Translations under genes and position numbers: made by a program | Notes under the pieces: generated by a model | What the model was told of the DNA's origin: nothing | Database searches by the model: none | Seen by the model: only the letters and a program-made list of their open reading frames with translations | Origin: a virus | Length of the DNA: 64,000 nt | Direction: 5' to 3' (one strand) | Virus record (IMG/VR): IMGVR_UViG_3300030387_000070 | In this document: positions 1 through 64,000 of the stretch, in pieces | How positions within the stretch are numbered: position 1 is the first letter of the stretch | Layout of the letters: the number at the start of each line of letters is the position of its first letter

Positions 1-1
1 G

Positions 2-283
2 ATTGAGTATGCAGAAGAATTAGCCGAGTGCTTTAATGAAAATTTTGATTGTAATGTACCTGAAAACGATGCGTGGAGTAACTGTATCGAAGAAGTATTT
101 AGCTCTCTTGGTAGAGTAGAAAAAATTAAACAAAAGTTGGAACGTAATGGATATTGGGTTGATGAACTTGAAAGCTCTGATGGTGATATTCGTATTTGTT
201 GTAATTGGAGTAGCCTTCCGATGTATTTTAATTCGTGGAAGGAAGTTAAAGAATGGATTGATGAGGTGGAAGGAATTGACTGA
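2..283 (+). CDS. hypothetical protein, 5' end outside window
   Basis: Frame 2 is open from the window edge to TGA 281-283 (..NGYWVDELESSDGDIRICCNWSSLPMYFNSWKEVKEWIDEVEGID*). Found by hand; absent from the ORF track because it has no start in the window. Confidence 0.45.
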   Translation: MEYAEELAECFNENFDCNVPENDAWSNCIEEVFSSLGRVEKIKQKLERNGYWVDELESSDGDIRICCNWSSLPMYFNSWKEVKEWIDEVEGID

Positions 284-509
284 TCCTTGCCGTTACTGTG
301 TGGCACCAGAGCGTTATCCTGGTTGCCACGACCATTGTGAAAAACTGAAAGCTCATCGTGAAAGTGACGAGTATAAGAAGCTGTGCGAATACAAAGAAAA
401 GTATTTCAGAAATAATATACCGAAGAATACAGTAGCTATCTATCATGATATGCGCCGCAAGAAGCACAAAGGTTTACATATGATGGGCTATAAAGGAATG
501 GGTGTTTGA
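261..509 (+). CDS. small Cys/His-rich protein
   Basis: C-terminal part of track ORF 147-509 (..DPCRYCVAPERYPGCHDHCEKLK..). The N-terminal part of that ORF overlaps the better upstream frame, so the start was moved to ATG 261. Confidence 0.45.
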   Translation: MRWKELTDPCRYCVAPERYPGCHDHCEKLKAHRESDEYKKLCEYKEKYFRNNIPKNTVAIYHDMRRKKHKGLHMMGYKGMGV

Positions 510-510
510 T

Positions 511-723
511 ATGGACGAGAATATTTTCAATAACATAATGGATTTTTTCGATGAATGGGAAGATACGTTAAATCATCGTATCGACACTACCATTGAAATG
601 ACAAGTGGGAAACCCGAATTAAACAACCATAAAGAAAGAGTTATTAATAAAATTACGGCGCAGAAAAAATTTCTCTGGGAACTAGAAGAATCTTTCTATG
701 ATAGATTTCAAAAAAGCAAATGA
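511..723 (+). CDS. hypothetical protein
   Basis: Track ORF 502-723. ATG 511 follows an AAGGA run. Tiles with neighbours. Confidence 0.5.
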   Translation: MDENIFNNIMDFFDEWEDTLNHRIDTTIEMTSGKPELNNHKERVINKITAQKKFLWELEESFYDRFQKSK

Positions 724-732
724 GGTGATAAA

Positions 733-954
733 ATGTGGGATTTAATTAAAGATGAATATTCCCCAAAATATGGAATCGGGTGTGCGACCTTTTTCCGTGA
801 CAAACAATTAAAAACAGCGATGGTTATGTATAAATATGACGGTCGTAGTGTTATGTTTTGCTATTCCGAGTACGATAATAAGATTCTATTTGACGGTGAT
901 AAAGACGAAATTGAGATGACTATCAAAAAGAAACTCAACTTTTGGAAGGATTAA
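733..954 (+). CDS. hypothetical protein (MWDL paralog 1)
   Basis: Track ORF with GAGGTG upstream. N-terminus MWDLIKDEYSPKYGIG resembles the next ORF. Confidence 0.55.
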   Translation: MWDLIKDEYSPKYGIGCATFFRDKQLKTAMVMYKYDGRSVMFCYSEYDNKILFDGDKDEIEMTIKKKLNFWKD

Positions 955-956
955 CT

Positions 957-1193
957 ATGTGGGATTTAATGGGTAACAATTATTCAGAAGTATACGGTAT
1001 TGGATATGCTTTACTGAATGGAATTTCAGCTGGGTTTTATGTAAGTGTCATGTACAAGAATCTTGGAAATGAAATTTACTTCTATTATCTTGATGATGCT
1101 CCTTACGGAGAGCTCGATGATAATACCAAAAATAAAATTGAGGATATTATCTATGATGACCTTAATAAGCGTCATATTTTTGGGGAGGACTGA
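957..1193 (+). CDS. hypothetical protein (MWDL paralog 2)
   Basis: Track ORF 942-1193 trimmed to ATG 957 (GGAAGGA upstream). MWDLMGNNYSEVYGIG parallels ORF 733. Confidence 0.55.
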   Translation: MWDLMGNNYSEVYGIGYALLNGISAGFYVSVMYKNLGNEIYFYYLDDAPYGELDDNTKNKIEDIIYDDLNKRHIFGED

Positions 1194-1195
1194 TT

Positions 1196-1444
1196 ATGTG
1201 GGATTTAAGAGAAGTTCATGCACTGCACGATGGTGATGGTTGGGTTTGGAATGAATCTTTTCATCACAAGAATGTGTTCGTATGTGAGAATGAAGATCCG
1301 AAAGAAATCTTTTGGCAAGAATGTCAGATGTTCTTCCTTCAGGATTATCTGAATAAATGTGAAGTCGTGGATGATGGCGATATCCTAGAACTTCAGCTGA
1401 AAGATTCCGGTGAACCAGTTCTCGCTATGATTGTGGCAGGGTAA
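1196..1444 (+). CDS. hypothetical protein (MWDL..LHDGD)
   Basis: Track ORF with GGAGGA upstream. The N-terminus MWDLREVHALHDGDGW recurs at ORF 57359. Confidence 0.55.
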   Translation: MWDLREVHALHDGDGWVWNESFHHKNVFVCENEDPKEIFWQECQMFFLQDYLNKCEVVDDGDILELQLKDSGEPVLAMIVAG

Positions 1445-1717
1445 ATGAGAATAGAGATGTTGCTTTTTAATGACGTTCTGGATGACTGCGTAGTAATTAT
1501 CAAAGATGATAATGGCAATAATAGAGTTGTTTCTGGTAGCGCTGATTCGATACTTTATGACTGGTGGCACGAATGCAATTATGTGGCAAGTAATGATTCT
1601 TTGGTTGTTTACGCAGCTTGTTTTGGAGTAGAAGTGAAATGCAAAACGTTCGGAGAATATATGGAAATGATTGATAAGATTGCCGGAAACTGCGATGGAA
1701 TTGAAAGGAAAGAATGA
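1445..1717 (+). CDS. hypothetical protein
   Basis: Track ORF. The start abuts the previous stop (TAAATG). Confidence 0.5.
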   Translation: MRIEMLLFNDVLDDCVVIIKDDNGNNRVVSGSADSILYDWWHECNYVASNDSLVVYAACFGVEVKCKTFGEYMEMIDKIAGNCDGIERKE

Positions 1718-1720
1718 GTT

Positions 1721-1891
1721 ATGCAACGATATGAAATTGTATTTTACCGCAATGATATTCTTGACGAGTTAATTCCATTTAAGAAAATGAATAAGGAATT
1801 TAATTCATATCAGGAAGCAAGAGTGTGGGCACAGAATGAGTTGTACGACTTGCCTACGGCAGTCGCAATGAATGTGTTTATGGACATTTGA
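1721..1891 (+). CDS. hypothetical protein (56 aa)
   Basis: Hand-found ORF below the track cutoff (MQRYEIVFYRNDILDELIPF..). AAGGAAAG upstream. Fills an otherwise empty gap. Confidence 0.4.
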   Translation: MQRYEIVFYRNDILDELIPFKKMNKEFNSYQEARVWAQNELYDLPTAVAMNVFMDI

Positions 1892-1900
1892 GGTGAGAAT

Positions 1901-2155
1901 ATGGACGCCTTACATACGATTATGAATGAGCTTAAAAGTGGAAAGATGTTTGGTAAGACCGAGCATGGTACAGTGAGTGATTACTTTCGGTGGAATGTAA
2001 TCAAGAGCGGTACATTTATCAGGTATCGCAACTTTGGACAAAGTTCAGTTGGTTGTAATCTTAAAGATCTTGCATGGGTTATTGAAGTGATTTTTAGGAC
2101 TACGCCAGAGAAGTTTCTTGAAAAGTATGAATGTATTGATTCTTGGGAGGTGTAA
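1901..2155 (+). CDS. hypothetical protein
   Basis: Track ORF with GAGGTGA upstream. Confidence 0.55.
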   Translation: MDALHTIMNELKSGKMFGKTEHGTVSDYFRWNVIKSGTFIRYRNFGQSSVGCNLKDLAWVIEVIFRTTPEKFLEKYECIDSWEV

Positions 2156-2251
2156 ATATGTTTAACATTGATGGTCGTAATTTCAAAGTTAAAATCTGGT
2201 CTGATTGGTACGCTTTTGAAGAAAAGGAAAGCGCATAAGAAGTGAATAGAT

Positions 2252-2437
2252 ATGAGCGACACTGAAAAGATTATCAATGCGTTAAAAGATGAATATTCTT
2301 ATTGGCAGAATATCGCTTATGAAGCACAAAAAGAAGGCGATGAAGAGGGAATGACATGGTATTATGGCAAAGCAACAGGAATAAAAAAATCTATCGAAAC
2401 AATCAAAAAAATGAAGGATTACGGAATCATTTTATAA
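2252..2437 (+). CDS. hypothetical protein
   Basis: Track ORF that tiles with neighbours. Confidence 0.45.
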   Translation: MSDTEKIINALKDEYSYWQNIAYEAQKEGDEEGMTWYYGKATGIKKSIETIKKMKDYGIIL

Positions 2438-2450
2438 AAGGGATATTGAT

Positions 2451-2639
2451 ATGAATTTACTTACATTTCTTTCTTTGGTCACTGATGGCACAAGCATAGC
2501 TCTTTGGGATGACTACAAGGAGCAAAAAATCAAAGATTATTGTAAACGTGACCAGATTTCAATTTCTGAAGCCAGTCGGTACGAAGTGTCGTTCTTTACG
2601 GCAGAATGCGAAGGTATGATTACAATTTTTGTGCATTAA
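2451..2639 (+). CDS. hypothetical protein
   Basis: Track ORF with AAGGGA upstream. Confidence 0.45.
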   Translation: MNLLTFLSLVTDGTSIALWDDYKEQKIKDYCKRDQISISEASRYEVSFFTAECEGMITIFVH

Positions 2640-2667
2640 AAAGATTGATAAAAGGGAGATTTTAGAT

Positions 2668-3534
2668 ATGAAAAACCTGTATTGCTATGATAATGAAATC
2701 ATAAAATGGACTTTACGCGACAATCTATATTGTTTGCATATTCAGCACGATGATATTGCGGACAATAATCCTCGTTGGTGGGACGAACATGATTCTGTAA
2801 TGGCCTGTTTTCATTCTCGGTATCGTCTTGGTGATAAGATTGATGCGAGTACGGCAGAAGAGTTTTGGAACAATCTTGTTTACGAGTATTGCTCTGATGA
2901 AGAAATTCTGGATGCACTTTTTAACATGAAGTTGGAAGATACCTGTGTCGTTGTTGATGAGAATTACAGTGACGAAAAACGATATACTATTTGTGGTATC
3001 GGAACTCTTTTTGATAAAAAGGTCTCTAATAATCCAATGTATGTTGGATTAAAGTATAACGAAATTGCTACATATGTTGCTGGTGAATTTTCTATTCGAG
3101 ATTGTCAGATTCTTCTTGATAAGCATATTGCATGGCTTCCTCTTTGGCTGCACGATCACTCTGGTTTATCTATGGATTGTGATACACGGTTCAGAGGTTC
3201 GTTGGATGACAGTAATGTTGGTTGGATTGTGATCGCTATTACGGATGGTTCGGATAATACCAAAAACGAAGCAGAACGAATCATGCGTAACGAGGTAAAG
3301 ACTTACAGCGATTATCTTTCTGGTGAAAACTATGGCTATACGCTTTATAAAGAAGAGCATGGAGAGTGGAAAGAAATTGACAGAGCATTCGGATTTATCG
3401 GTTCCGATGTATTTGAAAACGGTATCACATACAGCGTTGGCTGTGGCCTTGAAACAGCATTAAAGGAAGATCGGTGCCGTATCGGTGATGCAGAGAAGGT
3501 TGTGACCGTCACTTATAACTTTGATAAATGTTGA
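2668..3534 (+). CDS. conserved phage protein, function unknown
   Basis: Track ORF 2629-3534 trimmed to ATG 2668 (GGGAG upstream). Motifs LWLHDHSGLSM and VKTYSDYLSGENYGYTLY..FGFIGSD recall a widespread phage/ICE family whose name I cannot give. Confidence 0.6.
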   Translation: MKNLYCYDNEIIKWTLRDNLYCLHIQHDDIADNNPRWWDEHDSVMACFHSRYRLGDKIDASTAEEFWNNLVYEYCSDEEILDALFNMKLEDTCVVVDENYSDEKRYTICGIGTLFDKKVSNNPMYVGLKYNEIATYVAGEFSIRDCQILLDKHIAWLPLWLHDHSGLSMDCDTRFRGSLDDSNVGWIVIAITDGSDNTKNEAERIMRNEVKTYSDYLSGENYGYTLYKEEHGEWKEIDRAFGFIGSDVFENGITYSVGCGLETALKEDRCRIGDAEKVVTVTYNFDKC

Positions 3535-3557
3535 GTCCTAAAAGGGGTTGAATAGAT

Positions 3558-3722
3558 ATGGCATATAAATACACCGAAGAAGAAGTTTGGGATGCGATTC
3601 ATACACTTTCTGATATGAGAGCTGGATTTAACTGCTTTGACGAAAATGATGTACAGAAGTATGAAGCGTGTTCAATGGGGATTGTTGCATTAAGAACGCT
3701 TGTGGACGCCGATAAAAGTTGA
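3558..3722 (+). CDS. hypothetical protein (54 aa)
   Basis: Hand-found ORF (MAYKYTEEEVWDAIHTLSDM..) with AAAGGGG upstream. Fills a gap. Confidence 0.4.
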   Translation: MAYKYTEEEVWDAIHTLSDMRAGFNCFDENDVQKYEACSMGIVALRTLVDADKS

Positions 3723-3742
3723 ATTTTAGGAGGAAAATAAAG

Positions 3743-4237
3743 ATGGATAACAACATGATGGAACGTCAGATTGCTAATTATATGGTAGAGTATGGTACTA
3801 AGAATACAAATTATGGCACATGGGTGTTTGAGGTTGATGAACTGGCGAAAAAGTTCAATATTACAGAGAAATGGATTCAGGAACATGAAGACGGTATTAT
3901 GTCTGAGCTGTATCTCAGAGAAGAAGTGGCTGACGTTGAACGTGAATTAAGCGGCAATGATATGACTATCACACTTTTTGATGTGAATTTCTACACCGAC
4001 TATTGCCCTAACTACATTGAAGACAAACAGGAAAAGGATGATGACGTAAATCAGTATTGGTTTGCAGAAACACGTTGGTGTACCGATGATATTATTGGTA
4101 TTGCAAAAGACAATGGAATTAAAATGACTCCGCAGCAAGCAGAACAGTGGTGGAAGAAGAATGAAAATTGGTTCAAGAATATCATTGTAGAATATGGTAA
4201 TGAAGTGCTGGAAGATGCAGATTTTAGTGAGGTGTAA
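3743..4237 (+). CDS. hypothetical protein
   Basis: Track ORF 3719-4237 trimmed to ATG 3743, behind TAGGAGGA. Confidence 0.55.
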   Translation: MDNNMMERQIANYMVEYGTKNTNYGTWVFEVDELAKKFNITEKWIQEHEDGIMSELYLREEVADVERELSGNDMTITLFDVNFYTDYCPNYIEDKQEKDDDVNQYWFAETRWCTDDIIGIAKDNGIKMTPQQAEQWWKKNENWFKNIIVEYGNEVLEDADFSEV

Positions 4238-4240
4238 GTT

Positions 4241-4477
4241 ATGTGGTGTGTTGTAGAGTGCAATTGTGACGGCGGAACTATTTTTAGCCCGGATTTTTTT
4301 GATACAAAGGAAGACGCAATTAAATTTATCGAAAATAATGCGAATGAATGCTACGAAAGTGAGTGTGATTTACCGGAAGCAAACATCTATATTGGAAATG
4401 ATGGACTTTCTGCCACAGTAAGCACTGATGAGTACAGTTGGGTATGGCAAGCATTTGATATTTCAAACAAGATTTAA
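4241..4477 (+). CDS. hypothetical protein
   Basis: Track ORF with GTGAGGTG upstream. Confidence 0.5.
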   Translation: MWCVVECNCDGGTIFSPDFFDTKEDAIKFIENNANECYESECDLPEANIYIGNDGLSATVSTDEYSWVWQAFDISNKI

Positions 4478-4492
4478 AAGGAGAGTTTTATT

Positions 4493-4651
4493 ATGAAGTA
4501 TCAGGTAACTGTAGCTCGTACTGGCTATGTTGAAATTGAAGCCGATAATGAACAAGAAGCGATGGATATTGTTGCAAACGATATGAACTCAAAAGATATT
4601 GAATGGACGTGTGATTTTACAGTAACGGATTGTGAAGAGAGTGAGGAATAA
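4493..4651 (+). CDS. hypothetical protein (52 aa)
   Basis: Hand-found ORF (MKYQVTVARTGYVEIEADNEQEAMDIV..) with AAAGGAGAG upstream. Confidence 0.4.
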   Translation: MKYQVTVARTGYVEIEADNEQEAMDIVANDMNSKDIEWTCDFTVTDCEESEE

Positions 4652-4654
4652 ATT

Positions 4655-5137
4655 ATGGCTATCGTAAATGGATTTGATACTCAGAAACTGCGGTATATCC
4701 TCTTTGGTGATAAAGGCTATGAGATATACAAGGAAAACGATTTTTACTACCTAAGTAATGGATATGGTTATAAGTATGATGAGAAAGATGGTTGGTCTGA
4801 TTCTGATATTACAATGCTCCACAAATATTTTGAATATGTAAATCCTAGTTGTTGTTCATATTGGGAAAAATTTCATGATATAAAAGAGTTTAGACGAATC
4901 TACTATCAAGAAAACCGAGATGGTTGTTTGTACACTTATCCGTGTATTGTTTGCGAGATGGACAATAGAAATAAGGCTTTACTAAATGAGAAGTATACAA
5001 ACATTCTAGCAAAAGCGAAAAAGTGGGGTTGGTTTGCAGAGTGTAAGGATAGTTTAAGCTGCGTTCACTTTATGAATAAACAGAACACTCTTGAAGCATG
5101 GATTTGTCCGATTCGTTACAAAGAAGGTGCTATCTAA
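4655..5137 (+). CDS. hypothetical protein
   Basis: Track ORF with GTGAGGA upstream. Confidence 0.55.
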   Translation: MAIVNGFDTQKLRYILFGDKGYEIYKENDFYYLSNGYGYKYDEKDGWSDSDITMLHKYFEYVNPSCCSYWEKFHDIKEFRRIYYQENRDGCLYTYPCIVCEMDNRNKALLNEKYTNILAKAKKWGWFAECKDSLSCVHFMNKQNTLEAWICPIRYKEGAI

Positions 5138-5331
5138 TGTTCTATCATCTTGAATACTCTGTCAGACACTTTATGTACGGCGATACATATAGAGGGCATG
5201 AAGTCTATCCCACAAAAGAGCTGCGCGATGCAGAACTTGACTGGATGAAAACGTGTTACAGCAAGCCGACAGAGCTTGTCTATACAACATATGAAACCGA
5301 AACACTTAATGAAGATAAGATAATAATATAA
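5137..5331 (+). CDS. hypothetical protein
   Basis: Track ORF 5098-5331 trimmed to the ATG in the TAATG overlap with the previous stop. Confidence 0.45.
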   Translation: MFYHLEYSVRHFMYGDTYRGHEVYPTKELRDAELDWMKTCYSKPTELVYTTYETETLNEDKIII

Positions 5332-5344
5332 AGGAGAAAGATAT

Positions 5345-5605
5345 ATGTACAATGTTGATGAACATGATTTCAAAGTCAAAATTCATGATGGCTGGCTGAT
5401 TGCTACGGAATCGGCAGATAAAGAAAGCTTTCCGGGGATGGGAATTTTTTACTCTAAAGACGGGGAAACATTTTCATGGGACGATTTGATTACAATTGTT
5501 GAACAGGACGCAGAAAATGATAAGATTCAAACCGACCTGTATAAGAAAGGCTGCGAAGATTGTTGTTATGTTTTTAATTACGAAGATGGAGAATTGAGGA
5601 AGTGA
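5345..5605 (+). CDS. hypothetical protein
   Basis: Track ORF with AAAGGAGAAAG upstream. Confidence 0.55.
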   Translation: MYNVDEHDFKVKIHDGWLIATESADKESFPGMGIFYSKDGETFSWDDLITIVEQDAENDKIQTDLYKKGCEDCCYVFNYEDGELRK

Positions 5606-5613
5606 GTGTTGTG

Positions 5614-5823
5614 ATGAAAAGCTGCTTCAATAGAAATTTCTTTAAATTTAAAACAAAGTCTGGGTACATTATTATTTTGACTTCAACGGATAAAAATGGG
5701 CACATGACTGCATTTGTATTTAGCTCAGTCGATGGAAAAACTTTTCATCCGTGGGATTTGATTAAGGTTTTTGATAACGAGGACGAGCGTATGGCAGATT
5801 TCAATTATGACGACATGAGGTGA
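5614..5823 (+). CDS. hypothetical protein
   Basis: Track ORF 5602-5823; first ATG is at 5614. Confidence 0.45.
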   Translation: MKSCFNRNFFKFKTKSGYIIILTSTDKNGHMTAFVFSSVDGKTFHPWDLIKVFDNEDERMADFNYDDMR

Positions 5824-5828
5824 GAGTT

Positions 5829-6125
5829 ATGACTAGTCGTGAGATTGCAGAAGATTTCATCAATACAATGAACCCGTCAAGGTGGGCTGGTGTTGGTCAA
5901 AAGCCTGAAAATTTTGACACTAGAATTGTTACATACACTATTGATGGTTTTCCTGAATATGAGCTTGATATTTCTTATGACGAAGACGATGAACTTGGTT
6001 ATATAGCAATGCTTGAACTGAGATGGTCAGATGATGAGGAGTTGATCTACGTCTTTGATGTCCATGAAATCAATTCTGAGGATGAAATTGAATCTTCAAT
6101 CAATTATCTTATTGATGATCTTTAA
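5829..6125 (+). CDS. highly acidic small protein
   Basis: Track ORF 5820-6125 trimmed to ATG 5829 (GAGGTGAG upstream). Very D/E-rich (..ISYDEDDELGYIAMLELRWSDDEELIYVFDVHEINSEDEIESS..). Confidence 0.5.
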   Translation: MTSREIAEDFINTMNPSRWAGVGQKPENFDTRIVTYTIDGFPEYELDISYDEDDELGYIAMLELRWSDDEELIYVFDVHEINSEDEIESSINYLIDDL

Positions 6126-6150
6126 TAGAATAATATAAAGGAGAATGAAT

Positions 6151-6324
6151 ATGACAAAATTTGAGAAACAGACGGTTATTAACGCATTGCATTTTTATAG
6201 CGAATATTGTTGCAACCACAGTGAAAAATCTGCGAATATGATAGCACAGAAATGTACGGCTGAAGGTTTGCTTTATACATTTCAATCTATTCTGGATGAA
6301 AATGCAGGAAGTGTAAAAATCTAA
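6151..6324 (+). CDS. hypothetical protein (57 aa)
   Basis: Hand-found ORF (MTKFEKQTVINALHFYSEYCCNHSEK..) with AAAGGAGAA upstream. Confidence 0.4.
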   Translation: MTKFEKQTVINALHFYSEYCCNHSEKSANMIAQKCTAEGLLYTFQSILDENAGSVKI

Positions 6325-6344
6325 ATAGAATCGAGGTTTTAAAA

Positions 6345-6566
6345 ATGATTACAGTTGTTTATGACGATACGATGTGTAATGGTCCTTACCGTGTAGAGCA
6401 CAAAACAATGGAAGATGCGGTAGAGTCTGTTAATAATGATTTTGAGAGCTTGATGAAAGAATTGCGAGATGAAGGTTATGAACCTGAATGGATTCGTGAC
6501 GGTCATCATATGCTTGAGGTTTATGTTCCGAATACGTCTATTAACGCATGGTGGGATTTTGAGTAA
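6345..6566 (+). CDS. hypothetical protein
   Basis: Track ORF with GAGG upstream. Confidence 0.5.
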   Translation: MITVVYDDTMCNGPYRVEHKTMEDAVESVNNDFESLMKELRDEGYEPEWIRDGHHMLEVYVPNTSINAWWDFE

Positions 6567-6577
6567 GGAGAATTGAA

Positions 6578-6784
6578 ATGGACATTAACGAAATCAAAAT
6601 GTTTGAACAGAAGATGGTTGATAGCGCGTTTATTGACGCTGTTGATTATGATCCGAAGGTGGCTGCACGAGCTGTGGGAGCACGTAAGATGAAAATGAAG
6701 GGTGTGTGCTCCTTTAACGAATACATTGGTTATTTGCAGACGATTACCGGCAACGCAAAGTTGTTCTGGAAGTATCAGTTTTGA
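6578..6784 (+). CDS. hypothetical protein
   Basis: Track ORF with TAAGGAGAA upstream. Confidence 0.5.
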   Translation: MDINEIKMFEQKMVDSAFIDAVDYDPKVAARAVGARKMKMKGVCSFNEYIGYLQTITGNAKLFWKYQF

Positions 6785-6793
6785 GGTGATGAT

Positions 6794-7054
6794 ATGGTTT
6801 TGAAGCTTGAATTTACCGATGGTCACGAGCCATGGATATCATTTCCAATGAATAGAGAAGAGGCTTTAAACCTGTGGAATAAGCTGAGTAAGATGCCAAC
6901 GGTACGACCGGAGTTCAGGTTTGGCAAATTGAAGTGTCGCTGTGATTGTCTTGGCAACTGGTATGTTGCTCAGTGGTTTGATGGAATGCACAAGAGTAAG
7001 GAGTTCAGATATCTTGCCAACGCTTTGAAATACATGGAAAAAGAAACGGTTTAA
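6794..7054 (+). CDS. hypothetical protein
   Basis: Track ORF with GAGGTGA upstream. Confidence 0.5.
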   Translation: MVLKLEFTDGHEPWISFPMNREEALNLWNKLSKMPTVRPEFRFGKLKCRCDCLGNWYVAQWFDGMHKSKEFRYLANALKYMEKETV

Positions 7055-7076
7055 CGAATAGATTGTGAGGGTAAAA

Positions 7077-7337
7077 ATGTTTGTACTTATCAATACTTAT
7101 ATTGCAAAAGGTGAGAATTCATTTCTCCCAGAAGTTGTTTATAAAAAGGGTTTTAATACGATTCTTGAGGCGGAAAATGAAATGAACAAACAAGTGGACG
7201 ATATTCTTGTAAATCATTATTGTAAATATTATAAAGATGAAAGCGGTGAACAGAATTTTAGTGTTTTGCGATTAAAAGGTGATATTCGTATTGATGCTTG
7301 TGACGTATACGATTGGTGGAAAATCGTAGAGATTTGA
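7077..7337 (+). CDS. hypothetical protein
   Basis: Track ORF 7065-7337 trimmed to ATG 7077, behind GTGAGGG. Confidence 0.5.
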   Translation: MFVLINTYIAKGENSFLPEVVYKKGFNTILEAENEMNKQVDDILVNHYCKYYKDESGEQNFSVLRLKGDIRIDACDVYDWWKIVEI

Positions 7338-7365
7338 TAAAACAGTTCTTCTAGGAGGGAATAAT

Positions 7366-7557
7366 ATGATTGATAATAAGACTATGCTTTGCGCAATTGC
7401 AGGCAAACATAATATGGAAGTTCTTGAAGGGGCACTTGATACAGTCAATGAATTTTTGGATTCTGGTGCTGTTATTTATGTGAAAGTAAAAGGAAAAGAT
7501 GGTTTTGTAAAACTCGAAAAAATTGAAACCAGAGTGATGATTATGCCGTTTATTTAA
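7366..7557 (+). CDS. hypothetical protein
   Basis: Track ORF with TAGGAGGG upstream. Confidence 0.5.
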   Translation: MIDNKTMLCAIAGKHNMEVLEGALDTVNEFLDSGAVIYVKVKGKDGFVKLEKIETRVMIMPFI

Positions 7558-7579
7558 AAACATAAAGGAGTAAAACAAA

Positions 7580-8896
7580 ATGACTACTAACAATTCTATG
7601 ACCGTAATAACCTCTAAGCCCTTCGGCGCACTGAATGTGGATGTGTACCAGAATGATAAACATCAGTATTATATGACCCGTGAACAGATTGGGCGAGCAC
7701 TGGAATGTAAAGAACCTCGGAAGTACATTGCGAAGATTCATGAGCGTAATGCAGACCGTCTTGACCCGTTGAGCTCGGTCGTCAATTTGACGACTGAGGT
7801 CGGAAATTATACGCAAGAACGTCAAATATATATGTACAGTTTGCGTGGCGTAATGGAAATCTGCCGCCTTTCTCGTCAGCCGAAAGCAGATGCGTTTATG
7901 GATTTCTGCTGGGACATTATGGAATCTTTGATGCGTGGTGATTCCGTTCTTGCTACTCCTCAGATGGATGCTGCACTGAGTAAGGAGTTCATTGATGTAA
8001 GACTTCACGCTCTGTTTGATAGTGTGAAGAATCTTCAGAGTGAGCTTGATTCTACCCGGAAAAATCTTAGTGACCAGATCGAGGAGGCTCGTGCCACCAG
8101 TAATGAGGCACTGAATGTGATTAGCAGCGTATCTCAGTGTGTCCATCAGATTAAGGACAAGCAGATGGATGATGCGATTCGTTCTACCAGAAACTTCACT
8201 CCTCGTAAGGATGTGATGAGCGACTGGCGTAAGAAGATGTATGAACGTATCAATGTGATTGCCGCAATCAATGAAATGAAGGTTCAGGATGTATTTCGTG
8301 ATATTTACGAATATATGAATCGTGTCTATACCTTCGTTATTGAGGAAGAACGCAGAAAGTATTGTGCAAGAACCGGTCGCACTGGTCACATTCCTACGAT
8401 TGATATTGTTGAAGCAAGTACGATGTATAAGTCCATCTTTGGTGCTTTGGTTGAAGATTCGTATACTGAAGCAATCAATAAGAAGAAGGAAGAGACCGCT
8501 GAGCAGAAAGCTCTGCTTGAAGCTAAGGCTGTTGATGCAGCTCCTGAAGTAGATGTCTGTGTTGCTCCTGTGATTGAGGTAGAAGCTAAGGAAGTTGAGC
8601 CTGAACCGATTGTGGAGGAAAAGCCCAAGAAGCAGAGCGAAACGGCAAAAATTCTTTTCCCGATTCTGTTACCTTTGGCAGAAAAGCTTAATGATAAGCC
8701 TCAGTACAAGCACACTTATACTCTGATTTACGAGCGTATTGGCTATAAGAAAATGAATAATTTTTTTGTGGCTTACGAAAAGGCACATGGTAAGGCACCT
8801 CATCCGAAGACTAAGGTGTTTATCGAAAATGAAAAGAATCTCGCGCTGTTTAAGAAGACTGTGAAGCAGTTGATGAAAGAACAGGAGGATAAGTAA
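7580..8896 (+). CDS. phage anti-repressor, Bro-N domain family
   Basis: N-terminus ..FGALNVDVYQNDKHQYYMTREQIGRALEC..KIHERNADRL..YMYSLRGVMEICRLSRQPKADAFMDF matches the remembered BRO-N/anti-repressor pattern. Long low-complexity, charged C-terminal half. Confidence 0.7.
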   Translation: MTTNNSMTVITSKPFGALNVDVYQNDKHQYYMTREQIGRALECKEPRKYIAKIHERNADRLDPLSSVVNLTTEVGNYTQERQIYMYSLRGVMEICRLSRQPKADAFMDFCWDIMESLMRGDSVLATPQMDAALSKEFIDVRLHALFDSVKNLQSELDSTRKNLSDQIEEARATSNEALNVISSVSQCVHQIKDKQMDDAIRSTRNFTPRKDVMSDWRKKMYERINVIAAINEMKVQDVFRDIYEYMNRVYTFVIEEERRKYCARTGRTGHIPTIDIVEASTMYKSIFGALVEDSYTEAINKKKEETAEQKALLEAKAVDAAPEVDVCVAPVIEVEAKEVEPEPIVEEKPKKQSETAKILFPILLPLAEKLNDKPQYKHTYTLIYERIGYKKMNNFFVAYEKAHGKAPHPKTKVFIENEKNLALFKKTVKQLMKEQEDK

Positions 8897-8956
8897 ATGT
8901 ATGTAATATCGAATGGTCACAACTATTGGAAGATTAATGAATTCGAGGTGTGAGTT

Positions 8957-9139
8957 ATGCTCAAATATGGAAATATAACGTGTAAACGTTGTGGTATTAC
9001 ATGGTATGGACCAAAATGCGGAAAGCTTTACTGTGAAGAGTGTCGTAAGGTTGTAAACAACGAGAAGAGTCTCAAATGGTACAGAAGTAATAGAGAGCTT
9101 GTTGCAAGGAATCGTGCAGAGAGAAAGGCAATGAGGTGA
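8957..9139 (+). CDS. small zinc-ribbon protein
   Basis: CKRCG..CGKLYCEEC pairs followed by a basic tail. Sits immediately upstream of the recombinase. Confidence 0.5.
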   Translation: MLKYGNITCKRCGITWYGPKCGKLYCEECRKVVNNEKSLKWYRSNRELVARNRAERKAMR

Positions 9140-9963
9140 ATGTGATGAGTGCAGTTGTTGAAAGAAAAGAAGAACAGATATCTAAATTGATCTATTTTAA
9201 TCCGAAGCCTTCTGTTCCGGCTAAAAAACGTGGTGTTACAAAAAGTAAGCAGAAGCGCAAGCGTAATATTTCTCCAATTAGAAGCTTGGATGATGTTCAA
9301 ATGATTTCGGAATACTTCTGGGATAAAAAGCAATATCGCAATTGGTGTCTATTTAATGTAGGTATTGCAACTGGTTTGCGTGCTAGTGATTTGCTCAAAT
9401 TGAAGGTTTCCGATATGTCTTATTGCCTTTATAATGGAAAGATTGAAGTGGTTGAAGACGCTGGAGTTTGCATCGTTGAAGAAAAAACATCTAAATATCG
9501 TGAAATCATTCTTACTCCAGAAGCGAGAGATATCGTTGAAACATACATTAAGATTGCGAATCTTGGATATGACGATTGGATGTTTCCGTCTCGGCAGGGG
9601 AGTTGGAAAAAGTCATTGAGGACAAATGGTGGAGATGGGAAAACTGGTATTCCTCATATTGCAGAACCCAAAAAGGCCGGTGATCCTATTGATGTTGATT
9701 CTTTTGCTCGTATCCTTCGTAATGCTGGCAGAGATTTGGGTCTTAATTACAAGATTGCATCTCATTCTTGCCGTAAGACATTTGGTTATCGTGAGATGTG
9801 TCTTAATAAGGATGACAACCAGGCATTGTCTTGGATTCAGGGTCAGTTGAATCATAGTAGTCAGGACATTACATTACGGTACGTTGGTTTTGATGAGGAT
9901 AAGGCAAAAGAATATTATAAGAAGACTTTTTATGGTGTGAATACACACAGCTTGGAAGACTGA
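9136..9963 (+). CDS. tyrosine recombinase / phage integrase family
   Basis: Catalytic signature present in order: GLRASD (Arg), EEKTSK (Lys), ASHSCRKTF (His-x-x-Arg), LNHSS (His), TLRYVG (Tyr). Confidence 0.85.
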   Translation: MNVMSAVVERKEEQISKLIYFNPKPSVPAKKRGVTKSKQKRKRNISPIRSLDDVQMISEYFWDKKQYRNWCLFNVGIATGLRASDLLKLKVSDMSYCLYNGKIEVVEDAGVCIVEEKTSKYREIILTPEARDIVETYIKIANLGYDDWMFPSRQGSWKKSLRTNGGDGKTGIPHIAEPKKAGDPIDVDSFARILRNAGRDLGLNYKIASHSCRKTFGYREMCLNKDDNQALSWIQGQLNHSSQDITLRYVGFDEDKAKEYYKKTFYGVNTHSLED

Positions 9964-9968
9964 GGTGT

Positions 9969-10655
9969 ATGATGGCTGATACTTATATTAAAATCTGGGA
10001 TACTTACGAGAGCTACTTCGAACCCCTTAGTGCTGCTGAGGTGGGGCGTCTGGTACTGGCGATGATGAAATACAAATCGTCTGGAACGGAGCCTGAACTT
10101 AACGGAAATGAGCGGTATGTTTGGCCTGCTGTGAAGAGAGATTTGGATAAAGATGCCGAATACATCGAAGGTAAGAGGATTTCTGGTAAAGCTGGTGGTT
10201 CATCAAGCAAGCGTAAGCAAAACGAAGCAAACGCAAGCAAAACAAAGCTAGAAAAAGAAAAAGAGAAAGAAAAAGATAAGATATCGTCTTCGTCTTGTGA
10301 TGAGATGACAACGACAAAACCTATCGAGGATGTTTTCCGAGAGAATATCGGGAAGCTTGGTGCTACTGGTCAAAAGGCTTTAGCAGAATATGTTAAGCGC
10401 ATGGGTGACGAACTTGTGCTTGCTGTGATTGGTAAGTGTTCTGATCTCGGCGGTAGCACATGGGCTTATGTGCGAAAAGCTCTTGATGAAGCAGAATCTC
10501 TTGGTTGCAAGACTGCTGATGATTATCGCCGGGCTTGTCCGATAGGGAGTGGTCGTAACACGAGAGTGGATAGACAATCTCCCAGTGGGAATGATTGGCT
10601 AAAAAATGCAACGAAACGTCGTTCACTAGTTAAAAGAGAACTGGAAACAGCATGA
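9969..10655 (+). CDS. DnaD-like / phage replication-initiation-associated protein
   Basis: The N-terminus (WDTYESYFEPLSAAEVGRLVLAMMKY) and the C-terminal block (KALAEYVKRMGDELVLAVIGKCSDLGGSTWAYVRKALDEAESLG) resemble the DnaD/DnaB_2-type domain as I recall it. Confidence 0.5.
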   Translation: MMADTYIKIWDTYESYFEPLSAAEVGRLVLAMMKYKSSGTEPELNGNERYVWPAVKRDLDKDAEYIEGKRISGKAGGSSSKRKQNEANASKTKLEKEKEKEKDKISSSSCDEMTTTKPIEDVFRENIGKLGATGQKALAEYVKRMGDELVLAVIGKCSDLGGSTWAYVRKALDEAESLGCKTADDYRRACPIGSGRNTRVDRQSPSGNDWLKNATKRRSLVKRELETA

Positions 10656-10670
10656 GTGGAGGTTTAAATT

Positions 10671-11072
10671 ATGGGACTGTTACTCGGTTTGGGTTTGCTT
10701 GGTGCAGCGTTTGGTATTGATGCAGTGAAGCAAGCACCGTTTGATAGGGCATATCGCCGTCTGGAAAATGAATGGGGAACTTGTACATCGGAAGAGAGTA
10801 AACGATGTGATGCTCTGAAATATGCCGTACAGAACGGTTTGTGCTTCGAGAATGAAAAGAAGCCTGTGATTGAGTGGCAGAAGCTGAGGGATCTTCAGTG
10901 GAAATATCAGCTGGCTGGCATCTCTTGGCCGAGAGAATCTGCGATTCGAGATGTGTGCCGTCTGGCGGCTCGTGACCGTGGATTTGAGTACAAAGGCTAT
11001 CTGCGAAACACGTTGACGTTTGGTTATATCACTGATCCGAAAAATATTTGCAAGCTTGGCATCGTAGATTGA
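10671..11072 (+). CDS. hypothetical protein (N-terminal hydrophobic segment)
   Basis: Track ORF with GGAGG upstream. Confidence 0.5.
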   Translation: MGLLLGLGLLGAAFGIDAVKQAPFDRAYRRLENEWGTCTSEESKRCDALKYAVQNGLCFENEKKPVIEWQKLRDLQWKYQLAGISWPRESAIRDVCRLAARDRGFEYKGYLRNTLTFGYITDPKNICKLGIVD

Positions 11073-11086
11073 AAGGAGATTTGAAA

Positions 11087-11392
11087 ATGAATAACACTCG
11101 TAGAAAAGCTATTAAGCAGACCATTGACCATTTTTGTTCCATCCGTAAGAAGCTGGAGGAACTTGTATCTGAGGTCGAAAGTGTAAAATCCGATGTTGAG
11201 GATATCCAGTGGGAAGAAGAAGAGTATCGTGATAATATGCCGGAGAACCTACAGGGAAGTGAACGGTATGACAAAGCAGATGAAGCTTGCACAAACCTGT
11301 CCGATGCTGTGGATGCTCTGGATGATATGATTGGTGCGTTGGATTTTGATTTTGGAGATGTGACTACATCTCTTGAGGAAGCAATGGAATGA
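11087..11392 (+). CDS. acidic coiled-coil protein
   Basis: Track ORF 11048-11392 trimmed to ATG 11087, behind AAAGGAGA. Contains ..EEEEYRDNMPENLQGSERYDKADEA... Confidence 0.5.
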   Translation: MNNTRRKAIKQTIDHFCSIRKKLEELVSEVESVKSDVEDIQWEEEEYRDNMPENLQGSERYDKADEACTNLSDAVDALDDMIGALDFDFGDVTTSLEEAME

Positions 11393-11577
11393 TTAACAAA
11401 ACAAATCCATTGAGGAGAAATGCGTGGGCTGTGTTCTTGTACAGAGGTAGGCAAGTTTGTTCATACCTATTGCGTAATAGCAGTCTTGGTGATAAGGAAC
11501 GCATGGTAGAACTGCTGGCACGAAGGTACATGACAGAGCCTGAGAATATTGTTGTAGATATTGAATTTAGAGATTGA
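11389..11577 (+). CDS. hypothetical protein
   Basis: Track ORF with an ATGA overlap onto the previous gene. Confidence 0.45.
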   Translation: MINKTNPLRRNAWAVFLYRGRQVCSYLLRNSSLGDKERMVELLARRYMTEPENIVVDIEFRD

Positions 11578-11671
11578 GGTGATAGAGAATGACCGCATTT
11601 GTAATGTTTGCTTTTAATGTGGCACTGATAATAGCAGTGAATAATAGTCCGTTTGCGTTTTAAGTAGAGGC

Positions 11672-11905
11672 ATGAATATGAAAGAACTGGAAGAAATTTA
11701 CAATCGATTATATGATGAATACATTGACGCTAGACGAGAGCATTTTGAGGCTGCTCTCGATATGAAAAAGAATGGTGACAGAATATATCTACATGGTAAA
11801 GTGCATGGGTTAGAAATTGCTATTAACATCGTCGATGAAGTGCTCGAAAAGGTTAAGGCAGAATATACCAAGGAAGCTTTTGACGTAGACCCATATAAAA
11901 CCTAA
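11672..11905 (+). CDS. hypothetical protein
   Basis: Track ORF. Confidence 0.5.
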   Translation: MNMKELEEIYNRLYDEYIDARREHFEAALDMKKNGDRIYLHGKVHGLEIAINIVDEVLEKVKAEYTKEAFDVDPYKT

Positions 11906-11924
11906 ATTCTTTGGAGGATGGATA

Positions 11925-12137
11925 ATGAAGATTGAGCTAACTCTTAATGAAGCACGAGTGATTCAAGATGCACTTGATGTGACAAGTCTATGCAGGTCTG
12001 GATGTTATATGGGTTATAAGAGCGGCGACAAGGATTTGTGTTTTAGGCTTGAAAAAGATGGTAATTGGCATTGTAAGCTGATGCGAGAAATTGATTCCAT
12101 CAATGGCAAGCTTGAGGATGCAATGGACGGAAAGTGA
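11925..12137 (+). CDS. hypothetical protein
   Basis: Track ORF with GGAGGATGG upstream. Confidence 0.5.
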   Translation: MKIELTLNEARVIQDALDVTSLCRSGCYMGYKSGDKDLCFRLEKDGNWHCKLMREIDSINGKLEDAMDGK

Positions 12138-12327
12138 TAAAATCCGGGTTCTTGTGGATATTTAACAAAAGGATGTGTGGACCGATGATATAACTATTGA
12201 TGACGTAGGATTATTAGTAAAATTTTGGTAATTTTGATAATTGTGTTGAATAATCTCTTTGTGCGGTGTATGCTTGAGACAACCTCAATACAAGATGGTC
12301 AAGCCAAAAGAATGTGAGGTTAATATA

Positions 12328-12462
12328 ATGTGGATTATGATAATTTTACTTATGGTATTGAATGCTGTGTGCGCATTTGGTCTGTTAGGAGCGCTTTCCG
12401 ACGCAGATGATCAGAGTGAGCGGCTGGAAATGAAACAGGGAAGGAATGGTCGAAATGGATAA
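12328..12462 (+). CDS. small membrane protein (44 aa)
   Basis: Track ORF 12259-12462 trimmed to ATG 12328, behind GTGAGG. One hydrophobic helix (WIMIILLMVLNAVCAFGLLGAL). Confidence 0.4.
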   Translation: MWIMIILLMVLNAVCAFGLLGALSDADDQSERLEMKQGRNGRNG

Positions 12463-12685
12463 TTTGAAACCGTGTCCATTCTGCGGTGGAGAAGTTACCA
12501 TAGCAGAGGGCGGTTATCGCCAAACACGATGGATGTATGTTACGAGAGGAAACAAAGAAAATAGGTGCAACTGCTATGTTATCATGGAAAGCAAAACTTA
12601 CGACTTTGATTCCTCTGAAATGGAAAAAGCAAAAATCAAAACCGACCTTATCGAAGCGTGGAATAAACGGATTTATAAAAACTAA
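12455..12685 (+). CDS. Lar-family restriction-alleviation-like protein
   Basis: LKPCPFCGGEVTI...C.C...EAWNKR matches the Lar_restr_allev pattern as I recall it. Confidence 0.5.
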   Translation: MDNLKPCPFCGGEVTIAEGGYRQTRWMYVTRGNKENRCNCYVIMESKTYDFDSSEMEKAKIKTDLIEAWNKRIYKN

Positions 12686-12704
12686 GATTTAGAAGGAGAT
12701 AATA

Positions 12705-12857
12705 ATGGGCGTATTAGTAGACCGGGAAACGGCAAAGAAAGTTGAAAGAATCTTTGAACATCCAAACGAAATCTACTCTGTATATCTCAAATCGTCTGAC
12801 GAAGCAGTCTGGCTCCAAGGAAAAGTTGAACTATACAAATATTTAAGAAGCTTGTAA
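12705..12857 (+). CDS. hypothetical protein (50 aa)
   Basis: Hand-found ORF with AGAAGGAGA upstream. Confidence 0.4.
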   Translation: MGVLVDRETAKKVERIFEHPNEIYSVYLKSSDEAVWLQGKVELYKYLRSL

Positions 12858-12884
12858 AACTAAGTTCTACGGAGGAGATACATT

Positions 12885-13082
12885 ATGAAAAAGTTCGTTG
12901 CTCTTTTTGAAGGTTGGAATGATAAACACGATCATGAATGTATGTGCTATGTTATTGATGTGGATGATGACTTTGAAAGCATTTTGAGTGTTGAAGAACA
13001 GGCAGAGAGGATGGCTCGAAATGAATATCCTCATCTGAAAAGTTTTGAGACGCTTTACATCAAAGAACTGCTTAACAGATAA
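12885..13082 (+). CDS. hypothetical protein
   Basis: Track ORF with ACGGAGGAGA upstream. Confidence 0.5.
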   Translation: MKKFVALFEGWNDKHDHECMCYVIDVDDDFESILSVEEQAERMARNEYPHLKSFETLYIKELLNR

Positions 13083-13101
13083 AACTAATCTTTTATAGGA
13101 G

Positions 13102-13680
13102 ATGACTTCGGTGATACTAACATTAGGTATCGACAATTTTGATAAAGACAAATTTGAAATTCCTCATAATTCAGAAAAATCACAGTTCTTGAATAAGCCG
13201 GCAGGAGGTTTGTGGGGTTCAACTTTTACTCCAAATTATAATTATGTAAGTGATTGGGCGATGTTTGTTTTTGAAAACGATTTTGCCACTTCTATATACC
13301 GCAATGGAATCGCATACGAGCTAAATTCTAACGCCAGAGTTTTAGACGTTGATACTCGTTATGATTTCGTCAAACTGTTGAAGAACTTTGGGTGCCTTTG
13401 GCTTCCTGGATGTGCTTTAATTTGCATTCAAAACAAACGATTTATAGATTGGGACAAGATTGTTAAGCTTTATGACGCAGTTCATTTTAGTCGAGAAGCG
13501 ATTATATCTTGTCGTTTTATAATGAATGAGGAACGATTGGATAATGGCAAAGTGTTTACTGTGTCCAATTTGTACTCGTATGATTGCGAGAGTTGGGTAG
13601 TGTGTAACCCCGATGTGATTGATATGAAATCGATTCGCAAGATCGAAATAGATAGTGAAGGACGATTGGTGAAAAGCTAA
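13102..13680 (+). CDS. hypothetical protein
   Basis: Track ORF with TAGGAG upstream. Confidence 0.55.
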   Translation: MTSVILTLGIDNFDKDKFEIPHNSEKSQFLNKPAGGLWGSTFTPNYNYVSDWAMFVFENDFATSIYRNGIAYELNSNARVLDVDTRYDFVKLLKNFGCLWLPGCALICIQNKRFIDWDKIVKLYDAVHFSREAIISCRFIMNEERLDNGKVFTVSNLYSYDCESWVVCNPDVIDMKSIRKIEIDSEGRLVKS

Positions 13681-13690
13681 GTAAAAGGAG

Positions 13691-14008
13691 ATGGCTACAA
13701 TGAAGCGAAGAGTAAATGGAGATAAGTTCAAACGTGCAAAACAGTACATTGACAATAATCTGGGGCCAACTGAATTTTTGGCTTTGTGTTATGACTTGTA
13801 TGATTTTGAGCATGGAGTAAATAATAAGCCGAGTGGTCCATTTAATAAGACTCTGGATGTTCTTGGAATGTGGGATGAAACAGACTCTGTGGCCGCAGCA
13901 ATCATGGACTCTGCACACAAGATGTTTGGAAAAATGGTGTTTATGCTGCTGGAAGACAATGTGACGGAATATCTGGACTATGATGTGGATTGTTTGCACA
14001 GTGATTGA
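13691..14008 (+). CDS. hypothetical protein
   Basis: Track ORF with AAAGGAG upstream. Confidence 0.5.
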   Translation: MATMKRRVNGDKFKRAKQYIDNNLGPTEFLALCYDLYDFEHGVNNKPSGPFNKTLDVLGMWDETDSVAAAIMDSAHKMFGKMVFMLLEDNVTEYLDYDVDCLHSD

Positions 14009-14059
14009 TAAAACCAATATTTTTGAAAGGAAGGGATTCTTATTAACTCTAATTTGTTA

Positions 14060-14653
14060 ATGAATCGTGAGCAAAGTATTGCTATTGTGTGTATAATGTG
14101 CTTGCTGGCAGGGAATTTGATATCGAAGATTAGCCCGGTGAATCAGAACAATTCGTACCTTTATAATAGTAGTCCTCCGGCAATTAGTATTGTGCAACAA
14201 GAGGAAAAGGAACCAGAAGTCATTGTAGAGACTGTTACTGAAACGAAGGTGGTGAACTTTAGTCAGGGTAAACATGAGCTCACTGACGATGAGCGTGCTC
14301 TTGCGGAGCAGATTGTTGCTTGTGAAGCAGGTGCTGATAGTTTGGAAGGCCAAATGGCTGTGGCCCAATGTCTTTATGATTCCGCTGTGCTTGATGGTTT
14401 AACCATTCAGCAGGTCTTTAAGAAGTATGGTTATAGCTCCTTATATAATAGGAAGGTGACGGCAGAGAACGAACTGGCTGTGTCTATGGTATTTGATTAC
14501 GGCGCTAAGATTTCAGACAAACCCATTCAATGGTTTGTGACCCCGGCGTCAGCTCCCGGCAGTTGGCACGAGCGTGGAGCAACCTTTGCTGGACAATTTG
14601 GCGCACACAGGTTTTATTATGACGCGAAGCTGGTTGTGGATGATGCTGAGTAA
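14060..14653 (+). CDS. SleB/CwlJ-type cell-wall hydrolase with N-terminal membrane anchor
   Basis: Hydrophobic N-terminus (IAIVCIMCLLAGNLISKI). ERALAEQIVACEAGADSLEGQMAVAQCLYDSA resembles the Hydrolase_2 (SleB) core. Confidence 0.55.
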   Translation: MNREQSIAIVCIMCLLAGNLISKISPVNQNNSYLYNSSPPAISIVQQEEKEPEVIVETVTETKVVNFSQGKHELTDDERALAEQIVACEAGADSLEGQMAVAQCLYDSAVLDGLTIQQVFKKYGYSSLYNRKVTAENELAVSMVFDYGAKISDKPIQWFVTPASAPGSWHERGATFAGQFGAHRFYYDAKLVVDDAE

Positions 14654-14685
14654 ATGGCATCATCTAAAATTTCGATAAATAATAC

Positions 14686-14738
14686 AACAAAAAGATGTGT
14701 AATATATTGACGAAAACAAAAAGATGTGTATAATATAT
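14686..14738 (+). promoter_or_regulatory. sigma70-like promoter embedded in a direct repeat
   Basis: AACAAAAAGATGTGTAATATAT (14686-14707) and AACAAAAAGATGTGTATAATATAT (14715-14738). TTGACG at 14707-14712, a 16-nt spacer, then TATAAT at 14729-14734. Lies upstream of ORF 14777. Confidence 0.55.
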
Positions 14739-14776
14739 CTTGAAAGTTGTTTATGTGAGCGGAAGGCGGTATTTCA

Positions 14777-15103
14777 ATGAGTGAGAAAAAGGTTTTGGAA
14801 ATTATACAGGTTGAGAACTTTTTGAAGTACATAAGAAAAAAGCGAGTGTGGGTTTGTTTTATTTGCAATGGTGTGGATGTTCACATGATCTGCAAAAAGA
14901 TGGATGACATTGGTGTAGAGACACATGGGATTGTCAAAGGCATTGAATTTTTTGGAAACGAAAGTCATGTTGAGTTGCGGCAAGAATGCTACGAAGTAAG
15001 GAGAGTTGAGTTTAGGCCGGGCGATAAAGAGAAAGCGTATGAGATGATCTTCAATAACACCAGCGTGTTTGTGTCAGAGAATCCCGAGTTGTACGGGCAC
15101 TAA
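14777..15103 (+). CDS. hypothetical protein
   Basis: Track ORF downstream of the repeat-flanked promoter. Confidence 0.5.
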   Translation: MSEKKVLEIIQVENFLKYIRKKRVWVCFICNGVDVHMICKKMDDIGVETHGIVKGIEFFGNESHVELRQECYEVRRVEFRPGDKEKAYEMIFNNTSVFVSENPELYGH

Positions 15104-15122
15104 AAATATTTTCAAAAACCTC

Positions 15123-15158
15123 TTGACTTATATGGTTGTATCCTGTATAATATAGCTA
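15123..15158 (+). promoter_or_regulatory. promoter with reverse-oriented 21-bp motif (copy 1)
   Basis: TTGACT at 15123-15128, a 17-nt spacer, then TATAAT at 15146-15151. GTATCCTGTATAATATAGCTA occupies 15138-15158. Confidence 0.7.
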
Positions 15159-15194
15159 TGGAACGGAGCTACACTATTATAGAGGAGAAAGATT

Positions 15195-15614
15195 ATGGAC
15201 AACAATATTGACCCAAAGGTCGGAGAGGTTTGGTTGGTCGATTTGTCAAATGCGACAGGTCATCAGCAGCGCGGTATTCGACCGTTCGTTGTGACGAGCA
15301 ACAATAAGCGCAACTTCTTTAGCCCCACAATCAAAGGGAATCCATTGTCTTCCAGAATATACAAGCGCTCTCCGGTTCATGTTCTACTTTCAAAGGAAGA
15401 TTGTGATTTCTTAGAAGTTGACAGTATCGTTCTTTGTGAAGAGACTGACACGCTTAACAAAGGACAGTTCATCAAAAAACTTGGTGTCTTGTCGGAACGT
15501 CAGATGAATATGATTGCAATGGCAAGATGTAAGGATGAACCGTTTTTGCTCGCAGCATTCCTGAGCGGCGTACAACATACTATGGAATTTCAGAATTTTG
15601 CCGCATTTGCTTGA
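15195..15614 (+). CDS. PemK/MazF-family endoribonuclease toxin
   Basis: VGEVWLVDLSNATGHQQRGIRPFVVTS and ..VDSIVLCEETDTLNKGQFIKKLGVLSERQMNMI match the MazF/PemK pattern. GAGGAGAAAG upstream. Confidence 0.8.
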   Translation: MDNNIDPKVGEVWLVDLSNATGHQQRGIRPFVVTSNNKRNFFSPTIKGNPLSSRIYKRSPVHVLLSKEDCDFLEVDSIVLCEETDTLNKGQFIKKLGVLSERQMNMIAMARCKDEPFLLAAFLSGVQHTMEFQNFAAFA

Positions 15615-15667
15615 TTTTTTATAATGTTTAATGGTACACTACATATAATAAGAAGGAGTGTGCCACT

Positions 15668-16594
15668 ATGCTTACTGAAGAAAAAATCAACGCTTTTGCC
15701 GAAAGGTATTCTGATAAAAGCGGTAAGTTTGTTGTATCGACACTTAACAATGTTATGATCTATGAGGCCGAGTGTGGGTATGAGTTGTTTGATTTTACAA
15801 AAAATGATTTTGTAAAGATGTTTGCAAAATACAATTGGGTGAACTCAAGTCGTTCATTTAGAAATGTGAAATCAATAATCACTGGCTACATCAAAAGTGA
15901 AGATCGTACAAGTTTGTATGACTTGGCTGAATTTTCGGAAAATGACGTAAGTTCAGACGATATGTATGCAGACAAGTATTTTGCATCGGTTGATGAATTT
16001 GTTGACTTATTAAATAAATACGAAGAGCCATATCAGATTCGTATGAACGTGATTGCTGTATTATACTGGATCGGACTTACCGCTGGTGAAATTGTTAATC
16101 TAACAATCAATGATGTTGATTTTGAATCTCGTACTGTTCTCAATAGGACTGGTATTGATGCGAGGTTGATGGATATCATCAAGCAGTGTTATGAAATGAA
16201 ACAATATGATGCTCCCAACATGGGAGGATACAGAACGTTTTATGTCATAAACGGTGATTACATCCTTCGCAAAACAGAGGACAGGACTGGAGCAGACAGT
16301 GACCCAAAGATATCTACAAATACAATTCATACCTATTTTATGAGATTGAATGATATTCTCGAAAAAAGAGGTTGTTCTAAGATTTTGGACCAAAGACATT
16401 TAACAAGAAACAACGAGTATATCAAGGTTTATGACTATTGCAAAACTCATCCAGAATTTAATCTTGTAGAACTTAGCTTCGGAAATGGTAAAGATCCTCT
16501 TGCAGACATTATCGGAAGAAAGTGTAGCAAGGTAGCCTATATTAGCTTCCGGCAAGGATACAAGGGCTGGATTGAGTATTTCCATAAAAATTAA
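15668..16594 (+). CDS. tyrosine-recombinase-like protein, possibly catalytically degenerate
   Basis: IAVLYWIGLTAGEIVNLTINDVDF resembles the GLR..E box but has Thr in place of Arg. RHLTRN is a possible His-x-x-Arg box. The assignment is tentative. Confidence 0.35.
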   Translation: MLTEEKINAFAERYSDKSGKFVVSTLNNVMIYEAECGYELFDFTKNDFVKMFAKYNWVNSSRSFRNVKSIITGYIKSEDRTSLYDLAEFSENDVSSDDMYADKYFASVDEFVDLLNKYEEPYQIRMNVIAVLYWIGLTAGEIVNLTINDVDFESRTVLNRTGIDARLMDIIKQCYEMKQYDAPNMGGYRTFYVINGDYILRKTEDRTGADSDPKISTNTIHTYFMRLNDILEKRGCSKILDQRHLTRNNEYIKVYDYCKTHPEFNLVELSFGNGKDPLADIIGRKCSKVAYISFRQGYKGWIEYFHKN

Positions 16595-16598
16595 AAAT

Positions 16599-16621
16599 AG
16601 GGGCTTCGGCCCCTTAATTTT
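16599..16621 (+). terminator. rho-independent terminator
   Basis: AGGGGC-TTCG-GCCCCT hairpin followed by TAATTTT. Confidence 0.75.
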
Positions 16622-16628
16622 AACACGT

Positions 16629-16649
16629 TAGCTATATAATACAGGATAC
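16629..16649 (+). promoter_or_regulatory. 21-bp motif, forward (copy 2)
   Basis: TAGCTATATAATACAGGATAC, 22 nt upstream of ATG 16671. Contains TATAAT. The upstream sequence is A/T-rich with no clear TTGACA. Confidence 0.6.
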
Positions 16650-16670
16650 TTATTAGAAAGGGAAATGTAG

Positions 16671-18884
16671 ATGAGAACGCTTTTGCTGTTCCGTGGAGCA
16701 CCAGGTTGTGGGAAGTCCACCTATATTAAAGAGCATAATCTTGAGCAGTATGTATTGAATGCTGATACACTTCGACTTATGTGCCAGAGCGCACAGGAAA
16801 CACCTGCCGGGCGGATGGAGATCTCTCCGCAGAATGATGATGTTGTATGGGAGATGCTTTTCAAACTGCTTGAGGTGCGTATGAGTCATGGCGAGTTTAC
16901 CGTGATTGATGCAACGAATTCCAAGACGGTCGAAATGAATCGTTATAAGAATCTTGCAAAACAGTATCGTTATCGGATGTATGTTATTGACATGACGGAC
17001 CTTCCGATTGAGGAATGCAAACGAAGAAACGCTCAGAGAGAATGGCTGAATCGAGTTCCTGAAGCGGCCATTGATAAGATGTACGCTCGGTTTGCTACTC
17101 AAAAAGTTCCTTCTGGTGTGACAGTTCTTCCTTCTACTACGGATGTGATGTCCGATTTGAACTACTGTCCGAATGACTTCAACCAGTGGAAGAAGATCCA
17201 TATCATCGGTGATGTTCATGGCTGTTATACTTGTTTAAGTGAATACCTTGGTGAGATGAAGGACGACGAACTGTATATCTTCGTTGGTGATTATCTCGAT
17301 CGTGGCATCGAAAACGTTGAGGTATTCAAGTTCTTGTGTGATGTTGTAAATAACAACCGCAAGAATGTGATCCTTTTGGAGGGCAATCATGAGTGTTGGC
17401 TAAACAAGTGGGGGCATGATGAACCGGTTCAGAGTGAAGAGTTTGCAAACTACACTCGTCCGCAGCTCTTTAAAGCCGGTATTGACAAGAACACTGCTCG
17501 TAAGATCTATTCCAGAGTAGGCCAATGTGCCTACTTTGAGTATGATGGGAAGCGGTATTTCGTGAGCCACGGTGGTTTGAGTTATCTGCCTTATTTTCTT
17601 CCTTTCGTATCTGCTGATCAGATGATTAAAGGTGTAGGTCGCTATCCTGATATGCTAACCGTGGCTGAGTCTTGGGAAAAATCGATGCCGGATAGCTACA
17701 TTCAGATCTTCGGCCATCGAAATGTGCAGGATGTTCCTATTGATATGGGGCATCGGTGCTACAATCTCGAAGGAAAAATCGAGTTTGGTGGATATCTCCG
17801 TTGCGTTGAACTTGAACACGGTCAGTCAATCAAATGTGTAGAAACCAAGAACGATGTGTTCCGAAAAGAGGAGCCAAAGACTGAAACTGCCGTTGAAATG
17901 AAAACTGAGTTCGATAACGCAGAACTTGTTAGTAAGATGCGTCAAAGCAAATATGTGTTTGAGAAGCGATTCGGAGATATTTCTTCTTTCAACTTCTCTC
18001 GTGAAGCATTTTATAAGAAGCACTGGGATGAGGTTTCTACCAAAGCAAGGGGATTGTTCATTAACACAAAGACGAATAAGATTGTAGCTCGAAGCTATGA
18101 TAAGTTCTTTGCGGTTGATGAGCGGAATGAAACGAGAATTGGAAACCTACAGAACACTTTGAAGTTCCCAGTGACTGCATATCTAAAAGAGAACGGATTT
18201 CTTGGTATCATTTCGTATGATGCAGAACAGGATGGTCTGTTCATTGCAAGTAAATCCACTCCTGAAGGGCCTTTTGCAGATATGTTCCGAAAGATTATTA
18301 TGGATACTACTTCCGATGAAGATCGTAAGAATCTGAAGGAGGTTGCCAAGGAGCATGGCTCCATCATCTTTGAGGTTATTGATCCTGTGAATGATGCTCA
18401 TATCATAGAATACAAGAAACCGCACATTGTTTTGCTGGATGTTGTTGCAAACGATATGAATTTCAGTGTGATAGATTATGATGACTTGAAACGTGTCGCA
18501 GAAAAGTGTCATCTGCAGATTAAGGAGAAGGTTAAAACCTTTGAGAACTGGAGTGAATTCTATCCTTGGTATGAGGAAGTCATGAATGAGAACTATCTGT
18601 ACCATGACATCGAGCATGTTGAAGGCTTTGTTCTGAGAGATAGTAACAACTTTATGTTCAAGTTAAAGCTTCCTTATTATAAGCATTGGAAGTTCCTGCG
18701 TGGTGTTATGAAGAGCGTCCAGAAACGTGGCTATTACGAAAACACCGCCAAGCTGTTTACGGCTGAAGATAATTTGTTCTATGGTTGGATGCGTGAGCAA
18801 CGAGAGAAAGATCAAGAGGCGTTCAGCAAGAAGGGAATCATTCAGCTGCGAAATGAGTTCTATGCAAGTCAGCAGAAGAGTTGA
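16671..18884 (+). CDS. polynucleotide kinase-phosphatase fused to an RNA-ligase-type nucleotidyltransferase (Pnkp-like RNA repair enzyme)
   Basis: P-loop FRGAPGCGKSTY. Calcineurin-type phosphoesterase boxes IHIIGDVHGC, GDYLDRG, EGNHE and SHGG. C-terminal module with ARGLFINT..YDKFFAVDE and LKENGFLG (a Kx[DN]G-type motif I). The three-domain order matches bacterial Pnkp. Confidence 0.75.
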   Translation: MRTLLLFRGAPGCGKSTYIKEHNLEQYVLNADTLRLMCQSAQETPAGRMEISPQNDDVVWEMLFKLLEVRMSHGEFTVIDATNSKTVEMNRYKNLAKQYRYRMYVIDMTDLPIEECKRRNAQREWLNRVPEAAIDKMYARFATQKVPSGVTVLPSTTDVMSDLNYCPNDFNQWKKIHIIGDVHGCYTCLSEYLGEMKDDELYIFVGDYLDRGIENVEVFKFLCDVVNNNRKNVILLEGNHECWLNKWGHDEPVQSEEFANYTRPQLFKAGIDKNTARKIYSRVGQCAYFEYDGKRYFVSHGGLSYLPYFLPFVSADQMIKGVGRYPDMLTVAESWEKSMPDSYIQIFGHRNVQDVPIDMGHRCYNLEGKIEFGGYLRCVELEHGQSIKCVETKNDVFRKEEPKTETAVEMKTEFDNAELVSKMRQSKYVFEKRFGDISSFNFSREAFYKKHWDEVSTKARGLFINTKTNKIVARSYDKFFAVDERNETRIGNLQNTLKFPVTAYLKENGFLGIISYDAEQDGLFIASKSTPEGPFADMFRKIIMDTTSDEDRKNLKEVAKEHGSIIFEVIDPVNDAHIIEYKKPHIVLLDVVANDMNFSVIDYDDLKRVAEKCHLQIKEKVKTFENWSEFYPWYEEVMNENYLYHDIEHVEGFVLRDSNNFMFKLKLPYYKHWKFLRGVMKSVQKRGYYENTAKLFTAEDNLFYGWMREQREKDQEAFSKKGIIQLRNEFYASQQKS

Positions 18885-19001
18885 GTTAAAATAGACATTT
18901 TATCGTGATTTTCGTTAAAATAATTAACGAAGTATCGTGATATTTATTCCTCCGAAAATGCCATGCGTGGGGCTGACAGCCGGGAAAGACCGGCGATATA
19001 T

Positions 19002-19083
19002 GCCAAGGTGCTGCAAATGGGAGACAGGGCGAGCCCAAACCTCGCTGTGGAAACACATGCGGTTTCGAATACCGTCCTTGGCA
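19002..19083 (+). tRNA. tRNA-Leu(CAA), type II, CCA encoded
   Basis: Hand fold:
- acceptor GCCAAGG/CCTTGGC
- 3-bp D stem
- anticodon stem GCGAG/CTCGC with loop CCCAAAC
- extra arm TGTG-GAAA-CACA
- T arm GCGGT-TTCGAAT-ACCGT
- then A and CCA
Position 33 is C, which is unusual. Confidence 0.65.
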
Positions 19084-19114
19084 CCAGATAATTTTATGAA
19101 GAAAGGATGATTGC

Positions 19115-19798
19115 ATGGTTAATAGGGCAGAAGATCATATTGGTGATGTCTTTGATTTGTTTGAGGTGATTGATGTTATTCGAGATGAAAATAATATTCC
19201 ATCTTACAAATGTCGATGTAAAGAATGTGGATGGACAGGGCTAAAAAATATAGCTCAGGCGAGAGCGGTTAAAGTGTGTCGGCATAAACAATCGAGTGGC
19301 GATTATAGAAATTTTTCTACACGGTGGAAAAACAAAAGAATCGGACGAATCTTTCATGGAATGAAAGCAAGATGCTATGATGTTGATGATAAAAACTATA
19401 TAACGTATGGCATGAAAGGAATTTGTGTTTATCAAGAATGGTTGGATAATCCAAAGTCATTTGAAGAGTGGTCGTTGAAAAATGGATACAAAGATAGTTT
19501 GACAATCGATAGAATTGATTCGACAAAAGATTACTGTCCTGATAATTGCAGATGGATATCATTGGAAGATAATTCAAAATATAAATCCACAACTCGAATG
19601 TTAGAAGTAGATGGTGAAATACATACGGGACGTGATTGGGCGGCAGAATTAGGGCTTGGAACAAACACGATAAATAAATATGTAAGAAGATACGGAGAAG
19701 ATAATACAAAACAATTTATAAGAAGAGTATTAAAGGACCCGGATAAAGTGAATTCTCGACAAGGGAAACAAACTATCTATAATCTTTACATGAACTAA
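19115..19798 (+). CDS. HNH-type homing-endonuclease-like protein
   Basis: LTIDRIDSTKDYCPDNCRWISLEDNS is the HNH_3-like core. N-terminal CxxC zinc motif (CRCKECG). C-terminal HTH-like WAAELGLGTNTINKYVRRYG. Sits between two tRNA genes. Confidence 0.65.
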   Translation: MVNRAEDHIGDVFDLFEVIDVIRDENNIPSYKCRCKECGWTGLKNIAQARAVKVCRHKQSSGDYRNFSTRWKNKRIGRIFHGMKARCYDVDDKNYITYGMKGICVYQEWLDNPKSFEEWSLKNGYKDSLTIDRIDSTKDYCPDNCRWISLEDNSKYKSTTRMLEVDGEIHTGRDWAAELGLGTNTINKYVRRYGEDNTKQFIRRVLKDPDKVNSRQGKQTIYNLYMN

Positions 19799-19805
19799 AT
19801 TGAAA

Positions 19806-19845
19806 TGGCCCAGTGTAAAAACTGAGTACATTGGGCCAAATATTT
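19806..19845 (+). terminator. hairpin terminator after the HNH gene
   Basis: 12-bp stem TGGCCCAGTGTA / TACATTGGGCCA (one G-U pair) with a 9-nt loop, followed by an A/T-rich tail. Confidence 0.5.
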
Positions 19846-19851
19846 ATATGA

Positions 19852-19935
19852 GCACCCGTGGTGAAATTGGCAACCACGATGGACTTAAAATCCATTCCCG
19901 GTAACGGGTTGCGAGTCCGAGTCTCGCCGGGTGCA
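19852..19935 (+). tRNA. tRNA-Leu(UAA), type II
   Basis: Hand fold:
- acceptor GCACCCG/CGGGTGC
- anticodon stem ATGGA/TCCAT with loop CTTAAAA
- extra arm CCCG-GTAA-CGGG
- T arm GCGAG-TCCGAGT-CTCGC (non-canonical T loop)
No encoded CCA. Confidence 0.65.
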
Positions 19936-19940
19936 TATTT

Positions 19941-20013
19941 CTGGGCGTAGCGAAGTTGGCATCGCACCTGTTTTGGGAACAGGGGACCGCAAGTTCAAAT
20001 CTTGTCGCTCAGA
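19941..20013 (+). tRNA. tRNA-Pro(UGG), CCA encoded
   Basis: Hand fold:
- acceptor CTGGGCG/CGCTCAG
- D arm GCGA..TCGC
- anticodon stem CCTGT/ACAGG with loop TTTGGGA
- T arm GCAAG-TTCAAAT-CTTGT
- then A and CCA. Confidence 0.75.
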
Positions 20014-20019
20014 CCACTA

Positions 20020-20106
20020 CGAGGATTCGCCAAGTTGGTAAGGCAGCGGAATTTGACTCCGCCAGCGCTGAACAAGCGGTCACAGGTTCGAGTCCTGTAT
20101 CCTCGG
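20020..20106 (+). tRNA. tRNA-Gln(UUG)-like with a 19-nt extra arm
   Basis: Hand fold:
- acceptor CGAGGAT/ATCCTCG
- D arm TCGCCAAGTTGGTAAGGCA
- anticodon stem GCGGA/TCCGC with loop ATTTGAC
- variable region CAGCGCTGAACAAGCGGTC (CGCT/AGCG hairpin)
- T arm ACAGG-TTCGAGT-CCTGT
- discriminator G. Confidence 0.55.
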
Positions 20107-20113
20107 CTTATAT

Positions 20114-20195
20114 GCGGGTATGGTGTAACTGGCAGCCACGTCAGATTTAGGATCTGATGCCGAAAGGCGTGAGGGATCGTGCCCCTCTACCCGTA
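20114..20195 (+). tRNA. tRNA-Leu(UAG), type II, CCA encoded
   Basis: Hand fold:
- acceptor GCGGGTA/TACCCGT (G1-U72)
- anticodon stem TCAGA/TCTGA with loop TTTAGGA
- extra arm GCC-GAAA-GGC
- T arm GAGGG-ATCGTGC-CCCTC (atypical loop)
- then A and CCA. Confidence 0.55.
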
Positions 20196-20297
20196 CCACG
20201 GTCATAGAATGGTTGCGTACCGTTTGTTGATCTCCTTTACTATTATTCCCGGCTCGCCAGTGATGGTGCAGTAGTGCTTTGTAAGCTGGGTTTTCAT

Positions 20298-20369
20298 GCA
20301 GCGGTCGTACAACGGCTAGTACATCAGCCTTCCAAGCTGAGGATGAGGTTTCGACTACCTTTCGCTGCT
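20298..20369 (+). tRNA. tRNA-Gly(UCC), CCA encoded
   Basis: Hand fold:
- acceptor GCAGCGG/TCGCTGC
- D arm GTAC..GTAC
- anticodon stem TCAGC/GCTGA with loop CTTCCAA
- T arm GAGGT-TTCGACT-ACCTT
- then T and CCA. Confidence 0.75.
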
Positions 20370-20560
20370 CCAATCTTGTATGGGTAGGATCTTTAGCGGT
20401 CAGATCCAGCCGCGCCTGTGCAAGATACCACCCCGAAAGGGGCGAGATATAGGAAATGTGCATCGCTGTTATTCCTTCCTCGTCTATATGATATAGATGC
20501 AATAGTGTTTTATAAGGAAGGTCCCCAGTTGAATAGTTGCAGCTGTTTGACTGGTAATAT

Positions 20561-20634
20561 GGGATAGTAGCTCAGTTGGTCAGAGCTGGCGGCTCATAAC
20601 CGCTTGGTCGCGAGTTCAAATCTTGCCTGTCCCA
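20561..20634 (+). tRNA. tRNA-Met/Ile2(CAU)
   Basis: Hand fold:
- acceptor GGGATAG/CTGTCCC
- D arm GCTC-AGTTGGTCA-GAGC
- anticodon stem GGCGG/CCGCT with loop CTCATAA
- T arm GCGAG-TTCAAAT-CTTGC. Confidence 0.75.
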
Positions 20635-20742
20635 CTAACCCGATAGGGTGAATACATAGAATTTGCTAGAAATTTTGTTTTATGGGCGAATAAATAATAT
20701 GACGTTGATACGTCTATTATTTTTCGCTAATTTTTAAAGTTT

Positions 20743-20763
20743 TAGCTATGTAACACAGGATAC
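20743..20763 (+). promoter_or_regulatory. 21-bp motif, forward (copy 3)
   Basis: TAGCTATGTAACACAGGATAC, 18 nt upstream of GTG 20781. A/T-rich upstream sequence (CTAATTTTTAAAGTTT). Confidence 0.55.
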
Positions 20764-20780
20764 GAAAAGGAGGTGGTTTG

Positions 20781-21503
20781 GTGAAACATTATGGAAGTAT
20801 TTGCGAGATTGATGGTTCTAAGATTGAGCCTGTCTCGTGTATCACTGGTGGTTCACCTTGTTAGCCAAGACCTTTCTATTGCCGGCAAGCGGGCAGGTTT
20901 GGCTGGAGAACGGTCTGGTCTATTTATGGAAATGATTCGTGTGATAAAGGAGATGAGGGAGGCCACCAATGGAGAGTATCCAAAATTTGCAATCTGGGAA
21001 AACGTCCCAGGAGCCTTCTCTTCCAACAAAGGAGAAGACTTTAGATGTGTCTTGGAAGAATTTGCACGCATTGTCGAACCAAGTGTTTCAGTTCCTCGAC
21101 CTTCGGGAAGAGAATGTAAGTGGGCAAAAGCTGGAGCAATCGCCGGAAACGGATGGTCCTTGGCGTGGAGATTATTCGACGCTAGTGGTTGGGGTGTTCC
21201 CCAGCGTAGAAAACGTCTCGCGCTTGTCATGGACCTTAGAGGACAATGTGCCGGAAAAGTATTATTTGAGCAAACGGGCGTGTCAGGGGATCTTGATAAG
21301 AGCGTCAAGACGTGGAAAACCATTGCCCGACCTTCTGAAGGATGCACTGCAGGAGATGATTCATTGGTGGGAGATGAAAGATCCTACACTTTGAAGATTC
21401 GTTCTGGCTGCGCAGGGGGGGTAAAGGAGCACTCGTGCAGAATGAATTGAGTGCGACTCTCTCCACTTTGCAAGATCAGACTTTGTTCTGTGTAAAGCAT
21501 TAA
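20781..21503 (+). pseudogene. C5-cytosine DNA methyltransferase, catalytic part (motifs IV-VIII), frame-disrupted
   Basis: - GTG 20781 follows AAGGAGG by 7 nt and gives ..IEPVSCITGGSPC, then TAG at 20862.
- One frame over: QDLSIAGKRAGLAGERSGLF, WENVPGAFSS, GVPQRRKRLALV.
- Further homologous-looking pieces lie in the two other frames: ..LEDNVPEKYYLSKRACQGIL.. and GGKGALVQNELSATLSTLQDQTLF.
- At least 3 frame changes are needed to read all of this. Confidence 0.7.
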
Positions 21504-21515
21504 GGAGGGAACGGA

Positions 21516-22262
21516 TTGGAAAAAGAAACCAGTTTACATAATTTAAAACAAAATATTTCCACAGCGGTATTTGAAAGCCATAGTCAGGATGCTCGATACA
21601 CTCAGCAAGGTAATACAAGCCCAGCTTGTACAGCTCAATGGGGTACTGGTGGTAATAATATGCCGCTTGTCGCTGAAAAGAAAGCCTTTGCTATGCAGCG
21701 TATTGGCGAATATAAGGAAAGCGAACAGGCCAGCACAATGAAATCTCGTGATTATAAAGATGCAACTGATCTTGTAGTTGAAGAGAAAGAGGTGAAATGT
21801 GCTGGGTTTCCACTTGGATTTAGAGCAGAAAATACGAAATGCTACGATGAAGTGGCTACTACGCTTTGCAATGGTACGCGGCCTGGATTTACTACTGGAT
21901 GTGTTCTCAATTGGATTGTTCGCCGCTTGACTCCTGTTGAGTGTGAACGGTTACAGGGTTTTCCTGATGGATGGACCGATATTGGCGAGTGGGTTGACGA
22001 AAATGGTAAAAAGCACAAGCCAGCCGATTCTCCTCGGTACAAGGCGCTCGGCAATTCGATTGCTTTGCCTCAGTGGTATTGGATTTGCCAGAAGATGAAA
22101 CCGTATATTGGTGAAAATCCTACGCTTGGCAGTCTTTTCGATGGAATCGGTGGCTTTCCGCTTGTCTTTGAAAGTACGTATGGTGATGGTACTGCTATCT
22201 GGGGATCTGAAATTGAATCGTTTTGTGTTGCGGTGACAAAGAAGCATTTTCCAGAAGACTAA
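21516..22262 (+). CDS. C5-cytosine DNA methyltransferase, target-recognition and motif IX-X part with a C-terminally appended motif I-II
   Basis: TTG start 7 nt after AAGGAGG. Contains WGTGGNNMPLV, VRRLTPVECERLQGFPDGWT and RYKALGNSIALP. It then continues into LGSLFDGIGGFPLVFE..IWGSEIESFCVAVTKKHFPED*, which is the FxGxGG AdoMet motif normally found at the N-terminus. Confidence 0.75.
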   Translation: MEKETSLHNLKQNISTAVFESHSQDARYTQQGNTSPACTAQWGTGGNNMPLVAEKKAFAMQRIGEYKESEQASTMKSRDYKDATDLVVEEKEVKCAGFPLGFRAENTKCYDEVATTLCNGTRPGFTTGCVLNWIVRRLTPVECERLQGFPDGWTDIGEWVDENGKKHKPADSPRYKALGNSIALPQWYWICQKMKPYIGENPTLGSLFDGIGGFPLVFESTYGDGTAIWGSEIESFCVAVTKKHFPED

Positions 22263-22299
22263 ATCTCATAAAAGGCTAATTCAAATAAGAGGTGACACG

Positions 22300-22506
22300 A
22301 TGAACAGCAAATTTCCTATCAATGCAACCATCGACCCCGGCTCTTTGAATATTCCGGCAAGTCCTATCTTCCAAAAGGAAAAGAATACATATCTTTGTCC
22401 GTTTTGTGTGACGAAGCTGGAGAAGTTCGAGCGTGAATGTTCTGATTGTCATCGCAAGATGGATTGGAGTAGGTTTACTGAAAAGAAGGAGGAGATGTTC
22501 ACTTGA
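22300..22506 (+). CDS. small zinc-ribbon protein
   Basis: Track ORF with CPFC...CSDC pairs. Confidence 0.5.
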   Translation: MNSKFPINATIDPGSLNIPASPIFQKEKNTYLCPFCVTKLEKFERECSDCHRKMDWSRFTEKKEEMFT

Positions 22507-22781
22507 ATATAGATTTCTTCCAACGGCGCAAGACTCAGCTTGAAGATACGCTTCTTTTGAAAAATCAGGCGGTCGATATGCTTGATTATTTAAAGACACA
22601 TTGTATCAACAGCGACCAGTATTGTGCTATTCGAGACTACATTGAAGAAGCTGCGAAGATTCTGGAGAGTGACCTCGAATACGCAAACAACAAGTTGCAG
22701 TCCGCATTCAGACCTAAGTATGGTCGGAATAACAGATTAACTCGTGCTCAATCTAAGATGTTCCGTGATAGAGAATATTAA
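22503..22781 (+). CDS. hypothetical protein
   Basis: Track ORF with a TTG start overlapping the previous stop. Confidence 0.45.
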   Translation: MNIDFFQRRKTQLEDTLLLKNQAVDMLDYLKTHCINSDQYCAIRDYIEEAAKILESDLEYANNKLQSAFRPKYGRNNRLTRAQSKMFRDREY

Positions 22782-22798
22782 AAATGGGGTGATGCCAT

Positions 22799-23011
22799 AT
22801 GAACACATGCAAGAAAATATGTAACTGGTGTGGTCGTGAAATCAAGCCGATAGGTAGCGAGCAGGGAATCAGTTTTGAGCATCAATACTCTTATGGTAGC
22901 CAACTTGATGGTTCACTTTTGAGTTTTGATTTGTGTCCTGAGTGTTCAGAACGGTTCCCAGTAGTGCTCGGCGCAATGTTTATACATAATCCATTAAAGG
23001 ACGATTTCTAA
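22799..23011 (+). CDS. small zinc-ribbon protein
   Basis: Track ORF with CNWCG...CPEC pairs. Confidence 0.5.
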   Translation: MNTCKKICNWCGREIKPIGSEQGISFEHQYSYGSQLDGSLLSFDLCPECSERFPVVLGAMFIHNPLKDDF

Positions 23012-23156
23012 CGGCGGGTGCCGTATGAAATATAAGCCATCAATAAACCAGACGGAGGATAATACATAAAATGAATAGTGCATGAATTGATTTAAGACGA
23101 TAACAGGAAACATAAGTGATTATCAATGGAACAAAATTACATAAAGGAGACTTGAT

Positions 23157-24257
23157 ATGGCAGATAGAATTTTTAATCTTCCTCAGACCCGTGGTTCTTT
23201 TGAGATGGCTGGTAAGGTCACCGGCACCCAGCGTAGTAACTTCTATAACGAGAAGGAGACTAAGAGTGGTGCTATGCGCCGTGTCCTGAGCTTTGGCGTT
23301 CAGACTTCCAACGAAAACACTTTCTACGTTGATCTGGCTGGTATGCCTCGTGATAAGGTTTACTTCTTCCGTCGTGCCGATAAGGATAAGGGCATCGAGA
23401 AGGATAAGAAGGAAGTCGCTTGGAAGGATCGTCTGACTTATATTGCACCGGAAGGCTACGACATGATTGGCGTTAAGGTCGGTGTTACTAAGAAGACGAA
23501 TGAGTCTGGTAAGGTCGTCAATGATAACAAGACTCTAACCGACTTCGATGCAGCTAAGGAGATTTCCGAGAACCTGCATGACGGTGACAACGTGTATGTC
23601 CGTGGCAATATCGAGTACAGCACCTATAACGGCAAACACCAGATTCGCTTTGTTCCTACTCAGGTTTCTCTGAGCTCTAAGGAAATCGACTTCGATGCAG
23701 AGGGTTTTGAAGAGCTGGCTCTGTTTACTCAGACCATTGTTTATACTGGTTGCCGTAAGAGCGATGAGTGCGATGAGGTAGTTGTCGATGCAAAGATCGT
23801 GAACTACAACACCATTGAGGATGCAGAGTTCTTCATTGATTATAAGGCAAACGCTCAGAATAAGGTTCTGGCTGATTCTATTCGTAAGCGTCTGAAGCCT
23901 TATACTAGCTTCGAGTGTTTTGGTCCCATCGTTAATCAGCAGAAGGTTGAGGAAGTTGAGACTGAGAATATCTGGGGTGGTCCTAACAAGATGAAGCGTC
24001 AGAGCACTCCGGCAATTCGCAAGCTGTATATCGAGGGTGTTAATCCTGATTCCTTTGATCCGAATCCTGGTGATAAGGACGCGGAGCCCACTTACACTGA
24101 GGACAATATCTCTGAAGCACGGGCAAAAATTGCTGCCAACGCTCAGGCAAAGAAGGACTTCGACGGCAAAGCTGCTGAGAACGACACTTCTTGGTGGGGT
24201 GGTTCTAACAAGTCTACTGCAACTCCTGATGATGAGGAAGATATCAACTGGGGCTAA
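23157..24257 (+). CDS. putative ssDNA-binding protein
   Basis: Inferred from position directly upstream of a Sak4-like ATPase, the strong RBS AAAGGAGA, and an acidic C-terminal tail (..TPDDEEDINWG) like SSB tails. No canonical OB motif recognised. Confidence 0.35.
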   Translation: MADRIFNLPQTRGSFEMAGKVTGTQRSNFYNEKETKSGAMRRVLSFGVQTSNENTFYVDLAGMPRDKVYFFRRADKDKGIEKDKKEVAWKDRLTYIAPEGYDMIGVKVGVTKKTNESGKVVNDNKTLTDFDAAKEISENLHDGDNVYVRGNIEYSTYNGKHQIRFVPTQVSLSSKEIDFDAEGFEELALFTQTIVYTGCRKSDECDEVVVDAKIVNYNTIEDAEFFIDYKANAQNKVLADSIRKRLKPYTSFECFGPIVNQQKVEEVETENIWGGPNKMKRQSTPAIRKLYIEGVNPDSFDPNPGDKDAEPTYTEDNISEARAKIAANAQAKKDFDGKAAENDTSWWGGSNKSTATPDDEEDINWG

Positions 24258-24270
24258 AATTTTTTAGTTT

Positions 24271-24291
24271 TAGCTAAGTAATACAGGATAC
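24271..24291 (+). promoter_or_regulatory. 21-bp motif, forward (copy 4)
   Basis: TAGCTAAGTAATACAGGATAC, 37 nt upstream of ATG 24328. Confidence 0.5.
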
Positions 24292-24327
24292 CGATAAAAG
24301 AAAAGATTTAGAAAGGAATTTACATAT

Positions 24328-25488
24328 ATGGCTATTGTTTGTGATGCATCTGCTATTCGTAAGAAGCTTCGTATGCTTGTGTATGGCGAGCAGGGAACTG
24401 GTAAGTCTCGATTTGCTATGCAGTTCTGCTACATGAAGACTCCTGAAGGTCGTCCGTTCCGTGTTCTGTATCTGGATACTGAGTCTGGTTCTATCGACGA
24501 TTATCGTGAGGAACTGATGGAGAATGGGCTCGACCCGATGAATCTCCGTATCGTTTACACTCAGTCTCTCGCAGAGGTACAGGATTTCATCCATACCGTT
24601 GCAGATAATGAGGACTTCGAGGATGAAGATGGTAACGTTTGGCTGGATGCAGATGGCAAGCCTTTCCGTGCCGATGCTATCGTTGTTGACTCTGCAACTA
24701 TTCTTAATCTAACCACAAAACAGGGCTTGACCAATTTCTCGCAGAAGCGTGCAAAGGTTAAGGCTGCAGCACAGGGTCTGACCGGCGACGAGAAGTCGGT
24801 GAAGATTGAGGGTGCTGGTATGGAGTTGAAGGATTATCAGCAGCTGAACTTTAAGGGTCAGTCCCTGATTCTGGATCTGAATGCAACTGGTGTGAGCTAC
24901 ATCGTTATTTGCCGTGAGAAGGATGAGACTGAAACCAAGCTGGTGAATGGTTCTTCTGTGAGCGTTTCTACCGGTCGCAAGATTCCTGATGGCTTTAAGG
25001 GTCAGGAGTATAATGTCGGCACCGAGTTCCGTATGTACCATCCCGGCGATGATAAGTCTATCAACTTTGCTTATTTTGATAAGGATCGCACCGGTGTTCA
25101 TAATGGCGGTGAGGTTGTCGAAGACCTGACTCTGCTTGAGTATCAGGAGTATCTTGACCGCTCTGCAAAGAACCGTGAGGTCATCATCAAGAATGGTCTG
25201 AATGATGCAGTTAAGACCGAGATGAAGCTTCGTGCTCGTGAACTTGGTCTTGATGACAATGATATCAGTGATGATGCTCCTGCAGAGAACACCTCCGAAT
25301 CTAAGGAGCCTTCTCTGGATGACATTAAGGCAAAGCTGAACGATCTGATTGCTTCCGCTTCTCCTGTAAAGAAGAGTGCAGCACAGAAGGCAGTTAAGGC
25401 GGCTGGCCTGTCTACCGCATTCCGTTCCATGACTGACATCGAGGAACTGAAGAAGGTTGCCGCAATCATGGAGAAGGAACTGGCTTAA
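24328..25488 (+). CDS. RecA-like P-loop ATPase (AAA_24 / Sak4-like)
   Basis: Walker A LVYGEQGTGKSRFA and YLDTESGSIDDY. Long acidic C-terminal extension. Confidence 0.65.
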   Translation: MAIVCDASAIRKKLRMLVYGEQGTGKSRFAMQFCYMKTPEGRPFRVLYLDTESGSIDDYREELMENGLDPMNLRIVYTQSLAEVQDFIHTVADNEDFEDEDGNVWLDADGKPFRADAIVVDSATILNLTTKQGLTNFSQKRAKVKAAAQGLTGDEKSVKIEGAGMELKDYQQLNFKGQSLILDLNATGVSYIVICREKDETETKLVNGSSVSVSTGRKIPDGFKGQEYNVGTEFRMYHPGDDKSINFAYFDKDRTGVHNGGEVVEDLTLLEYQEYLDRSAKNREVIIKNGLNDAVKTEMKLRARELGLDDNDISDDAPAENTSESKEPSLDDIKAKLNDLIASASPVKKSAAQKAVKAAGLSTAFRSMTDIEELKKVAAIMEKELA

Positions 25489-26180
25489 TGGAACTTACCC
25501 GTAAATGCAAGATTTGCGGGAAGAACATTTTCATCGAGCGAGACCGTAGCACTTTTTTCTATGACAAGATTGGTTTTTACCATAAGGATTGTTTTGTAGA
25601 GAAAAAGAAAAATCAAAAACGCCCTTGGACAGATGACCTGCTAAGGGCATTTTTTGACAAAGTGAATGACACTACGGATAAAAAGGTCGATGATCTTCTT
25701 TCCAAAAAGAGAGAGCAAGACAAAAATCGTGAGCTTGCTCATATCAAACAGGAAGAGAAAAAGATTCTTTTCGACCATATTCGAGATACATACGCCCCGG
25801 CGGTTGTTCCTGGCAGCTTCTACTCGAAACTTACACAGTTGATTTCCGGTAATTATTACAAATATAGAGGTTCTATTCCTCCGCTAGAACTTTACGATAT
25901 GTGGGTTCTAGCGAAACCCCGACTAGATAAAATAATTGCCGAGAAAGAAGCAAAAGGCTGTGATATGAGTCAGCGATGGAATTACGACTTGGCTGTTTTA
26001 TTGGCTCAATATCCTAGTTATCTCGAACGAAAAGAAAGACTTGCTTCGATTCGCAGTGAAAGCGAAGACAAAACGAAGGAAAATCTGACTGAAACGGTAC
26101 TGAAACGAATGAAAACAGCACCGAAACAGAGTAAAAACGAGAATGAAATTGATATAAATGCAATTCTCGATGAGATATAA
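25488..26180 (+). CDS. zinc-finger protein, function unknown
   Basis: CKICGK...HKDC at the N-terminus. ATG overlaps the previous stop (TAATG). Confidence 0.5.
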   Translation: MELTRKCKICGKNIFIERDRSTFFYDKIGFYHKDCFVEKKKNQKRPWTDDLLRAFFDKVNDTTDKKVDDLLSKKREQDKNRELAHIKQEEKKILFDHIRDTYAPAVVPGSFYSKLTQLISGNYYKYRGSIPPLELYDMWVLAKPRLDKIIAEKEAKGCDMSQRWNYDLAVLLAQYPSYLERKERLASIRSESEDKTKENLTETVLKRMKTAPKQSKNENEIDINAILDEI

Positions 26181-26193
26181 AAGAGGTTGGTAA

Positions 26194-27409
26194 ATGGATA
26201 ATACAGTTCATGACGCTCAAAGATTGAAGGAGCTTCAGGCACTCCCTCTTGAGCGAAAGATTCAAATCACTCAAAATCGCATCCAGGAATGGTATATGCA
26301 CTATGATGGCGGTGTGTACGTAAGCTTCTCCGGTGGTAAGGATTCTACTGTACTTGCTCATTTGACAAAGCAGCTGTTCCCAGATGTCCCGCTTGTGTTT
26401 AGTAATACAGGCTTGGAATACTCGTCAATCCAGAAATTTGCACGAAACGCAGATGCTGTTTTTGTTTATCCCAAGATGGGATTTAGTGATGTGGTCTCTA
26501 CATATGGTTATCCTCTTATCTCTAAAGAAGTGGCTGAAGCGATTTACTACGCTAGACGAATCAGAAATAGCGGCGCAGCCACCATGAGAGAGAGAGAGAG
26601 TAAGAACAACTCTCAGGAAAAAACAAGAACTTCTGGGTTTAAGGATGAACTGTCTGGGAGGTGTCTTTAGCAACCCGTGGCTTTACGATGAAACAGGAGT
26701 CTTTCAAGGAAACAGACGGACGATTCTACTTGGTAATGAACCGGGAGCTGAAATGCAGGCTGGAACAAAATCCATGTTCAATAAGGAAAAATGGTTGCCA
26801 GCAACACAAGAACTTCCGTTTGCAATTTCTCATTACTGCTGTTCAGTTATGAAAAAAGGTCCGATGAAGAAGTACGCAAGGGCAACCAAGCGTAAACCTA
26901 TTATTGGAACGTTGACTGATGAAAGTCGTGTTCGCAAGCAAGCTTGGATTCGACATGGGTGTAATGCTTTTGATAGCAAGTCTCCAACAAGTCAGCCTAT
27001 GAGTTTTTGGACTGAGCAGGACGTGCTCACTTTCATCAAACAGTCAGGAATTCAAATTGCAGATGTCTATGGCGATATTGTTCCTACGAGTGATAAGCCG
27101 GATGCGCCATTGTGCTGTACTGGGTGTGATCGTACCGGATGCACGTTTTGCGGATTTGGAGCTCACAACAAGAATGACAATAGATTCTCAACTCTTGCAG
27201 AACTTGACCCAAAGAAGTACGAGTATAGTATGAATGGTGGTCAATGGGTAGACAATCCAAAATATGATGCAACTGCACCAGAGTATGATGGTGTATGGAA
27301 GAATTGGAACCCGAAGAAAATCTGGGTGCCAAGCAAAGAAGGTCTTGGACTGAGAAAAGTTTTCGATATGTTTAATGAACTGTATCCAAACAACAAAATT
27401 CAATATTAA
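26194..27409 (+). pseudogene. PAPS-reductase-like PP-loop protein, frame broken
   Basis: YVSFSGGKDSTVLAHL is the PP-loop SGGKDS motif. The reading frame changes by +1 between track ORFs 26194-26670 and 26645-27409. The second frame is already open from 26588 (ERERVRTTLRKKQELLGLRMNCLGG..). Confidence 0.65.
26586..26600 (+). repeat. (GA)7G dinucleotide tract
   Basis: GAGAGAGAGAGAGAG, read directly. It lies where the two frames of the PAPS-reductase-like gene overlap. Confidence 0.95.
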
Positions 27410-27432
27410 AAAATATAAAGGGAGGTGGATGA

Positions 27433-28956
27433 GTGGAACTCATTTCAAATATCCCGAACGAAATTTTATTTGTTGGTGCAATTTACAAGCATCCTGACTA
27501 TTTGGTCGAGTATGGGCATTATGTCAAGAGCAAGTACGATTTTGCCGATGAAGCAACAAAATTTTTCTACGATGCAGCGTTAATTATTTATGAAACTCGG
27601 ACTCAAGAATTTAATAAAACGTCTGTTTTAACGTTTATGGCTGAAGACGAGTCCAGATTGTCCCAATATAAGCGGCTGAAGGGCTGGTCAACCATTGAAT
27701 ACTACATGAGTCTTGCGAATGACGATGATATCAAGGGATATTTCAATATCCTGAAGAAATATTCGCTACTTCGTGAGTATCAGAGAAACGGATTTAACAT
27801 TGAAGGAATCTTGAAGCATCGACAGTTTGAAATGTTTGGTGCTCAGGACATTTACAAATTGATTCGTGGCAAGGCAGACAAGATCAATACGGTTATCATT
27901 ACAAACGATGATGCTGAGATTTTGAATAATGGTCTGCTGCCAATGGTCAATGAACGTCTGAGCGTTCCTGATATGGGCTTGCCGTTCCAGTACCCCATCA
28001 TGAACGATTTATTCCGAGGATTGAAGCTGGGCACTGTGATGTTCAATGGTATGCCATCTAACGCTGGCAAGACTAGATACATGATGGCGATTGTTGCCTA
28101 CGTCACATTAGTTCAAAAGCAAAAAGCTCTTTTGCTGCTGAATGAGATGGATCTTGAGTCAGTCCGGTATTGCTTACTGGTTACCGCCATCAACAATCCT
28201 GAATTTCAAGAGTTGCATGGTCATCGCTTCCACAAGGATGAGCGAGAAATCACTCTTGGAATGTACCGGGATGCAAATGGAAACTTCATCTTCCGAAAGC
28301 AAAACGAAGATGGAGAATACATAGAAAGCATTGATGAGTTTACCGCTCGTGTCTACGAAGAAAGCGAAGAGTACCGCAATGTGCTTGATGTTTGCCAGTG
28401 GATTGAGAGCGAATCACAAGGCTTGATTATCGCAAAGGATGTTTCAGCTGATTATAGTGATAAGTCTCTGCGATTTGAAATCCAGAAGGCAGCTCTCACT
28501 CAGGGAGTTAAGTATGTGTTCTACGATACTCTAAAGAACGATATTGCATCTATTGGTGAATGGGCAGCGTTCAAGGTCACGGCCACCGAGCTTGAAGAGA
28601 TTGCGAAAAATCTAAAGATCTTTATCTATGGTAGCATCCAGTTGGCTGAAAATGCCCATGAGTATCTTCCTGATGAGCTGAATTCAAACAACATTGCTGA
28701 GTCAAAAATGATTAAGCATGTTGCTTGGACGATGGTTTTATTCAAGGAGATTCCAAAAGATAAGTTTGCGAAGTATCAATACATCTCTCATGACCCTGAG
28801 TGGGGCGGTGACTGTGCCCATCGGCTAAATCCAGATAAGCGGTATTACGTTGGAAACATCGATAAGAACCGCTTTGGTGAGAAAAAGAAAATCATGTTTG
28901 AAGTGAATTTGAATCAGAATATTTGGAGAGAGGTCGGTGTCTGCACCAGAAAGTAA
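27433..28956 (+). CDS. DnaB-like replicative DNA helicase
   Basis: 507 aa. N-terminal DnaB-like region, then a RecA-type core with GMPSNAGKTRYMMAIV (Walker A-like) and LLLNEMDLE. GGAGGTGGATGA upstream of GTG. Confidence 0.65.
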   Translation: MELISNIPNEILFVGAIYKHPDYLVEYGHYVKSKYDFADEATKFFYDAALIIYETRTQEFNKTSVLTFMAEDESRLSQYKRLKGWSTIEYYMSLANDDDIKGYFNILKKYSLLREYQRNGFNIEGILKHRQFEMFGAQDIYKLIRGKADKINTVIITNDDAEILNNGLLPMVNERLSVPDMGLPFQYPIMNDLFRGLKLGTVMFNGMPSNAGKTRYMMAIVAYVTLVQKQKALLLLNEMDLESVRYCLLVTAINNPEFQELHGHRFHKDEREITLGMYRDANGNFIFRKQNEDGEYIESIDEFTARVYEESEEYRNVLDVCQWIESESQGLIIAKDVSADYSDKSLRFEIQKAALTQGVKYVFYDTLKNDIASIGEWAAFKVTATELEEIAKNLKIFIYGSIQLAENAHEYLPDELNSNNIAESKMIKHVAWTMVLFKEIPKDKFAKYQYISHDPEWGGDCAHRLNPDKRYYVGNIDKNRFGEKKKIMFEVNLNQNIWREVGVCTRK

Positions 28957-28965
28957 GGAACTACA

Positions 28966-29988
28966 ATGGTAAATATCGCAGATCTGAAAAATTACATTCT
29001 TGAAGAACAGCAGATTGAACCGATTCTGGAGGAACTTGGTTGTCATCATATCAGTCACAAGACTGGTTATTACCAGTGTGCAAATCCAGATGGTGACAAT
29101 AGAACGGCACTCTGTATCTACGAGAATGAGAATCTTACTGCGGTAGATTACACACGAGATATTGCCAATGGAAAGACCAGTTATGATTTGATTTCTGTCG
29201 TCCAGTTCTTTCTGGAACTGTCTTTCCCAAAAGCCATTAAGCAAATCTGCGAATGGGTTGGTCTTGACTACTATCACAACTTTGAGGAAGACCTTCCTAA
29301 AAGTATGTTGATTCTAAAAGAGCTCATTGCCATGCAAAATGAAGGCGAAGAATACGAGGATGACCGTCCGATAGTCCCCATCTCCGAAGCCATTCTCGGT
29401 TATTACAAACCTTATGTGAACCAGATTTTTGCTGATGATGGGATATCTTATGAGACGCAGCAGGAGTTTGAAATTGGCTTTGATGAATTGACAAATAGAA
29501 TCACGATTCCAATCAGAGACGAAATTGGCACTCTGGTTGGTGTAAAGGGAAGATACTTCGGCAAGCCGCCTGAAGGCGAGATGAAGTACAAGTATATTGA
29601 GCCGTGTGCCAGAAACCGTATTCTGTATGGCCTGTATAAGACAGAGCCGTATATCAAGAATGAAGGTCTGGTATATGTTGGTGAAGCTGAAAAGTCTGTC
29701 ATGCAGATGTGGAACATAGATGTCTGCAACTGTGTGGCGACTGGCGGTAAGAAGGTTTCACAGAATCAAATTGAAATTTTGACACGTCTTTGCGTTGATA
29801 TTTGCTTTGTCTTTGATAAAGACGTTCAGCTTAGTGAGCTTATGGTTCTCGCCAATCGATTCGTCGATGGCGTAAGTGTGTATGCTGTAGTAGATGATAA
29901 AGGGATTCTGGATGAAAAGGAAGCCCCAACTGATAATCCTGAAAAATTTAAGGCATTGATTGAGAATTGTGTTAGGAGAATTAAATGA
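28966..29988 (+). CDS. DNA primase (Toprim)
   Basis: Toprim-like VYVGEAEKSVMQMW..ATGGKK..CFVFDKD. Adjacent to the helicase. Confidence 0.6.
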   Translation: MVNIADLKNYILEEQQIEPILEELGCHHISHKTGYYQCANPDGDNRTALCIYENENLTAVDYTRDIANGKTSYDLISVVQFFLELSFPKAIKQICEWVGLDYYHNFEEDLPKSMLILKELIAMQNEGEEYEDDRPIVPISEAILGYYKPYVNQIFADDGISYETQQEFEIGFDELTNRITIPIRDEIGTLVGVKGRYFGKPPEGEMKYKYIEPCARNRILYGLYKTEPYIKNEGLVYVGEAEKSVMQMWNIDVCNCVATGGKKVSQNQIEILTRLCVDICFVFDKDVQLSELMVLANRFVDGVSVYAVVDDKGILDEKEAPTDNPEKFKALIENCVRRIK

Positions 29989-31709
29989 ATGTAAAACTCT
30001 GGAAGGGGAGTAGGAACGACCTATCAGACCCGATTGGAACGATTATGGAGAACAGAGGGGTTGAGGATTATAAGACCTACATGAACCTAGATGATTCTTG
30101 TCTGAATTCTCCGTGGGAACTGGACAACATGGAAGATGCTGTCATGATGTTGAATAAACACCTTTGGAAAAAGTCTACCATCTCTATCCTTGTAGACTGT
30201 GATGTGGACGGTTTTACAAGTGCTTCGATGATGTTTCAGTATTTGAAGGCGATTGGTTATTTTAGAAAAATCAATGTTCTGTATCATAGTGGCAAGGAAC
30301 ATGGACTCTCTAAAGAAATTGAGGTTCCACCTGAAACTACTTTGCTGATTATTCCTGACGCTGGCAGCAATGATGTTGAGCAGTGTAGGGAACTCCATGA
30401 AAAGGGCATTGATATTTTGATTCTTGATCATCATATCTGCGATAGAGAAAATCCTTACGCGATAATTGTCAACAACCAGAATGGCACATATCCTAACAAG
30501 GAACTGTCCGGTGCGGGTGTTGTGTATAAGTTCCTTCAGGCTGTTGATGAAAGTAATTGGACTGATGTTGCAGACCGATATCTTGATTTGGTGGCGGTCG
30601 GAAATATTGGTGATGTAATGGATATGCACTCGCATGAAACAAAACGGCTTTGTACAAAGGGCTTGGCACGAATTGTGAATCCGATGATTTGTGCTCTGGT
30701 TGAGGCGAATAGCTTCAACATTAAGGGTGACCCTACTATCAATGATGTTCAGTTCTACATTGTCCCGATGATGAATGCACTGATTCGTGTTGGCTCATCT
30801 GAACAAAAGAAGCGGATGTTTCGTGCAATGGTCAGTGAAGAACAGACTTTCCAATACACTCCGACTCGTGGTAAGAATGCTGGTGTCACGATTGATGAAA
30901 CTCTTGCGCAGCATGTGGCTCGTGAGTGTTCCTCTTGTAAGTATCAACAGAATAAAATCAAGGACAAGGCTGTTGGAGAGCTTCAGAAGTTGATTGAAAA
31001 GCACGGTGCAGACCAGAACAAGATTCTTTTCTGCAACTCCACAGGTGTTCTTGATAACACTTTGACTGGTGTTGTGGCAATCAAGCTTGCTGAAATGTAT
31101 GCGAAACCGTGCGTGTTGCTCCGTACTTTTACTGACGAACCGGATTATTATGGTGGTTCGATGAGAAATCCTGACGGTTCTCCGATTGAAAGCCTAAAGG
31201 AATTCTTGATGAGCACCGGAGATTTTGAATCGGTTCTTGGTCATGACAATGCTGCTGGTGTGAAAATCAAGAAAGAAAATGTGTCAAAGGCTATTGCAGA
31301 CTGTGATGAGCTACTTAAAGATGTCACGATGAGTAAGGCAATCGTGGTTGACTTTGATTTTGATTACAATAAATTGAACGTTGCATTGCCGAAAACGATG
31401 TATGAGATGCACAAAATCTGGGCACAGGGTATTTCTGAGCCGTATTTCTACATTAGAAACATTCCGCTTGTTCATAGTGGATGTGCTCCGATGGGCAAAA
31501 ACGGTAATATGTGGAAGTATTCTGATGAAGAAAAAGGCATTGATTTTGTGTGTTTTAATGACAATGGCCGGATGATTGGCTGGATTAACAATGACTTCTA
31601 TGGTGGTCAAGAAGAAAAATACATCAATGCTGTATGCCGGTTGTCTTTGAATCAGTATGGAAACAAGGTGACTCCGCAGGCACAGATTGTTGATTTTGAG
31701 GTGATTTGA
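29985..31709 (+). CDS. DHH-family phosphoesterase, RecJ-like
   Basis: DHH motifs VDCDVDGFTS, IIPDAGSND and ILDHHI. Confidence 0.7.
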   Translation: MNVKLWKGSRNDLSDPIGTIMENRGVEDYKTYMNLDDSCLNSPWELDNMEDAVMMLNKHLWKKSTISILVDCDVDGFTSASMMFQYLKAIGYFRKINVLYHSGKEHGLSKEIEVPPETTLLIIPDAGSNDVEQCRELHEKGIDILILDHHICDRENPYAIIVNNQNGTYPNKELSGAGVVYKFLQAVDESNWTDVADRYLDLVAVGNIGDVMDMHSHETKRLCTKGLARIVNPMICALVEANSFNIKGDPTINDVQFYIVPMMNALIRVGSSEQKKRMFRAMVSEEQTFQYTPTRGKNAGVTIDETLAQHVARECSSCKYQQNKIKDKAVGELQKLIEKHGADQNKILFCNSTGVLDNTLTGVVAIKLAEMYAKPCVLLRTFTDEPDYYGGSMRNPDGSPIESLKEFLMSTGDFESVLGHDNAAGVKIKKENVSKAIADCDELLKDVTMSKAIVVDFDFDYNKLNVALPKTMYEMHKIWAQGISEPYFYIRNIPLVHSGCAPMGKNGNMWKYSDEEKGIDFVCFNDNGRMIGWINNDFYGGQEEKYINAVCRLSLNQYGNKVTPQAQIVDFEVI

Positions 31710-31710
31710 T

Positions 31711-32058
31711 ATGGGAAATCGGAAGCGTGCTATTGCCATCGACTTTGATGGCACTCTCTGTGAGAATAATTATCCCGATATTGGTGAGCCAAACTGGAAT
31801 GTAATTTATGAAGCAATTCAGGAACAGAAGCATGGTGCGGGCTTGATTCTATGGACTTGCCGGGAAGGGAAGCTCTTGTATGACGCAATGGAAGCTTGCT
31901 TCGATTGGGGCATTCAGTTTGATGCAATCAATGAGAGCCTTCCTGAGTGGAAAGAGCATTTTGGCACTGCTCCTAGAAAGGTTGGAGCTGATGAATATTG
32001 GGATGATAAGGCTAAAGTTGTAAAGAATGGAGAGTTGATTGATAATGCTGATGCCTGA
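31711..32058 (+). CDS. small HAD-superfamily hydrolase-like protein
   Basis: AIAIDFDGTLC is a DxDGT motif I. Confidence 0.45.
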   Translation: MGNRKRAIAIDFDGTLCENNYPDIGEPNWNVIYEAIQEQKHGAGLILWTCREGKLLYDAMEACFDWGIQFDAINESLPEWKEHFGTAPRKVGADEYWDDKAKVVKNGELIDNADA

Positions 32059-32230
32059 ACAGTTTGAAGCAGACGTTAAAGAATTTATCGCAGAATGCCA
32101 AAGCCATCCAGTGATAGATTTATCAAAAGATGATCCATGCGAAGGATGTCGCTTTGAGGACTTTTGCGATAGGTTTTATCCGGGCGATGGTAGCACATGG
32201 CATTGGCGAGTTTATGAAGGGGGCGAATGA
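32045..32230 (+). CDS. hypothetical protein
   Basis: Track ORF 32039-32230; first ATG is at 32045. Confidence 0.4.
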   Translation: MLMPEQFEADVKEFIAECQSHPVIDLSKDDPCEGCRFEDFCDRFYPGDGSTWHWRVYEGGE

Positions 32231-32989
32231 ATGGTTTACATTACAGGTGATATTCATGGTGATTTTAATCGTCTCTTAAAGCTAAATAAGTTTTGCCATA
32301 AACACAATCTTGGAAGGAATGACTGGATTGTCTGCCTTGGCGATGTCGGTTTGAACTACTACGGCAAGGATGACCCTCGTGAATGGAGTATCAAGACCAT
32401 CGCCGCAGATATTCCTGCAAATCTGTTTTGTATTCATGGCAACCACGAGCGCCGCCCGTCTCGTAAGGATGGTTACAAACTAAGGAAGATTTGTGGTGAT
32501 ATTTGCGGAAGAGTGTGGTATGACCCGCAGTATCCAAACCAGTATTTTGCTATTGATGGTGAGGTTTACCAGATTTCTGCTGATATGGAAATTTTGAACT
32601 GCCTTGTTTGCGGCGGAGCTTATTCCGTAGATAAATATTATCGGTTGGAGCGGGGATATAATTGGTTTCCCGATGAACAGCCGAATGAAAAAATAAAAAA
32701 GAAAGTTGCGCAGCAGGTAAACGATAGTAATATCGATGTTGTGTTAAGTCACACCTGTCCGACACGCTACGTTCCTACAGAGTTGTTTCTTAGTTGTGTT
32801 GATCAAAGCACTGTTGATAGTTCTACGGAAGAGTTTCTTGATGATATTCTTGATATTCTGGAAGAGACTCATATTGGTAAGCCGTTCTGGTATTTTGGTC
32901 ACTTCCATGGAAATAAATACACTGACAATTATGTGATGCTTTTTGATGATGTTATTAAATTTGGAGATAAGGTGAATACGGATGACTAA
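32231..32989 (+). CDS. calcineurin-like metallophosphoesterase
   Basis: YITGDIHGD, LGDVGLNY and IHGNHE boxes. Confidence 0.7.
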   Translation: MVYITGDIHGDFNRLLKLNKFCHKHNLGRNDWIVCLGDVGLNYYGKDDPREWSIKTIAADIPANLFCIHGNHERRPSRKDGYKLRKICGDICGRVWYDPQYPNQYFAIDGEVYQISADMEILNCLVCGGAYSVDKYYRLERGYNWFPDEQPNEKIKKKVAQQVNDSNIDVVLSHTCPTRYVPTELFLSCVDQSTVDSSTEEFLDDILDILEETHIGKPFWYFGHFHGNKYTDNYVMLFDDVIKFGDKVNTDD

Positions 32990-33305
32990 AGATAAAAGTT
33001 TACGAGTGCTTGATTATATTGATGGCAAGGAAATCCTCATTCAAATGGGTGAGGAAGGTTCTGAGCTGTCGAAAGCTGCGATAAAGTTTTATCGTGCAAT
33101 TGACATGAAGAACCCAACACCTGTAAGTATCAATGAAGCTTACGAAAATCTCGTAGAAGAATTCGGTGATGTGTTGAACTGTATCTACGCATACTATGAT
33201 GATGACGAGGATTGCATCTTAGCGTTTACATCGAAAGCGAATGAGATTGCTAACGAGAAGCGCAAGCGCTGGATTAAGCGTCTGAAGGAACGCGACCAGT
33301 TTTAA
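32982..33305 (+). CDS. MazG-like nucleotide pyrophosphohydrolase (tentative)
   Basis: EEGSELSKAAIKF...LVEEFGDVLNCIY resembles the EExxE...ExxD helical MazG pattern. Confidence 0.4.
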   Translation: MTKDKSLRVLDYIDGKEILIQMGEEGSELSKAAIKFYRAIDMKNPTPVSINEAYENLVEEFGDVLNCIYAYYDDDEDCILAFTSKANEIANEKRKRWIKRLKERDQF

Positions 33306-33323
33306 TGGTGAAAGGAGAATAGA

Positions 33324-36300
33324 ATGCCAAGTAGTCTACACACACACTCGAATTACAGTCTACTAGATGGGTACTCTTCTCCTGAAGAAAATCTAAAAAG
33401 AGCATCAGAACTTGGTTTGAAAGCCATTGCCATTACGGAACATGGTGAGGTAACAAGCTGGCCGTACTATTCTGAACTAAAAGGCAAGTATCCGAATGTC
33501 AAACTTCTTTATGGTATCGAGGCATACGAGTGCGAAGATAGGGAAGTCAAGGACAAGAATAGTAAATATTGGCATTTAATCATTATTGCCAAGAACGAAG
33601 CTGGTCGTCAGGCAGTCAATCGCTTATCTACACTCGGTCATCTTCATGGCTTTTACAGCCGTCCTCGTATCACAAAAGAGGATATCGCTAAGGAAGATAC
33701 GAATAATTTGATTATCCTGTCTGCTTGTTTGGCGAGTAGGCTGTCAAGAACGGATGATTATGACACTTGTGTCAAGCTGGTTCAAGAGTATAAGAGCTTA
33801 TTCCCTCACTATTATCTTGAGGTTCAGGCTCATGCAAACAGTGAACAAGCAAAATATAATCAGAAAATCATGCGGTTGGCAAACGATACTCATACAAAAG
33901 TAGTCGTCACAAACGATGTTCATGCTGCTACCAAAGAGGATCTTTATTATCAAGATTATTTCCTTCGTATCGCTCATGATACGGAAACCGCCACAGAAAT
34001 CTATGAAGGGTGCTACTTCATGTCTCGTGATGAGCAGCATAGAGCCCTTGATAATCAGATTGGATACGATGCGGCAGAATGGTGTATCAATAATACTGAC
34101 GAGGTTGCTGATCTGTGTGATGATGTGGATATGCCTTGGCATGAACCGGAACTTCCCAAAATTGAGATTCCGCCACAGTATTCTAATTCGGCAGCTTATC
34201 TGAAAGACCTTGTAAAAGAGGGATGTAAGAAACGTAGCATTGATAAGTTTGATGTAGAAAAGCAGAAAATCTATCGAAAACGTGTTGATGATGAGCTGTT
34301 TGTCATTGAGAAGAAAGACTTCTGTGACTACTTTTTGATTCTGGTTGATTACATCAACTGGTGTAAGAAAAATGATGTCATTGTTGGCCCTGGTCGTGGT
34401 TCTGCTGCTGGTTCTCTTGTATGTTACCTGATTGGCATTACGCAGCTTGATTCCATCAAGTATGAACTTGACTTCGGACGATTCCTTACCATTGAGCGAA
34501 AAGACCTTCCTGACGTTGATGTTGATGTCAGTGACCGTGCCAAGGTTGTCGAGTATCTGACACAGAAGTATGGAGAAGATCGAGTAGTTCAGGTTATGAA
34601 CATCGTGTACACTACTCCGGTTACTTCAATTCAAGATGTTGGTAAGGTGCTCGGTTTCCCGTATGCCGAGATAAGAAAAATCAGTGAGAAGTTCGTTCAA
34701 AAGACATGGAAAGATTGCCTTGAAGCCAACACAGAAGTAGCTGAGAATCCAAAATATAAGGAACTACTTGATATTGCAAGTCATATCAATGGTCGCCCAC
34801 GAGGATATGGTATCCATGCTGGCGGTGTTATTGTTTGCCGACATCCTTATTACGAGTATATCGGTATCCGGCATGGTACTGACGGAGAGCACGTTATTTC
34901 CGTTGATAAGGTGATGGACGAGAAGATTGGACTTGTTAAGTTTGATATTCTTGGTGTTGCGTCGCTGGTTGCCATTGATGAAGCGAAGCGTGAGGATAAT
35001 ATTCCAGACTGGGAAATTGATATCAACAATCCTGAATTTGAAAACGACAAGGCAACTTACGATTTGATTTGCTCCGGTAAGACAGACAATCTATTCCAGA
35101 TTGAATCGTCCGGCATGAAAGATCTGGTTGCGCAGCTTCAACCTAGGTCGATTGAAGAACTATCCGCTTTGATTGCTCTTTATCGCCCTGATGCAATGCC
35201 GTCCATTCCTACATACGTTGACTGCAAGTATCATCCCGAACACATTCATTATTTCCATCCTGATATGGAACCAATTTTCCGCAGTACCTATGGCGTGAAC
35301 ATCTATCAGGAACAGAGTATGAAGCTCACAAAGGTCTTTGGTGGCCGAAGCGATGCTGGTGCTGATAGAATGCGTAAGTGCTTGGCAAAGAAAAAACCTG
35401 AGAAGGTCAAGGAAGAGGTAGAACTTCTTCACGATGAAATTCTTGCAAATGGATACGATAAAGCAACCGCTGAGTATATTTGTAACGAGTTGTCAACGAA
35501 GGGCGGCTATGGTTTCAATAAGTGTATTTCTGGCAACACGAAGTTGTGGAGAATGAGAAGTGGTCGGTTTGAGCCTACTGTTGCAGAAATGTACAAGATT
35601 CGCAATGATAGGAAGTTTGCTATCTTGACAAATCACACACATCTTAGGGACAAATATAGACGATACGGTTACGGTAGTGCGTTGTCAATGTGTGATGATG
35701 GACGCATTCGGATGAATAAAATTATTGATATCAAGTATTCTGGATATCGAATGCTGTATCGTGTAACAACTGAGACCGGTGCGACCATTGAATGTACAGA
35801 TAATCATAAATTCCCGACAACTGATGGCATTAAGTTGCTTTCTGATATGAGAATTGGTGATGAGTTATATGAGATTGGTGCTTATGAGGTTTGCAGAAAC
35901 AAGTATAATCTGACGGATGGAAATTTCGAAAGCAATTTGCCGAAGCCGGGACAAATGGGGTTCCAGACGAAGGAATTTAGTGCGAATCGTCTGTTTGAAG
36001 AGACGAAAGAAAAGAATAGACTGAAAAGAAGCCCATGTGAAATTTGCGGTAGAGAATATTCCGAAGATGCTCGTTTTGAAGTACACCACAAAGATTTTGA
36101 CCATACGCATAATGTACCTGATAACTATACTTGGTGCTGTGCATCGTGTCACAAGAAACTTCATTACGCTCACGGGCGAGTAAAACAGTATGAAAAGGGC
36201 ATCCCGTCAAAGACCGCTAAGATTATTTCTATTGAGGAAATTGGTTTTGATGATGTCTATGATGTGACAATGGATGCTCCGAATCACAATTTTGTAGTGT

Positions 36301-37340
36301 CAACTGGTATTGTAACTTGCAACTCTCATTCACAAGCCTATGCTGACATCTGTCTCCAGACTGCATATTTGAAAGCCCACCATCCGCTTGCATTCTTTAA
36401 GGCTATGCTGAACCTGAATAAAGCAAAGGTCGGCAAGGTCAACAAGATTATGGTGGATGCACGCAGCTTTGATATTCAGATTCTTCCGCCGAGTATCAAT
36501 CGTTCCGGCATGGACTTTACTGTGTCAAATGGTAAAATCCTGTTTGGCTTATCTGCTATCGGTGGTATTGGCGATACGCTTGCTGAAACTATCATTGCAG
36601 AACGAGATAGAAATGGAAAATTTAAGGGACTTGATGATTTCACGAGTCGTGTTCGTGCAACGAAGGCGCAGATTATTGCATTGGTTAAATCCGGTGCGAT
36701 TCCTACAAAGAACAAACGAATATTCTTGGAAAAGTACATTACCAGCGGTCTGGAACAATCTGAGTTTAAGCCAGTCAGTACACTTCCTACCAAGGCAGTT
36801 TTGCTGAGTAAGTGGGGTATTGATACAGAGCATTATAAGGTTGGTAAAAAGGTTGACAAAGAAACCGTCTTACGGATCTATAATGAAAAGCGCCGTGTCG
36901 TACATGAAACCGAGAAGCTGAAAAAGAAAGAAGCGTATATGGACGAGCAGACCACAAAATATCTACAAGATGAAGAACTTTGGGAGTTCCAGACTTTGCA
37001 GACCTTTATCAGTGACCCGAATCCTTTCGAGAAGGCATTTACTTATATCAAGGATTTCTCTGAAATCGAAGAAGGTGATTCTTGTGTACTGGTTGGTATT
37101 ATCGCAAAGATTCAGAAGAAGAAAACGAAGACTGGTATGCAGTTTGCATTTGTAAATCTGTATTCTGGCGATGGTATTATTGAGCTGACCGTATGGCCGA
37201 GAGTCTTGTCGGATTATCAGGATTTGATTGTAAAGGGAAGTCAGGTGGCTGTGCTTGGAAAGAAGGAAGATGAATCGCACGTTATTGCAAGCAACTTCAA
37301 ACCTTACAAGCAGTGGTTGCATGATAGAGAGATAGCGTAA
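33324..37340 (+). CDS. dnaE: DNA polymerase III alpha subunit (DnaE-type) interrupted by an intein
   Basis: PHP N-terminus (LHTHSNYSLLDG, ITEHG). GPGRGSAAGSLVCYLIGIT, ERKDLPDVDVDV, HAGGV. GYGFNK|C...N|SHSQAYA..AYLKAHHP. Confidence 0.9.
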   Translation: MPSSLHTHSNYSLLDGYSSPEENLKRASELGLKAIAITEHGEVTSWPYYSELKGKYPNVKLLYGIEAYECEDREVKDKNSKYWHLIIIAKNEAGRQAVNRLSTLGHLHGFYSRPRITKEDIAKEDTNNLIILSACLASRLSRTDDYDTCVKLVQEYKSLFPHYYLEVQAHANSEQAKYNQKIMRLANDTHTKVVVTNDVHAATKEDLYYQDYFLRIAHDTETATEIYEGCYFMSRDEQHRALDNQIGYDAAEWCINNTDEVADLCDDVDMPWHEPELPKIEIPPQYSNSAAYLKDLVKEGCKKRSIDKFDVEKQKIYRKRVDDELFVIEKKDFCDYFLILVDYINWCKKNDVIVGPGRGSAAGSLVCYLIGITQLDSIKYELDFGRFLTIERKDLPDVDVDVSDRAKVVEYLTQKYGEDRVVQVMNIVYTTPVTSIQDVGKVLGFPYAEIRKISEKFVQKTWKDCLEANTEVAENPKYKELLDIASHINGRPRGYGIHAGGVIVCRHPYYEYIGIRHGTDGEHVISVDKVMDEKIGLVKFDILGVASLVAIDEAKREDNIPDWEIDINNPEFENDKATYDLICSGKTDNLFQIESSGMKDLVAQLQPRSIEELSALIALYRPDAMPSIPTYVDCKYHPEHIHYFHPDMEPIFRSTYGVNIYQEQSMKLTKVFGGRSDAGADRMRKCLAKKKPEKVKEEVELLHDEILANGYDKATAEYICNELSTKGGYGFNKCISGNTKLWRMRSGRFEPTVAEMYKIRNDRKFAILTNHTHLRDKYRRYGYGSALSMCDDGRIRMNKIIDIKYSGYRMLYRVTTETGATIECTDNHKFPTTDGIKLLSDMRIGDELYEIGAYEVCRNKYNLTDGNFESNLPKPGQMGFQTKEFSANRLFEETKEKNRLKRSPCEICGREYSEDARFEVHHKDFDHTHNVPDNYTWCCASCHKKLHYAHGRVKQYEKGIPSKTAKIISIEEIGFDDVYDVTMDAPNHNFVVSTGIVTCNSHSQAYADICLQTAYLKAHHPLAFFKAMLNLNKAKVGKVNKIMVDARSFDIQILPPSINRSGMDFTVSNGKILFGLSAIGGIGDTLAETIIAERDRNGKFKGLDDFTSRVRATKAQIIALVKSGAIPTKNKRIFLEKYITSGLEQSEFKPVSTLPTKAVLLSKWGIDTEHYKVGKKVDKETVLRIYNEKRRVVHETEKLKKKEAYMDEQTTKYLQDEELWEFQTLQTFISDPNPFEKAFTYIKDFSEIEEGDSCVLVGIIAKIQKKKTKTGMQFAFVNLYSGDGIIELTVWPRVLSDYQDLIVKGSQVAVLGKKEDESHVIASNFKPYKQWLHDREIA
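35523..36323 (+). mobile_element. intein (267 aa) with HNH endonuclease domain inside DnaE
   Basis: Inserted in the conserved GYGFNK-SHS box. Begins CISGNTKLW, has block B IECTDNHKF, an HNH core CEICG..FEVHHKDFDHTHNVPDNYTWCCASCHKKLH, and ends NHNFVVSTGIVTCN followed by Ser. Confidence 0.85.
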
Positions 37341-37352
37341 GAGGGTTATAAA

Positions 37353-39683
37353 GTGGCAGATAAGAAATTTAATGAAAATATGATCCGTTGCTACATTAGG
37401 ATAAAACGAGTCTTTTATCCGAAAGATGGGAAGGAGGTGGAGCCCGGCGGCTTCGCCACTTTCTCTGCCGAAGTGATAAAAGTCAAGCAGGGGAACCCCA
37501 TTATGAGCCGATACAGTGACCTCCGACTGAAAGGCAACGTCCCTAGCCTTGATATGAATAAGACTTATTCGTTCTGTGGTGAGTATGTTCACCATGAAAA
37601 GTTTGGGGACCAGTATAAAATCGTCTATATGAACGAGTTCCAAGAGATTACTGACCCAGAAGAACAGAAAAGTTTTCTCCATTTTATCTTAACAGAACAT
37701 CAGTTTGAGATGCTTTACGAAGCATTTGATAATCCGTATGAGATCATCAAGAACGGTGATATCAAGTCTCTTTGCACTGTTAGTGGTATCACAGAAGGTC
37801 GAGCACAGAAAATTATCGATGCCTTTGAAAATAACATTGATAACAGCGAAGCATACACGAAGCTGATTGAGTATGGTTTGACTCCAAGTGCAATCGGAAA
37901 ACTTGTTCATCAATATCACGGTGCAGACACTCTTGTGAAGAAAATTGAAGAGAATCCTTATGTTCTGATTGACGATGTATATGGGATTGGATGGAAGAAA
38001 GCTGACGCTCTTGCTTTGAATATGGGATTGAAGCCAAACTCTCAGTTCCGAATTGAAGCTTACGTCATGCATTTTCTTGCTGATCGTGCCGAAGAAGGCA
38101 ATTCTATCATCCCGGCAAACCAGACAATCAATAGTTGCATTAAGGAACTTGGCTTGGATGAGGGTGACCAAGAGGTTATCAAGAGAGCACTTTTCCATCT
38201 GCACGATGTCCGCGAAACGCTTTGGTGGAGTGATGATCGTCAGGAATTTGCTTTAACAAGAGTGTGGAATCTGGAAAATAAGATTTCAAAGGAAATTAAG
38301 CGTCTGGCGGATGCACCTGTCGAGCCGATTGGTCGAAACATGGATGCTGCAATCGACGAAGCAGAACATGCTCTTGGCATCGAGTACACTGAGGAGCAGA
38401 GAGATGCTATTAAAAAGGTATGCTCTAGCAACATCTGTATCTTAACAGGCTACGGCGGAACTGGTAAAAGTACCGTTGTCGCTGGTGTTCTAAAGGTTCT
38501 TCGTGGTAAGTCTTTTGCTCAGACTGCACTTTCTGGTCGTGCCGCAGCTCGTATGCAGGAGATTACTGGTCAGGATGGAAAGACCATTCACCGTCTTCTT
38601 GGCTACGACATCGAGAACGGTGGGTTTGTTCACGATAAGGACAATCCTCTGGAAGAAGACATTATCATTCTGGATGAGACCTCTATGGTTGGAGCTCAGT
38701 TGTTCTATGACTTGATTCAGGCTATCGAGACCGGAAAGCGATTCATCATGATTGGCGATGACGGCCAGCTTGAGAGTATTGGTATGTGCAACATCTTCAA
38801 GGATATGCTTGCCTCCAAGGTTGTTCCGGTTGCTCGCTTGACGAAGATTCACCGTCAGGCTGCTAAGTCAGCGATTATCACAGAGAGCATCAAGGTTCGT
38901 AATGCCACGCAGTTGGTTCCTTACGGTTGGGCTGGTAATGAGATTCGTGGTGAGCTGCGTGATTTGGAGCTAGATATCTACAAGGATGCAGGCGAGTCGT
39001 TTAACCACATCATCAATCAATACCGTACCTTATATAATAAGGTAGGGAATGACAGCGCAAAGATTCAGATTGTACTTCCGCAGAAGCTCCGTGGTAGCAT
39101 TTGCACCTACGAGGTGAATAACGCCATTCAGGAAATTGTAAATCCGAGTCGTGGTCAGGCAGAAGCAAAGGTCACAATCTACGGTGATGGCAAGGATAGA
39201 GTGTACACTCTGCGTGAGGGCGATCAGGTCATTATCAACAAGAATAACTATGAGCTTCATACATACAATCTCAAGACAAAGAAAAAGGAAGAGAAGTGTC
39301 CGGTGTTCAACGGAAACCGTGGCATTATCCGAAAGATTGAGAGTAGTTTTATTCTGGTTGACTTTGACCAGTGGGGAACTATCTTCATTCCTCATTATTT
39401 TGGTGGGAACAACATCTGGGCAACACTTGAACTCGCTTATGCTTTGAGTTGTCATAAACTGCAAGGTAGCGAAGCTCCGTATGTAATTGTCGGCATGGAC
39501 AACTCTGCATACCTGATGTTGACGAGAGAATGGCTCTATACGGCCATCACTCGTGCCAAGAAGTATTGTGTGATTTGCGCCGAAACTCATGCTCTTGATC
39601 GGGCTGTAAAGACTTCAAGAGTGCCATATAAGCGGACGTTCTTGAAGGAATTTTTACGGAAAGAATTTTCAGAAAAGCGTTGA
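37353..39683 (+). CDS. RecD-like SF1 DNA helicase
   Basis: Walker A ILTGYGGTGKST and Walker B IIILDETSMV. C-terminal YALSCHKLQGSEAPYVIV..TAITRAKK. Confidence 0.8.
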   Translation: MADKKFNENMIRCYIRIKRVFYPKDGKEVEPGGFATFSAEVIKVKQGNPIMSRYSDLRLKGNVPSLDMNKTYSFCGEYVHHEKFGDQYKIVYMNEFQEITDPEEQKSFLHFILTEHQFEMLYEAFDNPYEIIKNGDIKSLCTVSGITEGRAQKIIDAFENNIDNSEAYTKLIEYGLTPSAIGKLVHQYHGADTLVKKIEENPYVLIDDVYGIGWKKADALALNMGLKPNSQFRIEAYVMHFLADRAEEGNSIIPANQTINSCIKELGLDEGDQEVIKRALFHLHDVRETLWWSDDRQEFALTRVWNLENKISKEIKRLADAPVEPIGRNMDAAIDEAEHALGIEYTEEQRDAIKKVCSSNICILTGYGGTGKSTVVAGVLKVLRGKSFAQTALSGRAAARMQEITGQDGKTIHRLLGYDIENGGFVHDKDNPLEEDIIILDETSMVGAQLFYDLIQAIETGKRFIMIGDDGQLESIGMCNIFKDMLASKVVPVARLTKIHRQAAKSAIITESIKVRNATQLVPYGWAGNEIRGELRDLELDIYKDAGESFNHIINQYRTLYNKVGNDSAKIQIVLPQKLRGSICTYEVNNAIQEIVNPSRGQAEAKVTIYGDGKDRVYTLREGDQVIINKNNYELHTYNLKTKKKEEKCPVFNGNRGIIRKIESSFILVDFDQWGTIFIPHYFGGNNIWATLELAYALSCHKLQGSEAPYVIVGMDNSAYLMLTREWLYTAITRAKKYCVICAETHALDRAVKTSRVPYKRTFLKEFLRKEFSEKR

Positions 39684-39715
39684 CAATCATGTTCGTATCC
39701 TGTATAATATAGCTA
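39680..39715 (+). promoter_or_regulatory. promoter with reverse-oriented 21-bp motif (copy 5)
   Basis: TTGACA at 39680-39685 (overlaps the helicase stop codon), a 17-nt spacer, then TATAAT at 39703-39708. GTATCCTGTATAATATAGCTA occupies 39695-39715. Confidence 0.7.
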
Positions 39716-39753
39716 TGAAAAGTCTCCATCTCGGAGGCTTAAAATTCTCTCTT

Positions 39754-39774
39754 TAACTATATAATACAGGATAC
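39754..39774 (+). promoter_or_regulatory. 21-bp motif, forward (copy 6)
   Basis: TAACTATATAATACAGGATAC. Confidence 0.55.
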
Positions 39775-39785
39775 GGGAAAGGAAT

Positions 39786-39817
39786 GGCTTGCTCGTAATG
39801 GCAAGCCTTTCTTTATT
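39786..39817 (+). terminator. rho-independent terminator-like hairpin
   Basis: GGCTTGC (39786-39792) pairs with GCAAGCC (39801-39807), followed by TTTCTTTATT. Confidence 0.6.
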
Positions 39818-39822
39818 CATTA

Positions 39823-39843
39823 CAACTATATAACACAGGATAC
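39823..39843 (+). promoter_or_regulatory. 21-bp motif, forward (copy 7)
   Basis: CAACTATATAACACAGGATAC, 14 nt upstream of ATG 39857 (AAGGAGG lies between). Confidence 0.55.
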
Positions 39844-39856
39844 GCAAGGAGGCTTT

Positions 39857-41188
39857 ATGACAGATAAAGAGCTCATAGGTAAGCTCGATGCGATGGTAAA
39901 GGCATTGCAGAGCACGAAGAAAAAGACAGATAAGACCCGCATTTTGCTGGATGAACGAAAGGATTTTGGGGCTGAAGCTGACGAGTTGATGGCCTTCTTC
40001 CGATTCTTGCTTGATCCGGCAATCGTAACTGGACTGTCGGATGCAAAAATCAATAAGCAGGTGAGTGCCAAGCCTGAAATTGATATCCAGTATCTCAGTT
40101 GTGGATACCTTTATATTATGGGTGCTGGTCACAACACTGGTTCTGACGCATCCATCGCAACAATTCAAAATTATTTACATAAAAATCCTGAAAATGAAGA
40201 GTTTCTGAAGCGGCTGTTTACCAAAAATCTTCCGATTGGCGTTGAGGCAGCTGCCATCAATAAGGTATATGGCGAGGAAATTATTCCTGTCTGGGAAGTC
40301 CAGCAGGGATATCCAATCGATAAGGTGAAGTTGAAACCCGGCACATGGTTTAGTCTGAGTCAGAAGATGAACGGCAATAGGGGCACAATGTATCGTGGAG
40401 ATTTAATTTCTCGTCAAGCGCAGAAGTTTGAAGGACTCGATCATATTAAGAATGATCTGCTCGCTCTATATGATGGAGGTGTGGAGAGGCGAGATTCTTT
40501 GGTGTTTGATGGCGAACTCATTTATAAGAACCCTGAAGGAATGTCGGACGGAGAGGCGTTTCGTTTCGGCACTGGCCTACTTAATTCTGACAGCAAGAAC
40601 AAGACTGGAATTAAATTTGTGATTTTTGATGTAATTCCTGTTGTAGAGTTCGACTGTGAAAAGTGTGCTGTCCAGTATCAAACCCGCCGGGAATGGCTAA
40701 ATTGTCTTCGTGCGGAGATTGCTCGTAAGAATCTTGAAAACATCGAAATTGTTCCAATGGTATACGAAGGTACTGACCAGAGTGTGATTCCGAAGTGGCT
40801 TGATTATGCTGTGGCACATGATTGGGAGGGTTTGATGTTGAACACCAATGTTCCTTATCAGCGTAAGCGTCATACCGGCTGTCTCAAAATTAAGCGTTTT
40901 TACACTGTTGACCTGCGAATCACCGCGATTGAAGAGGGTCAGAATCGTCTGGCTGGTACGATGGGCGCTCTGGTTGTGGACTACAAGGGCAACGAGCTTC
41001 GTGTCGGCTCTGGTTTTGATGATGCTACGAGAGCTGCTGTGTGGGCAAATCCTGATAATTACATCGGCAAGATCGTTGAATGTAAGTACAAAGAGGTCAC
41101 GATGGATAAAAAGACCGGTCTTGAGTCTCTGCAATTCCCGACCTTTGTAAGATTTAGAGATGACAAGAATGAGGTGTCTTATGGCTGA
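39857..41188 (+). CDS. ATP-dependent DNA ligase
   Basis: Motif I SQKMNGNRG, III VFDGELIY, IV WEGLMLN, V CLKIKRF. C-terminal OB-like region. Confidence 0.75.
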   Translation: MTDKELIGKLDAMVKALQSTKKKTDKTRILLDERKDFGAEADELMAFFRFLLDPAIVTGLSDAKINKQVSAKPEIDIQYLSCGYLYIMGAGHNTGSDASIATIQNYLHKNPENEEFLKRLFTKNLPIGVEAAAINKVYGEEIIPVWEVQQGYPIDKVKLKPGTWFSLSQKMNGNRGTMYRGDLISRQAQKFEGLDHIKNDLLALYDGGVERRDSLVFDGELIYKNPEGMSDGEAFRFGTGLLNSDSKNKTGIKFVIFDVIPVVEFDCEKCAVQYQTRREWLNCLRAEIARKNLENIEIVPMVYEGTDQSVIPKWLDYAVAHDWEGLMLNTNVPYQRKRHTGCLKIKRFYTVDLRITAIEEGQNRLAGTMGALVVDYKGNELRVGSGFDDATRAAVWANPDNYIGKIVECKYKEVTMDKKTGLESLQFPTFVRFRDDKNEVSYG

Positions 41189-41528
41189 TGTTAGATTGAT
41201 TGACTCAAATAAGGCTGAAAAGGAATTTGAATCTTGCTTAAATCTTCTTTGTAAAAATCCTATAACAAGTAACACGTATGAAATGAGTTTTAGTAGGCAG
41301 ATTTGTAACGCAGCTTTACGAACTTTGCAGAACACTCCGACCATCGACCCGGAAACGCTGCGACCGGTGGCACACTGGGAGGAAATTCCAGGCTCCTATG
41401 TGAGCTGTGCTGGGAAAAACTCATGGTGTGAACCAGCAACCCGTTGCTCGAACCCAGAATGTAGAGAGGTGAACCCGTGTGGCCTCAAAACGCCATTTTG
41501 CCCGATGTGTGGTGCAAAGATGGAGTGA
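41181..41528 (+). CDS. hypothetical protein with C-terminal zinc ribbon
   Basis: Track ORF 41160-41528 trimmed to ATG 41181, behind GAGGTG. Contains ..CSNPEC...CPMCG. Confidence 0.5.
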   Translation: MADVRLIDSNKAEKEFESCLNLLCKNPITSNTYEMSFSRQICNAALRTLQNTPTIDPETLRPVAHWEEIPGSYVSCAGKNSWCEPATRCSNPECREVNPCGLKTPFCPMCGAKME

Positions 41529-41531
41529 ATC

Positions 41532-41843
41532 ATGGCTAAAAACAAGTTAAAAGATTCCTTTTATTGGATGGGTAAGAATGGGCAAGAATGCAATGTTGAT
41601 TTGTCGTCCGAGCGTGTAAGCCGTTATATCAATGAAGCTAAAAATAATCTAAAGAAGATCCCGAAGGGCAAAGGAGATTTTTGCTATGTTGCTGGCAAAG
41701 AGGCACTTGTTATTGGAACGGTAAATAAAGAAGGAGAACGTTCAATCTTTGTTGCAAGAGACTATTTTGAAGCGGATTACGTTCCGGGATGCGGGTGGAT
41801 AAAAGTGGAGGATGAAGATGAATCTTTCAAAGAAGACGATTAA
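41532..41843 (+). CDS. hypothetical protein
   Basis: Track ORF. Confidence 0.5.
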   Translation: MAKNKLKDSFYWMGKNGQECNVDLSSERVSRYINEAKNNLKKIPKGKGDFCYVAGKEALVIGTVNKEGERSIFVARDYFEADYVPGCGWIKVEDEDESFKEDD

Positions 41844-42090
41844 GCATATCCTTCGGATTCTGGATAATAAATGTATCGAGGTTCCTACGAAGACATCCGC
41901 TTATAGCAGCGGTGGACGTAGAATTTTGACTCGTGATTTTGAGCCAAAGGAGTCACACGGAATGAATGGCTGGCAACGAATCGTCTATGTACCGTCCGAA
42001 GGATATTTCTACGGAATTTATAACGGAAAATCGGAAGAAGATTGGGACATTCCAGATATCTGGTCTCCTGCCCAGCTTGCTGATTTATGA
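41812..42090 (+). CDS. hypothetical protein
   Basis: Track ORF; GGAGGATGAAG precedes the ATG. Confidence 0.45.
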   Translation: MKMNLSKKTIKHILRILDNKCIEVPTKTSAYSSGGRRILTRDFEPKESHGMNGWQRIVYVPSEGYFYGIYNGKSEEDWDIPDIWSPAQLADL

Positions 42091-42100
42091 GGTTTTTAAA

Positions 42101-42313
42101 ATGCTACTTTTAACGCTAGATGGAGAGATTATAAATCTTGACCGCATGGCAATCATTGATACCGCAAGCCTTAATGTTTATGCAAGGCAGGGCATGGGTG
42201 AGCGTGGAATTGTTCTTGGCAGCTATAACTCCGAAAGTAGATGCTATGACGTTATTGCAAATATTTTTGACTGCTATCGAAAAAATGAGAAAGCATACAT
42301 AATGCCAAAATGA
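42101..42313 (+). CDS. hypothetical protein
   Basis: Track ORF 41966-42313 trimmed to ATG 42101, after the previous stop. Confidence 0.45.
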   Translation: MLLLTLDGEIINLDRMAIIDTASLNVYARQGMGERGIVLGSYNSESRCYDVIANIFDCYRKNEKAYIMPK

Positions 42314-42549
42314 ATGATTTTAAAAAACTAGCTATCCCAAAGAAAGAACGACTTGAAGTTCAACTTACGGATGGCACAGAAGAGCACAATATATTGTACA
42401 TAATCACATCTCTAGCCACTATTAAAGGTGCTGAGATTTTTAAAAATTTTCGTTTGTATTCTGTAGGCTCCGCCGGGGAGCTCAACTTATTAGAGAAGCG
42501 AGACGGCGATCCCTACTTTGATAAGCTGAAAGGAACAGAATATGAGTAA
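42310..42549 (+). CDS. hypothetical protein
   Basis: Track ORF with an ATGA overlap. Confidence 0.45.
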   Translation: MNDFKKLAIPKKERLEVQLTDGTEEHNILYIITSLATIKGAEIFKNFRLYSVGSAGELNLLEKRDGDPYFDKLKGTEYE

Positions 42550-42889
42550 TTCGATGAATCGAGAAGACCGGCGCAGAGAGCAGCGTAAGGCACGAATCCT
42601 TGCCCGGCGAATCAAAAAGGCCGGTGGTCCCGACTTTCTGGCTGGAATGCCCGCAGAGGAATGGGAGCCAAAGATTGGTGATGAGGTCACTATTAAGGTA
42701 AAGAGGATTCAGGGTAAGAAGGATTTCTTCAAGATGAGTCCTCAGTATCAGGACTTTATCAATAGCCTTGAAGACGGAAAGCCTTACAAGATTACCAGTA
42801 CCGGCATGAAGGGTCAGGTTTACGGCATTGACGCACATCCTTATTTCCAGATTTGGAAGGGTGATATGGAACCCTACAAGGAGTCCTAA
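42542..42889 (+). CDS. hypothetical protein (basic N-terminus)
   Basis: Track ORF. Confidence 0.5.
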   Translation: MSNSMNREDRRREQRKARILARRIKKAGGPDFLAGMPAEEWEPKIGDEVTIKVKRIQGKKDFFKMSPQYQDFINSLEDGKPYKITSTGMKGQVYGIDAHPYFQIWKGDMEPYKES

Positions 42890-43134
42890 TGAGGATGTAC
42901 TTCAGGACGGACTATTATGCAGATGTTGGCATAGATGAAGTCGTTCGGCTTCAAAGAGGAACTACATGCGAAGTAGTTTCAGAAACTGAATTTTTTTATT
43001 TTATCGTAACTGATAATGAATCATTCAGGAAAATGTTAAACATTGTCATGATTCCAAAAGAAGACCTTGAAGATGATGTATATGTCGTGACTGGTAAGAG
43101 CGAAAAACTTGAGGAAGGAGGTGGGGTGATATGA
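42889..43134 (+). CDS. hypothetical protein
   Basis: Track ORF with a TAATG overlap. Confidence 0.45.
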   Translation: MRMYFRTDYYADVGIDEVVRLQRGTTCEVVSETEFFYFIVTDNESFRKMLNIVMIPKEDLEDDVYVVTGKSEKLEEGGGVI

Positions 43135-43334
43135 TTGGTATTGACCATCGTGAGCAGGGTCGTAAGAAACGAGCCCTTGCAGAGTATTATAGGACCTTAG
43201 CTCGATATCCTGTCGAGTGTGGAGAGCCGATTACATATCAGTTGTCAGAAGAGCAGCTTAAACAGGTTCTCTGTGGAGAGGTTACTGTTGATGAGTTGAT
43301 TGAAAAAGGTGAGGTAAATGAGAGACAGAATTAA
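43131..43334 (+). CDS. hypothetical protein
   Basis: Track ORF with GGAGGTGGGG upstream. Confidence 0.5.
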   Translation: MIGIDHREQGRKKRALAEYYRTLARYPVECGEPITYQLSEEQLKQVLCGEVTVDELIEKGEVNERQN

Positions 43335-43335
43335 G

Positions 43336-43482
43336 ATGTGGATCGCTTTCATTAAGATTTTTAAGGATTATCTTATTGCGGTCGGAATCATGATTGCGTT
43401 GTGGCTGTTGTCTTGCCTTATCAAATATGGGATTTCAGTATCCAACTTCCCAGATTGGTTTAAGTTTGCACTTCTAAAATAA
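43336..43482 (+). CDS. small membrane protein (48 aa)
   Basis: Hand-found ORF with one hydrophobic helix (LIAVGIMIALWLLSCLI). Confidence 0.35.
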   Translation: MWIAFIKIFKDYLIAVGIMIALWLLSCLIKYGISVSNFPDWFKFALLK

Positions 43483-43493
43483 AGGAGGATTAA

Positions 43494-43718
43494 ATGGTAA
43501 CCGATATTCTTAATAGAGAGATTCATGTTGGCGACACAGTTCTTAGAGCTAGAACTCGAAATGGTCGCGGAGTTCTTTGGAGCATTCGTAAAGTTGTCTC
43601 AATTATGAACGTAATGATTAAAGTTCAAGACGGAAAGTACACAACGAATGTTGCACCCAGGAATTGTATCGTAATTGACGAGAGTGACATTCCTGAAAAC
43701 TGGCAGGACGAATATTAA
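43494..43718 (+). CDS. hypothetical protein
   Basis: Track ORF with AAAGGAGGA upstream. Confidence 0.5.
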   Translation: MVTDILNREIHVGDTVLRARTRNGRGVLWSIRKVVSIMNVMIKVQDGKYTTNVAPRNCIVIDESDIPENWQDEY

Positions 43719-43728
43719 GGAGAGTTGA

Positions 43729-44445
43729 ATGACTGTTGATTTGATCGCGTACACACAGCGAGTTGTTCCTACAAGTGATAAGAATCCTTTAGATATTGTG
43801 GAGGAAGCTGCGAGTATTTGTTACGATTCTTCAATGACTGACGATTATAAGATTGCCAAGGGATGTAAGGCAAGCGGTCACTATTCTGTGCTTGAGCACA
43901 TCAATTTTACGTTTTACGTCAAAGATGTAAGCCGAGCACTTCTGGCGCAGATTAGTCGTCATCGACATATTAGCATGAGCTGCCGCAGCCAGCGTTATTG
44001 CAGCGAGGATGGATTCAAGTATGTGAACCCGTTTACCGGTGAAGATGCTGATGTTTTCGATAATATGATGTCGGACATTGATACCGATTATCAGATTCTC
44101 AAGAAGTATCACAACGCCAAAAACGAAGATGCCCGTGCAGTTCTGCCAAATGCTTGCTGTACAGAGTTTTACATTACGATGAACGCTCGTGCTTTGATTG
44201 AGATGAGTCATCTTCGACTTTGTTCTAGGGCTCAAAAAGAAATCCGCGAGATGTTTACAGAAATGAAGAAGGAAGTTACACAGATTTGTCCTGAAGTAGC
44301 AAACTGGATGGTTCCTTCCTGCGAGGCTAATCCGAAGTATCCGTTCTGCCCAGAGGGTCGTGGTTGCTGTGGCCGTCATCCTCGGTTGGCAGATGTTTAT
44401 AAGCCTATTGAAAAAAACAAGGAGGTTATTGATGCAAACACTTGA
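43729..44445 (+). CDS. thyX: flavin-dependent thymidylate synthase
   Basis: ThyX signature SRHRHISMSCRSQRY (RHRxxSxxxxSxR), plus HYSVLEH. Confidence 0.9.
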   Translation: MTVDLIAYTQRVVPTSDKNPLDIVEEAASICYDSSMTDDYKIAKGCKASGHYSVLEHINFTFYVKDVSRALLAQISRHRHISMSCRSQRYCSEDGFKYVNPFTGEDADVFDNMMSDIDTDYQILKKYHNAKNEDARAVLPNACCTEFYITMNARALIEMSHLRLCSRAQKEIREMFTEMKKEVTQICPEVANWMVPSCEANPKYPFCPEGRGCCGRHPRLADVYKPIEKNKEVIDANT

Positions 44446-44926
44446 CGAAATTAAGAAGAACGTAGACCATCCAGTCCATTACGGCGGTGCAGACAATCCC
44501 TACGAAGCCATTAAAGTGTTGCGAGAGTGGCAGCTGGATAAAGATGCTTACCTTTGGAATGTTGGTAAGTATCTGAGCCGTGCAGGTCACAAAGATGGCA
44601 ATTCTCAGCTTCAAGATTTGACGAAGGCACGTTGGTATTTGGACTATAAAATCCGGCTTTTAGAGGAACAACAGAAGATTACTGAAAGTGTCGTAGATAC
44701 GCTAAAGAAGATTCCTGATGAGGCTAATGATAAGCTGACTACGATGCCGGATTGCGGAGACGTTTATATTCCTACTATTGGAAAGACAGTAAAAGAATGC
44801 GTTCAGTATGTTCCTCGTCATGCAAAGCCTGACTATACGGATGATTTGGTTTTCCGTCCAGAAATCCATGCTCCAAGCATTGAAACTGCCGTGGTTCCTG
44901 ATTGCGCCGATGAAGTCAAGTTTTAA
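44432..44926 (+). CDS. DUF3310-like protein
   Basis: Track ORF 44360-44926 trimmed to ATG 44432, behind AAGGAGG. VDHPVHYGGADNPYEAIKVLREW resembles the DUF3310 core as I recall it. Confidence 0.45.
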   Translation: MQTLDEIKKNVDHPVHYGGADNPYEAIKVLREWQLDKDAYLWNVGKYLSRAGHKDGNSQLQDLTKARWYLDYKIRLLEEQQKITESVVDTLKKIPDEANDKLTTMPDCGDVYIPTIGKTVKECVQYVPRHAKPDYTDDLVFRPEIHAPSIETAVVPDCADEVKF

Positions 44927-44939
44927 GAGGTTTACATAA

Positions 44940-45497
44940 ATGAGATACAACTGGAAGTTACCTATTATCGTTATTTGTGTCGTGCTGATTTCCATTCTTG
45001 GCATGACCTTTATTGTGCAGGGGCCTAAGAACACGGCCATCTCTTATGAAGAGCAGATTCAGGAAGCTAAGTCTGGCATTGAGATTCAGGAGAAGCGCAG
45101 AGCTGATCTGATTCCAAATCTGGTTGAAACCGTCAAGGCTTATGACCAACATGAGTATCAGACTTTGATGGATGTTGTGAATGCTCGTGGCACTTCCGGC
45201 CAGACCGCTCAAGAAATTACGACTCAGATTGCAGCTATTGCGGAAGCATATCCTGAACTGAAGTCTAGCGACAACTACAAGGAGCTTATGAATGAGTTAT
45301 CCGTCACTGAAAATTTGATTGCAAACTATCGTGGCGATTACAATCGCGTCGTGAAGGAATATAAGCAGAGCGTTCGTAAGTTTCCGAACTCCTTTCTGCT
45401 GGGTCTGACTGGATATGAGGTTCAGAATTATGAGTATCTGTCCTATGAGGGGAATGAGGCGGCACCGGCAGTCGGTAACCTTTTTGGAAATCTGTAA
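44940..45497 (+). CDS. lemA: LemA-family membrane protein
   Basis: N-terminal TM helix, then ..QEKRRADLIPNLVETVKAYDQHEYQTLMDVVNAR..AYPELKSSDNYKELMNEL..YNRVVKEYKQSVRKFPN, typical of LemA. Confidence 0.8.
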   Translation: MRYNWKLPIIVICVVLISILGMTFIVQGPKNTAISYEEQIQEAKSGIEIQEKRRADLIPNLVETVKAYDQHEYQTLMDVVNARGTSGQTAQEITTQIAAIAEAYPELKSSDNYKELMNELSVTENLIANYRGDYNRVVKEYKQSVRKFPNSFLLGLTGYEVQNYEYLSYEGNEAAPAVGNLFGNL

Positions 45498-46221
45498 TGC
45501 CGAAATTACTTATCGTGAATTGATCGTCAGTGTTGGTATTGTGTTCATTATGCTGATACTTGGTAGCGTTATCGCTGGAAATATCACCAGAGATTCACTT
45601 GAGCAGAAAAAAGAATATAATACAGCAATTTCGATTGAGTCCGAAAATATGTTCGATTATGGAATGAGAACCAACGTAGGTAATGCTTTTTGCCAAGGCG
45701 CACTAGAAGCAGTAGATACCGTAAGCGATCCACGTATCGACGGTCAGTGGATGTATATCTATTGCGAAGAAAAGCATTACACGATGCATACACGAACTGT
45801 CACTACTACGGATAGCAAAGGCCATACAAAAACAAGAGTCGAAACGTACTGGACTTGGGACTATTACAGCTCAGAAGAGCATAGCTCCAAAAATGTAACG
45901 TTTCTGGGTAAAGAATTTAAGTATGGTGACATCAAAATGCCATCCAGCAAGTACCTGACAACTGTACAAGTCAGTTCTCATGTGAAATTCGAGTTTTATG
46001 TCAAAGATGTTCGTTATGATGGTACATTATACGCGAATTTGAGCGATAAAAGTATACATAATGCACAGTTCATTAAAAACAAAAACATTGAAGAAGCACG
46101 AGATTATATGATTTCTGCAGCTGGTACACGAGTGGTTTGGTTTTATATATTCTGGATCGCATTGATTGTAGCTGTGGTCGGAGTTTTTTATGTGGCCGAA
46201 AATCGTTGGTTGGAAGATTAA
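45484..46221 (+). CDS. membrane protein downstream of LemA (start uncertain)
   Basis: Track ORF 45415-46221. An N-terminal and a C-terminal TM helix (VSVGIVFIMLILGSVIAG and VVWFYIFWIALIVAVVGVFYV). The start was placed after the LemA coding end but is not well supported. Confidence 0.45.
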   Translation: MEICNAEITYRELIVSVGIVFIMLILGSVIAGNITRDSLEQKKEYNTAISIESENMFDYGMRTNVGNAFCQGALEAVDTVSDPRIDGQWMYIYCEEKHYTMHTRTVTTTDSKGHTKTRVETYWTWDYYSSEEHSSKNVTFLGKEFKYGDIKMPSSKYLTTVQVSSHVKFEFYVKDVRYDGTLYANLSDKSIHNAQFIKNKNIEEARDYMISAAGTRVVWFYIFWIALIVAVVGVFYVAENRWLED

Positions 46222-46232
46222 GAGGTGATTGC

Positions 46233-48428
46233 ATGAAATGTGTGATTAAACGCGATGGAACGAAAGTTCCTTTTGATAAGAGTAAGATTGTAAATGCGAT
46301 TGAGAAGGCGATGACGAATACGACTGGGGGAGTTGATTCTCGCGTGTCTAACGCTATTGCAGACTACATCGCAGACATTCCTGATACGATGTCTGTAGAG
46401 CAGATTCAGGATGTGGTTATTGGTCAGTTGAAAAATAGCCCTCTTTCGGATGTGGCTGACGCTTATAGTCACTGGCGTATTCTTCGGCAGGAGATTCGTG
46501 AGAAGCAGCGAGCGTATGGCGAAATTCTCTCCATCTGTGATGTAGATAACGAGAAGGTCAAGCAGGAGAACAGCAACAAAAATCCTGTTGTGAATAGCGT
46601 GCAGCGCGACTATATGGCTGGCGAAGTCTCCAAAGATCTGAGCTTTAATCTGCTTCTCCCGAAAGATATTGTGGATGCTCACTATGATGGCCGAATTCAT
46701 TTCCACGATTCCGACTATTTTGCTCAGCACATGTTTAACTGCTCGTTGGTCAATCTGGAAGATATGTTGCAGAACGGCACTGTGATTTCTGGTACTGGCA
46801 TTGATAAACCCCACAGCTTTTCTACCGCCTGCAACATTGCCACACAGATCATTGCGCAGGTGGCATCCAATCAGTACGGCGGCCAGAGCATTACGTTGTC
46901 TCATCTGGCTCCTTTTGTGGATGTCTCCCGAAAGAAGATTGCGGGTGAAGTCCATGAGGAGTTTTACGACATGATTCAAAACAATGAGATTGATAAAATG
47001 CCAAATCAGGAGACTATCAATCGAATTGTAGAGAAGCGTTTACATAAAGAAATCGTTGCAGGTGTTCAGACTATTCAGTATCAGGTCATTACTTTGATGA
47101 CCACAAACGGGCAGGCTCCTTTTATTACCATTTTTATGTACCTAGATGAAGTTCCTGAAGGCCAGACCCGTGATGACCTTGCAATTATCATTGAAGAAGT
47201 TCTTCGTCAGCGCATTAAAGGTGTGAAAAATGAAACTGGTGCATGGATTACTCCGGCTTTCCCAAAATTGATTTATGTGCTGGAAGAAGACAACATTCGA
47301 GATAATTCTAAGTATTACTATCTGACTGAACTGGCAGCTAAATGTACTGCCAAGAGATTCGTACCTGACTACATTTCTGAGAAGAAGATGTTTGAGTACA
47401 AAGGTGCTTGCTACCCCTGTATGGGATGTCGCAGCTTCCTGACTCCTGATCGAACCACCGAGAATATTTCTGGTGCCATGAATTGGGAGAAGGGCCACAA
47501 GTATTATGGTCGCTTTAATGCCGGTGTTGTCACCATCAATCTGGTAGATGTTGCTTGTAGCTCTAAGAAGGATATTTCTGAGTTTTGGAAAATTTTTGAT
47601 GAGCGTCTTGAACTGTGCCATCGAGCACTTCAGATTCGGTATAAGCGATTGATGGGTACGCCTTCTGATGTTAGTCCAATTCATTTTCAGCATGGTGCAA
47701 TCGCACGTTTGAAGAAGGGCGAGAAGATTGATAAATTGCTGTTTGACGGATATGCAACCATCAGTTTAGGTTACGCAGGTCTGTATGAATGTGTAAAGTA
47801 TATGACCGGTAAGAGCCATACTGATGATAAGGCAAAACCTTTTGCTCTTGAGATTATGCAACATATGAACGACAAGTGCAGTGAGTGGAAGGTAGCAGAA
47901 AATATTGATTACAGTCTCTACGGCACCCCGCTGGAATCCACCACCTACAAGTTCGCCAAGTGCCTGCAAAAGCGGTTTGGCATCATTCCAGATGTAACCG
48001 ACCATGATTACATCACCAATAGCTATCATGTCGTGGTTCGTGAGCATATTGATGCATTCAAGAAGCTGAAGTTTGAGTCTGAGTTTCAGCAGCTGTCTCC
48101 CGGCGGAGCCATCTCGTATATCGAGTGCCCTAATATGACCAACAACATTCCTGCTGTGATGAGTGTCATCAAATACATCTACGACACTATTATCTACGCA
48201 GAGCTGAACATCAAGTCTGATTATTGTCAGGTTTGTGGTTATGACGGCGAGATTAAGATTGTCGAGGACAATGGTAAGCTTGTTTGGGAATGCCCAAATT
48301 GTGGTAATCGAGACCAGAATAAACTGAATGTTGCACGACGTACCTGCGGATTTATTGGGACTCAGTTTTGGAATCAGGGGCGGACGCAAGAGATTCGAGA
48401 TCGAGTAGTTCATCTGAGCGATAACTAA
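46233..48428 (+). CDS. nrdD: anaerobic ribonucleoside-triphosphate reductase
   Basis: Trimmed to ATG 46233, behind AGAGGTGA. ATP-cone N-terminus (VIKRDGTKVPFDKSKIVNAIEKA). C-terminal zinc site (CQVCG...CPNCG) and glycyl-radical tail RRTCGFIG. Confidence 0.9.
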   Translation: MKCVIKRDGTKVPFDKSKIVNAIEKAMTNTTGGVDSRVSNAIADYIADIPDTMSVEQIQDVVIGQLKNSPLSDVADAYSHWRILRQEIREKQRAYGEILSICDVDNEKVKQENSNKNPVVNSVQRDYMAGEVSKDLSFNLLLPKDIVDAHYDGRIHFHDSDYFAQHMFNCSLVNLEDMLQNGTVISGTGIDKPHSFSTACNIATQIIAQVASNQYGGQSITLSHLAPFVDVSRKKIAGEVHEEFYDMIQNNEIDKMPNQETINRIVEKRLHKEIVAGVQTIQYQVITLMTTNGQAPFITIFMYLDEVPEGQTRDDLAIIIEEVLRQRIKGVKNETGAWITPAFPKLIYVLEEDNIRDNSKYYYLTELAAKCTAKRFVPDYISEKKMFEYKGACYPCMGCRSFLTPDRTTENISGAMNWEKGHKYYGRFNAGVVTINLVDVACSSKKDISEFWKIFDERLELCHRALQIRYKRLMGTPSDVSPIHFQHGAIARLKKGEKIDKLLFDGYATISLGYAGLYECVKYMTGKSHTDDKAKPFALEIMQHMNDKCSEWKVAENIDYSLYGTPLESTTYKFAKCLQKRFGIIPDVTDHDYITNSYHVVVREHIDAFKKLKFESEFQQLSPGGAISYIECPNMTNNIPAVMSVIKYIYDTIIYAELNIKSDYCQVCGYDGEIKIVEDNGKLVWECPNCGNRDQNKLNVARRTCGFIGTQFWNQGRTQEIRDRVVHLSDN

Positions 48429-48442
48429 ACAAAGGATGAAAT

Positions 48443-48775
48443 ATGGATACTACACAACAGATTTTAGAGCGAGATTGGGATAATGATTTTGTTAAAAAGA
48501 TGCAGAATCGTATTTTGGTATCTCATTATAAATATGGTTGGATGAATCAGACATATCCAGATTTGGCTCAAGCTGTAAAGGAAATTTATCCAAGAGTCAA
48601 AAAGTATTTAGAGACAGGAAATACAGAATGGCTCATTGATGTTGCTAATTTTGCAATGATTGAATATTTGCATCCTAGCGTTGTTGGAGCGCATTTCAAA
48701 GGAACAGATAGTGAAGAGTCTCCGGGACTGACAAGTGGAATCAGCTACAAAGAACTCGAAGAGAGTATGAAGTAA
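48443..48775 (+). CDS. hypothetical protein
   Basis: Track ORF with AAAGGATGA upstream. Confidence 0.5.
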   Translation: MDTTQQILERDWDNDFVKKMQNRILVSHYKYGWMNQTYPDLAQAVKEIYPRVKKYLETGNTEWLIDVANFAMIEYLHPSVVGAHFKGTDSEESPGLTSGISYKELEESMK

Positions 48776-48899
48776 AATTTGAATATAAGTGGTGGGTTGG
48801 TGGGATTACATATGAAAGAAATCATTGTTTTCTTCGTGATTGTATGGGTTATCGCCTATTACATTCTGAAAGACAACTATAAAGATTAAGGAGATATTT

Positions 48900-49751
48900 A
48901 TGAAGAAATTTATGGCAATTTTTGTTGCATTCCTCGTTGCAGTTGGCGCAGTGCTTTGTACCGAGCGGGTACATACTGGTTATGTTGGTGTTGTTTATTC
49001 CGCGAATGGGGTCGAGCAGCAGACTATTTCTCAGGGCTGGCACTTTATGAGTCCTCTGAAGCATGTATCTGAGTTCCCGATTATTCAGCAGCGAGTGGTA
49101 TTTTCTAACGCTCCGTCTGATTATGGCGCAAAGGAACACGCAGATTGGCACATTGATGCTCCTGCTAATGGTGGTACGATTGCAATCAACTTGACTGTCA
49201 ATTATAACTTCCTGCCGGAGCATGTTGTTGAACTGTATACCAAGTTTGGTGGCATGGATGGTGAGAGCCTGATGGAGAGCAAAATCCAGAACGACATTAT
49301 TGCTTATGTTAAGGAAGTCACTCCTCAGTTCAGTGTCATGCAGATTTATTCTGATGATCGCGCAGGTGTTAATACTGCAATCACCAACTATCTGAATGAG
49401 AAGCTGACCGCAGAGTATGGAATCAATGTCTCTTCTGCGCTGATTGTTGACGCACAGCCTGACGATACCCTGATGCAGAAGATTCGTGCCAAGGAGCAGG
49501 CGAAGCAGGATGCAGAGATTGCAGAGCTGAATAAGCAGACCGCTCTAGCTCAGGCGGAGACTGACAAGGTTAAGGCGCAGACGGAAGCTGACGTTAAGAT
49601 GATTGAAGCACAGGCCGAGGCTGATGCAAATAAGGTGCTTTCCGAGTCTATTACTCCTGAGCTGATCCAGATGAAGGAAGCAGAAGCTCGTCTGAAGCAT
49701 GGTTGGATCACCGTTCAGGGTGCAGATACAGTCGTTACCAAGGGTGAGTAA
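48900..49751 (+). CDS. SPFH / band-7 (prohibitin-like) membrane protein
   Basis: N-terminal TM helix, then GYVGVVYSANGVEQQTISQGWHFMSPL..EFPIIQQ and a C-terminal alanine/glutamine-rich coiled coil. Confidence 0.75.
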   Translation: MKKFMAIFVAFLVAVGAVLCTERVHTGYVGVVYSANGVEQQTISQGWHFMSPLKHVSEFPIIQQRVVFSNAPSDYGAKEHADWHIDAPANGGTIAINLTVNYNFLPEHVVELYTKFGGMDGESLMESKIQNDIIAYVKEVTPQFSVMQIYSDDRAGVNTAITNYLNEKLTAEYGINVSSALIVDAQPDDTLMQKIRAKEQAKQDAEIAELNKQTALAQAETDKVKAQTEADVKMIEAQAEADANKVLSESITPELIQMKEAEARLKHGWITVQGADTVVTKGE

Positions 49752-49784
49752 ATAAGAATTACGATAAAGATTGGAGTCTATAAA

Positions 49785-50045
49785 ATGAAACGAATGTTTG
49801 GCATGATGCCCAGTAGTGAAGTTGAATTGCGTGAAAGTTACAAAGATAATTTTGGACTGACCGTAAGAATTGAAGCTGGCAAGCATGGATGGACTATTAT
49901 GTGGGCAGATGGTGATTCTGATTACAAGGATGTCGATGCAGAATCCGCTATTGAAAATTTTAATGAAGCATTTGAGACTGCACAGAATAGGATTGGAAAA
50001 CTCGTAAAAGTGCGTTGTTGTGGTGAATGTTGCGGTGAGTGCTAA
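49785..50045 (+). CDS. hypothetical protein (C-terminal CCGECCGEC)
   Basis: Track ORF. Confidence 0.5.
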   Translation: MKRMFGMMPSSEVELRESYKDNFGLTVRIEAGKHGWTIMWADGDSDYKDVDAESAIENFNEAFETAQNRIGKLVKVRCCGECCGEC

Positions 50046-50078
50046 GAGGTCTTATAAAATGAAAATTTTTGAAAGAAG

Positions 50079-50306
50079 GTGATTAACATAAACGCATGGA
50101 AGAAATTCTTTAAGGCACTTGGTTCTTTTCTTGGAATTGTTCTTATTCTGGTGGCTACATATTTTATCTCGTGGATTACCACGATCGGTATTATCTGGCT
50201 GATTTTTAAGCTGCTGAATATTACGTTTACCATCAAGGTCGCAACAGGTATTTGGTTGGCACTTATTTTACTTGAATGTTTCATTAAGGGCAATCGAAGT
50301 AAATAA
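50079..50306 (+). CDS. small membrane protein
   Basis: Track ORF with two or three hydrophobic helices. Confidence 0.45.
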   Translation: MININAWKKFFKALGSFLGIVLILVATYFISWITTIGIIWLIFKLLNITFTIKVATGIWLALILLECFIKGNRSK

Positions 50307-50347
50307 ATCAACTAGTAGGGTGGGCGTGGTGGCATGAAAGGAGCTAT

Positions 50348-50524
50348 ATGGATTATTGGTCTGTTGAAGTAATGTATTACGATGACGGGCATCAGGCGTT
50401 CAATACATATATGGTAAAAGCACAGGATCAAAATGACGCCATGAACAAAGCACATCATCGTTTTGAAAAATCTCATCCCGGTACGAGCTGCATGATTCAG
50501 AATGTAGAAAAGGCAGGTGGCTGA
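50348..50524 (+). CDS. hypothetical protein (58 aa)
   Basis: Hand-found ORF (MDYWSVEVMYYDDGHQAFNTYMVKAQDQNDAMNKAHH..) with AAAGGAG upstream. Confidence 0.4.
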   Translation: MDYWSVEVMYYDDGHQAFNTYMVKAQDQNDAMNKAHHRFEKSHPGTSCMIQNVEKAGG

Positions 50525-50525
50525 G

Positions 50526-50738
50526 ATGGAAGACGAAAATATCGTTTATGAAAACATCAATTCAAAAGACGATGATGAAAAATTTGTTCTAGCGCCTTGG
50601 GGTTGCCTTAATTGTGCATTCAAGGATTTCGGTTTAGAACTTCCTAAAATCTCTAGAAAGATGGCAGAAGCTTTAATGGATGATTTCTTTGAAATTATGG
50701 AAATGGCTGGCATTATAGAGAGGGAAAATGAATCTTGA
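50526..50738 (+). CDS. hypothetical protein
   Basis: Track ORF 50517-50738; first ATG is at 50526. Confidence 0.45.
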   Translation: MEDENIVYENINSKDDDEKFVLAPWGCLNCAFKDFGLELPKISRKMAEALMDDFFEIMEMAGIIERENES

Positions 50739-50808
50739 TAAAAGTGCCGTTCTATCGTGAAATTTCATCAAATTTATAACGTAGATATGTTAAATAATAG
50801 GAGGCAAA

Positions 50809-51207
50809 ATGAAGAAGTGGACAGGAAGGCTGCTCAAAGCAGAAGGCTACGAAATCCGAAATGCAGAAATCAGAAATGTTAGTCTTAGTATGGCAGATCA
50901 TGGAGTTTTGACTTCCTATTTGACATTGGATGGTCACGAATGGGGCGTTTGCTATGGCGGCTATGTTCTCGGTAAGGGATATGTCGGGAGTAAGACTTTT
51001 GAAGGATATGCTTCTGGCATGGAGGCCATTATGCGAATCATGGATACTGTTGGTTGCGACAAGTACGAAAGTATGAAAGGCAAGTATGTCCGTGTAGCAA
51101 CCAAGGGATGGGGTAGTACGGTAAAAATTATCGGCAATATTCTTGAGGATAAGTGGTTTGATTATGGATCTTTCTTTGATGACAAAGAGAAAGAGGAGGC
51201 TGGCTAA
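50809..51207 (+). CDS. hypothetical protein
   Basis: Track ORF with TAGGAGG upstream. Confidence 0.55.
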   Translation: MKKWTGRLLKAEGYEIRNAEIRNVSLSMADHGVLTSYLTLDGHEWGVCYGGYVLGKGYVGSKTFEGYASGMEAIMRIMDTVGCDKYESMKGKYVRVATKGWGSTVKIIGNILEDKWFDYGSFFDDKEKEEAG

Positions 51208-51208
51208 T

Positions 51209-51577
51209 ATGGATGCGGATGAGTTCATTATTAACGTAATTGCAAAGAAAAACAACGGAACAATTGAACTTTCTGTTCCTGATGATGTATTCAATCAGGC
51301 TGAACGTATTCTTTTGAAAAACGAACAATGCGTATTCTGCAAGACTCTCCCAGCGGAAGCCTTTGGCAGTGATTCGTGGATTAGCGTAAAAGAAGATTTG
51401 CCCAAAACTAATCCAAAGACTTGTGAAAGCGAGCCTGTTCTTGCTTATGACCCAGAAATGGGGAAGGCGGTAGTATTTTATCACGAGGATGGGCACTGGT
51501 ATGATATTGTTGACCGTAATTGGTGTCGTGTAGAGCCAACTCATTGGATGCTTTTGCCAGATGACCCACAGGAGTAA
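51209..51577 (+). CDS. DUF551-like protein
   Basis: Trimmed to ATG 51209, behind AGGAGG. WISVKEDLPKTNP...VLAYD...HWMLLPDDP is the DUF551 pattern as I recall it. Confidence 0.5.
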   Translation: MDADEFIINVIAKKNNGTIELSVPDDVFNQAERILLKNEQCVFCKTLPAEAFGSDSWISVKEDLPKTNPKTCESEPVLAYDPEMGKAVVFYHEDGHWYDIVDRNWCRVEPTHWMLLPDDPQE

Positions 51578-51582
51578 TTGAC

Positions 51583-51837
51583 ATGGAAAAGAAATACGTA
51601 AAAATCTTTAAATGCCGTGGATGCAATCGCGATATCATTAAAAATGATGTTGATTTATCTATTGCTGAGAAATGGACTCTTTCAGGAATGTTTCAAGATG
51701 GGTGTAAACCCGTTGAAGTGTCTGGCGGTTCTAGGCTCTCTGGACAGAATAAATTCCTGCTTCATCGGTGTGATCCAGAGAAGCTTTGTATTTGTGATTT
51801 CATTGGATGGAAAGAAATCGAGGCTAAAAATGATTAA
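51583..51837 (+). CDS. hypothetical protein
   Basis: Track ORF. Confidence 0.45.
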   Translation: MEKKYVKIFKCRGCNRDIIKNDVDLSIAEKWTLSGMFQDGCKPVEVSGGSRLSGQNKFLLHRCDPEKLCICDFIGWKEIEAKND

Positions 51838-52168
51838 CGATCCTTTTGTAGAAGATGGTATCATTTCCTGCCAGTGCTGTGGAAGTGGTGAATATCTCTT
51901 TAATGAAGATGGTAACCGAAATAACTACTGCGGCCAGTGTGGTTCTAAGATTGACTGGGTAGAAGACGAAGACGGCTGGAAGAGTAAAAATACTGACCTG
52001 CCAAAATATGGAGCGTTGTGTCAAATTAAATATAAAGATGGCCGAGAAGATACGGCTGTTTTAAATTCTTATGTTGGATGGCATACTGAAGGCGTATTTA
52101 ATACACTCAAGGAGCCAGATTATTGGCGTTATTTTACGGAGGATAACGATGAAAAAAGTGACTCTTGA
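51830..52168 (+). CDS. zinc-ribbon plus DUF551-like protein
   Basis: Trimmed to ATG 51830. CQCCG...CGQCG, then W..KNTDLPKYGALCQIKY...YWRYF. Confidence 0.45.
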   Translation: MINDPFVEDGIISCQCCGSGEYLFNEDGNRNNYCGQCGSKIDWVEDEDGWKSKNTDLPKYGALCQIKYKDGREDTAVLNSYVGWHTEGVFNTLKEPDYWRYFTEDNDEKSDS

Positions 52169-52496
52169 ACTTCTGGTTGATGAAAACGGAGACGAAGATA
52201 TCAACCCTATTAAAAGTGAGATCGAGAGCGCTCTTCAACGCTGTTACCACGATATGAAGTTGGTTTCATACGAAGAAGAGAAGCTCGATGTACGATGGTT
52301 TTGTGCAAAAGACGTAACTCCTCCTGTCCCAGAGTATGGTATGTGTTCTGAAGATGTCATCGTAAAATACAAGGATGGCACAGAAAGCGTTGCGTGCATC
52401 ACATTTAATGGAGTGTGGTACGATACTGATTACAATGAAGTTGCAGATGCAATAGTGTATTGGCGATACATGACGGATGACGAAAAGCCAGATTAA
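52149..52496 (+). CDS. DUF551-like protein
   Basis: Trimmed to ATG 52149, behind GGAGGA. ..AKDVTPPVPEYGMCSEDVIVKY...VYWRYMTDD. Confidence 0.45.
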   Translation: MKKVTLELLVDENGDEDINPIKSEIESALQRCYHDMKLVSYEEEKLDVRWFCAKDVTPPVPEYGMCSEDVIVKYKDGTESVACITFNGVWYDTDYNEVADAIVYWRYMTDDEKPD

Positions 52497-52531
52497 CAAA
52501 TAAAATTCCGCTTTTAACAGAAAGGAAAGGC

Positions 52532-52840
52532 ATGTTTAAGACTTTTAAAAATACTGCTGTATGCGTCCTTCTGGCAGCGATTATGCTGACTGGATGCAGT
52601 GCAAGTGTGAAAGACTCAGTAGGAAATGTAGCTGTAGAGAATGGCTGGTTCTATCGTATCAGTGATACTCCTATGGTATACGACAAAGATACACACATTA
52701 TGTATTACTTATTCTCTAAATGTACAGGCAATCAAGGCTACGGTTATATGTCTCCTTATTATAATGAGCACGGTCAGATGTGCTACTACGTTGATGGTCA
52801 GGTTATTCCAATCGAGGAGGTGCTAATCGATGCTGACTGA
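52532..52840 (+). CDS. putative lipoprotein
   Basis: Signal peptide with a lipobox (VLLAAIMLTGCSAS). Confidence 0.55.
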   Translation: MFKTFKNTAVCVLLAAIMLTGCSASVKDSVGNVAVENGWFYRISDTPMVYDKDTHIMYYLFSKCTGNQGYGYMSPYYNEHGQMCYYVDGQVIPIEEVLIDAD

Positions 52841-53036
52841 GATTGTTTGGATGCTTGTTAAATCGTATATCGTTTTGATTCTTACAGCCGCAATTATCCG
52901 CTCTGAAGAAATTCTATACGATTTCTTACGTAATACTGTAATGTATGACATCAAACTTAAATATGTAAAGTGGACTGTCGTTGCACTGAATATTCTTATT
53001 ATCGTATGTGTGAGTCTATGGACAAAGGTGATTTAA
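52830..53036 (+). CDS. small membrane protein
   Basis: Track ORF with two hydrophobic helices. Confidence 0.45.
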   Translation: MLTEIVWMLVKSYIVLILTAAIIRSEEILYDFLRNTVMYDIKLKYVKWTVVALNILIIVCVSLWTKVI

Positions 53037-53037
53037 A

Positions 53038-53475
53038 ATGGATACTAGCTTTAATTTAAAGCACGTTCCCGGAAGCTTTGCATGGATTATTGAGCGAGAG
53101 AATGCCGACAAAAACTGTAATAAATGTGATACCAACGGAAATGTGAATATAACATTCTTTGACGGTACTCAGAAAAAGTGGCGTTGCCCAATTTGCCTTG
53201 GATACAAAAAGGTTGTAAAAGACGTATATCGAATCAAAAAATGTAAAATCAAGAGAGTAAACATCGGAGCAAGGATTAACGAAGATGGCAATTTAACGGT
53301 AGAAGAAGAATCTATTCAACTAGAAGGAACTAACATAAGGGACAATATCGATCCTGATTTTGAGTATTACATTCGTAATATTTATGACACAGAAAGTGAT
53401 GCGAAAATTGCGGCAAACGAAATCAATAAAGCACGAGGGAACACTGATGAATTATATGAAGATTGTCCCATGTGA
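53038..53475 (+). CDS. hypothetical protein with zinc ribbon
   Basis: Track ORF with CNKC...CPIC pairs. Confidence 0.5.
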   Translation: MDTSFNLKHVPGSFAWIIERENADKNCNKCDTNGNVNITFFDGTQKKWRCPICLGYKKVVKDVYRIKKCKIKRVNIGARINEDGNLTVEEESIQLEGTNIRDNIDPDFEYYIRNIYDTESDAKIAANEINKARGNTDELYEDCPM

Positions 53476-54001
53476 TATAGCGAATGGTCCGGGCGTAAGA
53501 GTCACGTTATTCTGTGCTGGTTGCAATCACCATTGCCCCGGTTGCCAGAATCCTACTACATGGGACCCGAATGGTGGTCAGCCATTCACAGATGAAACGC
53601 TTGATAAAATTGTAGATTTACTTCGACCTGATTATATTCAGGGGCTTACGCTTACTGGTGGAGACCCACTGTATCCAGAGAACAGGGAGATGATTTGCAA
53701 AATTCTAATAAGAGTCAGACACGAGTTTGAAGGAAGCAAAGACATTTGGATGTGGACTGGATATACATGGGAAGAATTGATTCAACAGGCGGCAGAAGAA
53801 TTGAAATATCAAACTATTCCGACAACGGTAACAATTATTCGAAACATAAACGTGCTAGTCGATGGTCCATATATCGAATCTAAACGAGATATCTCTTTGC
53901 CGTACATGGGGAGTTCCAATCAACGTGTAATCGGCTGTAATAAGAGTTTTGCTTTACGAAGACCAGTCCTTTGGTGGACTCCAGAAGAGAAAGGAAAATA
54001 A
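53447..54001 (+). CDS. nrdG: anaerobic ribonucleotide reductase activating protein (radical SAM)
   Basis: Trimmed to ATG 53447. DIANGPGVRVTLFCAGCNHHCPGCQNPTTW carries the CxxxCxxC cluster motif. Confidence 0.85.
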   Translation: MNYMKIVPCDIANGPGVRVTLFCAGCNHHCPGCQNPTTWDPNGGQPFTDETLDKIVDLLRPDYIQGLTLTGGDPLYPENREMICKILIRVRHEFEGSKDIWMWTGYTWEELIQQAAEELKYQTIPTTVTIIRNINVLVDGPYIESKRDISLPYMGSSNQRVIGCNKSFALRRPVLWWTPEEKGK

Positions 54002-54002
54002 T

Positions 54003-54551
54003 ATGGATTTAGGAAACGTAACTAAGTATTTTTATGGGCATCACGGAACTGTAGAGGCTTGTTCCAGTGTTTATCGTCCAAACATCAAAATCAATAAACT
54101 GCACGAAGATGCTTATCTGCCGACTTATGGTTCTAAAAATGCTGCTTGCGCAGACCTTTATGCCTATATCGGTTTTGATGACGCAACGATGGTAAACAAG
54201 AATGGCGATCGCTGCATTATGATTCAGCCGGGTGAGACAGTTAAGGTACATACCGGTTTGCGGATGGCTCCGCCTGAAGGTTGGTATGTCGCTATTTATG
54301 CTCGCAGCGGTTTAGCAACAAAGCAGGGTTTGGCTCCTGCGAATAAAACAGGGATTTGTGATCAGGATTACCGTGGAGAATATATTGTGGCACTACATAA
54401 TCATTCTAATATCCCTCAAATGATTACTCATGGCGACCGTATTGCTCAGATGGCAGTTGTTCCGTTCTGGCAGGCTGATTTTGAAGAAGTTTCCAAATTG
54501 GACGAAACTGAGCGTGGAGCGGGCGGGTTTGGATCTACTGGAAAACAGTAA
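54003..54551 (+). CDS. dut: dUTP diphosphatase
   Basis: Trimmed to ATG 54003. ACADLYA, ARSGLATKQGL, GICDQDYRGE, GDRIAQM and RGAGGFGSTG. Confidence 0.85.
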   Translation: MDLGNVTKYFYGHHGTVEACSSVYRPNIKINKLHEDAYLPTYGSKNAACADLYAYIGFDDATMVNKNGDRCIMIQPGETVKVHTGLRMAPPEGWYVAIYARSGLATKQGLAPANKTGICDQDYRGEYIVALHNHSNIPQMITHGDRIAQMAVVPFWQADFEEVSKLDETERGAGGFGSTGKQ

Positions 54552-55024
54552 TGGAGAGAATTATGGGAAAGACAATTGATACATCCGAGCTTTTATATCG
54601 GATGGGCAAGTATGCAGAAATCGATGTTGGAGAAGAAGAACATAACGCGTTTATGCATTTCATGCTTCTTTTGACTCGCACAATTGAGAAGATGCCGAAT
54701 GCTGCATTGACTCATAAAAATCCGATTGATGATGAGATTATGGAAAATCAGTACAAGTTGGTGAACGCAATCTCACTTGTGACTGGTCGCACTAGAAACG
54801 ACGGCTGGTATCTTACTTGGATTGGCATGACCATGAAGATTGTACGGTTGAAGAGTGGAGAATCAGCTGGTTTCCGGTACATCAAAGATAATGAGGGGCA
54901 TGATTATCCGGGCGCAATGCACACATCTTGTGTTGTTGATTATTACATCTCAAGTGACAAGAAAAATATTATTGTCCAGACTGAGAACACTATTTATAAA
55001 TTTGAAAAAATTGAGGAGGACTAA
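54551..55024 (+). CDS. hypothetical protein
   Basis: Track ORF with a TAATG overlap onto dut. Confidence 0.5.
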   Translation: MERIMGKTIDTSELLYRMGKYAEIDVGEEEHNAFMHFMLLLTRTIEKMPNAALTHKNPIDDEIMENQYKLVNAISLVTGRTRNDGWYLTWIGMTMKIVRLKSGESAGFRYIKDNEGHDYPGAMHTSCVVDYYISSDKKNIIVQTENTIYKFEKIEED

Positions 55025-55027
55025 ATT

Positions 55028-55333
55028 ATGGCTAAGTATTTTTATGTTTACAATATCGCCGGTGTCGAGGATTCTATTGTAAAGATGTTCAACACTGATA
55101 CTGGCGTAATGGGTGAGAAAAGCGTCAAGAAGGATCGTATGGATGGGTTTATTGATGGTATCAAGACGAGTGGCTTTGTTTTGAACAAAGAGCTGGCAGA
55201 AGCTGACGTTGCAGAGGCCGAAGCAAAGCGTGTTCTGGCAGAGAAAATGACAGCTTATCAGGCAGCTCGCGATGACTATCACAACAAGAGTGAGACTCTG
55301 AAGAAGGTCAAGGCCAAGTACGGTATTAAATAA
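55028..55333 (+). CDS. hypothetical protein
   Basis: Track ORF with GAGGAGGA upstream. Confidence 0.5.
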   Translation: MAKYFYVYNIAGVEDSIVKMFNTDTGVMGEKSVKKDRMDGFIDGIKTSGFVLNKELAEADVAEAEAKRVLAEKMTAYQAARDDYHNKSETLKKVKAKYGIK

Positions 55334-55345
55334 GGAGAACACATA

Positions 55346-55657
55346 ATGAAGTATTATACGGTTGAATCTCATGCTGAGAAAGAAGCTCCATTTGGAATTG
55401 CATGGCAAGTAAAGCTGTTTGACGAGCATACTCTTTTGGAGGAATACGACCATATCTTTTATAACGAGATTGCTGGCTACTGCAAGTGTCTTGAAGATAT
55501 AGGATTCGTGGATGAGCGATGGACTTTTAAAAGGCCACAGGACGAAGACATCCATGACTTTGTTAAAATGTGCATAAAGAAAAAGGAGAATGCACTTCAG
55601 ACGGAGTGGTATGAAATGACCGGTAACTGGCCGAATGGCGCAGTGACTCTCGATTAA
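55346..55657 (+). CDS. hypothetical protein
   Basis: Track ORF with AAGGAGAA upstream. ..GYCKCLEDIGF resembles ORF 59783 (GYCQCLNDLGY). Confidence 0.5.
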   Translation: MKYYTVESHAEKEAPFGIAWQVKLFDEHTLLEEYDHIFYNEIAGYCKCLEDIGFVDERWTFKRPQDEDIHDFVKMCIKKKENALQTEWYEMTGNWPNGAVTLD

Positions 55658-55686
55658 AAGGTAAATTTTACGGAGGAAGTGATTCT

Positions 55687-56019
55687 ATGGCATACGCAGG
55701 CAAAAATGGATACGATAAAGACACGGATATTTTATTTCCGATAGCTACTAATATTATTGGATGGGTAGGTAAAACAGATAGAGAAGAGATTCTTGATCTC
55801 AGTTTTGAACGAATTTCCCTTTATCAAGTAGGGAAGATCCTTGAAAAACTTGGCTATCAGAATATTGATATGAGCGAAAACGGATGGGAAATGGATTACT
55901 GGTGGGAGTACGAACTTGCCAATAACGCCAATGATATTCCAAACCTTCCTTGTCGAGTTCAAATTAAAGGAAGTTGCGCAGAGGGCACAATGATGCTTAA
56001 TGTTTTAGATAACGAATAA
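55687..56019 (+). CDS. hypothetical protein
   Basis: Track ORF with ACGGAGGAAG upstream. Confidence 0.5.
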   Translation: MAYAGKNGYDKDTDILFPIATNIIGWVGKTDREEILDLSFERISLYQVGKILEKLGYQNIDMSENGWEMDYWWEYELANNANDIPNLPCRVQIKGSCAEGTMMLNVLDNE

Positions 56020-56054
56020 CTCTAATAGTAGTGGTGGGTGGGAGGAATAAATGT

Positions 56055-56300
56055 ATGAAACGGAATATCACAATAAAACAGACTTGCAATTGTAATGGTG
56101 ATAACTGTACTCAAATTGGAATCATTCGCAACGATGAAGTATATGTCATGCAAACAAGTTCTCCGAAAAGAGAAGACCCAGCGGAATTTACGTGCAGTAT
56201 GCCTGAACAGAAACATTGTTTAAAAAATATCCTTTATAAGATTGTAGAAAAACTAAATAGTCTTATTGGATGGATTATAGATACGTTTAACGATATTTGA
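56055..56300 (+). CDS. hypothetical protein
   Basis: Track ORF 56031-56300 trimmed to ATG 56055, behind GGGAGGA. Confidence 0.45.
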   Translation: MKRNITIKQTCNCNGDNCTQIGIIRNDEVYVMQTSSPKREDPAEFTCSMPEQKHCLKNILYKIVEKLNSLIGWIIDTFNDI

Positions 56301-56313
56301 TCAAGGAGATTGT

Positions 56314-56532
56314 ATGAAAGCACATATTCGAGAAGAAAAGAAAACAACTCCATTAAAACTTGGTGAGGGAATATTACTTCAAGAGAAAGATGGAAAAATT
56401 TACAAGGTTTGCGATACAGTAGAATATGATGAGACGCATACCGACGATGAAGTTATAAAGGTTGCTTTATCTGAAGAAAATATGATTGTTGGATCGAACT
56501 TTTTTAATACATCGTTTGTGTTTACAGATTGA
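56314..56532 (+). CDS. hypothetical protein
   Basis: Track ORF with AAGGAGA upstream. Confidence 0.5.
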   Translation: MKAHIREEKKTTPLKLGEGILLQEKDGKIYKVCDTVEYDETHTDDEVIKVALSEENMIVGSNFFNTSFVFTD

Positions 56533-56541
56533 GGTGTAGAT

Positions 56542-56772
56542 ATGCACAAGACTGATAGTTTGAAAAATCCGGTAATCGTATTTCCATGTAAGAATTGCGG
56601 TTGCACAACTAAGATTCGAGTGGCTTCTTTTGAAAATCCTGATTTGGACATTCCTGAGAATAATGTGATTGCGTGCTATAGATGTAGAGCGGAAGTTGCT
56701 GGGTCTGAGTTTATTTCTTGGAAAGAAGCAACTAAAACTATTTTTACCGTGGAGGTGCCAGATGGCGATTAA
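56542..56772 (+). CDS. zinc-ribbon protein (tandem family, member 1)
   Basis: CKNCGC...CYRCRAEV. Ends ..FTVEVPDGD with the next gene's start embedded. Confidence 0.5.
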   Translation: MHKTDSLKNPVIVFPCKNCGCTTKIRVASFENPDLDIPENNVIACYRCRAEVAGSEFISWKEATKTIFTVEVPDGD

Positions 56773-56995
56773 GATTATTGAACACAAACATGAGCGAAAG
56801 AAAATAAGATATGCCGTTAAATTCCTTTGTAAATGTGGATGCGTATTTTGGGCTGATGACGAAGATACGAAAATTCCAAAAGAATTTGATTGGACTGAAT
56901 ACTCACCGGTTAAACAGGCGATTTGCCCAGAATGCAACACAGAAGTTTCATCTTGTTTATCTGCAGTTCCAAGAGAAAAGATTTTTGTGGATTGA
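56762..56995 (+). CDS. zinc-ribbon protein (tandem family, member 2)
   Basis: Trimmed to ATG 56762. MAIKIIEHKHERKKIRYAVKFLCKCGCVFWADDED...CPECN. Confidence 0.5.
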   Translation: MAIKIIEHKHERKKIRYAVKFLCKCGCVFWADDEDTKIPKEFDWTEYSPVKQAICPECNTEVSSCLSAVPREKIFVD

Positions 56996-57003
56996 GGTGC
57001 CAA

Positions 57004-57303
57004 ATGGCTATACGAATTGAAGTCCATGGTAAAGAAAGAGAAAAAACAAAATACTCAGTAGAGTTTAGATGTTCTAGCTGCGGTTGCGAGTTTTGGGTTG
57101 ATGCAGATTCTCTTGGAGAGTTCAAGCCAGCCAATTATTGTGATTTAAAGTATAACTGTCCTGAATGTGATTCTAGTTCTTATCCGGTTGATATTATGGA
57201 GAACAGCCGTATCTTTAATGAGCACAAATGGAAACCTGTATTTTGGCAGATTATCGAATCTCCATTTCATCGGTATTGTAGAATTTGCGATAAAGAAAAA
57301 TAA
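57004..57303 (+). CDS. zinc-ribbon protein (tandem family, member 3)
   Basis: Trimmed to ATG 57004. MAIRIEVHGKEREKTKYSVEFRCSSCGCEFWVDADS...CPECD parallels member 2. Confidence 0.5.
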   Translation: MAIRIEVHGKEREKTKYSVEFRCSSCGCEFWVDADSLGEFKPANYCDLKYNCPECDSSSYPVDIMENSRIFNEHKWKPVFWQIIESPFHRYCRICDKEK

Positions 57304-57358
57304 TATGCTAAAGCAAGCTTATTTTTAAGAATGTATGTTTTAAAGTGTGGTGAACGTA

Positions 57359-57757
57359 ATGGAAGTTTGGGAACTAAATCTTCTGCATGATGGGGATATA
57401 GAACAAATATGTATGTGCTCTGATGAACAACCACTATTTGAAATGGCAGTCGATAGGGCATTTAATTTATTTGCAAAAATAAATGAGTGGCCTCTCAAAC
57501 AAGAAAATTGTCATGCTTCCGTAAGTGTAAACGACAAGCTTCATTCTATTTTAGTGAAGATTAGCACACAAGACGATAATACAGTTGAACTTTGGGAGTA
57601 TAAATGGGAATGTATTTATAAAGAACCTCATGAAGACAAGTCTAGTGACACCTTACTTCAGGAAGTTGTTTCTCGTGTACGAAACATTCCAAAACTATTT
57701 TATGATTGGGCAGAGAATTTCTGCTGGAAAGCGAGAAAAAATGGCTATTTGCAGTAA
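57359..57757 (+). CDS. hypothetical protein (W-E-L..LHDGD N-terminus)
   Basis: Track ORF 57347-57757 trimmed to ATG 57359. MEVWELNLLHDGD echoes ORF 1196. Confidence 0.45.
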   Translation: MEVWELNLLHDGDIEQICMCSDEQPLFEMAVDRAFNLFAKINEWPLKQENCHASVSVNDKLHSILVKISTQDDNTVELWEYKWECIYKEPHEDKSSDTLLQEVVSRVRNIPKLFYDWAENFCWKARKNGYLQ

Positions 57758-58085
57758 ATGTCTACATAAAGAAGTATGCGCTTTTAGGAAGCAAACAAAA
57801 GATAGTTGCGCCGAATTTTGCGAAGACTTCCTCGGTTGGGTCAAGGTCATGGATGAGCGTCCGATTCCTTTAAAAGACAACATTATAATAAGCGATTATG
57901 GTAATTCATTTATCGGATATTACGATTACGATAAGCGAGATCGAGAGTACTTTTACGATGTAAACGCCCTCGAAAAAATTTATGAATGTCCATCTTACTG
58001 GCTGAAAGGACTTAATTTGCATGAGCAGGAAAAAATCGCTAACAGAGAATACAAGTGTAGGAAATCCAATATGGGACAAGTATGA
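57741..58085 (+). CDS. Cys-rich plus DUF551-like protein
   Basis: Trimmed to ATG 57741. CSKCLHKEVC..C..FC, then GWVKVMDERPIPLKD. Confidence 0.45.
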   Translation: MAICSKCLHKEVCAFRKQTKDSCAEFCEDFLGWVKVMDERPIPLKDNIIISDYGNSFIGYYDYDKRDREYFYDVNALEKIYECPSYWLKGLNLHEQEKIANREYKCRKSNMGQV

Positions 58086-58389
58086 GATTGTGGGAGTCTC
58101 TTTTGACACATCAAATAATCCAAACAAGAAGTTCTTCAAGCCGGTTTACATAATGCCGGATGGAGATGTCGTAGCTTGCGATGGGACTCACGATTTCAAT
58201 TATGATCCTAACAAAGAAATTCAAATTGTTCCAAAGGAATCTATCCCATTTTATGGCAAGCCAACAGAGCCTGCTGTTTATTGTGATGATGATGGCAACT
58301 GTGTGGATGTTGACGGTAATCCTCTCGGTATGAAATGGGACGACTCTATGGAGAAACAGTTCCGAACGGTAAAAACTAGACTTTTATGA
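58021..58389 (+). CDS. hypothetical protein (start uncertain)
   Basis: Track ORF. It overlaps the previous gene by about 65 nt, so the true start may be internal. Confidence 0.4.
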   Translation: MSRKKSLTENTSVGNPIWDKYEIVGVSFDTSNNPNKKFFKPVYIMPDGDVVACDGTHDFNYDPNKEIQIVPKESIPFYGKPTEPAVYCDDDGNCVDVDGNPLGMKWDDSMEKQFRTVKTRLL

Positions 58390-58399
58390 GGTAGATTGA

Positions 58400-58861
58400 A
58401 TGGACGATAGATTTTCAATCGAAAAGAATCACTGGGAAATACAAAATCCAGAATGGGAAAGCTATTCTCATTTCATCTGCACTAAAGACCATTATTGGAC
58501 TGGTGTACACGGTATCAGCAACTATTTTCTTCAATATAAGAATTTTGGCAGAAGTAAACCAGTCGAACGATTTTCTGTAGAATGGCCGAACTTCGTAGAG
58601 CACATGTGGTTTATCCATTGGCGTGGCCCATGGGATTATATTTTTGCTTCATATAAATTATCCGAAATCAAACGATTTTTAGAACTTGATATTGATGCTA
58701 TTAAAAAGAACCATTGGCCGGATGGCCGCTGCACTTGCTACAGTGTTTATGACTACGTGACGAAAAAATGGTACTATTTTAAAATCGAAAATTTGGGAAC
58801 ATTTTATGGATGCGCGTGGCCGTTGGGTGATGATACAGGGGAGGTGATTAAATGTGACTAA
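58400..58861 (+). CDS. hypothetical protein
   Basis: Track ORF with GAGGTAG upstream. Confidence 0.5.
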   Translation: MDDRFSIEKNHWEIQNPEWESYSHFICTKDHYWTGVHGISNYFLQYKNFGRSKPVERFSVEWPNFVEHMWFIHWRGPWDYIFASYKLSEIKRFLELDIDAIKKNHWPDGRCTCYSVYDYVTKKWYYFKIENLGTFYGCAWPLGDDTGEVIKCD

Positions 58862-59345
58862 ACAAATAGGCTATTATAAATCCGACTGGTATATTATGGG
58901 CATCGACGGTAAATACAACAACGCCTGTATCTCACATACAGAATCGCAGCTTCGATATACAGTTCCAAGGTCGCCAGAATGGACCATCAATGGATTGGGT
59001 TTTGCTTACATTAGAGAACATGGATTTGAAGATTATCCTGAACTCTATGGTATTGTATTCTATGATATGGAGTGGTGGCGACGAAAACGCTATCAGGGTG
59101 ACTTTTATGTAGAGATACCAATTTGCGATTTATGTGCAGATACCTTTCATTTAAAATGGCGTTATAAGGAATTTCGTGTACATCAGTGGTCCAACTTGAG
59201 AAAAGAAACAAAGTGGGTGAAAGGCAGAAGCAACTACACTATTTGTGAGCTCGCCCATAAATTACCACATGAAGAGTTTATTGAGTATTTGAAAGACAAC
59301 GGCATCTATATTGTAAACGAAAGTGGTGTTGAACTTGGATGGTAA
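58854..59345 (+). CDS. hypothetical protein
   Basis: Track ORF with a GTG start behind GGGGAGGTGA. Confidence 0.5.
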   Translation: MTKQIGYYKSDWYIMGIDGKYNNACISHTESQLRYTVPRSPEWTINGLGFAYIREHGFEDYPELYGIVFYDMEWWRRKRYQGDFYVEIPICDLCADTFHLKWRYKEFRVHQWSNLRKETKWVKGRSNYTICELAHKLPHEEFIEYLKDNGIYIVNESGVELGW

Positions 59346-59742
59346 AGATGTAAAGCTTTCTCTTGGTGAGAAAATCTTGTTATCAATCATTGTTATATTC
59401 GCAATTCTCTTCATTGGATATTTTGTATGGGTGATTGGCGACGGTATCTATCGTCATTATAATCCGATTGAGTGGACTGCCACTATTGAAGAACTGGAAT
59501 CTGGCATCTACGGATATACATCTACTATGGTATCTAATGTCCCAGCAGAAAATTATGAGATGCTTACGGTTCTTTGTAATGGCACTTATATGAATATCAA
59601 AGGACATGTAAAAATTGTATATGATAGCAACGCTCCATATATCGAATATAAGTCAACCAATACTGTTAATACTGACTCTGTAATAATTCATGTTCAAAAA
59701 GGACAGATTAAAAATAATGGAGTTAGTACAGTAACGAGGTGA
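59323..59742 (+). CDS. membrane-anchored protein
   Basis: Track ORF with an N-terminal TM helix (ILLSIIVIFAILFIGYFVWVI). Confidence 0.45.
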   Translation: MVLNLDGKDVKLSLGEKILLSIIVIFAILFIGYFVWVIGDGIYRHYNPIEWTATIEELESGIYGYTSTMVSNVPAENYEMLTVLCNGTYMNIKGHVKIVYDSNAPYIEYKSTNTVNTDSVIIHVQKGQIKNNGVSTVTR

Positions 59743-59782
59743 TTCTTATGGAAGAATTAGGGTTTTATAAAGGAGGGCGCTA

Positions 59783-59953
59783 ATGAAGGATTTTAACTTT
59801 TATAGAGCAAAGTATATTCGTGATGGGAAATGGCGAATTGAGTTTTTCGATAAAGACGAAAAGTATGTTGGTTCTATTTATAAAGTAGGGTCGGACGGCG
59901 TCCGTGGGTATTGCCAGTGTTTAAATGATCTTGGCTACAAAGCAATTTTATAA
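59783..59953 (+). CDS. hypothetical protein (56 aa)
   Basis: Hand-found ORF (MKDFNFYRAKYIRDGKWRIEFFDKDEKYVG..) with AAAGGAGGG upstream. Confidence 0.4.
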   Translation: MKDFNFYRAKYIRDGKWRIEFFDKDEKYVGSIYKVGSDGVRGYCQCLNDLGYKAIL

Positions 59954-59982
59954 AACTTGGATTCTTATAAAGGAGGTTCACA

Positions 59983-60810
59983 ATGATTATTGATTGCAAA
60001 TCTATTGCACAAGATATCAAAGATAAAATCAAGAATATTATCGCAGAGGCCGATTACACTCCTGTTTTACATATTTATCAAGTAGGGGATAATCCTGCGT
60101 CTAATGCTTATATTAGAGGTAAATTGCGTGACTGTGAAGAGGTGGGGATCGAAGTAGAACTTATTAAACTGCCAGAAAATATTACTGAAGATGAATTGAA
60201 TAACAAGATCTTAGAAGATTATAATTGGGAATATGTGAACGGTATCATTGTTCAGCTTCCGTTGCCAAAACATATCAATCCTAAAAATATCTACATTCCA
60301 GACGCAGTTGATGTTGATGGATTTAATTCTACATCCAAATTTCAGCCTTGCACTCCGCTGGGCGTTATGAAGATTTTTGACTCCATCGGTTACGATCTGG
60401 ATGGCAAGAATGTGCTTGTGTGTGGTCAATCTGATATCGTAGGTCGTCCGTTGGTCAATATGCTGATTAAGCGGCACTGTAATGTAATCTCTGTGAATAG
60501 TACGGGTTCCGCCATGAAAGCCACTGCCATCGGATTTGGAATAGTCAATGTTATTATTTCCGCCGTTGGTAAGCGTGACTTTATTTCGACGTTTGATTTA
60601 TTTGATACGGATGTTTGCATCGACGTTGGTATCAACTATGACGAGAACGGAAAGCAGCACGGCGATTGTACTGATGCTGTTTATGATATGAAGGATGTCA
60701 AAGTAACACCTCGTATCGGCGGAGTTGGCCTTATGACTCGCGCTATGCTCTTATATAATGTATGTGTGGCGAAATACGGGGCAGAGAAGATGGAAGAGGT
60801 GATTGAATGA
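59983..60810 (+). CDS. folD: bifunctional methylenetetrahydrofolate dehydrogenase / methenyl-THF cyclohydrolase
   Basis: VGDNPASNAYIRGKLRDCEEVGI, GIIVQLPLPKHI, DVDGF, PCTPLGVMKIF, GQSDIVGRPL and TPRIGGVGLMTRAML. Confidence 0.85.
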   Translation: MIIDCKSIAQDIKDKIKNIIAEADYTPVLHIYQVGDNPASNAYIRGKLRDCEEVGIEVELIKLPENITEDELNNKILEDYNWEYVNGIIVQLPLPKHINPKNIYIPDAVDVDGFNSTSKFQPCTPLGVMKIFDSIGYDLDGKNVLVCGQSDIVGRPLVNMLIKRHCNVISVNSTGSAMKATAIGFGIVNVIISAVGKRDFISTFDLFDTDVCIDVGINYDENGKQHGDCTDAVYDMKDVKVTPRIGGVGLMTRAMLLYNVCVAKYGAEKMEEVIE

Positions 60811-61037
60811 AAGAACAGAAAATTCCGCTTGAACAGCAACTTATATATAACGTAGAAGAAGTAGCAACCCTCTTGAAAACTACACGCCCTGTGGTATACT
60901 CTTTAATAGAAAAGGGTTATCTTCCGAGCATTGTTCTTGGCAGACGGAAAGTGACGAGGAAGGCACTACTTACATTTCTTGATAAGAACGAGAACACTAA
61001 TTTTAGCCAAATCTTGAAATCAAAACAACTATCGTAA
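60807..61037 (+). CDS. excisionase-family HTH DNA-binding protein
   Basis: YNVEEVATLLKTTRPVVYSLIEKGYLPSIVLGRRKV..KALLTFL fits the HTH_17/Xis-type pattern. It is the last phage ORF before the junction. Confidence 0.6.
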   Translation: MKEQKIPLEQQLIYNVEEVATLLKTTRPVVYSLIEKGYLPSIVLGRRKVTRKALLTFLDKNENTNFSQILKSKQLS

Positions 61038-61049
61038 GCCATTTGGTCG

Positions 61050-61098
61050 TGCCCACAAAATTGCCCACATTTTATTTTCTGTGGGCAAACCGTGGGCA
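61050..61098. repeat. att-like cluster of four 7-8 bp recombinase-site-like repeats
   Basis: TGCCCACA at 61050-61057 and 61062-61069. The inverted copies TGTGGGCA at 61080-61087 and GTGGGCA at 61092-61098. Confidence 0.6.
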
Positions 61099-61149
61099 AA
61101 TCGACAATTTGTTTCCAAAGAATGACGTACACACGTCAAAACTTTATAG

Positions 61150-61224
61150 ATGGCAAAGGACGAAGCCCGTCACGGCCGTGGCTTCGAGGGCCTGCTGAAG
61201 CGCTACTTCAACACCGAAGTCTGA
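61150..61224 (+). pseudogene. 3'-terminal remnant of a rubrerythrin-family gene
   Basis: Encodes MAKDEARHGRGFEGLLKRYFNTEV*, which matches the remembered C-terminus (..ARDEARHGKAFEGLLKRYF) of rubredoxin/rubrerythrin-type peroxidases. An in-frame TAG lies immediately upstream (61147-61149). GC content rises sharply here. Confidence 0.5.
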
Positions 61225-61249
61225 TAAGGGTTCCCCGGTTATCTATGCT

Positions 61250-61288
61250 GCCCGCTGCAAGGACATTCCGCCTTGCAGCGGGCTTTTT
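61250..61288 (+). terminator. rho-independent terminator
   Basis: GCCCGCTGCAAGG-ACATTCC-GCCTTGCAGCGGGC followed by TTTTT. Confidence 0.8.
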
Positions 61289-61380
61289 GTGTTTCAATCG
61301 TGGTGACGACTTCTTTCGTAAAAATGGAATCCTAAAGATGCGCAAAGCGAACGCGGTGCGCATTTAAAATCGTCCCGCTA

Positions 61381-61421
61381 AAAGAGGCAGCTGCGCAGAA
61401 TTTCGCACAGCTGCCTCTTTT
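61381..61421. terminator. bidirectional hairpin terminator (serves copA on the - strand)
   Basis: AAAGAGGCAGCTGCGC-AGAATTTC-GCACAGCTGCCTCTTTT, with A/T runs on both sides. Confidence 0.75.
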
Positions 61422-61435
61422 GTGGTGGCTGAACC

Positions 61436-63994
61436 TTACTGGATGCCGGTAACAGGATAATCCTGTGCTTCCACGGCCTTCTTCAGCACCTCATCGTCCA
61501 CTTCGGCGTTCAGGGTAACGATGGCGGTACCGGCTTCGTGGCTGACAACAGCCTCGTCCACCTGCGGCAGAGCCTCCAAAGCCTTCTTGACGCGGGCTTC
61601 ACAGTGATGGCACATCATACCTTCTACGGTCAGGGTCTTTTTCATAGCAATCTTCTCCTTGTAAGTTGTATCTTCCTCCGCTGCGGGCTGCACAAGGGCA
61701 GCGGGCAGGGCAGGGACGTGTTTGGGCGGGTGGTCATGTTTTGCGCTGTGCAGGTCAAACAGGTTCAGCCGCAAGGCGTTGCTCACCACGCAGAAGCTGG
61801 AAAGGCTCATGGCAGCTGCGCCGAACATGGGGTTCAGCGTCAGTCCCAATGGAATGAACACACCGGCTGCCAGCGGGATGCCGATGATGTTATAGATGAA
61901 CGCCCAGAACAGGTTTTCGTGGATGTTGCGCAGGGCAGCACGGCTCAGCCGGATGGCGGCGGGCACGTCCGACAGCTTGGAGTTCATCAGTACCACGTCT
62001 GCAGCGTCAATGGCTACGTCTGTGCCTGCGCCAATGGCAATGCCGGTGTCAGCGCGGGTCAGGGCAGGAGCATCGTTGATGCCGTCGCCCACCATAGCTA
62101 CCTTGCCGTACTTTTGCAGCTGCCGGATGACGGCCTCCTTGCCCTCGGGCAGCACTCCCGCGATCACCTCGTCCACCCCGGCCTGTCGGCCAATGGCCTC
62201 GGCAGTGCGCTGGTTGTCGCCGGTCAGCATCACGACCCGGATACCCATATTTCGCAGCTCCCGGATGGCCTGCGGGCTGTCCTCCTTGATGGTATCTGCC
62301 ACTGCGATAACGCCCAGCAAACGACCTGCGCCACCAAAGAACAGGGGCGTCTTACCCTGTGCAGCCAGCGCGGCGGCTTCGGCTTGCAGCGCAGCGGGGA
62401 TGGCGACCTTTGCGCCGATAAAGGCCGCATTGCCGCCAAAGATCTCCTTGCCTTCCAGCGTGGCGGTAAGGCCGTTGCCCGGCAGGGCGGTAAAATCGGT
62501 AACAGAGGGCAGCTCCAGCTGCTTTTCCTCCGCATAGGCCAGCACTGCCCGCGCCAACGGGTGCTCGCTGCGGCCCTCCAGCGCGGCGGCCAGCGTGAGC
62601 AGCTCGGTCTCAGTCACGCCCGCAGCGGGCAGAAGGTCGGTGACGGTAGGTTCGCCGCAGGTGATTGTGCCGGTCTTGTCCAGCGCTACGATGCGGGTGC
62701 GTCCGGCTTCTTCCAGCGCCGCAGCGGTCTTGAACAGGATGCCGTTCTTCGCACCAAGGCCGTTGCCCACCATAATAGCCACCGGCGTTGCCAGACCCAG
62801 CGCACAGGGGCAGCTGATGACCAGCACCGAGATGCCCCGCGCCAGCGCGTAGCCCACATCCCGCCCCAGCAGCAGCCAGACAAGGGTGGTGACCACCGCA
62901 ATGCTGATGACCGCAGGCACGAAAAAGCCGGATACGGTATCTGCGATCTTTGCAATGGGGGCTTTGGTGGCGGCGGCATCGCTGACCATGCGGATGATCT
63001 GCGCCAGCGTGGTGTCCTCGCCTACGCGGGTAGCGCGGCACTGCAAATAGCCGGACTGGTTGGTGGTGGCGGCGCTTACCTTATCGCCCACGGCCTTGTC
63101 CACCGGGATGCTTTCGCCGGTCAGGGCGCTCTCGTTCACGGCGCTGCTGCCCTCCAGCACAATGCCGTCCACCGGGATGTTCTCGCCCGGACGCACCACA
63201 AAGATGTCCTCTTTCTGCACCTGCTCAATGGGCACGGTCACCTCGGCACCGTCCCGCAGCAGGGTGGCGGTTTTGGGGGCTAGCTTCATCAGGCTTTTGA
63301 GCGCATCGGTGGTCTTGCCCTTGGAGCGTGCCTCCAGCATTTTGCCCACCGTGATGAGGGTCAAAATCATGGCGGCAGACTCAAAATAGAACTCCATCAT
63401 GTAGTGCATGACTAGTTCCTCGTTGCCGTGTAGCTGCGCATCGGTCATGGCAAACAGGGCGTAGGTGCTCCATACAAAGCTTGCCATCGAGCCCATAGCC
63501 ACCAGCGTATCCATGTTGGGGGAGCGGTGCACCAGCCCCTTGAAGCCGTTGATGAAAAATTTCTGGTTGATCACCATCACGATGCCCGCCAGCAGCAGCT
63601 GTACCAGCCCCATGGCAATGTGGTTGCCGTCAAACCAGCGGGGCAGCGGCCAGCCCCACATCATGTGCCCCATGGAAAAGTACATCAGCACCAGCAAAAA
63701 GCCCAGCGAGGCGATAAGCCGCCGCTTTAGCTTGGGTGTTTCGTGGTCGGCCAGTGCGTCCAGCTCTGCGCTGGTACTGGCAGCGGCAGCAGCGGTCTTT
63801 TTAGGGCTTGCACCGTAACCGGCCTGCTCTACGGCACGGATAATGGCGGAATCTTCTGCTGTGCCCTCCACCCCCATGGAGTTTGTCAGCAGGCTTACCG
63901 AACAGCCGGTAACGCCCGGCACGCTCTTTACGGCCTTTTCTACCCGGGCAGAGCAGGCCGCGCAGCTCATGCCGGTAACGTTGAATTGTTCCAT
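61436..63994 (-). CDS. copA: copper-translocating P-type ATPase
   Basis: 852 aa. N-terminal [21 protein letters not shown] motif [30 protein letters not shown], and a C-terminal second [19 protein letters not shown]-rich. Confidence 0.95.
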
Positions 63995-64000
63995 TGTTGT

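Follow-up and report, generated by a model that had tools for sequence, protein, structure and literature searches.

The locus analyzed here, in our reading, encodes an orphan C5-cytosine methyltransferase of a phage that belongs to a natural family of circularly permuted enzymes, and the copy found in the window (the whole stretch of virus DNA analyzed, 64,000 nucleotides of the IMG/VR record IMGVR_UViG_3300030387_000070) is a derived allele with three interruptions, the expression of which would be throttled or switched; we assign to this reading a probability of roughly 0.6. The permuted motif order is real, as judged from profile and pairwise alignments, and its new termini, placed between motifs II and III (II|III), define a topology that is unreported for natural C5 methyltransferases and was previously obtained only in the laboratory.

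Permuted order of the conserved motifs

The window copy consists of four ORF fragments in two reading frames (Table 1), and in this locus motifs I (FxGxGG), II, VI (ENV), VIII (QxRxR), IX, and X are all present, while motif III (the GDI position, YGSI in this copy) lies at the new N-terminus. A continuous GxPCQ motif IV is absent from the window, where GGSPC is followed by TAG, and QDLS is in the +1 frame. The overall order is hence III-IV-VI-VIII / variable region-IX-X-linker-I-II, and the GTG codon opens VKHYGSICEIDGSKIEPVSCITGGSPC, giving a new N-terminus (M-K-H-Y-G-S-I) that begins 4 residues ahead of the motif III position. The earlier note on this DNA had already proposed a start at this GTG with an SD 7 nt upstream, and had reported ENV, QRRKR, a TTG start with its own SD, and motifs IX-X followed by I-II in one ORF, all of which we located as claimed; it had also recognized that the locus opens with the segment preceding motif IV, which holds true, but had overlooked motif III at the new N-terminus.

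Table 1. Features of the permuted methyltransferase locus in the window (positions are those of the whole stretch).
Feature	Position	Strand	Remarks
SD AAAGGAGG	20766-20773	+	7-nt spacer, then GTG 20781; gene-start element spans 20766..20783
Fragment A, frame 0	20781..20864	+	Motif III region and first half of motif IV, ...ITGGSPC, TAG directly after
TTAG insertion	20861..20864	+	4 nt extra compared to intact relatives (CCxTG|CCAAGA)
Fragment B, frame +1	20866..21450	+	QDLSIAG, motifs VI and VIII, YTLKIRSGCAGG; then out of frame to TGA 21448-21450
Overlapping ORF, 141 codons	20969..21394	+	+1 relative to fragment B; conserved core SRLSWTLEDNVPEKYYLSKRACQGILIRASRRGKPLPDLLKDALQEMIHWW at 21218-21370
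Motif VI ENVPG	20998-21012	+	Fragment B
Motif VIII QRRKR	21202-21216	+	Fragment B
Poly-G tract	21415..21421	+	G7 here; SGCAGGGKGALVQ in frame needs G8
Fragment C, frame 0	21420..21503	+	GKGALVQNELSATLSTLQDQTLFCVKH (21420-21500), then TAA 21501-21503
Stop/restart cassette TAAGGAGGGAACGGATTG	21501..21518	+	TAA, SD AAGGAGG (21502-21508), 7-nt spacer, TTG 21516
Fragment D, 248 aa	21516..22262	+	Part of the TRD, IX, X, linker, I, II, ...KKHFPED; stop 22260-22262
Motif IX RRLTPVECERLQGFPDGW	21921-21974	+	Fragment D
Motif X GNSIALP	22050-22070	+	Fragment D
Linker QKMKPYIGENPT	from 22095	+	Begins MKPYIGENPT; fragment D
Motif I LGSLFDGIGGF	22125-22157	+	Fragment D
Motif II GSEIESF	22203-22223	+	Fragment D

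The window fragments matched PF00145 profile positions 72-131 and 252-322, with 58.7 bits for fragment B (E 8.3e-16) and 39.9 bits for fragment D against a curated cut-off of 22 bits. With the tail moved to the front, the re-ordered protein scored 133.4 bits, and its residues 12-148 matched PF00145 positions 4-131 in one stretch (E 1.6e-38). P0099, a relative encoded by a clean single ORF of 429 aa beginning MKHLGDI, reached 115.6 bits on TIGR00675 (dcm; cut-off 100.65) and aligned to M.HhaI in four blocks (4-88 to 58-135, 128-148 to 149-169, 312-335 to 267-290, and 387-428 to 16-55), and the two mappings together give a permuted and not a normal order, in agreement with the circular permutation that had been proposed. 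At the break point, HFPE(D)* and (V/M)KH(Y/L)G rejoin exactly as in the canonical L088 gene (...RFPNMKHLGSV) and in Javan191 (...MPEVKHLGDV), both of which read across the break, so that the exact fit of ..HFPED* to (V)KHYGS.. noticed previously is borne out. With an N-terminus between II and III, X fused to I, and a chain ending after II, the protein has the topology of a class B (II|III) permutant; motif III opens the gene in the window and at 80 related loci, and IX-X do not precede I-VIII as they do in the type H/J order.

The C-terminal I-II piece is, as indicated by its conservation, an integral and selected part of the protein and no stray gene start. It continues from motif X in the same frame without a break, has no SD of its own, and shows many invariant columns in 38 aligned relatives (e.g. 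L385-G391, G393-F395, E413, and F426), while the X-linker-I-II tail carries 44 synonymous to 22 nonsynonymous changes (codon positions 16/12/57, third position dominant). An ATG at 22095, just upstream of motif I, does resemble an ancestral start codon, and the earlier note had raised against itself the objection that the I-II segment could belong to the beginning of a second, truncated copy of the gene and have no role. Contiguity, selection, and the conserved tail, which is C-terminal in nearly all of the best 150 diverse representatives, speak against this objection, however, and make it highly improbable. These genes contain no other motif I-II, and therefore the enzyme would lack its AdoMet site if the tail were removed. 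Because the AlphaFold model of P0099 (38-sequence alignment) was unusable, with a pLDDT of 42, we infer the fold from sequence and from published engineered permutants: the native termini of the C5 methyltransferase fold adjoin, and on this basis the permuted chain would fold like a normal C5 methyltransferase.

Relatives in the clade

Fragment D has relatives at 484 loci in IMG/VR, and the comparison of permuted and canonical arrangements that had been suggested for such relatives reveals that canonical and BssHII-like (TRD/IX-X-I...VIII) genes occur in the same clade. Among representatives of clusters at 50% identity, 1792 were matched at E<=1e-3, and the best 150 all match X-linker-I-II as one stretch, with the contiguous X-to-I-II junction present in at least 150 clusters at this level of identity and a linker of about 10 residues between X and I. 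The same permuted order is seen in the Faecalibacterium phages Toutatis and Lelie and in scaffold MT836051 (one ORF there); complete single-chain permuted proteins include, besides P0099, P0058, P0095, and P0100, and intact relatives are single ORFs of approximately 390 to 670 aa. Motif IV is continuous in P0099 and in the relatives that we term class 1, among them the single-chain ORF of L044, as opposed to class 2, which carries TTAG only, and class 3, which carries TTAG together with a TAA/SD/TTG split. At the position of the window GTG, the start codon is GTG in the TTAG-bearing loci, CTG (with an SD spacing of 8) in class 1, and ATG in P0099, P0058, and Toutatis. A GGGKGALVQ.E.SATLSTLQDQTL block is kept across the family.

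The BssHII-like order is represented in the clade by P0305, P0317, and P0319, the first of these being a stand-alone type-H-like gene in L172. The X-to-I fusion is common to both permuted orders, and such a shared fusion is the expected remnant if a tandem in-frame fusion was later truncated in different ways; the clade thus offers a natural series to illustrate how new protein topologies may arise by duplication, fusion, and truncation. In L088, the apparent three coupled ORFs are in fact one canonical gene whose frame is shifted at a poly-G run. The locus and 9.7 kb downstream had no megablast match among GenBank phages, and an exact-sequence look-up of P0126 returned no match.

Homopolymer lengths are error-prone, and most relatives are known from metagenome assemblies, which raises the question of whether the motif order or the frame breaks could be artefacts of a misassembled tandem duplication or of sequencing errors. 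We give this hardly any credence, as isolated and sequenced phages (Toutatis and Lelie) have the same order, and so do hundreds of independent contigs drawn from numerous datasets. In addition, the window contains neither a repeat nor a second copy of the locus, and an identical TTAG occurs in 40 loci.

Comparison with known permuted and split methyltransferases

The natural C5 permutants known at the time of a 2018 survey were all permuted in the variable region, and a REBASE search for other orders found none (PMC5944983). A classification of December 2025 places m5C methylation in two structural classes only, C and F (10.1101/2023.12.13.571470). Engineered permutants of M.MpeI and M.SssI, and those of M.HaeIII obtained by directed evolution, do share the window arrangement, with an N-terminus between II and III and the order III...X-I-II, and class B (II|III) permutants were the most active of the engineered forms, the M.MpeI and M.SssI versions having approximately wild-type activity (PMC5944983). 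In these permutants the native C- and N-termini were fused directly or by a short linker, as in the phage family, and the complementing fragments [62-279] and [280-61] are divided in the variable region (PMC5944983), mirroring the TAA/SD/TTG split of the window. The engineered proteins, however, are laboratory constructs derived from CG-specific enzymes of Mollicutes, whereas the phage proteins are predicted enzymes of a natural and diverse family with long variable regions. The II|III order is used in nature too, in a large and diverse gut-phage family, beside canonical and BssHII-like relatives.

M.BssHII, M.Alw26I, M2.Eco31I, M.Esp3I, and M2.BsaI (Type H/J) are natural permutants that, like the phage family, have X ahead of I, but in these enzymes the chain is broken within the variable region, which puts IX-X before I-VIII, whereas the phage family is broken between II and III. 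The two-subunit M.AquI alpha/beta retains the canonical order; in the window, in contrast, I-II are part of the second chain as well, and additional interruptions affect the first. Plant DRM2 is a natural permuted C5 methyltransferase as well, although it is eukaryotic and not closely related. In DRM2, motifs VI-X precede I-V. PDB chains of DRM2 gave a weak match to P0099 (E 4e-4).

Stop codon after the catalytic cysteine

The first interruption of the window copy is the TTAG insertion, which places a TAG (20862-20864) directly after the codon of the catalytic Cys and moves the frame by +1 ahead of the Gln of PCQ, with QDLSIAG resuming in the +1 frame at 20866. An identical TTAG is found in 40 of 79 related loci from at least 6 IMG datasets, and the surrounding 30-nt core ATCACTGGTGGTTCACCTTGTTAGCCAAGA has only two changes among the aligned TTAG loci (ATC to ATT in L060 and L061, AGC to AGT in L007 and L008); class 1 varies at synonymous sites in this region. 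A homing endonuclease was considered as a means of spreading TTAG, but the HNH ORF examined (19115-19798) occurs in no more than 3 of 81 loci. Likewise, no suppressor or quadruplet-decoding tRNA that would explain the TAG was found in the upstream cluster, which contains an odd 88-nt tRNA-Gln(UUG) whose short and long alleles do not follow TTAG.

The substitution patterns show purifying selection on every piece, each in its own frame. Among the TTAG-bearing loci, dN/dS is about 0.16 for fragment B and 0.09 for fragment D, at dS of about 0.5. In class 3, synonymous to nonsynonymous changes are 25:12 for fragment B, 75:37 for fragment D, and 7:4 for fragment A, the 27-codon frame upstream of the stop (codon positions 2/3/8 in TTAG-bearing relatives). 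Class 2 shows 157:65 (codon positions 50/34/182) and keeps intact ORFs of 456-523 codons in 23 of 25 loci, the other two (L018 and L025) having extra stops. Because of this selection on every piece, we favour regulated or recoded expression, as far as substitutions can tell, over simple decay.

The account that weighs most against ours is that the window copy is a decaying pseudogene, in which TTAG would have been the first knock-out, the G-slip and the TAA would have come later, and the selection signal would have been inherited through recombination. We regard it as unlikely, though still to be taken seriously: the interruptions are three and independent, one of them right after the catalytic Cys, extra stops do occur in the two class 2 loci mentioned, and many relatives in the databases are fragmented. 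Furthermore, on the downstream side of the junction, the intact allele L029 shares 92-97% identity with class 2, which means that crossovers near the junction happen, and recombination could re-seed a TTAG patch on recently functional genes, mimicking purifying selection. Simple decay, however, fits poorly with an identical TTAG in about half of the loci in spite of long ORFs maintained in nearly all of class 2, with a synonymous excess that extends to every class 3 fragment, including the short piece before the stop, with an SD and a TTG at suitable spacing behind the TAA, and with a fragment D that is intact in 14 of 14 class 3 genomes.

Poly-G tract and stop/restart cassette

Fragment B ends at its TGA because the G-run has 7 residues where 8 are required. 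Class 3 comprises 14 near-identical loci, most of which share 96-100% identity with the closest relative; among these, the tract is G7 in five, G8 in five, G9 in one, G10 in two, and G11 in one, and its length sets the frame, with G8 in frame. The tract is, in other words, a frame-setting homopolymer within an ORF whose length varies among near-identical genomes, as in phase-variable genes. In the G7 state the first chain would be made without the GGKGALVQ...STLQDQTL block, and the window copy is thus most probably OFF, to judge from its DNA. Other G-tract frame changes are also present in relatives, and Toutatis and Lelie have a G-tract between motifs VI and VIII. Poly-G length differences could in part be assembly or sequencing errors.

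The 14 class 3 loci share the TAA/SD/TTG cassette in the variable region; classes 1 and 2 lack it and stay in frame at this position (...DQTLICLA(D/E)N.SLHN...). That the locus forms two translational units, as the earlier note had it, stands as far as this split, conserved in 14 genomes, is concerned, but not for the first unit, which is not one ORF. A clean two-subunit permuted enzyme, with one unit from GTG 20781 to motif VIII and the other from TTG 21516, could be argued for on the grounds that SD and start signals exist at both sites, that the division falls in the variable region as it does in M.AquI and in the complementing cp62M.MpeI fragments (PMC5944983), and that fragments B and C share one frame in the G8 sisters (L012, L015, L019, L020, and L023). 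We nonetheless deem it improbable, as unit 1 of the window is broken by the TAG with its frame shift and again by G7, and every genome with the split also carries TTAG. Given the stop after Cys and the G7 tract, in fact, the window DNA as written cannot yield a two-chain enzyme without recoding or slippage.

Possible recoding and an overlapping reading frame

Under the regulated-expression reading that we prefer, a minority of ribosomes might move into the +1 frame at UGU-UAG-C, or else stop there and re-initiate, the G-tract might act as an ON/OFF phase switch, and the TAA/SD/TTG cassette would make TRD-IX-X-I-II a separate polypeptide. Such switching could suit a phage for which methylation is needed against restriction-modification and harmful under methylation-dependent restriction. 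In the predicted +1 product, the sequence would become PC-S-QDLS, so that the PCQ motif would contain one additional Ser. Of the features associated with programmed frameshifting, the locus shows a 30-nt core that is conserved and two frames that are both under selection; the site is non-canonical, as UGU-UAG-C does not belong to the classical slippery sites (tRNA-Cys is unable to re-pair on GUU), and no prominent RNA stimulator or structure was found at the TTAG junction (z -1.5, similar to class 1). A GGUGGU SD-like element (GGTGGT in the DNA) is located upstream of the shift site.

Stop-dependent +1 frameshifting is known from prfB/RF2 (CUU-UGA-C) and antizyme (UCC-UGA-U), and a "savior indel" in a G-run from herpesvirus thymidine kinase (PMC5009743). 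The window likewise has a 0-frame stop at the shift site, a +1 continuation, and an SD-like element upstream, as in prfB/RF2 and antizyme, but differs from them in that the P-site UGU cannot re-pair in the +1 frame, and no stimulator was identified at the candidate site. In herpesvirus thymidine kinase, indels in a G7 run are offset by low-level frameshifting, and the window tract is likewise G7.

The conserved core of the overlapping ORF coincides with the stretch that follows motif VIII. From approximately 21225 to 21345, variability by codon position indicates that the +1 frame is under selection and not the methyltransferase frame, a pattern seen across the clade in canonical and permuted genes alike. 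The putative +1 product, about 70 aa in length, would form three helices; it has a weak match to PHROG 16143 and no sequence match in Pfam, NCBIfam, or PDB, nor any Foldseek match with E below 1. It is possible, albeit tentative, that the enzyme is made only through programmed +1 frameshifting at UGU-UAG-C combined with poly-G switching, and that the clade-wide embedded +1 gene encodes a protein that aids or controls it. In M.EcoHK31I, the beta polypeptide, a required subunit that carries motif IX, is encoded in another frame inside the alpha gene. The phage clade shares with this enzyme a second frame inside the variable region, although in the phage genes the main frame holds all the motifs. 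M.EcoHK31I is named in PMC3404938.

Taken with the hypermutable G-tracts, a stop after the catalytic Cys under purifying selection and a selected +1 ORF point to layered control of phage methylation, which may be adjusted to the opposing demands of restriction-modification and methylation-dependent restriction. The stop, the G-tracts, and the +1 ORF also explain why these genes are frequently annotated as fragments, and many database relatives are in fact fragmented in various ways.

Motif order and the extent of the permuted family

The permuted C5-cytosine methyltransferase topology is real and widespread. The earlier note had placed motifs I and II behind motif X, and this order can be read directly in the window sequence, where the 248-codon ORF does not break off after motif X: QKMKPYIGENPT follows, then LGSLFDGIGGF (motif I), GSEIESF (motif II) and a terminal KKHFPED*. 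Pfam PF00145 confirmed the order: it matches the fragments of the locus separately and, with the tail moved to the front, aligns over profile positions 4-131 as one stretch (E 1.6e-38). The 64-kb window contains neither a second copy nor a repeat. The same note had taken the locus as two translational units and this did not hold, as the locus consists of four ORF fragments, spread over two reading frames (A, 20781-20864; B, 20866-21450; C, 21420-21503; D, 21516-22262); the permuted topology thus stands, in a copy that is multiply interrupted.

Features of the interrupted methyltransferase locus and of the ORF embedded in it
Feature	Position	Strand	Remarks
SD and start	AAAGGAGG, 7 nt spacing, then GTG 20781	+	opens VKHYGSICEIDGSKIEPVSCITGGSPC
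Stop after VKHYGSICEIDGSKIEPVSCITGGSPC	TAG 20862-20864	+	very next codon
Rest of motif IV, QDLSIAGKRAGL...	from 20866	+	+1 frame
Motif VI, ENVPG	20998	+	+1 frame
Motif VIII, QRRKR	21202	+	+1 frame, running on to ...YTLKIRSGCAGG
Poly-G tract, seven G	21415-21421	+	+1 frame then terminates at TGA 21448
Conserved continuation GKGALVQNELSATLSTLQDQTLFCVKH	21420-21500	+	frame 0; terminated by TAA 21501
Stop/restart	TAA 21501 overlapping AAGGAGG; TTG 21516 7 nt further on	+	opens 248-codon ORF
Motif IX	21921-21974	+	in ORF from TTG 21516
Motif X	22050-22070	+	in ORF from TTG 21516
+1 ORF (relative to fragment B)	20969-21394; core 21218-21370	+	141 codons; encodes ...SRLSWTLEDNVPEKYYLSKRACQGILIRASRRGKPLPDLLKDALQEMIHWW

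Both arrangements occur among relatives, the canonical one in, for example, locus L088 and Javan191, and the permuted one in a large family. Fragment D matched 484 IMG/VR loci, the best 80 of them over nearly its full length (residues 1, 6, 7 or 18 to 247/248), and tblastn showed two isolated Faecalibacterium phages, Toutatis and Lelie, to share the order III...X then I-II, which the gut-phage scaffold MT836051 has as a single uninterrupted ORF. Complete single-chain members in the protein database (P0058, P0095, P0099, P0100) begin M(K/I)HLGD and finish ...VTK..F.E. Alignment of P0099 with M.HhaI (4-88 = 58-135; 128-148 = 149-169; 312-335 = 267-290; 387-428 = 16-55) puts the break point at HhaI residue ~56, between motifs II and III. 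When the 81-residue X-linker-I-II tail was searched exhaustively, 1792 representatives of clusters at 50% identity matched at E<=1e-3; among the best 150 the match was a single contiguous stretch in 150/150, C-terminal in nearly all. The tail carries 44 synonymous and 22 nonsynonymous variants, mostly at third positions, indicating purifying selection.

One fragment D homologue, P0003 (424 aa), has an in-frame insertion of ~175 aa with HNH_3 and HTH domains (PF13392, PF13384) between ...RLQGFP and GWTDIGEW of motif IX; intein-like ends are absent, and a read-through intron or an inserted endonuclease could account for it.

Relation to known permutants and origin of the order

Slaska-Kiss et al. 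(2018, PMC5944983) screened REBASE for motif X before motif I and reported 27 enzymes, each with its permutation in the variable region, whereas the break in the family described here lies between motifs II and III. Engineered permutants with their N-terminus at that place had the highest activity, comparable to wild type, and the cp62M.MpeI fragments [62-279] and [280-61] complemented each other (PMC5944983); those, however, are laboratory constructs, while the present family is natural. A classification posted in December 2025 places m5C methylation in two structural classes only, C and F (10.1101/2023.12.13.571470). In the literature searched, no natural permutant of the II|III type was described, and the order has apparently gone undescribed in nature until now.

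Canonical relatives read through the break point (...RFPNMKHLGSV in L088, ...MPEVKHLGDV in Javan191), so the new start corresponds to an internal Met/Val codon. The X-to-I linker retains an ATG (MKPY...TLGSLFDG) that looks like the ancestral start. Stand-alone genes of the same clade (P0305, at L172 1637-3259; P0317; P0319) have the M.BssHII-like order TRD/IX-X-I-II-III-IV-VI-VIII, with both the X-to-I fusion and an unbroken II-III junction. Because these genes join permuted and canonical relatives in the clade, three topologies stand side by side in one family (canonical, type-H-like, and class-B-like with the II|III N-terminus), the X-to-I fusion being common to both permuted orders. Such coexistence would be expected if an in-frame tandem fusion had been followed by differing truncations; the same route was used experimentally for the M.HaeIII, M.MpeI and M.SssI permutants (PMC5944983).

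An embedded +1-frame ORF

The peptide of the +1 ORF is found, in the same relative frame and with the same end point, in permuted relatives, and likewise in Streptococcus, Providencia and Vibrio phages whose genes have the canonical order. Loci with the ORF include L001-L006 and L092-L171. For ~40-45 codons past motif VIII, codon-position variability follows the +1 frame instead of the methyltransferase frame and then returns, in the window's group and independently in 27 canonical and 34 permuted sequences; judged by this pattern, purifying selection after motif VIII acts on the +1 frame, in canonical and permuted phage genes alike. The conserved product is ~70 aa (MLNTGE.P...S.LS.ILE..VP.KYYLS..AC.GIL.RA..RGK.LP..L..AL). 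Its profile matched 2792 proteins, the best 120 of which are all 62-133 aa, many beginning MLNTGE.P, with the ATG within the LDAQYW codons. In ~77 loci YYLS comes 58 nt downstream of motif VIII; most of them have a main ORF that extends across the +1 ORF, and in ~7 the +1 frame continues into TRD-IX, as in P0023 (read on 23 contigs). The AlphaFold model has a three-helix core (pLDDT 77.6), for which no PDB match was found. The protein could act as an independent partner or regulator, or could serve the C-terminal chain as an alternative N-terminal module.

Allele classes and the state of the window copy

Placing the four fragments on 80 related loci gave three classes. Class 1 (39 loci) is a single continuous ORF starting at CTG with an SD spacing of 8. 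Intact class 1 genes (L044, L017 and others) offer no in-frame ATG, GTG or TTG in the start region ~30 nt upstream of motif III; the sole well-spaced start is the CTG 8 nt past GGAGG, and an ATG 1 nt past the SD opens a short out-of-frame ORF. Class 2 (26 loci) carries an identical TTAG insertion after the catalytic Cys codon, the remainder being one ORF. Class 3 (14 loci, the window among them) combines TTAG, a poly-G tract and the TAA/SD/TTG cassette; tract lengths are G7 (n=5), G8 (n=5, in frame), G9 (n=1), G10 (n=2) and G11 (n=1) in otherwise near-identical genomes. Further G-tracts shift the frame between motifs VI and VIII (Toutatis, Lelie, L088) and before YTLKIRSG (L089); such tracts lie at ~3318-3324 in L001, ~3318-3329 in L002 and ~2440-2460 in L088. 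The Toutatis and Lelie tracts differ in length and are in frame in neither; in Toutatis, motifs III-VI are joined by the tract to the peptide of the +1 frame (annotated gp14).

A serious rival is that the window copy is a decaying pseudogene. Tests of selection speak against simple decay: in loci with TTAG, fragments B and D have dN/dS values of 0.16 and 0.09, respectively (dS ~0.5), class 3 codon variants are predominantly third-position (synonymous:nonsynonymous 7:4 in A, 25:12 in B, 75:37 in D), and class 2 keeps ORFs of 456-523 codons in 23/25 loci (157:65). The 27 codons 5' of the TAG still change in the manner of coding sequence, in their own frame, and the 30-nt core around TTAG is nearly invariant, with two single-base variants among the aligned TTAG loci, while class 1 varies there at synonymous sites. 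Downstream of the junction, L029, an intact allele, shares 92-97% identity with class 2; recombination near the junction therefore exists and could mimic purifying selection acting in place. Further caveats concern the shift site: UGU-UAG-C differs from classical frameshift sites, a +1 shift there is predicted to add a Ser within PCQ, and no prominent RNA structure was found at the junction. Weighing the selection tests against these caveats, we favour, from sequence, throttled or switchable expression. Recoding by +1 or termination-restart would let the interrupted gene be expressed, and G-tract phase variation would switch it ON/OFF. The G7 copy in the window is probably OFF; it is a multiply interrupted allele that is probably phase-OFF or recoding-dependent.

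Genomic setting

The window corresponds to the module for replication and nucleotide metabolism in a large phage, with every gene on the + strand, including DNA polymerase, DnaB-like and Dda-like helicases, RecJ, NrdD and RNA ligase/polynucleotide kinase. Seven tRNA genes (19002-20635) lie immediately upstream of the methyltransferase locus, whose flanking genes are the same on related IMG/VR contigs of ~110-140 kb. Adjoining the tRNA cluster, also upstream of the methyltransferase, is a 737-aa fusion of tRNA repair type (polynucleotide kinase/phosphatase and RNA ligase, 16671-18884). An HNH endonuclease ORF within the cluster (19115-19798) is probably a mobile homing-endonuclease gene, as it was seen in only 3/81 related loci. 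The tRNA called Gln(UUG) (20020-20107) has 88 nt, a long variable arm, G73 and a class II body; in relatives this position holds a 71-74 nt or an 87-90 nt allele, showing no correlation with TTAG class.

Follow-up and report, generated by a model that had tools for sequence, protein, structure and literature searches.

A stop codon within the catalytic motif of phage C5-methyltransferases, with a matching RNA helix, suggests programmed forward recoding

In prfB, a programmed +1 frameshift takes place at CUU-UGA-C, where the tRNA-Leu re-pairs from CUU to UUU. The methyltransferase gene considered here, which lies in a 64,000-nucleotide stretch of viral DNA (IMG/VR record IMGVR_UViG_3300030387_000070; hereafter the window), resembles prfB in having a short N-terminal ORF (27 codons, as compared with 25 in prfB) that runs into an in-frame stop with a weak fourth base. 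In both cases the remainder of the protein is encoded in the +1 frame, a duplex just upstream stimulates the forward shift (as is proposed for the methyltransferase) and the efficiency is expected to vary inversely with the cognate release factor (PMC6321510). The two nevertheless differ in several respects: the tRNA-Cys at the methyltransferase site cannot re-pair, the duplex is formed between two parts of the mRNA rather than between a Shine-Dalgarno (SD) sequence and the anti-SD with a 3-nt spacer, and the site is placed inside a catalytic motif. The methyltransferase stop is moreover UAG, which belongs to RF1, and as the gene does not encode a release factor there is no obvious autoregulatory loop.

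A P-site tRNA that is likewise unable to pair in the new frame is described for antizyme (UCC-UGA-U), yeast OAZ1 (GCG-UGA-C) and Ty3 (GCG-AGU-U), where it is combined with a slowly decoded A-site codon or stop and with 5′ and/or 3′ stimulators (PMC5009743, PMC12661321). Those systems are eukaryotic and regulated by polyamines or tRNA abundance, none of them lies in a DNA methyltransferase, and the methyltransferase product, unlike theirs, would gain a residue within an invariant motif. Closer in terms of the organism is the bypassing of T4 gene 60, also a phage gene, in which UAG directly follows the take-off codon (here TGT-TAG, in 133 of the 133 loci listed), a structure in the mRNA 5′ of the ribosome helps it to slide forward and untranslated bases break the coding sequence (PMC5462505, PMC6551183). 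The helix described below is placed as in gene 60-type bypassing and may have a comparable role in forward movement. However, the gap is 50 nt in gene 60 and 4 nt in the methyltransferase, the take-off and landing codons are unmatched here (UGU versus AGA, AGC or AGU) unless a Gln-tRNA moves from UAG to CAR, and no dedicated nascent-peptide signal is known in the methyltransferase.

With respect to the helix, the nearest likeness is to engineered upstream hairpins that refold behind the ribosome (Cho 2013; Hu 2016; Huang 2018), in which the 3′ arm abuts the shift site as it does here. A stable abutting upstream helix stimulates +1 and attenuates −1 frameshifting on both 70S and 80S ribosomes, and on 70S ribosomes hairpins that refold by the E site raise +1 frameshifting at a site with a stop codon, though only when the release factor is limiting (PMC6321510). 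Whereas those hairpins are artificial, or attenuators of viral −1 frameshifting, the methyltransferase helix occurs naturally, reaches from one end of the 81-nt leader to the other and holds the start codon within one arm. Finally, the family has something in common with phasevarions, as methyltransferase genes are classically switched by poly-C/G tracts (PMC3711429) and the G7-G10 tracts found here switch frame between close relatives. The likeness is limited to the G-tract; the TAG-N insert is fixed and non-repetitive, and the phasevarions known involve Type I/III mod genes on the chromosome rather than C5 enzymes of phages.

The site itself (window positions 20,856-20,868, + strand, as are all features below) reads CCTTGTTAGCCAA and consists of a Cys codon, a stop and one extra base, TGT-TAG-C at 20,859-20,865 (TGT 20,859-20,861, TAG 20,862-20,864, C 20,865), followed by CAA at 20,866-20,868; it was compared across at least 133 loci. 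The initial annotation had described the surplus as TTAG at 20,861-20,864, which on direct reading is an equivalent description of the same 4 nt. Its account of the reading frames also holds: translation from the GTG runs through 27 sense codons (VKHYGSICEIDGSKIEPVSCITGGSPC) and halts at TAG, the rest of the enzyme is in the +1 frame with no convincing start of its own, and removal of the 4 nt restores motif IV, the joined leader and +1 body then matching the PF00145 profile with E = 1.7e-23 (profile positions 46-131 and a second stretch). From CAA 20,866 the +1 frame reads QDLSIAGKRAGL...ENVPGAF...QRRKR.

The leader ORF (20,781-20,861) carries motif III and motif IV as far as the catalytic Pro-Cys, and is 27 codons long in almost all permuted insert-bearing genes. 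It is preceded by an extended SD (AAAGGAGGTGG, 20,766-20,777), with GGAGG at 20,769-20,773 and the GTG start (20,781-20,783) beginning 7 nt after it; an SD of the GGRGGTGRT type is present in nearly all insert-bearing permuted genes. The enzyme body in the +1 frame (20,866-21,421) supplies QDLS, i.e., the rest of motif IV, together with motifs VI (ENV) and VIII (QRRKR), and runs up to ...SGCAGG. A second ORF of 248 aa (21,516-22,262) encodes the target-recognition region, motif IX (RRLTPVECERLQGFPDGW), motif X (ALGNSIALP) and then, at its C-terminus, motifs I-II (LFDGIGGF...SEIE); it matches PF00145 in its own right (E = 4.9e-10, profile positions 252-322). An overlapping ORF of 141 aa, frame +1 to the enzyme and with its own GGGAGG-N6-ATG, is found at 20,969-21,394 and is separate from the recoding site.

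All C5-methyltransferase motifs are thus present in the order IV-VI-VIII-IX-X-I, with PCQ contiguous only when the 4 nt are skipped. Judged by these motifs the split gene is a circularly permuted C5 cytosine DNA methyltransferase in which motifs IV-X come first, a point on which the initial annotation was silent. Two relatives (L003 and L004) have the permuted order within a single intact ORF (MKHLGDI...GNS...LFDGxGGF...SEIE...stop), and target-recognition regions have been exchanged between relatives. A ‘Type B’ permutant is defined as one with its N-terminus between motifs II and III and with I-II after X (PMC5944983), and that is where the new N-terminus and the C-terminal motifs I-II of the window’s family lie. 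Among engineered permutants (cp62M.MpeI being an engineered example), those of ‘Type B’ were the most active and start between II and III exactly as this family does, whereas the natural permutants known in 2018 (M.BssHII type) were all permuted in the variable region (Type H). Earlier work engineered Type B-like permutants, and a REBASE search for such enzymes was without success; on its motif order, the window’s family would be a natural Type B.

The insert is widespread, well beyond what chance would produce. An exact 23-mer spanning it was found in 33 viral contigs whose identity to the window is 85-97%, as well as in genes that are far more divergent; a fully degenerate scan for the site gave more than 119 contigs as a lower bound, and TGT-TAG-N-CAR is present in at least 133 viral contigs from approximately 37 IMG datasets. 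Further carriers are nine MAGs of gut Clostridia and four GenBank gut-virome records, bringing the total to approximately 50 independent datasets. No cultured phage with the insert was found, every insert-bearing sequence being metagenomic or from a MAG, and no close relative came up when the gene and 24 kb of the window were compared with deposited phages by megablast. In the tree, genes with and without the insert are interleaved, and the nearest insert/intact pairs differ along the whole leader and not by a simple 4-nt indel. L039 (insert) and L082 (intact) hardly differ past the site, yet ahead of it their divergence is saturated; the SD, GTG, leader and TAGN therefore recombine as a module, which accounts for the interleaving.

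Within this diversity the site is tightly constrained at the nucleotide level. Among the loci listed (at least 133), the Cys codon is TGT in 133 of 133, the Pro codon is CCY in 133 of 133 and the stop is only ever TAG; the base which follows is A in about 81 of the 133, C in about 49, T in three and G in none. Searches turned up neither a site with TAA or TGA as its stop nor a gene with an in-frame, hard-wired PC[S/R]Q. The intact homologues use every synonymous spelling at the corresponding codons. In insert-bearing genes synonymous variability drops to 0.00-0.24 only over the five codons that lead up to the stop, with normal values directly behind it; for the Gly-Gly-Ser-Pro codons it is 0.08-0.24, as compared with 0.41-0.72 in intact genes. 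The beginning of the leader is also affected, the start codon being GTG in 76 of 82 insert genes but ATG in 52 of 57 intact ones, and the third codon being CAT in 79 of the 82.

Selection acts on the protein in both parts. The dN/dS is 0.31 for the leader in frame 0 (at a dS of 1.36) and 0.10 downstream in the +1 frame, with dS across the genes of approximately 1.4-1.6, and by this comparison both frames are under purifying selection. The insert is the sole interruption in 51 of the 104 assessable genes, and likewise in 11 relatives within the window’s own clade; in such otherwise intact genes the +1 ORF extends for 380-690 codons through motif X. Relaxed selection and a lineage-restricted lesion, by which a pseudogene would be recognized, are not what is seen for the TAG-N insert. 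The initial annotation had proposed that conservation of the insert in orthologues would argue against simple decay, and it is conserved across divergent ones.

The constrained bases at the two ends of the leader, whose complementarity had been overlooked in the initial annotation, pair with each other. The start region (A/G-G-GUG-AA-N-CAUU) is complementary to the 12 nt 5′ of the Cys codon (GGUG-G-UUCACCU), so that the helix would have a 5′ arm at 20,780-20,790 (G-GUG-AA, one unpaired base, CAUU), which includes the start codon, and a 3′ arm at 20,847-20,858 (GGUG, one unpaired G, UUCACCU), which consists of the Gly-Gly-Ser-Pro codons and reaches up to, but not into, the shift codon. The helix accounts for the GTG start and the CAT third codon of the insert genes. 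On average 9.75 of the 11 pairs can form in 68 unique insert genes as compared with 4.1 of 11 in 62 intact genes; the window copy forms 10 of 11, and pairing is 93.9% in register versus 34-54% when the arms are slid against each other. Covariation is small, with double changes in two pairs only, the support coming from conservation and from the contrast between insert and intact genes. The window’s own leader does not fold significantly better than its shuffles (z = −1.6), and the helix is partly broken in a few lineages (GGA GGC, TTT GGT).

In an unrelated lineage of normal motif order a different structure is found in the same place, GGGGCU...AGCCCC (−18 to −33 kcal/mol), a local hairpin with a 3′ arm that extends to exactly this base; one member, L232, retains this hairpin with a different inner stem, and the intact relatives are without it. 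Simpler stimulators were considered for the permuted genes, but both a local hairpin GGUG-GUU-CACC and an internal SD-like GGUGG are missing from several lineages (GGA GGC, GGC GGC, TTT GGT, TTC GGT AGC), and long-range pairing with the start region is preferred since it explains the same bases better. A small hairpin, CYUG-UUAGN-CARG, was likewise rejected as the cause of the CCY constraint, L234 (CCC with CAA) being a counter-example.

Taken together, we put at about 70% the probability that the TAG-plus-one-base insert is a site where forward recoding by the ribosome is programmed, whether as a +1 shift or as a 4-nt hop. Initiation at GTG would be followed by translation of the 27-codon leader up to Pro-Cys, where the ribosome would run into UAG, a stop made weak by its context (A or C next). 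During slow release the start region of the leader could re-pair with the mRNA just emerging from the ribosome, and the helix re-formed behind it would bias the mRNA forward, such that decoding in +1 yields the full methyltransferase. In one variant the shift is +1 and does not involve P-site re-pairing, so that AGC would be read next and the window product would be ...GGSPC-S-QDLS..., with Arg in place of Ser in most relatives; in the other, a 4-nt forward hop over UAGN would restore ...GGSPCQDLS..., possibly by a near-cognate Gln-tRNA which reads UAG and re-pairs on the CAR 4 nt ahead. The variants predict different tryptic junction peptides, at a window-type site (N = C) ...ITGGSPCSQDLSIAGK for the +1 shift and ...ITGGSPCQDLSIAGK for the hop, and at sites with N = A ...GGSPCR plus QDLSIAGK for the +1 shift.

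The nucleotide-level conservation of the site, the selection on both frames, the lack of a universal +1-frame start and the linked cis element are all as would be expected of a programmed +1 frameshift. What does not fit is P-site re-pairing of the prfB/Ty1 type, as a move from UGU to GUU leaves no Watson-Crick pairs with the anticodon GCA. Any +1 shift at UGU must consequently be of the antizyme/Ty3 type, since the P-site tRNA cannot re-pair; at +4 pairing of the tRNA-Cys is partial on AGC/AGU and hardly possible on AGA, the commonest variant. The +1 product also has against it the Ser or Arg that would enter an otherwise invariant PCQ motif, and for the 4-nt hop we know of no close natural precedent. 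A plain ‘slow stop’ model, for its part, does not predict the exclusive use of TAG. The ribosomal shift itself, the number of bases and the purpose are what we infer from these patterns. As for the purpose, the device probably serves to limit the level of a C5-methyltransferase that could be toxic, or else ties production of the enzyme to RF1 activity and to translation of its own leader. A fuller and distinctly more tentative version is that the UAG-N between the Cys and Gln codons is skipped whole, in a 4-nt hop which restores PCQ and is driven by the start-codon helix, the 81-nt leader being a switch that couples initiation, RF1 termination and recoding and travels as a recombining module.

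The initial annotation had offered three explanations of the insert, namely that it inactivates the gene, that it reflects recoding or that it is an artefact of assembly, and of these only recoding sits well with the data. If instead the insert inactivates the gene, whether permanently in a long-lived pseudogene or as one state of an ON/OFF switch, its conservation would merely reflect ancestry or recombinational spread. Such a reading could draw on the interleaving of insert and intact genes, the family’s use of hypermutable, frame-switching poly-G tracts and the extra breaks in half of the assessable insert genes (G7 in the window copy), but it is hard to reconcile with dN/dS values of 0.1-0.3 in both frames at saturated dS, with the 51 insert genes that are otherwise intact and with a synonymous constraint confined to insert-bearing genes. 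We consider inactivation unlikely, given also that two unrelated architectures have each evolved a helix specific to the insert, that differences between the nearest insert/intact pairs extend along the entire leader and that the 4-nt unit is not a slippable repeat. Selection on the leader as motifs III-IV at the protein level also bears on whether termination is simply followed by reinitiation in the +1 frame near TAG (e.g., at the GUG within GGU-GGU), to give a non-catalytic DNA-binding protein lacking the Cys, or a two-piece enzyme complemented by the 27-aa leader. Most permuted genes do have, 13 nt before the stop, a G-GTG-GT that lies in the +1 frame, and C5-methyltransferase fragments complement each other at some split points, although a split in motif VI failed to do so (PMC5944983). 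This start has no SD, however, and the GGA GGC, GGC GGT, TTT GGT and TTC GGT AGC lineages are without any +1-frame start near the stop, which leaves reinitiation with a slim chance of being correct.

The remaining explanations would act on the RNA, on the code or on the data. A fused kinase-phosphatase-RNA ligase (T4 Pnkp/Rnl1-like) is encoded at 16,671-18,884, approximately 2 kb upstream, and the small hairpin mentioned above would hold UAGN in its loop, from which it might be supposed that UAGN is cut from the mRNA and the ends religated to CCU-UGU-CAR. Yet the ligase accompanies the insert only in the window’s 130-kb phage clade and was not present in the available DNA of the other lineages, it adjoins a tRNA cluster, the usual context of tRNA repair, and L234 contradicts the hairpin; we know of no nuclease with a UAGN-excising specificity and regard this as very improbable. 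TAG-to-Gln recoding is known in gut phages, and were TAG, the sole stop used at the site, read as an amino acid (e.g., Gln, code 15), TGT-TAG would give the Cys-Gln that completes PCQ. The enzyme, though, lies in the +1 frame after TAG, while straight readthrough in frame 0 ends at a variable 3-59 codons with no conserved product; taking TAG as sense lengthens the window’s ORFs by only approximately 6%, and a CUA suppressor tRNA is absent from the window and from 45 related loci. An odd 88-nt class-II tRNA (anticodon UUG) and the tRNA cluster were also considered, but they offer no UAG suppressor and are not general to insert-bearing phages. Reassignment is thus even less credible than RNA repair, and suppression could account for no more than the opening step of the hop variant. 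Nothing specific speaks for a sequencing or assembly artefact, a homopolymer tract being found elsewhere in the gene; the site itself is not a homopolymer, in agreement with the initial annotation, and as the identical site recurs in divergent genes and approximately 50 independent datasets an artefact is effectively excluded.

Recoding at TAG-C is not all that the window copy would need. It contains two further interruptions, neither of which featured in the initial annotation: a G7 tract (21,415-21,421), 550 nt downstream of the site, which breaks the frame, and an in-frame TAA (21,501-21,503) followed by an SD and a TTG. Due to the G7, the continuation (G)KGALVQNELSATLSTLQDQTLFCVKH (21,422-21,503) falls in the leader’s frame, ending at the TAA, which is also conserved in L007 and L216; the SD (AAGGAGGG) and TTG start of the second-subunit ORF (21,502-21,518) overlap this TAA. 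The tract is G7 in the window, L006, L022 and L025, G8 in L007, L009 and L216 and G10 in L018 and L196, the G8 relatives reading ...GCAGGGKGALVQ... across it. Across the family, G7/G8 tracts preserve the frame about as often as they break it, between close relatives the G7-G10 tracts are in or out of frame at random, and about half of the 104 assessable insert genes, including that of the window, have extra frame breaks, mostly at poly-G tracts, so that many copies may be off. With its second break from G7, the window allele may be off, barring slippage along the G-run; a G8 version would encode a two-subunit enzyme split at the TAA/SD/TTG.

No literature was found on a programmed frameshift in a phage or bacterial C5-methyltransferase, and on present comparisons the stop inside the catalytic motif, with its matching RNA helix, is most likely a previously undescribed control of such an enzyme. 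If the recoding reading is correct, it would provide a bacterial/phage case of forward stop-codon recoding in which no tRNA re-pairing takes place, and a natural long-range helix, including the start codon, as the stimulator, a principle until now encountered only with engineered hairpins. A compact cassette of 100 nt that sets a low, tunable expression might also find use in synthetic biology in Bacillota. The exclusive use of UAG suggests that RF1 activity is sensed, a regulatory logic known only for RF2 (prfB). Hundreds of methyltransferase genes of gut phages and prophages which are called as pseudogenes or as two unrelated ORFs would then be expressed, and this would change the predicted anti-restriction capacity of phages, and the host-range barriers, in the gut microbiome.

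In the window, positions 20856-20868 read directly as CCT TGT TAG C CAA. A GTG start at 20781 on the + strand, 7 nt downstream of GGAGG, opens a leader of 27 sense codons (VKHYGSICEIDGSKIEPVSCITGGSPC) closed by the TAG at 20862-64, and the C5-methyltransferase resumes in the +1 frame at CAA 20866 (QDLSIAGKRAGL...ENVPGAF...QRRKR), with a match to Pfam PF00145 (C5 cytosine methylase, E = 1.7e-23) once the four bases are deleted. Sequence, frames and match bear out the initial annotation, which had described a 4-nt insert with a stop inside the catalytic Pro-Cys-Gln (PCQ) motif and a +1 continuation. Elsewhere the window carries long unbroken ORFs, all of them on the + strand, so general indel noise is not the cause of the insert.

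The motif order of the gene (20781-22262) is permuted: IV, VI, VIII, variable region, IX, X and then I and II. Motif IX (RRLTPVECERLQGFPDGW) follows the variable region in the region of the + strand ORF 21516-22262, motif X (ALGNSIALP) lies between it and motif I, and motifs I (LFDGIGGF) and II, read from the translation, form the C-terminus of that ORF. The uncultured gut phages MT836051 and MT836154 carry the same order in a single intact ORF (MKHLGDI...PCQ...ENV...QRRKR...GNS...LFDGxGGF...stop), and the genes of Faecalibacterium phages FP_Toutatis and Lelie share this motif order; the permutation is therefore native to this methyltransferase family. Its N-terminus, also in the single ORFs of the homologous loci L003 and L004, falls between motifs II and III, which is the Type B topology engineered by Slaska-Kiss et al.; a 2018 REBASE survey reported this topology as absent from nature, yet it was the most active once engineered (PMC5944983). 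A natural family of Type B permuted enzymes appears, from its sequences, to be new.

The exact 23-mer GGTTCACCTTGTTAGCCAAGACC is present in 33 IMG/VR contigs, most of them from the window's ~130-kb phage family; over the gene these are 85-97% identical to the window, although their target-recognition regions have been exchanged. Five of the contigs encode far more divergent enzymes. A second scan with fully degenerate flanks (P-C-TAG-N-Q-D-L-S-[IV]-A-G), carried out to remove ascertainment bias, gave with the earlier loci at least 133 insert loci. The insert also occurs in nine MAGs of gut Clostridia and four GenBank human-gut virome records, and insert-bearing sequences derive from ~37 IMG datasets; none of the deposited cultured-phage sequences searched carries it. 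Within the window's own clade it is the sole interruption in 11 relatives, and in the homologue L023 the whole region after it is one +1 ORF of 488 codons. Among 136 insert genes, 32 extend beyond the contig end, 51 continue as one full +1 ORF and 53 are shorter, 32 of the last group breaking directly after a poly-G tract.

In 30 non-redundant genes, dN/dS was 0.31 over leader codons 5-22 (dS 1.36) and 0.10 over the first 24 codons past the insert (dS 1.62); such low ratios at saturated synonymous divergence indicate that both parts are maintained as protein, in different frames. Continued frame-0 reading past the TAG ends after a variable 3-59 codons. Among the matches listed for the 133 loci, the Cys codon is always TGT (133/133), though the pattern permitted TGC; Pro is CCT or CCC, never CCA or CCG, Gln is CAA or CAG, and the base 3' of TAG is A (~81), C (~49) or T (3), G being absent. 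Versions of the site with TAA or TGA were looked for and none was found. Every synonymous spelling of the site codons is in use in intact homologues (80 loci retrieved by protein similarity). Across 82 unique insert genes, synonymous variability per codon lies at 0.3-0.75 outside GGT GGT TCA CCT TGT, falls to 0.08, 0.22, 0.18, 0.24 and 0.00 at these five codons, and returns to 0.42-0.75 immediately 3' of the insert; the same five codons vary by 0.41-0.72 in 57 intact genes. The start codon is GTG in 76 of the 82 insert genes versus ATG in 52 of the 57 intact genes, and codon 3 is CAT in 79 of the 82. In six intact loci of the 130-kb family (L053-L056, L086, L087) an apparent CTG start, another non-ATG start, lies just after ATGA, an out-of-frame ATG overlapping TGA.

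In minimum-energy folds of diverse leaders the start region pairs repeatedly with this frozen block. Numbering the G of GUG as 0, the helix joins nt -2 to +4 (A/G-G-GUG-AA) to nt 71-77 (UUCACCU), and nt 6-9 (CAUU) to nt 66-69 (GGUG); as UGU occupies nt 78-80, the 3' arm coincides precisely with the 12 nt 5' of the shift codon. Out of 11 possible pairs, the mean number formed is 9.75 in 68 unique insert genes (63 with at least 8) versus 4.1 in 62 intact genes, and in 27 non-redundant sequences 93.9% of cells are paired in register versus 34-54% when slid. Double changes affect just two pairs of the helix in this set, so it is conservation and the difference from intact genes, not covariation, that support the helix. 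In the window leader 10 of the 11 pairs are present (20780-20790 with 20847-20858); taken by itself, its fold is not significant (z = -1.6). A second insert lineage with normal motif order (L151, L171, L192, L219, L232, L237) has 112-193 codons upstream of the site and hence a distant start codon; its hairpin is local and rich in GC, GGGGCU...AGCCCC (-18 to -33 kcal/mol); L232 retains it around another inner stem, and it is absent from intact relatives. Hairpin and leader helix end at the same base, and two unrelated architectures are thus predicted to converge on a helix abutting CCY-UGU-UAG. As a separate observation, the frozen block (window 20850-20863, GGUU(C)ACCUUGUUA) is complementary, save one bulged C, to the universally conserved 16S rRNA segment 1498-1510, the 1492R primer target; there is a resemblance to the 16S 3' tail GGAUCACCUCCUUA as well, and both may be coincidence.

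The comparative evidence, drawn from metagenome-derived DNA, favours the recoding option of the initial annotation, and we put the probability of programmed forward recoding at UGU-UAG-N at about 70%. In engineered RNAs a stable hairpin re-forming beside the E site stimulates +1 frameshifting by 70S ribosomes at CUU-UGA, an effect seen only without RF2 (PMC6321510). Recoding is proposed because the natural arrangement fits this refolding-hairpin principle and resembles T4 gene 60 and prfB, the latter in its stop and upstream duplex. The ribosome would meet a weak UAG-A/C stop with UGU in the P site, the 3' arm of the helix still within it and the 5' arm free, 75 nt behind; a forward shift would then put decoding into the enzyme's frame, for which +1 and +4 both fit. 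A single +1 event would suffice, giving PC-S-Q in the window and PC-R-Q in most relatives, but would add a residue to an invariant motif, and a search for in-frame P-C-[S/R]-Q-D-L-S genes found no such hard-wired PCxQ gene. With a 4-nt hop PCQ would be intact again, but tRNA-Cys would have no matched landing codon. A hop with codon-anticodon logic could have a near-cognate Gln-tRNA read UAG and re-pair on CAR, from which exclusive use of TAG would follow.

The assembly artefact considered initially is excluded, as the same insert recurs in many independent contigs, MAGs and GenBank records, and sequencing error merits virtually no weight. An inactivating insertion, whether decay or an OFF allele, is unlikely; conservation of the insert in relatives argues against simple decay, and selection on both frames, the frozen site and the insert-specific helix contradict it. 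Somewhat less likely still is termination followed by reinitiation in the +1 frame, as insert lineages share no universal start codon. Excision of UAGN from the RNA might be entertained given a Pnkp-Rnl fusion encoded at 16671-18884, but that gene accompanies the insert solely in the window's own clade, which makes this improbable. Reassignment or suppression of TAG, more improbable again, fails on frame, ORF statistics and tRNAs.

The window copy has two interruptions besides TAG-C. A G7 tract (21415-21421, + strand) puts reading back into the leader's frame, the +1 ORF stopping at 21450, whereas relatives with G8 continue ...SGCAGGGKGALVQ... at this position. An in-frame TAA (21501-03, + strand) lies within TAAGGAGGG-N6-TTG (21501-21518), which supplies a stop, then the SD and start of a 248-aa ORF. 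This split, kept in the window's subclade (L007, L216), follows motif VIII, inside the variable region, and makes the permuted enzyme two ORFs; it is the natural counterpart of an engineered Type B permutant that was split at the same point and was active (PMC5944983). The tract is G7 in the window, L006, L022 and L025, G8 in L007, L009 and L216, and G10 in L018 and L196; family-wide, 31 of 36 genes with no long G-run are in frame, while G7/G8 tracts are in and out of frame about equally. With length varying among very close relatives and frame almost random, the G tract reads as a lesion separate from the insert in a hypermutable tract, possibly a phase switch, and the window's own allele may be inactive. 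Poly-G tracts (G7-G10) in Gly-rich motifs also differ in length between near-identical phages (also L001, L002, locus position ~3360). The cultured FP_Toutatis and Lelie, neither of them in frame, differ at such a tract; the pattern suggests either phase variation of a phage methyltransferase or a sequencing problem that recurs.

Over motifs VI-VIII, in the +1 frame to the enzyme, lies a 141-aa ORF (20969-21394, + strand) with its own GGGAGG-N6-ATG, encoding ...YYLSxKACxGILxRAxxRGKxLP..., also seen in L003, L001, L239 (Javan422) and L240 (Vibrio phage vB_VchM-138). The ORF is conserved: counterparts with 45-78% identity lie within annotated C5-methyltransferase genes of 132 phages of great diversity, in every case checked in a different frame from the CDS. 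Neither Pfam nor NCBIfam has a family for it, and it matches phrog_16143 only weakly; it may represent a nested gene or another product of frameshifting. The 737-aa fusion (kinase AAA_33, metallophosphatase and T4 Rnl1-type RNA ligase) is predicted to be a one-polypeptide RNA healing-and-sealing enzyme, directly upstream of a seven-tRNA cluster (19002-20635) in which tRNA-Gln (UUG; 20020-20106, 87-88 nt) has a long class-II-like variable arm, relatives having a normal 71-nt tRNA-UUG there. A DnaE-type DNA polymerase III alpha subunit (33324-37340, 1338 aa) holds an intein splicing domain at residues 747-998. Across 59983-63994, with a FolD-like gene (59983-60810) and then a CopA-type heavy-metal P-type ATPase (61436-63994, minus strand), GC rises from ~40% to 55-67% past ~61100, which probably marks host DNA flanking an integrated phage, or a junction created in assembly; 41%-GC phage beside 62%-GC DNA is an unusual pairing.

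Insert and intact genes interleave in a tree built on the 175 conserved residues of the N-terminus. On the 3' side of the site L039 (insert) barely differs from L082 (intact), but on the 5' side the two disagree at nearly all synonymous sites; L039 compared with L082 and L078 places a recombination breakpoint exactly at the PCQ motif. The literature searched, including a 2016 recoding review and the GeneTack survey, holds no case of programmed recoding in a C5-methyltransferase. The general class of mechanism, in which a 5' stimulator promotes recoding at a shifty stop, is known; what appears to be new is the UGU-UAG-N site, its placement within a catalytic motif, the candidate stimulator helix built from the start codon, and the modular spread. 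Given the identity downstream and divergence upstream in L039 and L082, SD, GTG, leader and TAG-N behave as a module that recombines at PCQ onto different enzyme bodies.

Follow-up and report, generated by a model that had tools for sequence, protein, structure and literature searches.

The gene of a C5-cytosine DNA methyltransferase carried by the virus of IMG/VR record IMGVR_UViG_3300030387_000070, of which a stretch of 64,000 nucleotides (the window) was analysed, harbours a region readable in two frames which, judged from comparative sequence analysis, constitutes the 3' half of another protein-coding gene, placed within the methyltransferase gene in the +1 frame. In the reading which we favour, and to which we assign a probability of roughly 0.7, this second frame (B) would constitute a nested, separately translated gene whose product is a partner of the enzyme, and a run of G residues further downstream, whose length varies between near-identical relatives, would switch the main frame (A). 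Translation and function of B are inferred; the signals that speak for translation are indirect ones, namely the codon bias at its Shine-Dalgarno sequence and ATG and a confident fold prediction.

Results

Organisation of the locus

The first-pass annotation of the window had described frames A and B as both open between positions 21182 and 21394. This double-open stretch is real and the overlap is longer than claimed, B forming an ATG-started ORF which lies entirely within the ORF of frame A (20791-21450). By coordinate modulo 3, frame A (..QRRKRLALVMDLRGQCAGK..SGCAGG) is frame 1, frame B (..SRLSWTLEDNVPEKYYLSKRACQGIL..DPTL, then the stop) is frame 2, and frame 0 comprises the tail GGKGALVQ..CVKH with its stop as well as ORF2 (Table 1). 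Re-reading of the coordinates located the G7 run, the CTT TGA ending frame B and the TAA exactly where they had been placed before, with the TTG of ORF2 following this TAA 12 nt on in the same frame; one additional G in the run would indeed fuse ..SGCAGG with GKGALVQ. With G7, frame A runs out of frame to a TGA at 21448-21450. Among GenBank phages, no near-identical DNA was found for positions 20700-22300.

Table 1. Features of the methyltransferase locus and of the nested frame (positions refer to the window).
Feature	Position	Strand	Remark
Ribosome binding site GGAGG (20769-20773) and GTG (20781), start of the permuted methyltransferase, frame 0	20769-20783	+	read directly; conserved in relatives
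N-terminal 27 codons (VKHYGS..GGSPC; motif III and PC of motif IV), ending at the in-frame TAG 20862-20864	20781-20864	+	
TGT TAG C, four-base TAGN insertion past the catalytic Cys codon	20859-20865	+	frame continues in +1 as (S)QDLSIAGKR
Frame A: motifs IV-VIII (QRRKR 21202-21216), linker (21217 to ~21375), SYTLKIRSGCAGG	20863-21450	+	PF00145
Putative internal Shine-Dalgarno sequence GGAGG (20958-20962), 6-nt spacer, ATG (20969) of ORF B	20958-20971	+	codon bias
Nested ORF B	20969-21394	+	frame 2, +1 relative to A, 141 codons
Conserved C-terminal domain of B (LS.ILE..VPEKYYLS.KAC.GIL.RA.RRGK.LP..L..AL)	21224-21379	+	codon-phase switch, pN/pS, three predicted helices
CTT TGA, stop of ORF B	21389-21394	+	made by frame-A codons ACT TTG AAG (conserved T-L-K)
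G7 homopolymer	21415-21421	+	G8 or G11 keeps A joined to the conserved tail
Tail GGKGALVQNELSATLSTLQDQTLFCVKH, frame 0, stop TAA 21501-21503	21417-21503	+	part of the conserved YTLKIRSGC.GGGKG..QDQTLF module
GGAGG (21504-21508), 7-nt spacer, TTG (21516) of ORF2	21504-21518	+	
ORF2: rest of the variable region, motifs IX, X, then I, II, end of the permuted enzyme	21516-22262	+	PF00145; pN/pS 0.13

The methyltransferase gene is permuted and split

The motifs GGSPC, ENVPG, QRRKR, RRLTPVECERLQGFP, GNSIALP and LFDGIGG, which can be read in the window, are those of a C5-cytosine methyltransferase, and PF00145 matches the reconstructed ORF1 (E = 6e-21) as well as ORF2 (E = 4.6e-10). The motifs are arranged in the order III/IV-VIII, variable region (TRD), IX, X, I, II, the N-terminus lying between motifs II and III and ORF2 ending past motif II. 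The gene is a natural "Type B" circular permutant (Slaska-Kiss et al., PMC5944983). Its N-terminal 27 codons display a pN/pS of 0.19 in frame 0, compared to values of 1.9 and 1.7 in the remaining two (9 haplotypes). In frame A, pN/pS amounts to 0.10 for motifs IV-VIII and to 0.89 for the subsequent linker, which is unconstrained in this frame. The module to which the tail belongs evolves in frame-A phase in the relatives, with a diversity of 0.42-0.51 at codon position 3 and of at most 0.22 at positions 1 and 2. The succession of TAA, ribosome binding site and TTG recurs in each of the seven close relatives inspected (L010-L013, L015, L016 and the window itself); in L017, L018, L027 and L042 reading is uninterrupted across this position.

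Decay had been one of the options offered by the first-pass annotation. Three frame interruptions in the window (TAG 20862, the G7 run and TAA 21501), one more 1-nt frame change in the tail of L013 and a second split gene in the window, that of a PAPS reductase (26194-27409) at a (GA)n repeat, might suggest a pseudogene or assembly indels, the second open frame then being accidental. In the lineage bearing the interruptions, however, motifs IV-VIII have a pN/pS as low as 0.10, ORF2 one of 0.13, the N-terminal 27 codons one of 0.19 and the B domain one of 0.20. Moreover, both the TAG insertion and the junction of TAA, ribosome binding site and TTG recur in independent assemblies, and frame B is open in each of the 87 loci scored. 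Because of the values obtained for motifs IV-VIII and ORF2 decay is rejected: the methyltransferase gene is not decaying, and the reading as decay or error is largely refuted and very improbable.

Frame B is under purifying selection

In the window, the open run in the +1 frame comprises 145 codons compared to a median of 57 in shuffles of the synonymous codons of frame A (P = 0.016, for the window alone). Frame B is positioned +1 to A in 80/80 IMG/VR loci, which had been fetched by a frame-A query ending at motif VIII, and extends over 130-205 open codons in the 87 related loci mentioned above. Within the 80 codons preceding the end of motif VIII not a single +1 stop occurs in any of 30 non-redundant representatives, while synonymous shuffles lead one to expect 0.9-4.4; the +2 frame contains 1-9 stops.

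The distribution of variability over the codon positions changes at motif VIII. Up to this motif, position 3 of frame A is the most variable one (0.43-0.64), with the exception of two intervals in the VI-VII variable loop. Over the ~45-50 codons past motif VIII it is position 1 of A, that is the wobble position of B, which varies most (0.40-0.64), and position 3 of A, corresponding to position 2 of B, drops to values as low as 0.21-0.36. This switch is seen in the canonical-order and in the permuted subsets alike, and the phase goes back to A at YTLKIRSGC. The pN/pS ratios past motif VIII, given for a reading in A and in B, respectively, are 0.89 and 0.20 in the window's group, 0.89 and 0.13 in the L018 group, 1.67 and 0.11 in the L017 group, 2.01 and 0.20 in the L075 group, 1.80 and 0.29 in the L066 group, and 1.13 and 0.41 for L068/L069/L084. 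In the L058 group the two frames are not separated by this measure (0.45 in A versus 0.38 in B). Over the groups, the values range from 0.11 to 0.41 in B and from 0.45 to 2.0 in A. The fixed-offset values for motifs VI-VIII of the L066 group (0.94 versus 0.86) were left out as unreliable, probably because of indels. Distant pairs share an identity of 0.47-0.73 in B and of 0.27-0.51 in A, and between phyla of differing GC content BLOSUM62 scores reach 99-155 if read in B and 12-102 if read in A.

Hence, selection in the ~50 codons after motif VIII acts on B and not on A, which there need only stay open as a linker, and frame B is neither due to chance nor to decay. As in an overprinted gene, phase switch and pN/pS assign purifying selection to the alternative frame, and they do so in every group tested, which bears out the earlier suggestion that this family truly uses overlapping frames. 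The N-terminal ~85 codons of B reveal no constraint at the protein level (pN/pS in B of at least 0.85); here the open frame is conserved and its sequence is not.

Conservation of frame B might alternatively have a non-coding reason, be it an RNA or DNA element or the inertia of an ancestral frame. Canonical C5-methyltransferases may possess, past motif VIII, an in-frame segment which resembles B (..L.DILE....KY.LS.K..), and B could be a relic of this canonical frame. Yet the three-base periodicity fits the codon phase of B, the amino acid changes across phyla of differing GC content are conservative when read in B, the frame is stop-free at saturating synonymous divergence, and a fold is predicted for it with confidence (see below). 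In addition, the PF00145 score does not increase when B replaces the A linker behind motif VIII (85.4 vs. 84.5 and 115.5 vs. 117). We consider a non-coding explanation scarcely credible.

Putative start, predicted product and distribution of B

As the favoured reading has it, the nested gene would be translated from its own start, formed by the GGAGG and the ATG listed in Table 1. The E-M-R site of frame A, which gives rise to the GGAGG-type motif, encodes Arg by AGG in 18 of 26 cases against a background of 10%, and the N-G site, which gives rise to the ATG, encodes Asn by AAT in 22 of 22 cases against a background of 62%, both counts ignoring shared ancestry. The GGAGG and the ATG of B thus look to be under selection. 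The product would be a small protein whose N-terminal ~85 residues, overprinted on motifs VI-VIII, are unconstrained and predicted to be disordered, and whose C-terminal ~50 residues would fold into a conserved three-helix domain. AlphaFold2 yields pLDDT values of 86-97 for residues 91-140 and of about 50-60 for residues 1-90, so B models as a disordered N-terminus followed by a confident three-helix domain.

Searched separately, the peptides of both frames turned out to have homologues, as had been supposed: that of A falls into PF00145 and that of B is found in 133 phage records (tblastn). Exhaustive phmmer matched B to 1934 protein-cluster representatives; a word-indexed protein search with a 58-residue B peptide, which is too insensitive for so short a query, produced 3 candidates. 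No Pfam or NCBIfam family matched B, and one PHROG family did so weakly. The B peptide is encoded in an alternative frame of an annotated CDS in Streptococcus phage Javan191, phage NatCom_9291, the P1-like phage RCS47, Vibrio phage K457, Mycobacterium phage Porcelain, Pseudomonas phage D14E and phage P1, and nested B is absent from the annotations examined. With a single narrow peptide pattern, 480 B stretches were confirmed in species-representative genomes; among 73 classified genome loci, 61 contain B within one continuous A ORF. A description of the nested ORF was not found in the literature covered, which consists of papers available without subscription.

In some relatives B is fused to the TRD/IX-X half of the enzyme. 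The locus L089 consists of two overlapping ORFs, alpha with motifs I-VIII and beta with B, the TRD and motifs IX and X, and in L011, which is 98% identical to the window, a deletion has joined B to ORF2. Motif IX follows B in frame in 21 of the top 150 cluster representatives. A beta-type protein, P0081, gave 0 matches in a search of viral contigs and was recovered via look-up of its encoding contig. Since some relatives fuse the B domain in frame to the variable (TRD)/IX-X half, we propose that the domain acts together with this half, either as a detachable subunit or as a partner.

Possible frameshifting at either end of the B domain

The first-pass annotation had thought of alpha/beta subunits or of frameshifting. 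The former part holds in that relatives of the alpha/beta type exist (L089 and L011), but the overlap of A and B is not a frameshift junction. A programmed +1 shift from A into B just past motif VIII would generate a truncated enzyme with B as an alternative C-terminus. B is indeed +1 to A, its conserved part begins within about 6 codons of motif VIII, and a database fragment, P0096, reads continuously from ..QRRKRIHLVADF into KDNAPEKYYLS... At the junction, the window has GAC CTT AGA G, which resembles the Ty1 site CUU AGG C (cited in PMC5009743). Against such a shift, no slippery motif or heptamer is conserved at the junction among 30 representatives (GAT TTT AAT, GAT CTT ACA, AGT GCT CGA and GAC CTT AGA occur), B is stop-free for at least 80 codons upstream of it, for which a shift at the junction has no need, the Shine-Dalgarno sequence and ATG at the head of B look selected, and motif VIII is in frame with B in only 1 of 150 cluster representatives. 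Orthologues with a single uninterrupted ORF had been expected to speak against overlapping frames altogether. Many orthologues do have an uninterrupted A ORF, but B is still nested inside A there and, for this reason, the overlap is attributed to a second gene and not to a frameshift junction. A shift from A into B is, in our view, unlikely.

The CTT TGA at the end of B had likewise been pointed out as a potential frameshift site. CUU UGA is the RF2 (prfB) shift site, and G7 and G10 both place the tail precisely in frame B+1. In the G7 state, a prfB-like +1 shift could lead from B into the frame 0 tail GGKGALVQ.. and would yield the peptide ..MKDPTLEDSFWLRRGGKGALVQ... The site is, however, not conserved even among relatives of 95-99% identity, being replaced by CTT TAA in L015 and by CTT CGA in L016; in FP_Toutatis, B ends with ..PTP and a stop. 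No Shine-Dalgarno-like stimulator is located ~3 nt upstream of 21389, and LKIRSGCAGG would be read as EDSFWLRR, skipping the YTLKIRSGC module, which is strictly frame-A-phased. We give this possibility next to no weight. CTT-TGA looks incidental, and with B as a nested gene its stop would be a by-product of the conserved frame-A T-L-K codons.

Length variation of the G tract

The second element of the favoured reading is a G run that switches frame A. The G7 is the sole G/C run of at least 6 in the 64-kb window. Among near-identical relatives, with identical flanks, the tract comprises 7 (window, L009 and L016), 8 (L010 and L015), 10 (L012 and L014) or 11 residues (L013); L017 has GGTGGTGGC in its place. 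FP_Toutatis and Lelie contain a G9 and a G14, respectively, elsewhere in the same gene, and the density of G/C runs of at least 7 within these genes is about 8 times that of the flanking DNA. As in a contingency locus, the tract resides in an ORF, its length varies among near-identical genomes and the frame changes with it; the phase variation considered by the first-pass annotation fits these observations. Part of the variation in tract length among metagenome assemblies might stem from errors in assembling homopolymers. The run would be hypermutable and would set whether the conserved tail of 26 residues stays joined to A, G8 and G11 being in frame and G7 and G10 out of frame, with the window representing the out-of-frame state. 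In the in-frame state, the stop of ORF1 would also adjoin the ribosome binding site of ORF2.

A break at the catalytic cysteine

The reading frame is not continuous through the catalytic PCQ: TGT TAG C breaks the motif, and the frame continues in +1. The TAGN insertion is present in 24 sequences, namely 23 fetched viral loci and the window; 18 nt, GGTGGTTCACCTTGTTAG, are invariant, and TAG is followed by C in 21 of them, by A in 2 and by T in 1. L081/L082 carry TAGN though their 5' module is visibly diverged, and their close relative L078 has plain TGC CAA. A comparison of the window's group with the L017 group was rejected as a measure of long-term TAG retention, since their 5' modules are nearly identical in nucleotides, which suggests a recombined mosaic, and the groups are thus not independent; real depth comes from L081/L082 only. 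Reassignment of TAG was dismissed as well, TAG readthrough adding less ORF length than that of TGA or TAA and none of 7 tRNAs being a suppressor. No RNA structure was detected 3' of the TAG site; its z values of -0.4 to -1.0 do not differ from those of relatives devoid of the TAG.

We regard TGT TAG C as a candidate programmed +1 recoding site. Recoding there would give the product ..GGSPCSQDLSIAGK.. with one extra residue (PC-S-QDLS). The site resembles those of prfB (RF2) and antizyme in that an in-frame stop is followed by a +1 continuation with both flanks under purifying selection. It differs from them in that the stop is UAG instead of UGA and that UGU in the P-site cannot re-pair in +1.

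Discussion

One of the closest known systems is M.EcoHK31I, in which a small polypeptide, encoded in a different frame and contained completely within the methyltransferase gene, cooperates with the large chain (PMC2836561). B is likewise contained completely in A, both in the window and in most relatives. While the beta polypeptide of M.EcoHK31I supplies motif IX, B lacks this motif, which is here part of the main frame (ORF2); B is instead predicted to be a three-helix module directly past motif VIII, and its long N-terminus overprints motifs VI-VIII. In M.AquI, the two ORFs overlap. The point at which this enzyme is divided lies between motif VIII and the variable region (cited in PMC5944983). 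The relative L089 exhibits exactly such a split into alpha (I-VIII) and beta (B, TRD, IX and X), and L011 is of the same type. In the window and most relatives, in contrast, B is not joined to the TRD-IX-X part: B ends at 21394 and the second subunit has a start of its own, the TTG at 21516, the window's own split being located elsewhere, after ..QDQTLFCVKH. The overlap is also far longer: ~250 nt of it precede the conserved domain, and its full length is 426 nt. With the permuted enzymes M.BssHII, M.Alw26I, M2.Eco31I, M.Esp3I and M2.BsaI the window's enzyme shares the placement of motifs IX-X before motif I; those enzymes are, however, permuted within the variable region (Type H), whereas the window's enzyme begins between motifs II and III (Type B). 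The G tract is reminiscent of phasevarions and type III mod genes, where a poly-G run in a methyltransferase ORF sets the frame by its length (PMC3711429). Here, in contrast to a bacterial type III mod gene, the tract is found in a phage C5-methyltransferase, its effect is confined to the final 26 residues of ORF1 and, perhaps, the coupling to ORF2, and its variation is seen between genomes.

Co-directional overlaps of more than 60 bp are described in a preprint (10.1101/724807) as essentially non-existent in prokaryotes. In the present family, phages infecting Bacillota, Proteobacteria and Actinobacteria share a conserved same-strand overlap of ~400 nt, and in one 50-codon stretch selection falls on the unannotated frame. 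Type B topology was reported to be the most active engineered form and not to have been found in nature (Slaska-Kiss et al., PMC5944983); this family provides natural examples of it. The locus further offers a candidate for a stop-codon-dependent +1 recoding site on a catalytic residue.

Extended to the family as a whole, these readings amount to a claim which we put forward tentatively and would not bet on in its entirety: a large multi-phylum clade of phage and mobile-element C5-methyltransferases, including Dmt of P1, annotated as single genes, may consist of obligate two-product loci in which a hidden +1 gene gives a needed or controlling three-helix module, and in this gut-phage lineage a UGU-UAG programmed +1 frameshift on the catalytic Cys codon and a poly-G switch may be added to it. 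Should B be a subunit or regulator, this enzyme family, Dmt of P1 and prophage Dcm enzymes included, would be incompletely covered by its annotations, by expression constructs and by the interpretation of methylomes. Phage P1 and E. coli provide a direct test system for these readings.

Topology of the methyltransferase gene

The gene under study, a C5-cytosine DNA methyltransferase gene (match to PF00145), is located within a phage-like region directly 3' of seven tRNA genes (three Leu, Pro, Gln, Gly, Met), between which a 227-aa ORF without assignment is situated. The tRNA cluster is adjoined by a 737-aa ORF whose kinase, phosphoesterase and T4-type RNA ligase domains suggest RNA repair. The IMG/VR contig L009 (129.5 kb) is identical to the window across the compared stretch; no GenBank phage is close to the methyltransferase DNA of the window.

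Since the gene is opened at motif III/IV by a ribosome-binding site (RBS) and GTG of its own, and since the downstream methyltransferase ORF (ORF2) ends after motif II, the new N-terminus falls between motifs II and III. Over 20781-22262 the motif order is III/IV-VIII, target-recognition domain (TRD), IX, X, I, II. Judged from this order, the enzyme is a natural circular permutant of the "Type B" topology, a class named by Slaska-Kiss et al. 2018 (PMC5944983). The permuted order is common to most IMG/VR relatives (loci including L009-L067) and to the Faecalibacterium phages FP_Toutatis (L001) and Lelie (L002), whereas the close relatives L068, L069, L075, L077, L079, L080, L084 and L088 show the canonical one. 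The division into two ORFs is confined to the close group of the window; the related loci L017, L018, L027 and L042 have no break and all read ..QDQTLICLADN.SLHNLKQ..

Features of the window and of related loci (window coordinates unless a locus is named)
Feature	Position	Description
737-aa ORF adjoining tRNA cluster	16671-20635	kinase, phosphoesterase, RNA ligase domains
RBS + GTG	20769-20783	start at motif III/IV
A ORF	20791-21450	contains ORF B
TGT TAG C	20859-20865	frame 0 ends; enzyme resumes in frame 1
GGAGG	20958-62	6-nt spacer to ATG of ORF B
ORF B	20969-21394	ATG (20969), 141 codons
CTT TGA	21389-21394	stop of frame B
G7	21415-21421	sole G/C run of at least 6 in the window
TAA + GGAGG + TTG	21501-21518	divides enzyme within variable region after ..QDQTLFCVKH
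ORF2	21516-22262	motifs IX, X, then I, II; ends where the normal enzyme enters motif III
PAPS-reductase-domain gene	26194-27409	ORFs 26194-26670 and 26645-27409
+1 frame in P1 dmt	L170 1159-1650 (AF234173.1 about 66710-67201)	open 163 codons
Fusion in L011	about 3370-4300 (L011)	beta-type protein: B domain + TRD + IX + X + I + II

A conserved reading frame nested in the methyltransferase gene

All sequence elements listed by the first-pass annotation proved to be correctly positioned. Frame A, the methyltransferase frame (frame 1), reads ..GVPQRRKRLALVMDLRGQCAGK..SYTLKIRSGCAGG, and frame B (frame 2, +1 of A) reads ..SRLSWTLEDNVPEKYYLSKRACQGILIRASRRGKPLPDLLKDAL..DPTL. 3' of the G7 tract, frame 0 yields GGKGALVQNELSATLSTLQDQTLFCVKH as far as TAA (21501-21503), and 12 nt further, in the same frame, TTG 21516 starts ORF2. 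The stretch open in both frames is real, although it extends beyond the 21182-21394 originally assigned to it: the +1 frame is open over 145 codons compared to a median of 57 in synonymous shuffles of A (P = 0.016).

That peptide B resembles known sequences, and that the family uses overlapping frames, had been suggested; both suppositions turned out to be right, the latter more generally than assumed. A tblastn search with the B peptide matched 133 phage records, and in each of the seven opened (Streptococcus phage Javan191, phage NatCom_9291, P1-like phage RCS47, Vibrio phage K457, Mycobacterium phage Porcelain, Pseudomonas phage D14E and phage P1) the matching sequence lies within the CDS annotated as methyltransferase, in its alternative +1 frame. 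A further 80 IMG/VR loci were fetched with a frame-A query ending at motif VIII, which avoids any bias towards B; in 80/80, B lies +1 relative to A. Each of the 87 loci scored has B open over 130-205 codons. None of 30 non-redundant representatives carries a +1 stop in the 80 codons preceding the end of motif VIII, where synonymous shuffles expect 0.9-4.4 and the +2 frame carries 1-9. Exhaustive phmmer searching returned 1934 cluster representatives with a B domain, and one narrow peptide pattern gave 480 confirmed B stretches in species-representative bacterial genomes. At 61 of 73 classified genome loci B is nested in a single continuous A ORF.

Up to motif VIII variability is highest at position 3 of frame A. 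In the following 45-50 codons, position 1 of A, which is the wobble position of B, becomes the most variable (0.40-0.64) and position 3 of A, equalling position 2 of B, the least variable (down to 0.21). This switch of codon phase is seen in both the canonical-order and the permuted subset, and the A phase resumes at the YTLKIRSGC.GGGKG module. pN/pS values for this segment, read in A and in B, are compiled below; distant pairs share 47-73% identity in B compared to 27-51% in A. Across motifs VI-VIII, in contrast, pN/pS indicates constraint in A (0.08-0.31) but none in B (at least 0.85), the N-terminal part of B being kept merely as an open frame. These substitution patterns mark frame B as coding and conserved.

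pN/pS after motif VIII
Group	Frame A	Frame B
Window's own group	0.89	0.20
L018 group	0.89	0.13
L017 group	1.67	0.11
L075 group	2.01	0.20
L066 group	1.80	0.29
L068/L069/L084	1.13	0.41
L058 group (frames not separated)	0.45	0.38

Interruptions of the methyltransferase frame

In the window and 23 fetched loci (24 sequences) a four-base insertion, TAGN, directly follows the catalytic cysteine codon, where other relatives have plain TGC/TGT CAA. The 5' module is nearly identical in most carriers, which suggests a recombined mosaic; in L081/L082 this module is visibly diverged, yet the same invariant GGTGGTTCACCTTGTTAG is present, while their close relative L078 lacks TAGN. Decay, one of the options initially considered, is rejected: both flanks of TAGN are under purifying selection, each in a different frame, and the lineage bearing all interruptions shows a pN/pS of 0.10 for motifs IV-VIII and of 0.13 for ORF2. 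For the 27 N-terminal codons it amounts to 0.19 in frame 0 compared to 1.9 and 1.7 in the other frames. TAG is not reassigned in the window phage, and no outstanding RNA structure was found downstream of the site. The simplest explanation we can infer would be that UGU UAG N is a candidate recoding site where the stop prompts a +1 shift, which would yield PC-S-QDLS. At the very same spot, the PC motif, the dmt gene of Escherichia phage RCS47 (L005) would, by its sequence pattern, contain an intein-like insertion (protein residues about 78-420; ..GGTP|CFTAGHMV...VVHN|CQAFS..), P1 dmt (L170) reading GTPCQAFS without interruption.

The G tract varies among relatives of 95-100% identity with identical flanks: G7 (window, L009, L016), G8 (L010, L015), G10 (L012, L014) and G11 (L013); L017 writes the same Gly-Gly-Gly as GGTGGTGGC. 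G8 and G11 connect A to the conserved tail, the ORF1 stop then falling within the ORF2 RBS, while G7 and G10 stop ORF1 at 21450, 66 nt 5' of ORF2. The cultured phages FP_Toutatis and Lelie differ solely in a poly-G between motifs VI and VII of this methyltransferase (G9, L001 2892-2900; G14, L002 2887-2900). Both lengths interrupt frame A and neither gives a continuous enzyme; G9 leads the N-terminal frame directly into B, corresponding to the annotated 201-aa CDS. G/C runs of at least 7 are about 8-fold denser in methyltransferase genes (34 in 180 kb) than in flanks (8 in 346 kb). Such variability fits contingency-type phase variation, although it may partly be assembly noise. L072 and L083 each carry four separate G7-G9 runs within the methyltransferase gene.

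In the PAPS-reductase-domain gene, the Pfam profile is shared out between two overlapping ORFs in different frames, and a (GA)n repeat, ATGAGAGAGAGAGAGAGTAAG, plus an A6 run is present in the region of the required frame change. Here, too, a repeat in a DNA-modification gene may serve to switch frames.

The proposed analogy of CTT TGA to the prfB site finds no support, as the site is not conserved (CTT TAA in L015, CTT CGA in L016, ..PTP* at the end of frame B in FP_Toutatis) and arises from the frame-A T-L-K codons. A +1 shift there would, moreover, bypass the module under frame-A selection.

Probable expression and possible role of frame B

No conserved slippery motif was found where A and B diverge, and a frameshift at this point would not need the long upstream open frame of B. 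The ATG of B is formed from an Asn AAT codon in 22/22 family cases (background 62%), and a Shine-Dalgarno-like GAGG from an Arg AGG codon in 18/26 (background 10%), both counts ignoring phylogeny. ORF B is probably translated from its own start signals.

An AlphaFold2 model based on a 40-sequence alignment shows pLDDT values of about 50-60 for residues 1-90 and of 86-97 for residues 91-140, with helices 86-92, 102-115 and 121-137; neither a fold nor a sequence relative was found. Among the best 150 of the 1934 representatives, 110, mostly short ORFs, lack an in-frame methyltransferase motif in a pattern screen, 21 have B followed by motif IX in frame, and in just one does an in-frame motif VIII precede B. 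The DNA of L089 displays the split layout, with an alpha ORF (motifs I-VIII) and a beta ORF (B, TRD, IX, X) overlapping by about 400 nt. L011 (IMGVR_UViG_3300045988_100721), which shares 98% identity with the window, has lost the sequence between ..DPTL and LHNLKQ.., and this deletion joins B to ORF2 in frame. From the occasional fusion of B to the TRD/IX-X half, we infer that it may act with this half, as a subunit or partner that can be detached. M.AquI and M.EcoHK31I come closest as precedents; in the latter, the beta chain is encoded inside alpha in a different frame (PMC2836561).

In P1 dmt the same +1 frame is open and ends ..LSQVLEQTSIPQRYFLSSKACAGILRRGEKRRKSLPPLLQMAL.. The P1 record carries 534 features, yet the part retrieved lists no gene of this kind inside dmt. 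No description of the nested ORF was found in the literature searched; phage P1 would offer a convenient test system for it.
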